From positions 1-16,874 of the forward strand of contig JAEOTQ010000239.1 in NCBI GenBank assembly GCA_016839785.1: a stretch of 16,874 nucleotides of DNA. Reading direction: 5' to 3'. Origin of the DNA: Candidatus Hodarchaeota archaeon (lineage in GTDB: Archaea; Asgardarchaeota; Heimdallarchaeia; Hodarchaeales; Hodarchaeaceae). Numbering within the stretch: the first letter of the stretch is position 1; each line of letters begins with the position of its first letter. The notes below the pieces were generated by a model that was not told where the DNA came from, searched no databases, and saw only the letters and a program-made list of their open reading frames with translations. Of the stretch, positions 1 to 16,874 are shown piece after piece. A program made the translations under genes and the position numbers.

Positions 1-1
1 T

Positions 2-610
2 ACTCAGATTGAAGATATGATCTTCAAAGAGGAAACCATTCTCTTTCCAACTAGTTTAGAACTTTTAACAACAGTTGATTGGCAGAAAGTAAAGCAAGGT
101 GAGGAGGAGATAGGTTTTGCATGGATTACGCCAGGTGAGGAGTGGAAACCACTTACACCAGAAATAATTCATCAGTCAACCCAATCAGATGCATTCTCTG
201 ACTTCCTAAGTCTTAATACTGGTAAATTAACTCTAGAGCAAATTGATTTAATGCTCACACACCTTCCGATTGAGATTTCATATATAAATGCTCAAGAAGA
301 GGTTCTCTATTATTCGGGAACAAAGGAACGAATTTTTCCCCGAAGTCCTGGTGTTATAGGTCGAAAAGTACAAAAATGCCATCCCCCAAAAAGTGTAGAT
401 AAAGTAGAGCAAATAATTGACGCTTTTAAAGCAGGACGGAAAGACCAGGCTGAATTTTGGATAACAATGGAAGGTAAATTTTTACATATTCGATATTTTG
501 CTGTTAGAAATGGTAATGGAGATTATCAAGGAACCCTTGAAGTTATGCAAGACGTAACTTCTATTCGTGCTCTTGAAGGAGAACGAAGGCTCGTTAACTG
601 GGAAGATTAA
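2..610 (+). CDS. DUF438-family hemerythrin + PAS domain protein, 5'-truncated by window edge
   Basis: Frame is open from position 2 (TQIED-MIFKEETILFP), so ATG 17 is probably internal. FKEExILFP is a hemerythrin-like helix. The C-terminal part (LPIEISYINAQEEVLYYS..RIFPRSPGVIGRKVQKCHPPKS..YFAVRNGNGDYQGTLEVMQD) is the PAS module typical of DUF438 proteins. Confidence 0.85.
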   Translation, partial: TQIEDMIFKEETILFPTSLELLTTVDWQKVKQGEEEIGFAWITPGEEWKPLTPEIIHQSTQSDAFSDFLSLNTGKLTLEQIDLMLTHLPIEISYINAQEEVLYYSGTKERIFPRSPGVIGRKVQKCHPPKSVDKVEQIIDAFKAGRKDQAEFWITMEGKFLHIRYFAVRNGNGDYQGTLEVMQDVTSIRALEGERRLVNWED

Positions 611-629
611 TAAATAGACGTGAAGAAAA

Positions 630-1643
630 TTGACTAAACAAAAGAAACTTGGATTTACAATAAGTTACGACTTCATTTCCCCCTCTCAAACTCATGATTT
701 GCTCGAATATCTAGACAATTCTGCATTCACTCATGTTTTCGTACCTGAAGTCTGGGGGTATGATGCCTTTCTTGAGTGCGCTCGAATGGCTAGTCACACA
801 GAAAACTTAAAATTTGGGACAGGGATAGTCAATATGTATTCACGATCCCCTGCTACCATGGCACAAGCAGCTGCCAGTATTGATGAACAAACTGAGGGGA
901 GATTCGTCTTAGGTGTAGGATTGAGTGGACCTAAAGTTATAGAAAATTGGCATGGCTTAGATTACTTTCAGGGTTCGCCAATGCAACGTACACGTGAATA
1001 TTTGGAAATCCTTAAACTAATATTTTCTGGAGAAACAGTCAATTACGACACAGGAAGCATTTTTAAACTAAAAAACTTCAAATTACGGACTTTTGACACC
1101 CCTGTGAAGGTACCCGTATACTTAGCTGCATTTGGGACAAAGAATGTCCAGCTAGCTGGTGAGTTAGCTGATGGATGGTTACCTATATGGACATCATATC
1201 CTGAAATACCTAGTCTTAAAGAAAATTTTGAAAAGGGACAAGAAAAAGGACGAAAAATTAACGATAAATTCAAAGATATTGCCCCATTCATTGTAACAAT
1301 TGCCTCTGAAGATCCTAAGGCTAAATATTATGTTCAAAAACAATTATCATTTTATATTGGAGGAATGGGGACTTATTACGCACGAGTGGCAAGGCAATAC
1401 GGATTTTCCAAGGAAGTAGATCGGATTTCTCAAGCTTGGAAAAGTGGAAATAGGGAACTTGCGATAAAAGAAGTGACTGATGACATGCTATCCCGACTTG
1501 CAGCTGTAGGCCCACCTGATGAAGTTTTAGCACGTTATGAAACCCTTAGAAAAGCTGGTGTTACAAATCCAGTAGTATGGTTGCCAGTAGGTTGTCCCCC
1601 TGCATTAGCATTGGAAACGATTCATGCATTCCAAAATAGCTAG
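630..1643 (+). CDS. LLM-class flavin-dependent oxidoreductase, probably F420-dependent
   Basis: Motifs PEVWGYDAF, GTGIVNMYSRSPATMAQAAASID, GRFVLGVGLSGPKVIENWHG, LAGELADGWLP, FYIGGMG. TTG start 19 nt after the upstream stop. Confidence 0.88.
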   Translation: MTKQKKLGFTISYDFISPSQTHDLLEYLDNSAFTHVFVPEVWGYDAFLECARMASHTENLKFGTGIVNMYSRSPATMAQAAASIDEQTEGRFVLGVGLSGPKVIENWHGLDYFQGSPMQRTREYLEILKLIFSGETVNYDTGSIFKLKNFKLRTFDTPVKVPVYLAAFGTKNVQLAGELADGWLPIWTSYPEIPSLKENFEKGQEKGRKINDKFKDIAPFIVTIASEDPKAKYYVQKQLSFYIGGMGTYYARVARQYGFSKEVDRISQAWKSGNRELAIKEVTDDMLSRLAAVGPPDEVLARYETLRKAGVTNPVVWLPVGCPPALALETIHAFQNS

Positions 1644-2170
1644 GAAGGATGAACCTGATTATTTTCGTCTACAGACGTGTCAAGTTCATCAAAATAATCT
1701 AGATAATCCCCCTCAATTCTTGGTTTGTCTAAGGTTTTAAAACAGTAGTTCAGTTGCCCTCGATGATAGACCGTATGTACAATATACTGTAAATAAAAAT
1801 CATTCTTCATCATGCAAAATGATTCTCCATCATGCCGTGGAACAGCTACAGTACCTTCTAAATTATGCTGGATCTCGTGCACAAGTTGATTATCTAATCT
1901 CTTCCACAATTCAATGAGTTCATATTTTGAAAGTTTGTCTACCAAATGATAGAATCCACCCTGAACGTTTAGATCAAAGAAGTCTAGATCAATTTTCAAG
2001 AGAGAAAAGCAACGTAATAATGCAGAACAGATATGTACAACTTTATCCTTGGTTGAACCGAGAGTAGAACCCAGACTCTGCATAAATTCCTCTTCAGATA
2101 TATTCTCTAGTGTTGTTCGCGATTTATCTCCAACCCAAAGATGGTAATTAGCTAAATTTTTCATACCCAT
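1640..2170 (-). CDS. DinB/YfiT-family putative metalloprotein
   Basis: N-terminal YHLW, first His in KVVHI, C-terminal HTVYHRGQL metal motif. GGAGAG RBS upstream. Its stop overlaps the LLM stop at CTAG 1640-1643. Confidence 0.85.
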   Translation of the reverse strand: MGMKNLANYHLWVGDKSRTTLENISEEEFMQSLGSTLGSTKDKVVHICSALLRCFSLLKIDLDFFDLNVQGGFYHLVDKLSKYELIELWKRLDNQLVHEIQHNLEGTVAVPRHDGESFCMMKNDFYLQYIVHTVYHRGQLNYCFKTLDKPRIEGDYLDYFDELDTSVDENNQVHPS

Positions 2171-2349
2171 AGAATACTCTCCGATGGAAGAGAAAAGTGA
2201 AGATAATTTCTTCTAAATCATATCATATTTAACCCCCGTGTTCCCAAAATAGTAATATCCGATGAAAAAATAATCGAACATTGACTAACCAATTTTGCAT
2301 CAAATCAAAGAATTAAATAGACAAAAGAGCTTACTAAAGAGGAATTCAG

Positions 2350-2700
2350 ATGGTCACTGAAATTGCTTATTGTGGACTTACATGTACCGAATGTCCAGCA
2401 TACATTGCAAAACTGACGAATGATCAAAATATTAGAGAAAAAACTGCTATGGAATGGTCAAAAGGAAATTTAAAGGTTTCCGCGGAACAGATCAACTGTG
2501 ATGGTTGTCATGCACGGAAAAATATCTTTATTTACTGTGAAAATTGCGACATCCGTCAATGTGGTCTTGAAAAAGAGATAACTACATGTGCAGAGTGTAG
2601 TGAGTATCCCTGCAGCGAGAAGTTAAAACAGTTTTGGCAACAATTTAATTTACCACATGCTAAAACCACGTTGGATGATCTTCATAATTCTATGGTATAA
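2350..2700 (+). CDS. DUF3795-family Cys-rich protein (putative Zn or Fe-S binding)
   Basis: Cys pattern CGLTCTECPAY..CDGC..CENCDIRQC..CAECSEYPC. GAGGA RBS upstream. Confidence 0.88.
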   Translation: MVTEIAYCGLTCTECPAYIAKLTNDQNIREKTAMEWSKGNLKVSAEQINCDGCHARKNIFIYCENCDIRQCGLEKEITTCAECSEYPCSEKLKQFWQQFNLPHAKTTLDDLHNSMV

Positions 2701-2747
2701 CACCGTCAACTGAAATATTTTCTATAGTGAACTAGGAAATTAAGGTA

Positions 2748-3821
2748 ATGAAAATGAACGAAGCAGGTATTACTTATAAAAAAATACAAGAAACTTTAGT
2801 AGCAAGTATACAAACGGGAATTAAGAGTTCTGATGATATTCTAAAGGTAATAAATAAATTATCTTCCTCTATACCCAAAAAAATAATCGCTGGCCCCGCA
2901 TTTGGTCGAACAATTTGGATTACTTCACTTCCAGAAGATCAAGGCACGGAGATGGAGATCGGTTTTCCAGTCACTTCAGACTTCAACAGCGGAGATATCA
3001 AGTCCCGAATGCTACCAAATAGAGAAGTTCTTTCTATTCTTCACACTGGCCCAATGAACCAGAAAACCGAAACATCTAAGAAATTATGGGACTATGTAAC
3101 AAGAAAAGGGTTTATTTCAGATGAGTTTATTATAGAAATCTATCATGATTCGAATAATCCACAAGGAAATAAAATAGAAATTCAGTTCATTATTCATAAC
3201 TGGCAAGAATTATTCAGACAACATACTATACGAGTCTTAGGAGAAGAAATTGCTACTACAATTACTCCTGAGTCACTAGAAGTTGAAGCAACACTTGAAT
3301 CTCGTCTCGATTGGGCGAAAAAGGCAATCATAAAGGTAAATTGTCATGCTAATGAAGAAGAAACTTTTGATATTCTGTCGAGCTGTGCCCATATATTCCC
3401 ACTCGAGCCAATTGAGAAAATGAGGCTCACTTATGAGAAAGCAAGAGAAACACTGGCACCCATAGCTTCGATCGATCAAGTTTTACTAATGATGACCAAA
3501 GATAGGGCATGGGGAAAGGCTCCAGTTAGAGATGGGAATATTCTAATTGCCACAAAAAATCCTGCCAATCGGGAAGCATTTGAAAAAGCAACAACAAGTG
3601 CAGAAAAACGACGAGCGGCCTGTTTTTGTCCTATAATAAGAAATTCTCTTGATGATAACACTATACCACAAGAATATTGCTTTTGCAGTGCAGGTTGGTT
3701 TCGACGTCAATGGGAAGGAACATTATCACAACCAGTAAAGGTTGATACTCTAAAAACGGTATTAAGGGGAGACGAAGTGTGTCAATTTGCTATTCAAATT
3801 CCAGAAACTCTAATTTGGTAG
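2748..3821 (+). CDS. GyrI-like small-molecule-binding domain fused to a Cys-rich DUF6144/V4R-like domain
   Basis: N-terminal EMEIGFPV, VLSILHTGP, LWDYVTRKG, IEIY, IEIQF fits GyrI-like. C-terminal SCAH, CFCPII, YCFCSAGWF, VKVDTLKTVLRGDEVCQFAI fits DUF6144/V4R-like. Confidence 0.75.
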   Translation: MKMNEAGITYKKIQETLVASIQTGIKSSDDILKVINKLSSSIPKKIIAGPAFGRTIWITSLPEDQGTEMEIGFPVTSDFNSGDIKSRMLPNREVLSILHTGPMNQKTETSKKLWDYVTRKGFISDEFIIEIYHDSNNPQGNKIEIQFIIHNWQELFRQHTIRVLGEEIATTITPESLEVEATLESRLDWAKKAIIKVNCHANEEETFDILSSCAHIFPLEPIEKMRLTYEKARETLAPIASIDQVLLMMTKDRAWGKAPVRDGNILIATKNPANREAFEKATTSAEKRRAACFCPIIRNSLDDNTIPQEYCFCSAGWFRRQWEGTLSQPVKVDTLKTVLRGDEVCQFAIQIPETLIW

Positions 3822-3827
3822 GGATTG

Positions 3828-4409
3828 ATGAAGTACAAAAAGATAGCATTATCAAAGATATCAACTCTATTATTCGGTTTATTATTACTAAGTTCTCTCA
3901 GCTTAAATGTGAAGTCAGATTCGGCCATATTAGATCTGAAAATAGTCGGTGCAACCTCACGAGGGATATTTATACCTGGACCTTGTCCACCAGGCGTTCA
4001 ATGTACATATGATTCTCAAGGAGCATCAGGAATAGTTTTTCGAATAACATATCAAGGAAAGAATCAATGTAATGTATCAGATATACTAATCTGGCATGAA
4101 ACATATGGTTTCAATTTTACAGGTCCGTTAAATATTTCTCCTCCTCCATTCTTGCTCCTTTCTGCCACAAGTTATGAATTTATTGTAAATAAATCCTTTG
4201 TTTATGGAATACCTATCGAGTTTCGGGTTCAAACCCTTCAACAAGGAGAATTCTTTTATTCTTTAACAGCTGACTCTTCCATCTCACAAATTACTGATTG
4301 GAACCCAGTCTATCCAACCTCAGAAAACACTGGGATCACATTTTTCCCGATTGCTGTAGGGATATGTTTGACTGTGATCTTCTTACGACGGTGGAAAAAC
4401 GAAAAATAA
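3828..4409 (+). CDS. Secreted, C-terminally anchored surface protein of unknown function
   Basis: Basic N-terminus plus hydrophobic signal peptide, CPPGVQC loop, sequons NVS/NFT/NIS/NKS, C-terminal hydrophobic segment followed by RRWKNEK. ATG 3828 preferred over TTG 3825. Confidence 0.75.
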   Translation: MKYKKIALSKISTLLFGLLLLSSLSLNVKSDSAILDLKIVGATSRGIFIPGPCPPGVQCTYDSQGASGIVFRITYQGKNQCNVSDILIWHETYGFNFTGPLNISPPPFLLLSATSYEFIVNKSFVYGIPIEFRVQTLQQGEFFYSLTADSSISQITDWNPVYPTSENTGITFFPIAVGICLTVIFLRRWKNEK

Positions 4410-4476
4410 CGATAACTTGAATGATTTCTATACACAAGACTTACTAACACCAACCAAAGCCATAGAAGAGTATAAA

Positions 4477-4929
4477 ATGAAAATCCAACCAATTGGTTAC
4501 GTGAAGTCCTCAGTGATGGAAGCAAAAGACCAGGATTGGGGCAATGTCGTCTCAAAAATTCACATAGATGCTGAATTAATTCCAGGGTTACAAGGATTAG
4601 AGGAATTTTCGCATGCAATAATAATATTTTATATGCATAAAGCCAAAGTAAATTTAGAAACAGATTTAGTACGACACCCACAAGGACGTTCAGATATGCC
4701 CTTTTTAGGAATTTTTGCTCAAAGAGCAAAACATAGACCCAACCCCATTGGCATTACAACGGTCGAACTTATCTCAATTGAAGATGGTATTCTCACTGTG
4801 AAAGGATTAGACGCAATTAATAACACACCTGTTCTTGATATTAAACCCTACTTTCCTATGTTTGATAAAGTGAATGGTACGACACCTGAATGGGTTAATG
4901 CCCTAATGAAAGACTATTTTTTAGCTTGA
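4477..4929 (+). CDS. tsaA: TsaA/TrmO-family SAM-binding protein (tRNA t6A37 N6-methyltransferase-like), single domain
   Basis: MKIQPIGYV, GLEEFSHAIIIFYMH, GIFAQRAKHRPNPIGIT, GLDAINNTPVLDIKPY. The domain begins at ATG 4477; the ORF track starts at TTG 4417. Confidence 0.85.
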   Translation: MKIQPIGYVKSSVMEAKDQDWGNVVSKIHIDAELIPGLQGLEEFSHAIIIFYMHKAKVNLETDLVRHPQGRSDMPFLGIFAQRAKHRPNPIGITTVELISIEDGILTVKGLDAINNTPVLDIKPYFPMFDKVNGTTPEWVNALMKDYFLA

Positions 4930-5013
4930 TAGACGATCTAGCATGTTCTAGGAGTGTTCTCCTATGGAAGAGGTTAAGAATGCAATAGACTCTTTAGGGG
5001 TAGGAGAGATAAG

Positions 5014-5244
5014 GTGGATCATAATCCAATATCGCAAGAAAACGTTATTCAAACCTGTAAGGAAATTCTATTGAGTCATAAAAACAGCCGATTTAGATTC
5101 ACAAAATTTAACTATTGGCAATGTTGGGGATGTCAGAAATTTGGTAATAAGAATGGGCAATTTTCTAATATTTGTGCTTTGAATGCAGAAAGTAATAGGG
5201 GATGTCGCCAGGTTAACAGAAGAGTTGACGCTGGAATTACATAA
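5014..5244 (+). CDS. Small Cys-rich hypothetical protein (putative metal binding)
   Basis: 76 aa, GTG start with purine-rich GGAGAG upstream, motif WQCWGC-x13-C-x9-C, codirectional with upstream genes. Confidence 0.6.
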   Translation: MDHNPISQENVIQTCKEILLSHKNSRFRFTKFNYWQCWGCQKFGNKNGQFSNICALNAESNRGCRQVNRRVDAGIT

Positions 5245-5280
5245 CCAATATCCAAACTGAAAAATTATTATTCTTTTGTT

Positions 5281-5289
5281 AAAAAAAAA
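5281..5289 (-). terminator. Oligo-T archaeal terminator candidate for the carS operon
   Basis: A9 on the + strand equals T9 on the - strand, 2 nt after the carS stop codon. Confidence 0.5.
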
Positions 5290-5291
5290 GA

Positions 5292-5891
5292 TTAGAGGGG
5301 TACTTCTTGTATCCCAATTAAGTACCCTAAGAAATTTAACACCATATGTAATCCAAGAGTTAATGGTAATAAGAGAATACCCCATTCAATAGGCCATGGA
5401 GCCACGGGATATATGAGTAGTAATGCTGTCAGTAGAAAACCCAACTGATCCATAAAGAGAAAAGATTCCCCCCTTTTCAACCCACTGCGTCTTTTTATAA
5501 AACTACCAGCTAGGTCACCTAATAATGCTCCACAGCCAAGTAAAAATCCAATTAGAATCGCCTGTAGAATGAAATTATCAGCCATGAACTGCAGGAATGG
5601 GTACAATATACCTTTGTTAAAACGACTAATAATCACTATTGGATAATTTACATTACTAAAAAGGATAACAATTGCAACACAAGTCACTATGCCACTTAAT
5701 GTTCCACCTAGAAATCCACGAATGGTTTTACCGTCTCCTAAGATTCGTTTGTCGTCTTTCCAAAATCTTCCACCATCTATAGGCCTGTTATAGCGGCTAC
5801 CTCTGCCTAGAAATACAGGTGCTGCATTCGCAACAAGAGCAGGGAATACAAACACTATCGAATTTATGATTGTTACGATTATATCTACCAT
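5292..5891 (-). CDS. carS: CDP-archaeol synthase (CDP-2,3-bis-(O-geranylgeranyl)-sn-glycerol synthase)
   Basis: PALVANAAPV, PIDGGR..RILGDGKTIRG, GALLGDLAGSFIKRRSGLKRG, DQLGF, H..N..GY.IGI..VP. Start moved to ATG 5891 (GAGGT RBS; minus-strand sequence TAA-A-ATG couples it to the upstream stop). Confidence 0.93.
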   Translation of the reverse strand: MVDIIVTIINSIVFVFPALVANAAPVFLGRGSRYNRPIDGGRFWKDDKRILGDGKTIRGFLGGTLSGIVTCVAIVILFSNVNYPIVIISRFNKGILYPFLQFMADNFILQAILIGFLLGCGALLGDLAGSFIKRRSGLKRGESFLFMDQLGFLLTALLLIYPVAPWPIEWGILLLPLTLGLHMVLNFLGYLIGIQEVPL

Positions 5892-5892
5892 T

Positions 5893-6513
5893 TTATCTAC
5901 CTCGCAAATCGGCTTCATGTTTTGTTTTCATGAGGTTCTTAACCGAAAAAGAAAGCTCTGTATTTTCACCATTTTCCCTCTGATTCTTGTTATCAAGAAT
6001 ACACAACTGAAGAATAAACGCCCCAATATGTGTGAAGAATATTAGAGAAATAATCATTTCATATGATATTACTAACAGAAGAATTAATGATACTCTCTTT
6101 AACCCAGGATCAAATTTTGCCTTATCTCGCAGTGATGTCATCAATAGAATTGAATAAATGGATAGAAAAACAACCTTGTAGTCAATTCCAAAATTGTATG
6201 CCAATGCAAAAAACAGAAGCGCTTCAAGAGACCTATCAAAAATTATTTCTAACTCTTCCCCGGTTTTACTTTCTAATCCATACACACGAGCAATATTACC
6301 ATCAACACCATCGAGAAATAATGAGATACACATTATTATCAGTCCTAATTGCCAATGTGTAAAGAAGATTAATGCAACTGATACTAGTCCTATCAAAAAT
6401 CCTAGAATTGAGACTTGATTTGGAGACATGTTGAACTTCAGATGAAATAAGTCAGAAATCGGGCGCATAATCCCATCGTATGTTTTCTTTACACTAGGTA
6501 CAGCAATATACAT
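5893..6513 (-). CDS. CDP-alcohol phosphatidyltransferase family protein (archaetidyl head-group synthase), variant motif
   Basis: SPNQVS and DGVDGNIAR-x8-G-EELE-IIF-DR match DxxDGxxAR..GxxxDxxxD with the third Asp replaced by Glu. Multiple TM segments. GGTGA RBS upstream of ATG 6513. Confidence 0.88.
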   Translation of the reverse strand: MYIAVPSVKKTYDGIMRPISDLFHLKFNMSPNQVSILGFLIGLVSVALIFFTHWQLGLIIMCISLFLDGVDGNIARVYGLESKTGEELEIIFDRSLEALLFFALAYNFGIDYKVVFLSIYSILLMTSLRDKAKFDPGLKRVSLILLLVISYEMIISLIFFTHIGAFILQLCILDNKNQRENGENTELSFSVKNLMKTKHEADLRGR

Positions 6514-6911
6514 CCTACAATCACCACTGTTGATATTCCAGCAAAATCATCTATTTTTACCCGCATCTTCGGAATTTTAAGATCCGAAAATGGATAAAAA
6601 GGCTGTTTTTCGTAACTCATCATATAATCAAGGATGAGATGCGTCGTGAAGAAGAACACAGGAACCCAGGTCTGCAAAAACACAGCTAAGGGTATTATCC
6701 ACAAATAAGAGACAGGTTCTTGTAAACTCGTTCTCCAATTCCAATATCTTACGATCTTAAACCCATTTTGTTTAAGATAGAGAGGAACCTTAATGACATG
6801 GTCAAAATCAATAAACACTCCAAAAAGAAATGCCCAAAAAATATCGATCCCAGCCAGATCACCTAATTTAATAAACAGAAAACTAACCAATAAATGAGCA
6901 ATAATATTCAT
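6489..6911 (-). CDS. Membrane-bound metal-dependent hydrolase, YdjM-like
   Basis: N-terminal AH, IDFDH, HLILDY and PFYPFS motifs among hydrophobic segments. ATG 6911 with AGGTGG RBS (ORF track uses GTG 6920). Overlaps the next gene by 25 nt. Confidence 0.7.
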   Translation of the reverse strand: MNIIAHLLVSFLFIKLGDLAGIDIFWAFLFGVFIDFDHVIKVPLYLKQNGFKIVRYWNWRTSLQEPVSYLWIIPLAVFLQTWVPVFFFTTHLILDYMMSYEKQPFYPFSDLKIPKMRVKIDDFAGISTVVIVGCILLYLV

Positions 6912-7035
6912 TTCATCCACCTTTTCTTTGAGAATTAATATTACTGTTCACAAGAGTGTTTAAAAGACCCGAGGAACTTTTTCAAGAGAAATCATTTTGT
7001 TTAAGAGATTGGTTTGTGGGAGAAACTATCATTGG

Positions 7036-7045
7036 TATATAAAAA
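7036..7045. promoter_or_regulatory. TATA-box candidate in the divergent intergenic region
   Basis: TATATAAAAA on + lies about 30 nt before ATG 7075 and reads TTTTTATATA on -, facing the lipid operon. Confidence 0.4.
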
Positions 7046-7074
7046 CACGTAACTTCTGAGAACAACCGAATATA

Positions 7075-7284
7075 ATGGATCGAAGACCCGAGCTACACAA
7101 AAGATTAGTAATTTTAAGTGATATTTTAGATCGAATAAAGACATATGAGGATTCTACTAAGAAAAACCCATGTCACAGACTAGATTTCATGAAAGAAGTT
7201 ACCTACCTAGTAGAAAATTTAATTACACATTATTCCCTTAATAAATTTAAGCGAAAAGGACAATTATCTATACAAAATCAATGA
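7075..7284 (+). CDS. Small hypothetical helical protein
   Basis: 69 aa ATG ORF filling an otherwise empty gap, amphipathic pattern, TATA-like element upstream. No family recognised. Confidence 0.5.
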   Translation: MDRRPELHKRLVILSDILDRIKTYEDSTKKNPCHRLDFMKEVTYLVENLITHYSLNKFKRKGQLSIQNQ

Positions 7285-7341
7285 ATTCCTAAAAGATTCA
7301 TTCGATCTGAATAGTAACAGATTGTAATGAAGTTTCTTGTT

Positions 7342-7881
7342 TCAGTGTGAAAAATTCATCTGTCCTGCAGGAATCCTGACTTCCAAGAAATTCTCAGATG
7401 GAACGAGAGTGCAGCTATATATGTCGTTGAAGGCACAGTACGGTAAGTACGCAAGATTAAAGTCAATTTTGTACATCCCGTCAGGCAACGCTTCCAATTC
7501 GATATAACGACCTCCTCCATAGGATTCAGTCCCTGAAGTTTTATCTTTGAAGGGGATAAATAAATACTGATCTTCTGGAGGTTTGAAGACTGTTAACCGA
7601 TTATCCTTTCCATCAAGGGAGAATTCAATATGTCCATATCGAAGATATGTCCGTTCATCCCCTTTCGTTGCTAATATTATTACTTCTTCGGGATGTTCAT
7701 TCCTATGAAGCTTTAGGTGTAAATTTAGTTTTTCATTAATCGGAAAATTATCTAAGCCTTCAAATGATTGTTTTTGCGCGGGTGTTAATGGAGAGTCCTC
7801 TGATTGTTTAAAAAAAGCATCAGTGTTCTTTCTAATCTGTCCGATATGCTCCAAATATGAATTATCAGGCATAAAAATCAC
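7342..7881 (-). CDS. DUF1684-family protein
   Basis: LFIPFKDKTSGTESYGGGRYIE and IDFNLAYLPYCAFNDIYSCTLVPSENFLEVRIPAG. Start is GTG 7881 or ATG 7872. Confidence 0.9.
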   Translation of the reverse strand: MIFMPDNSYLEHIGQIRKNTDAFFKQSEDSPLTPAQKQSFEGLDNFPINEKLNLHLKLHRNEHPEEVIILATKGDERTYLRYGHIEFSLDGKDNRLTVFKPPEDQYLFIPFKDKTSGTESYGGGRYIELEALPDGMYKIDFNLAYLPYCAFNDIYSCTLVPSENFLEVRIPAGQMNFSH

Positions 7882-7895
7882 GTTGAGCTGTGTGG

Positions 7896-10397
7896 TTATT
7901 TCTCCTTGTTTTTTAAACGTATTAATGCAAGCAGACTAATGATGACCCATATTGAAAGACTATTCCCAGCTCTATCTGAAGTAGTGGAATCAATAGTAGT
8001 AGATTCTGGGTAAAATATAGTTATTACCTTTGAAATCACGAGAGGTTCAAAATTCTCAGTCCAAGAGTAGACAGTGATATCATAACTACCTGTGACTAAA
8101 CCTAACTGAAATAAGTCTAACTCCATGAATCCAATATGACGATCACCCATATAGCGATTTCCACCAATTTCTATCCATCCTTTGATCTCCGTATTGACAG
8201 AAGAGTAATTTTCAGTTGTTAAGAATGTGAATCTCAATTTTGGGGTTTTTGAAACTTCTATTATTCTCGGAAAGTCAATGTGCCCTTTCTCACCATAATT
8301 CTGTAAAACTGTCCAATCCTCATGACCAGCAAAATCAGTCGTATTATTAGCAATAAATCCAAATGAAAGCCCAAATATTTCCTCTGAAGGATTGATCTGT
8401 CCCCACCAATCATTTCCAAGATTAGTTAATGGAGTAGACTTTATTGTTGTCCATCCGTCAGTAGACCAGACAAAATTAATCTCAGAAGCTGATGATAACT
8501 CTGTTGAAGGTTCATATACAATAGAAAAAGATGAATTTGGTCGAATAAATGAGGGAAAGATTGCTCCATGGATTGTTTGGTTGAATAACGTATTATATCC
8601 AAGATATTGCCGATTATTCACCTCGTTCCCTTCATCTATCTGTGATGTTGGGTCGATTACAGCGTTCAACAATATTCCTTCAAACGGATCAAATGTTCCG
8701 ATCTCTATTATCCTGTGACTAAGCCCTAGGATTGTGCCGACTTCTACTGAAGTCAATTCAGTGCTATGATCGGTTAATATGTTCAAAGAAGTTGAGTCTA
8801 TTGGTGTTAATCCCAAATTCCAGACATCTAGACCATATAGAACATCTTTATCACTAGGATTATTTGAAGAATTAATTACTACAATATCTTTGATTGTTAA
8901 ATCAGGTTTAACCGAAGGAAGTATTAATTCTAAAGAAAAAAGATTGTTTTTTTCGTTATTTTCTATCCAAACGTTTGAAGGATCAATATTTGCCTGTACT
9001 GTTGAAATATCTATCTCTTTGGTTATATTCGTAGGAGAAAAAATGTTCATCGTTTGTCCTGGATCCAAAGAAATTGTGGTTGACCATGACCAGTCACGAT
9101 GATCAAAAGAAACAGACACATTTTCTGCACGTTCAGAACCACCGTTTATAACTTCAGCAATAACTCCAAAAACTGAACTAGTATTAATTGGTGCTTCAAT
9201 TGTCTCGATATTTGTAACTGCTAGCTCATGGTTCTTCTTCTTTATCGAAAAACCGTCAATGGTTGAATTATCAAGCGTATAGGTGGTCATCTGGATATTT
9301 GTATAATTAGCTTCAAATAAACATGTATGAAAAACCGATCTTTGAAATTGAGAATATGGATTTCTACTTAACCTTGCCCAGCGTAACGGTGCTCCAGCAC
9401 CACCAGCAGTAATATAGGTGATTCCGTCCTTATAACTCCTTTCATAGTGATGGTCATGACCATTTAAAACAATATCTACATTAAATTGCTTGAAAATCGG
9501 TTCCCAAGCATCTATAAGGACCGGACGTTCAGCATCACCGTAATGGGTACCTGAAGTGTATAGAGGCTTATGAAAGGTGACGATTTTCCAAGGCTTTCTC
9601 GTACTCGCTAAATCCCTAATTAACCAATCTCGTTGGGCCTGATAATAATCTCCATATTGCTGATAGCTATTGAAAACTTCTGAATTCAATGATGTTATGT
9701 GAAGTGGACCATAGTCATATGAAAAATAATACTCATTCCCAGGAAACGCGAAATAATTTCGATAATTTGGCGAAAGGTAAATCTCTTCATGGTTGCCAGG
9801 TGTAACTACTATTGGTGCTTTGGAATTAATTGGTTCAAAATCCTCAAACCATTCATCCCACATAGAATCTACAGCCCCTCCTGTGACTAGATCACCAGAC
9901 ATAATATGAAAATCAGGATCAAATGAAGCAGACAACTCGACAATTTCTAGACGCTGGAGACGTTCTTCGTTAGTTTCAACTCGTGAATCTCCCCAAGCAA
10001 TAAATCGTGTCTCAGCTGATACATCTGATTCGTTAGGTGCTGTTTGAAAGTTTACAATCCCAGACCAGCTATTCTCAACTCCCACACGATAGTAATATTT
10101 CGAATCAGGGGAGAGATTACTCAATCGAATCTCGTGTAAGAATCCGCTTCGGTCCTCAACTACCAGTGATCCAAGACTGGGAGTTAATCCGTATTCACAT
10201 TTACCAAGATCTTGAACCGATGATTCAAACATTATAACAACTGTTGATTGAGGATCATCATCCCAGCTTAATCGGATTTTGGAAATTTTTACTTCTTGAT
10301 CTACCTCAATCCCAATTGTAGGGATCAATGAACCCAGAAAGCTTATGGTTATTATCACAAACAGGAAAAGGAAAACGTCTACTCTCTTCGATTTCAT
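7896..10397 (-). CDS. Secreted, anchored purple-acid-phosphatase-like metallophosphoesterase with FN3-like, two CARDB-like and a possible starch-binding domain
   Basis: Signal peptide; HEIRLSNLSPDSKYYYRVG (PAP N-terminal domain); WGDSR, SGDLV, PGNHE, FHKP, GHDHHYER; IDPSNVWIENNEKNN and IDPTSQIDEGNEVNN (CARDB ends); C-terminal hydrophobic segment plus basic tail. GAGGT RBS. Confidence 0.88.
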   Translation of the reverse strand: MKSKRVDVFLFLFVIITISFLGSLIPTIGIEVDQEVKISKIRLSWDDDPQSTVVIMFESSVQDLGKCEYGLTPSLGSLVVEDRSGFLHEIRLSNLSPDSKYYYRVGVENSWSGIVNFQTAPNESDVSAETRFIAWGDSRVETNEERLQRLEIVELSASFDPDFHIMSGDLVTGGAVDSMWDEWFEDFEPINSKAPIVVTPGNHEEIYLSPNYRNYFAFPGNEYYFSYDYGPLHITSLNSEVFNSYQQYGDYYQAQRDWLIRDLASTRKPWKIVTFHKPLYTSGTHYGDAERPVLIDAWEPIFKQFNVDIVLNGHDHHYERSYKDGITYITAGGAGAPLRWARLSRNPYSQFQRSVFHTCLFEANYTNIQMTTYTLDNSTIDGFSIKKKNHELAVTNIETIEAPINTSSVFGVIAEVINGGSERAENVSVSFDHRDWSWSTTISLDPGQTMNIFSPTNITKEIDISTVQANIDPSNVWIENNEKNNLFSLELILPSVKPDLTIKDIVVINSSNNPSDKDVLYGLDVWNLGLTPIDSTSLNILTDHSTELTSVEVGTILGLSHRIIEIGTFDPFEGILLNAVIDPTSQIDEGNEVNNRQYLGYNTLFNQTIHGAIFPSFIRPNSSFSIVYEPSTELSSASEINFVWSTDGWTTIKSTPLTNLGNDWWGQINPSEEIFGLSFGFIANNTTDFAGHEDWTVLQNYGEKGHIDFPRIIEVSKTPKLRFTFLTTENYSSVNTEIKGWIEIGGNRYMGDRHIGFMELDLFQLGLVTGSYDITVYSWTENFEPLVISKVITIFYPESTTIDSTTSDRAGNSLSIWVIISLLALIRLKNKEK

Positions 10398-10640
10398 TTT
10401 TCTACCTCACTCCCACAAATCTAGGGCGAATATTTAGGATTTATTGCACTTCACCTAGGGAAGAGATGAAAAAAATATCGTTGAAGTGCTTGTTGGCCTA
10501 GAAAGAAACACTTACTAAACTGGACGTATGGAAGCAAATATATCCATAGATATACTTTAAGTCCACTTTGGGGAATAAAATTGTCAAACTTTGAGTTTCC
10601 ATTCAATATTGGTTTCAAAAAGGGAGGGAATTAAAACGCC

Positions 10641-11002
10641 ATGCGGAAATCGTTGACTGATTCGCTAAGAATCCCTCAAAACAGAGACCCCGTCTAGAAG
10701 TAATTCATGTTTTCGATAGTTTACGCTACATTCTCCATGAATTAGAATTGTTGAAGATCTCTGATGCGGTCCTCAGTGAAATAAGCGAGTACTTAGATGA
10801 GCTTAGTGGTGGCAAATTTTCTGCTGCCATGGAAGAGGTAAAAGAAAAATCTGATGAAATATTTCTTGCTCGTATAAAAAATACCTTATATAATAGAATT
10901 AAATCCATGAATCGCGACATGAAGCAGGATGAAGCTCAAAAACTCGCTCATAAACTCTCACTCTGGCGTGATCGTATAAGTAATGAATTTACAAGAATCT
11001 AA
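10641..11002 (+). pseudogene. Small helical hypothetical protein, apparently split by a one-base frameshift (or sequencing error)
   Basis: The 84-aa ORF frame stays open and protein-like back to 10661 without a start codon. ATG 10641 (GGGAGG upstream) is in another frame and stops at TAG 10695-10697. One extra base near CCCC 10688-10691 joins them into 120 aa. Confidence 0.45.
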
Positions 11003-11033
11003 TTTTTCAGTCGTAACTGATTCGTGTAATTAA

Positions 11034-12230
11034 TCAATCATCTGTCTGCTTCCTGAGGAAGATTACTGGAAAGATTGATAGGAGAGAAAACCCAACGACA
11101 ATGTTAGTGGTCTCAGTAGTAATATGGGCCGAAGTTAATGATGTAGAAGTCGAAATGAGGGGAGAAGTAATAAGCAACCAATCATTTTGCTGACAATCAT
11201 ATGCCCATGTTCCATTGACAAAGATCAGAGGACTTATACTAGAAACTCCTCCAAATAAAACCGCTTTTTGATTCACGGAATCATAGACAAATCGAGAAGT
11301 ACTCGAAGGCGGAATAAAAGACGTATTGTATGCGATCCACATATTTTCATTTGGATAGTAACTCCAAGTATCATTCAGAACTGGTGAAGAAATATATTGG
11401 TTTTGTCTCCCGCCACACACTAATAGTCGATGATAACCTGAGTCATAAACCATTGTATGCCAATAACGCGTATCGGGTTTTACTAATTGTTCTTGTAACT
11501 TCCACGAATTATTTCCATAATTGTAAATCCATAAGTCATTACGAACACCGCTCAAAGTTCGTCCCCCAAAAAGAATTCCTTGATCATAACTTGAATCGTA
11601 CACCATACAATGGCCATAGCTTGGAGGAGGTCTTGAATTCGATTCCATTTCAGTCCATGTATTATCATTAACATCATAAACCCAAAGATCACCTAAATAG
11701 TAAAGTAATTCACCTCCAAAACCTCCAAAAAGGACGATTTTTTGATTCATGGAATCATAATACATACTTGCATCAGAGCGAGGGGGAGGGGAAATCTGAG
11801 GTGTGACTTCTATCCATTCATTTGTGTTACAGTCAAATAACCAAGTTTCATTCAGAACTTCACTTCCTTCAGAAAGTCCCCCAAAGCAAATGATCTTACG
11901 ATGGAAAAAATCGTAGACCATCGAATGATGAGCAATCAAACCAGGATTTGTAATTGTAGAAAGATGTCTCCAAGAGTTATTATTACTAGTAAAACTCCAA
12001 GTCTCGTTAGAATGCCAGGTAGATACTCCTTCTGTGTTAACGACTCCTCCAAAGAGAAGAACTCGTTCATTAATATTATCAAAAACCATCCCATGACCAT
12101 ATCTATTAGAAGGAACTGTATAGGTAGAATTGGGAAGTGCAAGAAGGTGAAAAGAAGAAAAACTTGTGGATGTGTAAATCAGAACAATATATAAGACCAG
12201 AAAATGGCTCTTCTTGGTGATAACACTCAT
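11034..12230 (-). CDS. Secreted, anchored six-bladed Kelch-repeat beta-propeller protein
   Basis: Six repeats of the form HxMVYD..LFGG..(N/D)xTWxYD..W, signal peptide after MSVITKK, S/T linker and C-terminal hydrophobic segment. Start moved to ATG 12230 (GAGGT RBS at 12236-12240). Confidence 0.88.
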   Translation of the reverse strand: MSVITKKSHFLVLYIVLIYTSTSFSSFHLLALPNSTYTVPSNRYGHGMVFDNINERVLLFGGVVNTEGVSTWHSNETWSFTSNNNSWRHLSTITNPGLIAHHSMVYDFFHRKIICFGGLSEGSEVLNETWLFDCNTNEWIEVTPQISPPPRSDASMYYDSMNQKIVLFGGFGGELLYYLGDLWVYDVNDNTWTEMESNSRPPPSYGHCMVYDSSYDQGILFGGRTLSGVRNDLWIYNYGNNSWKLQEQLVKPDTRYWHTMVYDSGYHRLLVCGGRQNQYISSPVLNDTWSYYPNENMWIAYNTSFIPPSSTSRFVYDSVNQKAVLFGGVSSISPLIFVNGTWAYDCQQNDWLLITSPLISTSTSLTSAHITTETTNIVVGFSLLSIFPVIFLRKQTDD

Positions 12231-12402
12231 ATTAAACCTCTTCAAATTAAATATGACTGCTCTTCCTTTCACCTCTCGAGCACCTGCTACCATTGGCATT
12301 GTAGTATAAAAAACGATTGACATCTGCAATCGAAACTTGATTCAGAGCCTGATCTTGTAATATGAAAAATAAGAGGGAACTCTCCAAGCATAAAGAATTT
12401 AC

Positions 12403-13047
12403 TTAAAATGAGTCATAATCAAAAAAAGGTTTAGGATCGCCATGCCATAGGCGAAACGCCTCAGGAATGCGGGAGATATGTCCAGGATCAACATTTACAG
12501 GTAAATCTTTTTCATCAAACCATTTTATATCAAGTGATTCGTGTTTATGGGGAGCTTCCACTACCTCTGTATTCTCTAATTGTTGACACAAAAATACTAT
12601 ATGATATAACTGAAGAGGGTAAGTAGTACCACAGAATCGAGAATCAAATAAACCTACAAGAGCTGTTACTTTACATCTAATGCCAGTTTCTTCAAAAATC
12701 TCTCGTATTACCCCTTCACTAGGTGTTTCTCCCACTTCTAACATTCCCCCAGGCATTGCCCACAAATGATTATCCGCACGTTGAATAAGTAATATCTGAC
12801 CCTCCTCATTAATGATCGCTCCATCACCCGTCATTATAGGACTGGGACGAGAAAAAAAAGTTTCACGAAGGGGAATTAATTCCTCTTCTGACCAATTAGT
12901 GGAAAATGTTAACATCTCAATGACAAGTTGTTGAATCTTGGCATAACGTTCTTGATCGTAAGTGTTTGTAGAATAAGATAATCCTTGTGCAGCAAGATCG
13001 CGGAGTTGATCTGCCCATAAAGCGATTTGTTTAACTGGTAACCCCAT
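12403..13047 (-). CDS. Nudix hydrolase with N-terminal helical Nudix_N domain (ADP-ribose pyrophosphatase-like)
   Basis: WADQLRDLAAQGLSYSTNTYDQERY N-domain; Nudix box GGMLEVGETPSEGVIREIFEETGI. Confidence 0.92.
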   Translation of the reverse strand: MGLPVKQIALWADQLRDLAAQGLSYSTNTYDQERYAKIQQLVIEMLTFSTNWSEEELIPLRETFFSRPSPIMTGDGAIINEEGQILLIQRADNHLWAMPGGMLEVGETPSEGVIREIFEETGIRCKVTALVGLFDSRFCGTTYPLQLYHIVFLCQQLENTEVVEAPHKHESLDIKWFDEKDLPVNVDPGHISRIPEAFRLWHGDPKPFFDYDSF

Positions 13048-13109
13048 TATGAAAACCTAGCAATTTTGTGGATGAAAGCATTCCAAACCCAAACCGAATA
13101 TAAGTGAAT

Positions 13110-14126
13110 TCAGGTAAAAATGGAACGAATAATCCCCCAAATAATATGTAATGGAGATTGAAATTTCCAAACAACCCGATAATAACACAGAAAACAATTC
13201 AGAAAAATAAAGGCGAGTAAAAAAGGGAGAAGCAAAATTCCAGCCTCCTTTGTAAGATCCAGAATTATATGGGTAGGAATATCGTTTGTAATATCGTAAT
13301 AGATTACACTCTGCTCACCTTGGAGAAGGAAGGAAAAAACAGACAATACCGTGAATAGATCAAGGTACATCAAAGGAGTAAAAGCCTGATTATTTCCAAT
13401 ACCACTGGAAAAAACACTCGTTATTGCTAAAAAGAACCCAAAAGCCAGAATACTGGAATAAATCCGACTATTGAAGAGTGAGGAGAACGAAAGAATTACT
13501 ACTGTAAGGCTTAGAATCACAATTTCTGCAAAAAATATTACCCCTATTAACGTAGGAAGCGCTTGAATAATGTCCACCCCTTCTATCCCGACGAGAAGTA
13601 ACACCCATTCGATCAGAGAAGGAAAAACTAACAGAACATTTCCGAAGAGAACTAGAGATCCAAATTTACCAAGTAAATACACATACCGGTTGATTTTTGA
13701 ATCATAAATTTCATCCATGCGATTTTTTCGATCATCAGAAATTAATCCTGACCCCATTAGAATTAAACCTATGAGAAATAAAATTGAATAACCCGTGTCA
13801 AATACTGGATCAATTTCATCGGGAGCTGCAATTAAAACCTGAAATCTAACAAATTTACGGACATTTCCCCATAAATGATCCTCTAAAACAGTATTAGGAT
13901 CGAGTGTTATCCCTGAAGAATACGGTCCAAATAATATCATTATATTGGAGAGGAGAAGTAGGAAAAAAATTAGAGCCACTACAATTTTCAAAGCTCTGGA
14001 ACGATTCCACTGATATTGAAAATTGAACCATGAAATAGTCCAAATTCTCCATGGAATTCCTTGTCTACTTCCTGCAAAAGGCTCTAATTCAAATTTTCTG
14101 ACGTAGGTGTCGTCCAATATATCCAC
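13110..14126 (-). CDS. ABC-2-type transporter permease
   Basis: About six TM segments; GSGLISDDRKNRMDEIYDSKINRYVYLLGKFG matches the ABC-2 permease cytoplasmic loop. Confidence 0.75.
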   Translation of the reverse strand: MDILDDTYVRKFELEPFAGSRQGIPWRIWTISWFNFQYQWNRSRALKIVVALIFFLLLLSNIMILFGPYSSGITLDPNTVLEDHLWGNVRKFVRFQVLIAAPDEIDPVFDTGYSILFLIGLILMGSGLISDDRKNRMDEIYDSKINRYVYLLGKFGSLVLFGNVLLVFPSLIEWVLLLVGIEGVDIIQALPTLIGVIFFAEIVILSLTVVILSFSSLFNSRIYSSILAFGFFLAITSVFSSGIGNNQAFTPLMYLDLFTVLSVFSFLLQGEQSVIYYDITNDIPTHIILDLTKEAGILLLPFLLAFIFLNCFLCYYRVVWKFQSPLHIIWGIIRSIFT

Positions 14127-14438
14127 ATACCTATTCGAGAAATTAATGAAACATCCTTGGAATTTTCACCTTAAAAAGAGGGAAGATTGAGTCATCCATT
14201 CTCATAATTAACACTTCAGATTTCATAAGAAGAGGTTCTATGAGCATTAAAGAATTAAAAATTGTAAGAAAAGGAAGAAAAGGTGAAATAAAGACTAGTT
14301 ATTAGATAAAATGGTTCATCACAAATCGAATTCGCACTAACTTAATTATGTTCTAAAATGTAGTTTTTTATTTTGATGTGGCAAGAAGTCCAACCAATTA
14401 AGATGGAAGTAAGACCCATTCCTACAGGTGAAAACTCT

Positions 14439-15491
14439 ATGAGAATATTATTGAAAAGTGTCTCTTTATTGATTATCCTTTCTATTTTTACTCAAATGAG
14501 AACAGAAACGACTACTGTTTTTTCAACACAAAATAATCAGACTGAGATAGCACCTCTATTCGCACGAATCAAAAATATTGATTGGAATATGACAACACTC
14601 TACGAAGAGTATGATACACTAAATATTACTTTGCACTTAACCATTGTTTATTTCAAAGTGGAATTAGAAATTTGGAATCCTAATATTGAGAGTCAAACGA
14701 TAGAATTTAGTGATTCTGAAGAATTCCCATTAACAATCCAAGAAGATCTAGAAGAGAGTTATCTCGACCTAACTCCTTTTTGGGGAAGTTTGCCGGTAAT
14801 CACGCCCCGTACCTATCTCTCTGGCATCACAACAAAATCATATGAATATCCATTTAGTATAATTGAACCTGATCTTACACAATTACCCAATGGTGAATAC
14901 AGAATCGATCTCAAACCTCCATATTATTCGAACTCTGATACAAGCATTGTGACTTATGGTTTAAGTCTTACAGTCACTGAAGATACCGAAATCATTGAGT
15001 ATGGTCCCTTTCCTTATGAAAACACCGATGCGCAACTCTCGTATATAGTCTCCGAGTGTGATTGTGATGGTTCTTCAGGTTGGAACGAAGGAAATGTCAA
15101 TGTGACCATAGAGAATCACTCGATTTACTTTGAGCAAGTTTTTGTAACCTGGTGCAATTTTGATAAGAATAATCTCACGATTAAACTGGCACAAGTAGGA
15201 GAAACTTTAATGATACTTGAAGAGTATACAACAACTTCAATGACGAAATGTGTGTGTGCTTATCAAATTTTTGGACAAATAACTAATTTGTCTGTAGGTA
15301 ATTACACTTTGGTGTTTCAGTATCAAACAACCGTTGTGAATACCACTCAGTCGAGATTTACATCTGCAATTCCCGTCCTTTTAACTGAATCTGGACCTGA
15401 ATATGACATCGTAAATAGTTGGGGTATCATAATCTCATTTCTTAGTCTATTTTTTGCTAAAAAAAAATCATCAAGAATAAGAAGAAATTGA
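14439..15491 (+). CDS. Secreted, anchored two-domain beta-rich surface glycoprotein
   Basis: Start moved to ATG 14439 (AGGTGA RBS), followed directly by a signal peptide. Nine N-x-S/T sequons, Cys cluster in domain 2 (CDC, WC, CVC), C-terminal hydrophobic segment plus KKKSSRIRRN. Confidence 0.78.
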   Translation: MRILLKSVSLLIILSIFTQMRTETTTVFSTQNNQTEIAPLFARIKNIDWNMTTLYEEYDTLNITLHLTIVYFKVELEIWNPNIESQTIEFSDSEEFPLTIQEDLEESYLDLTPFWGSLPVITPRTYLSGITTKSYEYPFSIIEPDLTQLPNGEYRIDLKPPYYSNSDTSIVTYGLSLTVTEDTEIIEYGPFPYENTDAQLSYIVSECDCDGSSGWNEGNVNVTIENHSIYFEQVFVTWCNFDKNNLTIKLAQVGETLMILEEYTTTSMTKCVCAYQIFGQITNLSVGNYTLVFQYQTTVVNTTQSRFTSAIPVLLTESGPEYDIVNSWGIIISFLSLFFAKKKSSRIRRN

Positions 15492-15551
15492 ATAGTAACT
15501 TCTAGTCAGAGTAGAAATCACTTTCCTTTGAAAAGACAATATGATAGATAA

Positions 15552-16451
15552 CTAAATTTCCAACTTGTCTTTTCTTCTTGTCTTTTTAGCGTAGAGGAAG
15601 CAACCCACTAATATAATTAATGTAGGAAACAGTAGTAGACCAGATGTTATTTGTGAGAGAGTTGTTGTAGTAGAAGACTCTCTCATGGTAGTGGTAGACG
15701 AAGTGGTAGTGGTAGACGAAGTGTCAGTTGTGGGTTGGATGGTTGTGGACTCACTTGTAGGGGGAACAATTCTTGAATCAACCATGCTGATGCCATCATA
15801 CCAAATCGAAATACTTGTACCATAACCAGACACTCCATACACATGCAAATAAATTTCAAAGTATTTTACAATAGACAAGTTGGAAACATTGGGTGGTTTA
15901 ATTCCTGGACTCGAAAGATTAACAGTCACTGTGTGCCATTCAGGATAGGATTGAGTTCTAATAAGTAATATGGAGTTCTCAGAATCATTGTTATCTTGAA
16001 TCTCATTTGAAACACTCCAATAAGTTCTTCCCAAGTAAGTATCTGCATAATCATGGTAATACACTGCTAAACCTGCTTGATATAAAGAACCATTATCATG
16101 CTTGATTGAAAATGAAAATGAAAAATCTGTCAGATCACTACGATTGACCTTTTGCCGATATCCGATTCTGTTTTGAGAATTTGGGGCGATTAGAACAATT
16201 GATTTTTCACCCTCAAAAGAATCAGAAATGTTTATATGAGCTTCTCCTGGGAAGGGCCAACCAACAAAATTCCAATCTGTAAAATTTTGCTCAAACCCGC
16301 CATTGGACACTAGTTCACTCTTGTCCAGAACCTTCTGCGAATTCAGAGTCCATTTAGTATTATTTATTATGCTATCATTAGCTAACAAAGGGAAAACTAG
16401 TATTACTCCTAAGAAAAAACAAAGAAATGATATTATTTTTACTTTTGACAA
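15552..16451 (-). CDS. Secreted, anchored protein with CBM4/9-like carbohydrate-binding domain and Ser/Thr stalk
   Basis: TTG start with GGTGGAG RBS; signal peptide; ELVSNGGFEQNFTDW start and IWYDGISM end typical of the galactose-binding-like jelly roll; Thr-rich linker; TM plus KKTRRK. Confidence 0.78.
   Translation of the reverse strand: MSKVKIISFLCFFLGVILVFPLLANDSIINNTKWTLNSQKVLDKSELVSNGGFEQNFTDWNFVGWPFPGEAHINISDSFEGEKSIVLIAPNSQNRIGYRQKVNRSDLTDFSFSFSIKHDNGSLYQAGLAVYYHDYADTYLGRTYWSVSNEIQDNNDSENSILLIRTQSYPEWHTVTVNLSSPGIKPPNVSNLSIVKYFEIYLHVYGVSGYGTSISIWYDGISMVDSRIVPPTSESTTIQPTTDTSSTTTTSSTTTMRESSTTTTLSQITSGLLLFPTLIILVGCFLYAKKTRRKDKLEI
15686..15723. repeat. Perfect 18-bp tandem duplication inside the Ser/Thr stalk
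   Basis: TGGTAGTGGTAGACGAAG occurs twice in a row (15686-15703, 15704-15721) and encodes TSSTTT-type units on the minus strand. Confidence 0.9.
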
Positions 16452-16598
16452 GTCTCCACCTTCTTTTTAATTTGGTATCATGAAATGCTTTGAAAAAATG
16501 GTCATTCTCTTGATTTATAAGTTCTCTCCAACAAAATCCCTTTTAATAGAAGGTTCATTCGACAATTGGAACTCTCAAAAAATCTTCAAGGGCTGTTT

Positions 16599-16874
16599 AT
16601 GTCAATAGAACAGCAATATAACGACACTATTCAATGGTTATTAGAAGGAGATCCCTCTATTCGGTGGCAAACACACCAAGATTTATGTAAGTCCTCAAAT
16701 AAAAGAATAATAACCGAAAGATTAAAAATAGAAACGGAAGGATGGGAAAAAATGTTATTAGAAAATCAAGATCCTTCTGGAACGTGGGATAATGGCCTTT
16801 ATAACCCAAAATGGACTTCAACAACATATACATTGCTTTTGCTCAGAAGATTGGGAATAAATCCTGGGAACGAA
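16599..16874 (+). CDS. Prenyltransferase/squalene-cyclase-repeat-like (alpha/alpha barrel) protein, 3'-truncated by window edge; not in the ORF track
   Basis: Manual translation: MSIEQQYNDTIQWLLEGDPSIRWQTHQDL..EGWEKMLLENQDPSGTWDNGLYNPKWTSTTYTLLLLRRLGINPGNE. QDPSGTW is a QW-type repeat. No stop before the window end. Confidence 0.75.
   Translation, partial: MSIEQQYNDTIQWLLEGDPSIRWQTHQDLCKSSNKRIITERLKIETEGWEKMLLENQDPSGTWDNGLYNPKWTSTTYTLLLLRRLGINPGNE

What the first reader, a model, noticed from the sequence alone, without database searches (positions are those of the whole stretch)
5292..6911. Translationally coupled lipid operon: uncharacterised membrane hydrolase + CDP-alcohol phosphotransferase + CarS
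Seen: three minus-strand membrane-protein genes joined by a 25-nt overlap and a TAA-A-ATG junction, each with an RBS, ending at a T9 tract. Established: CarS makes CDP-archaeol and CDP-alcohol phosphotransferases use it to attach a head group. For inositol-phosphate and glycerol-phosphate acceptors a phosphatase must then act, and that enzyme is poorly assigned in archaea. Inference: the YdjM-like metal hydrolase is the third enzyme of a self-contained head-group pathway (lipid phosphatase or phospholipase-type remodeller), which would give a function to an uncharacterised family. I do not know this triad as a described operon.
Basis: partly seen in the sequence, partly recalled or inferred. 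Interest (0 to 1): 0.75.

Follow-up and report, generated by a model that had tools for sequence, protein, structure and literature searches.

The report
Lipid head-group enzyme with obligate partner
An Asgard archaeon carries a three-gene membrane-lipid cassette whose small, uncharacterised membrane protein sits beside the same head-group-attaching enzyme in distant archaea and bacteria and is predicted to bind it, making it a testable candidate for a missing lipid-phosphatase step.

Summary
Three minus-strand genes run head to tail: a 140-aa membrane protein ("hyd"), a CDP-alcohol phosphatidyltransferase (CDP-AP) and CarS. They are joined by a 25-nt overlap and a TAA-A-ATG junction, and end at a T9 tract.

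- **An accessory cassette.** The window comes from a Hodarchaeales-type Asgard archaeon. The cassette is present in 8 of 22 genomes of the genus. Its CarS is a second copy; the other lies among core genes.
- **The strongest result is the hyd + CDP-AP pair.** Starting from hyd, 78 of 80 loci have this CDP-AP subfamily directly downstream. They span archaea, CPR bacteria, Bacteroidota, Ignavibacteriota, Chlorobiota and Gemmatimonadota. Starting from the CDP-AP, 78 of 80 have hyd directly upstream, and the other 2 lack the upstream sequence. The two gene trees agree.
- **Binding is predicted.** Co-folding scores 0.64 against 0.00 for the best control.
- **Family and function.** hyd is a sub-threshold, divergent YdjM/DUF457 relative with invariant His/Asp/Glu residues. 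No solved structure or known phosphatase family matches it.
- **Head group.** In four Ignavibacteriota, Bacteroidota and Chlorobiaceae genomes the pair lies in a cluster with myo-inositol-phosphate synthase.

Best reading: a two-subunit head-group module in which hyd is probably the phosphoesterase that trims an inositol-phosphate-type intermediate. This is inferred, not shown.

The parts
6489..6911 (-). hyd: 140-aa small membrane protein, a divergent YdjM/DUF457-like relative and the obligate neighbour of the CDP-AP
   Evidence: PF04307 22.1 bits, under the cut-off of 29. 46 of 81 relatives match PF04307 at E<=0.01. Invariant H6, D35, D37, H38, R60, Q64, E65, H91, D95, K102. AF2 model pLDDT 79.6, six helices.
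5893..6513 (-). CDP-alcohol phosphatidyltransferase of an unnamed subfamily, distantly like AIP/PIP synthases
   Evidence: PF01066 45.9 bits. Best NCBIfam hit is AIP synthase at 66.1 bits against a cut-off of 180. Catalytic motif D68-x2-D71-G72-x2-A75-R76-x8-G85-x3-E89-x3-D93, plus the subfamily motif FDPGxKR at 134-140.
5292..5891 (-). CarS (CDP-archaeol synthase), the second paralog in this genome
   Evidence: PF01864 135.3 bits; NF003114 167.5 bits against a cut-off of 148. The other copy is at G000:C135:30132-30731.
6489..6513 (-). 25-nt overlap of the hyd 3' end with the CDP-AP start
   Evidence: Overlaps at this junction recur in other lineages in a crude ORF-based tally: 25 nt in 6 of 78 loci, 37 nt in 6, 8 nt in 10.
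5889..5895 (-). TAA-A-ATG junction between CDP-AP and carS
   Evidence: The closest relative, L057, has the same one-base spacing.
5281..5289 (-). T9 tract two bases after the carS stop; likely archaeal oligo-T terminator
   Evidence: One of two T>=9 runs on that strand in the window.
7036..7043 (-). TTTATATA, a TATA-box-like motif about 125 nt upstream of the hyd start; possible promoter, weak evidence
   Evidence: Pattern match only.

Best explanation
The window encodes an accessory, self-contained lipid head-group cassette.

Proposed steps:
1. CarS, a second paralog, activates the archaeal core lipid to CDP-archaeol.
2. The CDP-alcohol phosphatidyltransferase transfers the archaetidyl group to a phosphorylated alcohol, most likely an inositol-phosphate-type acceptor.
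3. The small YdjM-like membrane protein sits bound to the transferase as a second subunit. It acts as a metal-dependent phosphoesterase that removes the remaining phosphate from the head group.

Shown here:
- The gene layout.
- The family membership of CarS and the CDP-AP.
- The strict two-way, cross-domain linkage of hyd with this CDP-AP subfamily.
- Agreement between the two gene trees.
- A predicted complex.

Inferred: the lipid donor, the identity of the acceptor, metal binding, and the phosphatase reaction.
For: (1) Linkage.
- hyd is followed on the same strand by this CDP-AP in 78 of the 80 best loci, out of 132 relatives found in species-representative genomes. These cover Hodarchaeales, Woesearchaeota, Methanosarcinales, three CPR groups, Bacteroidota, Ignavibacteriota, Chlorobiaceae and Gemmatimonadota. 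Of the two misses, one is cut by a contig end and one is a true exception.
- In reverse, a scan with the CDP-AP signature in metagenomes found 376 relatives. Of the best 80, 78 have hyd directly upstream. The other 2 have under 430 nt of upstream sequence.

(2) Inheritance as a unit. The hyd and CDP-AP trees show the same main split, with support of 95-96.

(3) Predicted binding.
- ipSAE 0.64 (runs 0.64, 0.66, 0.63); best of 3 controls 0.00.
- The mark was reached by 58 of 80 solved complexes and 2 of 110 mismatched pairs.
- Runs agree in at least 91% of contacts; partner pLDDT is at least 81.
- Own alignments were used, so the calibration counts hold only roughly.
- No like complex is solved, so the pass is not from memory.
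- The interface includes conserved residues of both proteins: hyd W71, P74, P107; CDP-AP F159, D174, Q178.

(4) Residues that look catalytic. Invariant H6, D35, D37, H38, E65, H91, D95, with R60, K41, K102 and Y96. 46 of 81 relatives match YdjM.

(5) A phosphorylated acceptor is plausible.
- The nearest named CDP-AP families are AIP synthase, PIP synthase and DIPP synthase, all of which use inositol-1-phosphate.
- The subfamily keeps an invariant K139/R140.
- In 4 of 4 Ignavibacteriota/Bacteroidota/Chlorobiaceae genomes where the contigs matched, MIPS lies on the same strand within 0-3.8 kb of the cluster.
- MIPS is present in 7 of 10 module-bearing genomes tested, and twice in G000.

(6) The step is open. 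A 2022 review (passages read) calls the PIP phosphatase unidentified and names no gene for the archaeal enzyme. A 2026 preprint still calls the mycobacterial one unidentified.

(7) The triad with CarS recurs outside Hodarchaeales, in L068, L071 and L127.
Against: - No known phosphatase family matches hyd. Only YdjM appears, sub-threshold at 22.1 bits against 29, and NCBIfam gives nothing.
- I found no demonstrated activity for any YdjM protein.
- No structural relative was found: Foldseek gave nothing at E<=0.001, and the best VIA score was Z 6.4, within helical noise.
- Other candidate hydrolases lie in bacterial versions of the cluster: HAD, alpha/beta hydrolase, PAP2_3.
- Bacterial versions carry an NTP transferase. 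That could mean CDP-alcohol donors and no phosphorylated lipid intermediate.
- The predicted interface uses CDP-AP residues 113-132 and 156-182, not the catalytic stretch 68-97, so hand-off of the product is not evident.
- G000 has a better AIP-synthase candidate elsewhere, at 127.8 bits. No MIPS gene lies near the cassette in G000.
- The cassette is patchy: 8 of 22 genomes in the genus, and 1 weak hit in 378 other Asgard genomes.
- One Saccharibacteria locus has hyd without a CDP-AP.
- The 80-locus sets are dominated by Gemmatimonadota (54 of 80) and are not independent.
Confidence: 0.45

Rival explanations
1. hyd is catalytic but does a different reaction. One option is a phospholipase-C-type or phosphatidate/archaetidate-phosphatase-type cleavage that supplies the lipid acceptor. 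Another is removal of an existing head group, so that CarS and the CDP-AP can attach a new one (head-group exchange or salvage).
For: - The same invariant His/Asp/Glu set fits any metallo-phosphoesterase.
- An Atlas cluster near hyd carries PF04307 on 97% and zinc phospholipase C (PF00882) on 22% of its members. Its score is 0.88, a lead only.
- The triad occurs in CPR bacteria, which are thought to scavenge lipids (recalled).
- An NTP transferase sits directly upstream in Ignavibacteriota and Bacteroidota. An apparent NTP-transferase-hyd fusion exists: P0152, with 13 member sequences. Both would fit a Kennedy-type route that needs a dephosphorylated lipid acceptor.
Against: - No PF00882 match for hyd or 9 relatives, even at E<=10.
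- In archaea, a step that removes the lipid's phosphate would compete with the adjacent CarS for the same substrate.
- The linker of P0152 is low-complexity, so the fusion may be a gene-calling artefact.
Confidence: 0.2
2. hyd is a non-catalytic subunit: a membrane scaffold, stabiliser or regulator that the CDP-AP subfamily needs for folding, assembly or substrate access.
For: - Strict pairing in both directions and a predicted complex need no catalysis.
- Conserved residues W71, P74 and P107 lie in the predicted interface.
- A 2026 preprint mentions, in one passage only, a small protein predicted as a partner of another CDP-AP, PgsA2.
- Apparent fusions of hyd to several different neighbours would suit an anchor role: CDP-AP, NTP transferase, LPG_synthase_TM.
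Against: Seven invariant His/Asp/Glu residues, plus Arg/Lys/Tyr, are kept across archaea and bacteria at 40-56% overall identity. That is more than a scaffold usually keeps. The wider YdjM family shares H6, D35, D37, H91 and D95.
Confidence: 0.2
3. The pair makes a soluble inositol-phosphate compound (di-inositol-phosphate-like) rather than a membrane lipid, at least in bacteria. hyd would still act as the final phosphatase.
For: - The second-best NCBIfam hit is the IPCT/DIPP synthase, at 52 bits for the window protein.
- An NTP transferase lies directly upstream and MIPS lies in the same cluster in Ignavibacteriota, Bacteroidota and Chlorobiaceae genomes.
Against: - In Hodarchaeales, Methanosarcinales and CPR bacteria the neighbour is CarS, a lipid-activating enzyme.
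- All scores are far below the equivalog cut-offs.
Confidence: 0.08
4. The adjacency has no functional meaning; hyd is an unrelated membrane protein that happens to lie upstream.
For: None beyond the general caution that neighbours need not interact.
Against: 78 of 80 and 78 of 80 in the two directions, across about ten phylum-level lineages. The trees agree. The pair stays together when CarS changes side.
Confidence: 0.02

Closest known systems
Archaeal archaetidylinositol pathway: CarS, AIP synthase, then an AIP phosphatase for which no gene is named (review PMC9385802, passages read)
   Same: CarS is followed by a CDP-AP whose nearest named family is AIP synthase, and a dephosphorylating step would be needed. 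The phosphatase gene is the open slot.
   Different: - The CDP-AP scores 66.1 bits against a cut-off of 180, so it is not the equivalog.
- The genome has a better AIP-synthase candidate elsewhere.
- The cassette is accessory and has its own CarS copy.
Bacteroides thetaiotaomicron inositol-lipid cluster: MIPS BT_1526, PIP synthase BT_1523, PIP phosphatase BT_1525 of the PgpA family (PMC9246714, passages read)
   Same: A synthase and a phosphatase are encoded together, with MIPS and an LPG-synthase-like membrane protein nearby. The bacterial versions of the present pair also lie beside MIPS, or beside LPG_synthase_TM.
   Different: - hyd is not PgpA-like.
- The CDP-AP is far below the PIPS models: 45.1 bits against a cut-off of 170, and 22.9 against 350.
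- The pair here is predicted to form a complex.
Bacteroides vulgatus-type 'alternative' inositol cluster: NTP transferase, CDP-AP and HAD hydrolase near MIPS; unconfirmed (PMC9246714)
   Same: The Ignavibacteriota cluster L219 holds an NTP transferase, a CDP-AP, a HAD hydrolase and MIPS on one strand.
   Different: L219 also holds hyd, a second CDP-AP, a class-III aminotransferase, a GFO/IDH/MocA oxidoreductase and an unnamed 274-aa protein. I did not test orthology to the B. vulgatus genes.
E. coli YdjM / YbcI (PF04307, DUF457, 'membrane-bound metal-dependent hydrolase')
   Same: Remote homology through intermediates, and shared His/Asp positions H6, D35, D37, H91, D95.
   Different: - Below the Pfam cut-off.
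- Shorter: 140 aa against a 176-position model.
- Only this subfamily is tied to a CDP-AP. The other 10 YdjM-like hits in G000 lie on contigs without CDP-AP or carS hits.
- The function of YdjM is unknown.
CPR triad of CDP-AP, PHP phosphoesterase and CarS-like enzyme
   Same: The same three-slot layout: a CarS-type activator, a CDP-AP, and one metal-phosphoesterase-like protein.
   Different: The third slot there is a PHP-family protein; here it is YdjM-like. I did not examine those loci.

Membership tests
CDP-archaeol synthase CarS (PF01864 / NF003114) | Score above the curated cut-offs over the full length | tested here: met
   PF01864 135.3 bits (cut-off 22), residues 6-198. NF003114 167.5 bits (cut-off 148).
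CDP-alcohol phosphatidyltransferase (PF01066) | Pfam score above cut-off, and the motif D-x2-D-G-x2-A-R-x8-G-x3-D-x3-D (motif as quoted in PMC9246714) | tested here: met
   45.9 bits against a cut-off of 22. D68, D71, G72, A75, R76, G85 and D93 are invariant in 32 rows. The third acidic position is E89 in the window and E or D across the subfamily.
Archaetidylinositol phosphate synthase (NF040950 equivalog) | Score at or above the curated cut-off of 180 bits | tested here: not met
   66.1 bits. Bacterial partners of the same subfamily score 62-71 bits.
YdjM / DUF457 (PF04307) | Score at or above the Pfam gathering cut-off of 29 bits | tested here: not met
   22.1 bits, partial match (residues 65-129). 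Three other subfamily members gave 19.0, 20.3 and no match.
YdjM / DUF457 (PF04307) | Homology traceable through intermediate sequences, with shared conserved His/Asp positions | tested here: met
   A profile of 23 sequences finds 122 representatives. Of 81 scanned, 46 match PF04307 at E<=0.01. One of them, P0127, scores 35 bits, over the cut-off. H6, D35, D37, H91 and D95 are kept in at least 90% of the 81.
Known lipid-phosphate phosphatases (PgpA, PAP2/PgpB, HAD/PgpC) | Sequence match to one of these families | tested here: not met
   The Pfam scan of hyd at E<=10 returns only YdjM. NCBIfam returns nothing.
Zinc phospholipase C / P1 nuclease superfamily (that YdjM belongs to this Pfam clan is recalled, not checked) | Detectable sequence or fold similarity to PF00882 or solved members | tested here: inconclusive
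   No PF00882 hit at E<=10 for 10 proteins. No such chain in the Foldseek or VIA lists. One Atlas cluster mixes PF04307 (97%) and PF00882 (22%) at score 0.88.
Metal-dependent hydrolase (functional class) | Bound metal and hydrolytic activity | not testable with these tools

The most novel reading that the evidence does not exclude
A subfamily of YdjM/DUF457 proteins is the membrane-embedded catalytic partner of a CDP-alcohol phosphatidyltransferase. Together they form a two-subunit 'synthase-phosphatase' enzyme that makes inositol-type phospholipids in one complex. This unit is shared by archaea (including the Asgard lineage), CPR bacteria, Bacteroidota, Ignavibacteriota, Chlorobiota and Gemmatimonadota. 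It would be a third, unrelated answer to the lipid head-group phosphatase problem, and the first biochemical function for any DUF457 protein.
Probability: 0.35. Interest if true: 0.85.

Novelty: new variant of a known kind. Interest (0 to 1): 0.7.

Why it matters
- **An open step.** The phosphatase that finishes inositol-phospholipid synthesis was called unidentified in a 2022 review and still has no gene in mycobacteria, as far as the passages I read show. The only assigned one I saw is PgpA-like, in Bacteroides.
- **A concrete, cheap test.** A small protein that is welded to one transferase subfamily across two domains can be tested directly: co-express with and without it, then read the lipids.
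- **A family without a function.** It would give a first function to part of a large family of unknown role. This genome alone has about 11 YdjM-like genes.
- **A precedent.** It would show that CDP-alcohol transferases, usually treated as stand-alone enzymes, can have obligate partners.
- **A link to eukaryote origins.** The cassette sits in Hodarchaeales-type Asgard archaea and has close bacterial relatives. That makes it a traceable example of lipid head-group genes shared across the archaeal-bacterial divide.

Tried and rejected
- **Literature on 'DUF457'.** The top hit was a word-start match to DUF4579, unrelated. The other listings were not relevant by title.
- **'YdjM / YbcI / membrane-bound metal-dependent hydrolase' and 'COG1988 / PF04307 / IPR007404'.** By listing only, nothing functional turned up.
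- **'Hodarchaeales / CDP-archaeol / phospholipid'.** No description of the cassette.
- **The FCB ether-lipid paper.** It does not mention hydrolases or CDP-alcohol enzymes.
- **Solved structures by sequence.** Zero hits with A1. With A2 there were three chance-level hits at E 0.13-1.1.
- **Fold searches.** Foldseek against the PDB gave nothing at E<=0.001. VIA wide gave a best Z of 6.4 to archaeal virus coat proteins, within the noise stated for helical models.
- **Zinc phospholipase C link.** Not detected by Pfam at E<=10.
- **The search for related loci with the diverse alignment A3.** It failed for lack of a conserved stretch, so A1 was used instead.
- **Expression.** No RNA holder is listed among the 20 runs returned.
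- **Earlier findings.** Look-ups by place and by sequence returned nothing.
- **ORF-based junction tally.** It is polluted by shadow ORFs in high-G+C genomes. I used the tblastn coordinates for adjacency instead.
- **Paper supplements.** The supplementary tables of PMC9246714 may list cluster genes that bear on the comparison with the B. vulgatus-type cluster.
Full report
**What is in the window.** Three genes lie head to tail on the minus strand.
- hyd: 6489-6911, 140 aa.
- A CDP-alcohol phosphatidyltransferase (CDP-AP): 5893-6513, 206 aa.
- carS: 5292-5891, 199 aa.

hyd and the CDP-AP overlap by 25 nt. The CDP-AP stop, one A and the carS ATG form TAA-A-ATG. Each start is preceded by a GGTG/GAGGT-type motif at 5-7 nt. 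A T9 tract begins two bases after the carS stop. It is one of only two T>=9 runs on that strand in 16.9 kb at 36% G+C. The next gene downstream (TrmO-like, 4417-4929) is convergent. A DUF1684 gene ends 420 nt upstream.

**Families.**
- CarS is unambiguous: PF01864 135.3 bits; NF003114 167.5 bits against a cut-off of 148.
- The CDP-AP is a clear PF01066 member at 45.9 bits. It fits no named equivalog. The best is AIP synthase at 66.1 bits against 180, then IPCT/DIPP synthase at 52 and PIP synthase at 45.1.
- hyd matches YdjM/DUF457 only below threshold: 22.1 bits against 29, partial. NCBIfam gives nothing.
- A profile of 23 close relatives finds 122 cluster representatives at E<=0.001. Of 81 scanned, 46 match PF04307 at E<=0.01. 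hyd is therefore a divergent short branch of that superfamily, not a member by Pfam's own cut-off.
- H6, D35, D37, H38, R60, Q64, E65, H91, D95 and K102 are invariant in the close set. They are kept in the cross-domain sets.

**Organism and status of the cassette.**
- Names attached to the nearest proteins and contigs are Hodarchaeales, Hodarchaeota, Heimdallarchaeota and Promethearchaeota, so this is an Asgard archaeon.
- hyd occurs in 8 of 22 genomes of the genus, counting G000, and in 0 of 19 other genomes of the order and class searched.
- With the profile, it occurs in 8 of those 22 plus one weak hit (33 bits) among 378 other Asgard genomes.
- In all 8 loci the CDP-AP follows hyd.
- carS lies downstream in 5 loci and upstream (carS-hyd-CDP-AP) in 2. 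In one 1.8-kb contig it is not seen.
- G000 has a second carS, on contig C135 beside Alba-like, GHMP-kinase-like, PCNA-like and RFC-like genes. These neighbour names are my reading of the translations; no family scan was run on them.
- Nearly every genome of the genus has that divergent copy. The window-type carS appears only where hyd does.
- In a carS tree, the cassette copies, the housekeeping copies and the copies of the sister family fall in one order-level clade (support 100/98). Their order inside it is unresolved.
- The cassette is thus an accessory unit with its own CarS paralog, born within the order. G000 also has 6 CDP-AP genes and about 11 YdjM-like hits. None of the other YdjM-like genes shares a contig with a CDP-AP or carS hit.

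**The conserved unit is the pair, across domains.**
- A scan of species-representative genomes with the hyd alignment found 132 relatives. The best 80 loci comprise 54 Gemmatimonadota, 10 Bacteroidota, 6 Hodarchaeales-type, 4 Ignavibacteriota, 3 CPR and 1 each of Chlorobiaceae, Woesearchaeota and Methanosarcinales. The taxon labels are my reading of the record titles. Identity to the window protein is 39-56% outside the Hodarchaeales-type loci.
- In 78 of the 80, a homolog of the window's CDP-AP (29-39% identity in bacteria) follows on the same strand. One miss is cut by the contig end. One Saccharibacteria locus is a true exception.
- In the other direction, a scan of metagenome contigs with the CDP-AP's own signature ([SA][KGR][FLV]DPG[FLV]KR[FVI]) found 376 relatives. 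In 78 of the best 80, hyd lies directly upstream. The other 2 have under 430 nt of upstream sequence.
- Quick trees of hyd (40 rows) and the CDP-AP (38 rows) used all non-Gemmatimonadota loci and every fourth Gemmatimonadota locus. Both show the same main split, with support of 95-96. Hodarchaeales, Woesearchaeota and Methanosarcinales fall on one side. The Bacteroidota/Ignavibacteriota/Chlorobiaceae group and Gemmatimonadota fall on the other. The CPR rows differ: in the hyd tree Saccharibacteria joins the archaea while Amesbacteria and Woesebacteria fall with the bacteria; in the CDP-AP tree Amesbacteria and Woesebacteria join the archaea.
- The sets are rich in close kin, so the counts overstate independence. 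About ten phylum-level lineages are involved.

**Predicted complex.** Co-folding used row-matched alignments of 32 sequences each.
- ipSAE was 0.64 (runs 0.64, 0.66, 0.63) against 0.00 for the best of three controls.
- That mark was reached by 58 of 80 solved complexes and 2 of 110 mismatched pairs.
- The runs agree in at least 91% of contacts, and partner pLDDT is at least 81. Because my own alignments were used, the calibration holds only roughly.
- The interface joins CDP-AP residues 113-132 and 156-182 to hyd residues 37-48, 57-78 and 106-108.
- It includes conserved residues of both proteins. It lies next to the subfamily motif FDPGxKR (134-140).
- No YdjM structure is solved, so the pass is not a memory of a known complex.
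- It is a model's confidence, not a measurement.

**Apparent fusions in the protein database.**
- hyd + CDP-AP: P0150, one sequence. It could be a frameshift in the overlap.
- NTP transferase + hyd: P0152, 13 member sequences, with a low-complexity linker.
- LPG_synthase_TM + hyd: P0154 and P0158.

I treat them as weak support.

**What the pair works on.** The CDP-AP keeps the catalytic motif, with E or D at the third acidic position, so it is probably active. Neighbours differ by lineage.
- **Archaea and CPR:** CarS. This is confirmed by Pfam or NCBIfam in L068, L071 and L127.
- **Ignavibacteriota, Bacteroidota and Chlorobiaceae:** the Ignavibacteriota locus L219 has a one-strand cluster: NTP transferase, hyd, CDP-AP, an unnamed 274-aa protein, a class-III aminotransferase, a second CDP-AP, a GFO/IDH/MocA oxidoreductase, a HAD hydrolase and MIPS. 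The other three genomes share the first six of these genes. MIPS lies on the same contig and strand within 0-3.8 kb in all 4 genomes where the contigs could be matched.
- **Gemmatimonadota:** GFO/IDH/MocA, LPG_synthase_TM, hyd, CDP-AP, an alpha/beta hydrolase, a GT4 glycosyltransferase and a polysaccharide deacetylase. MIPS is on other contigs.

MIPS is present in 7 of 10 module-bearing genomes tested. The three without it are small assemblies of 0.4-1.2 Mb. G000 has two MIPS-like genes. Inositol phosphate is therefore the best guess for the acceptor. The similarity to AIP, PIP and DIPP synthases points the same way. It is not shown for the archaeal cassette.

**Mechanism and its rivals.**
- Any CDP-AP that uses a phosphorylated alcohol leaves a phosphate to be removed.
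- The passages I read say the PIP phosphatase was unidentified in 2022 and name no gene for the archaeal enzyme. The mycobacterial one was still unidentified in 2026. It is PgpA-like in B. thetaiotaomicron.
- A tightly bound partner with an invariant His/Asp/Glu set fits that slot. I put this at 0.45.
- Against it: there is no match to any known phosphatase, and no known activity for YdjM. Other hydrolases lie in the bacterial clusters. The NTP-transferase context could mean CDP-alcohol donors. The predicted interface lies away from the catalytic helices.
- Rivals: a different phosphoesterase reaction, such as acceptor supply or head-group exchange (0.2); a non-catalytic subunit (0.2); a soluble inositol-phosphate product (0.08); chance adjacency (0.02).
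- That the pair is a functional unit I hold at about 0.9.

**Novelty.** CarS and the CDP-AP are known kinds. The obligate YdjM-like partner, the cross-domain pair and the accessory triad were not described in any paper that my searches returned. Those searches cover open-access papers and bioRxiv only. Earlier AI notes of this scan describe a CPR triad with a PHP phosphoesterase in the third slot. I did not check those loci; they are a parallel, not evidence.

Noticed in passing
L219:3556-11506 (Ignavibacteriota genome G401); the first six genes of the cluster also in L220, L221, L224: A nine-gene one-strand cluster: NTP transferase, hyd, CDP-AP, an unnamed 274-aa protein (weak RimK/ATP-grasp-like tail), class-III aminotransferase, a second CDP-AP (303 aa), GFO/IDH/MocA oxidoreductase, HAD hydrolase and MIPS. 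It looks like a route to an inositol-derived, possibly aminated, lipid head group. It resembles the unconfirmed B. vulgatus-type cluster but is larger.
   Followed up: partly
L065:2002-7626 and other Gemmatimonadota loci (L088, L101, L112, L128, L130): In Gemmatimonadota the pair sits between an LPG_synthase_TM/HpnL-like gene and an alpha/beta hydrolase, a GT4 glycosyltransferase and a polysaccharide deacetylase. In several loci hyd is in one open frame with the LPG_synthase_TM gene (ORFs of 514-569 aa), matching the database proteins P0154 and P0158. L088 has a PAP2_3 gene nearby.
   Followed up: partly
G000:C135:30120-30842 (minus strand): The second, more divergent carS of this genome (PF01864 102.7 bits). 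By my reading of the translations it lies among Alba-like, GHMP-kinase-like, PCNA-like and RFC-like genes. It is probably the housekeeping copy. Most genomes of the genus have only this type.
   Followed up: partly
G000, 11 places: The genome holds about 11 YdjM-like matches, 6 over the Pfam cut-off. One is part of a 457-aa open frame (C13:12886-13335). Only the window's copy lies near lipid genes.
   Followed up: no
L076:1719-2901 (Saccharibacteria): The one true exception to the pairing. Here hyd is followed by a 209-aa membrane-like protein with no Pfam match, then a TIM-like gene.
   Followed up: partly
L061:3370-3753 (record titled Candidatus Hodarchaeum mangrovi): hyd ends at residue 127, so most of the last predicted helix (121-139) is missing. 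This is either natural variation in the poorly conserved C-terminus or a damaged copy.
   Followed up: partly
window 7896-10397 (minus strand): An 833-aa protein with a signal-like start and a hydrophobic C-terminal stretch. It has purple-acid-phosphatase N-terminal, calcineurin-like phosphoesterase and CARDB domains, so it is probably a cell-surface phosphatase. It is not conserved next to the cassette in other species.
   Followed up: no
window 11034-12329, 14373-15491, 15552-16451: Several predicted surface or membrane-anchored proteins with hydrophobic C-terminal tails. One shows Kelch-like repeats by eye (11034-12329). None was scanned.
   Followed up: no
G000:C228:10269-11641: An archaetidylserine-synthase-like CDP-AP directly beside a phosphatidylserine-decarboxylase-like gene. 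This is the expected serine/ethanolamine head-group pair of the core pathway. All scores are below the equivalog cut-offs.
   Followed up: partly
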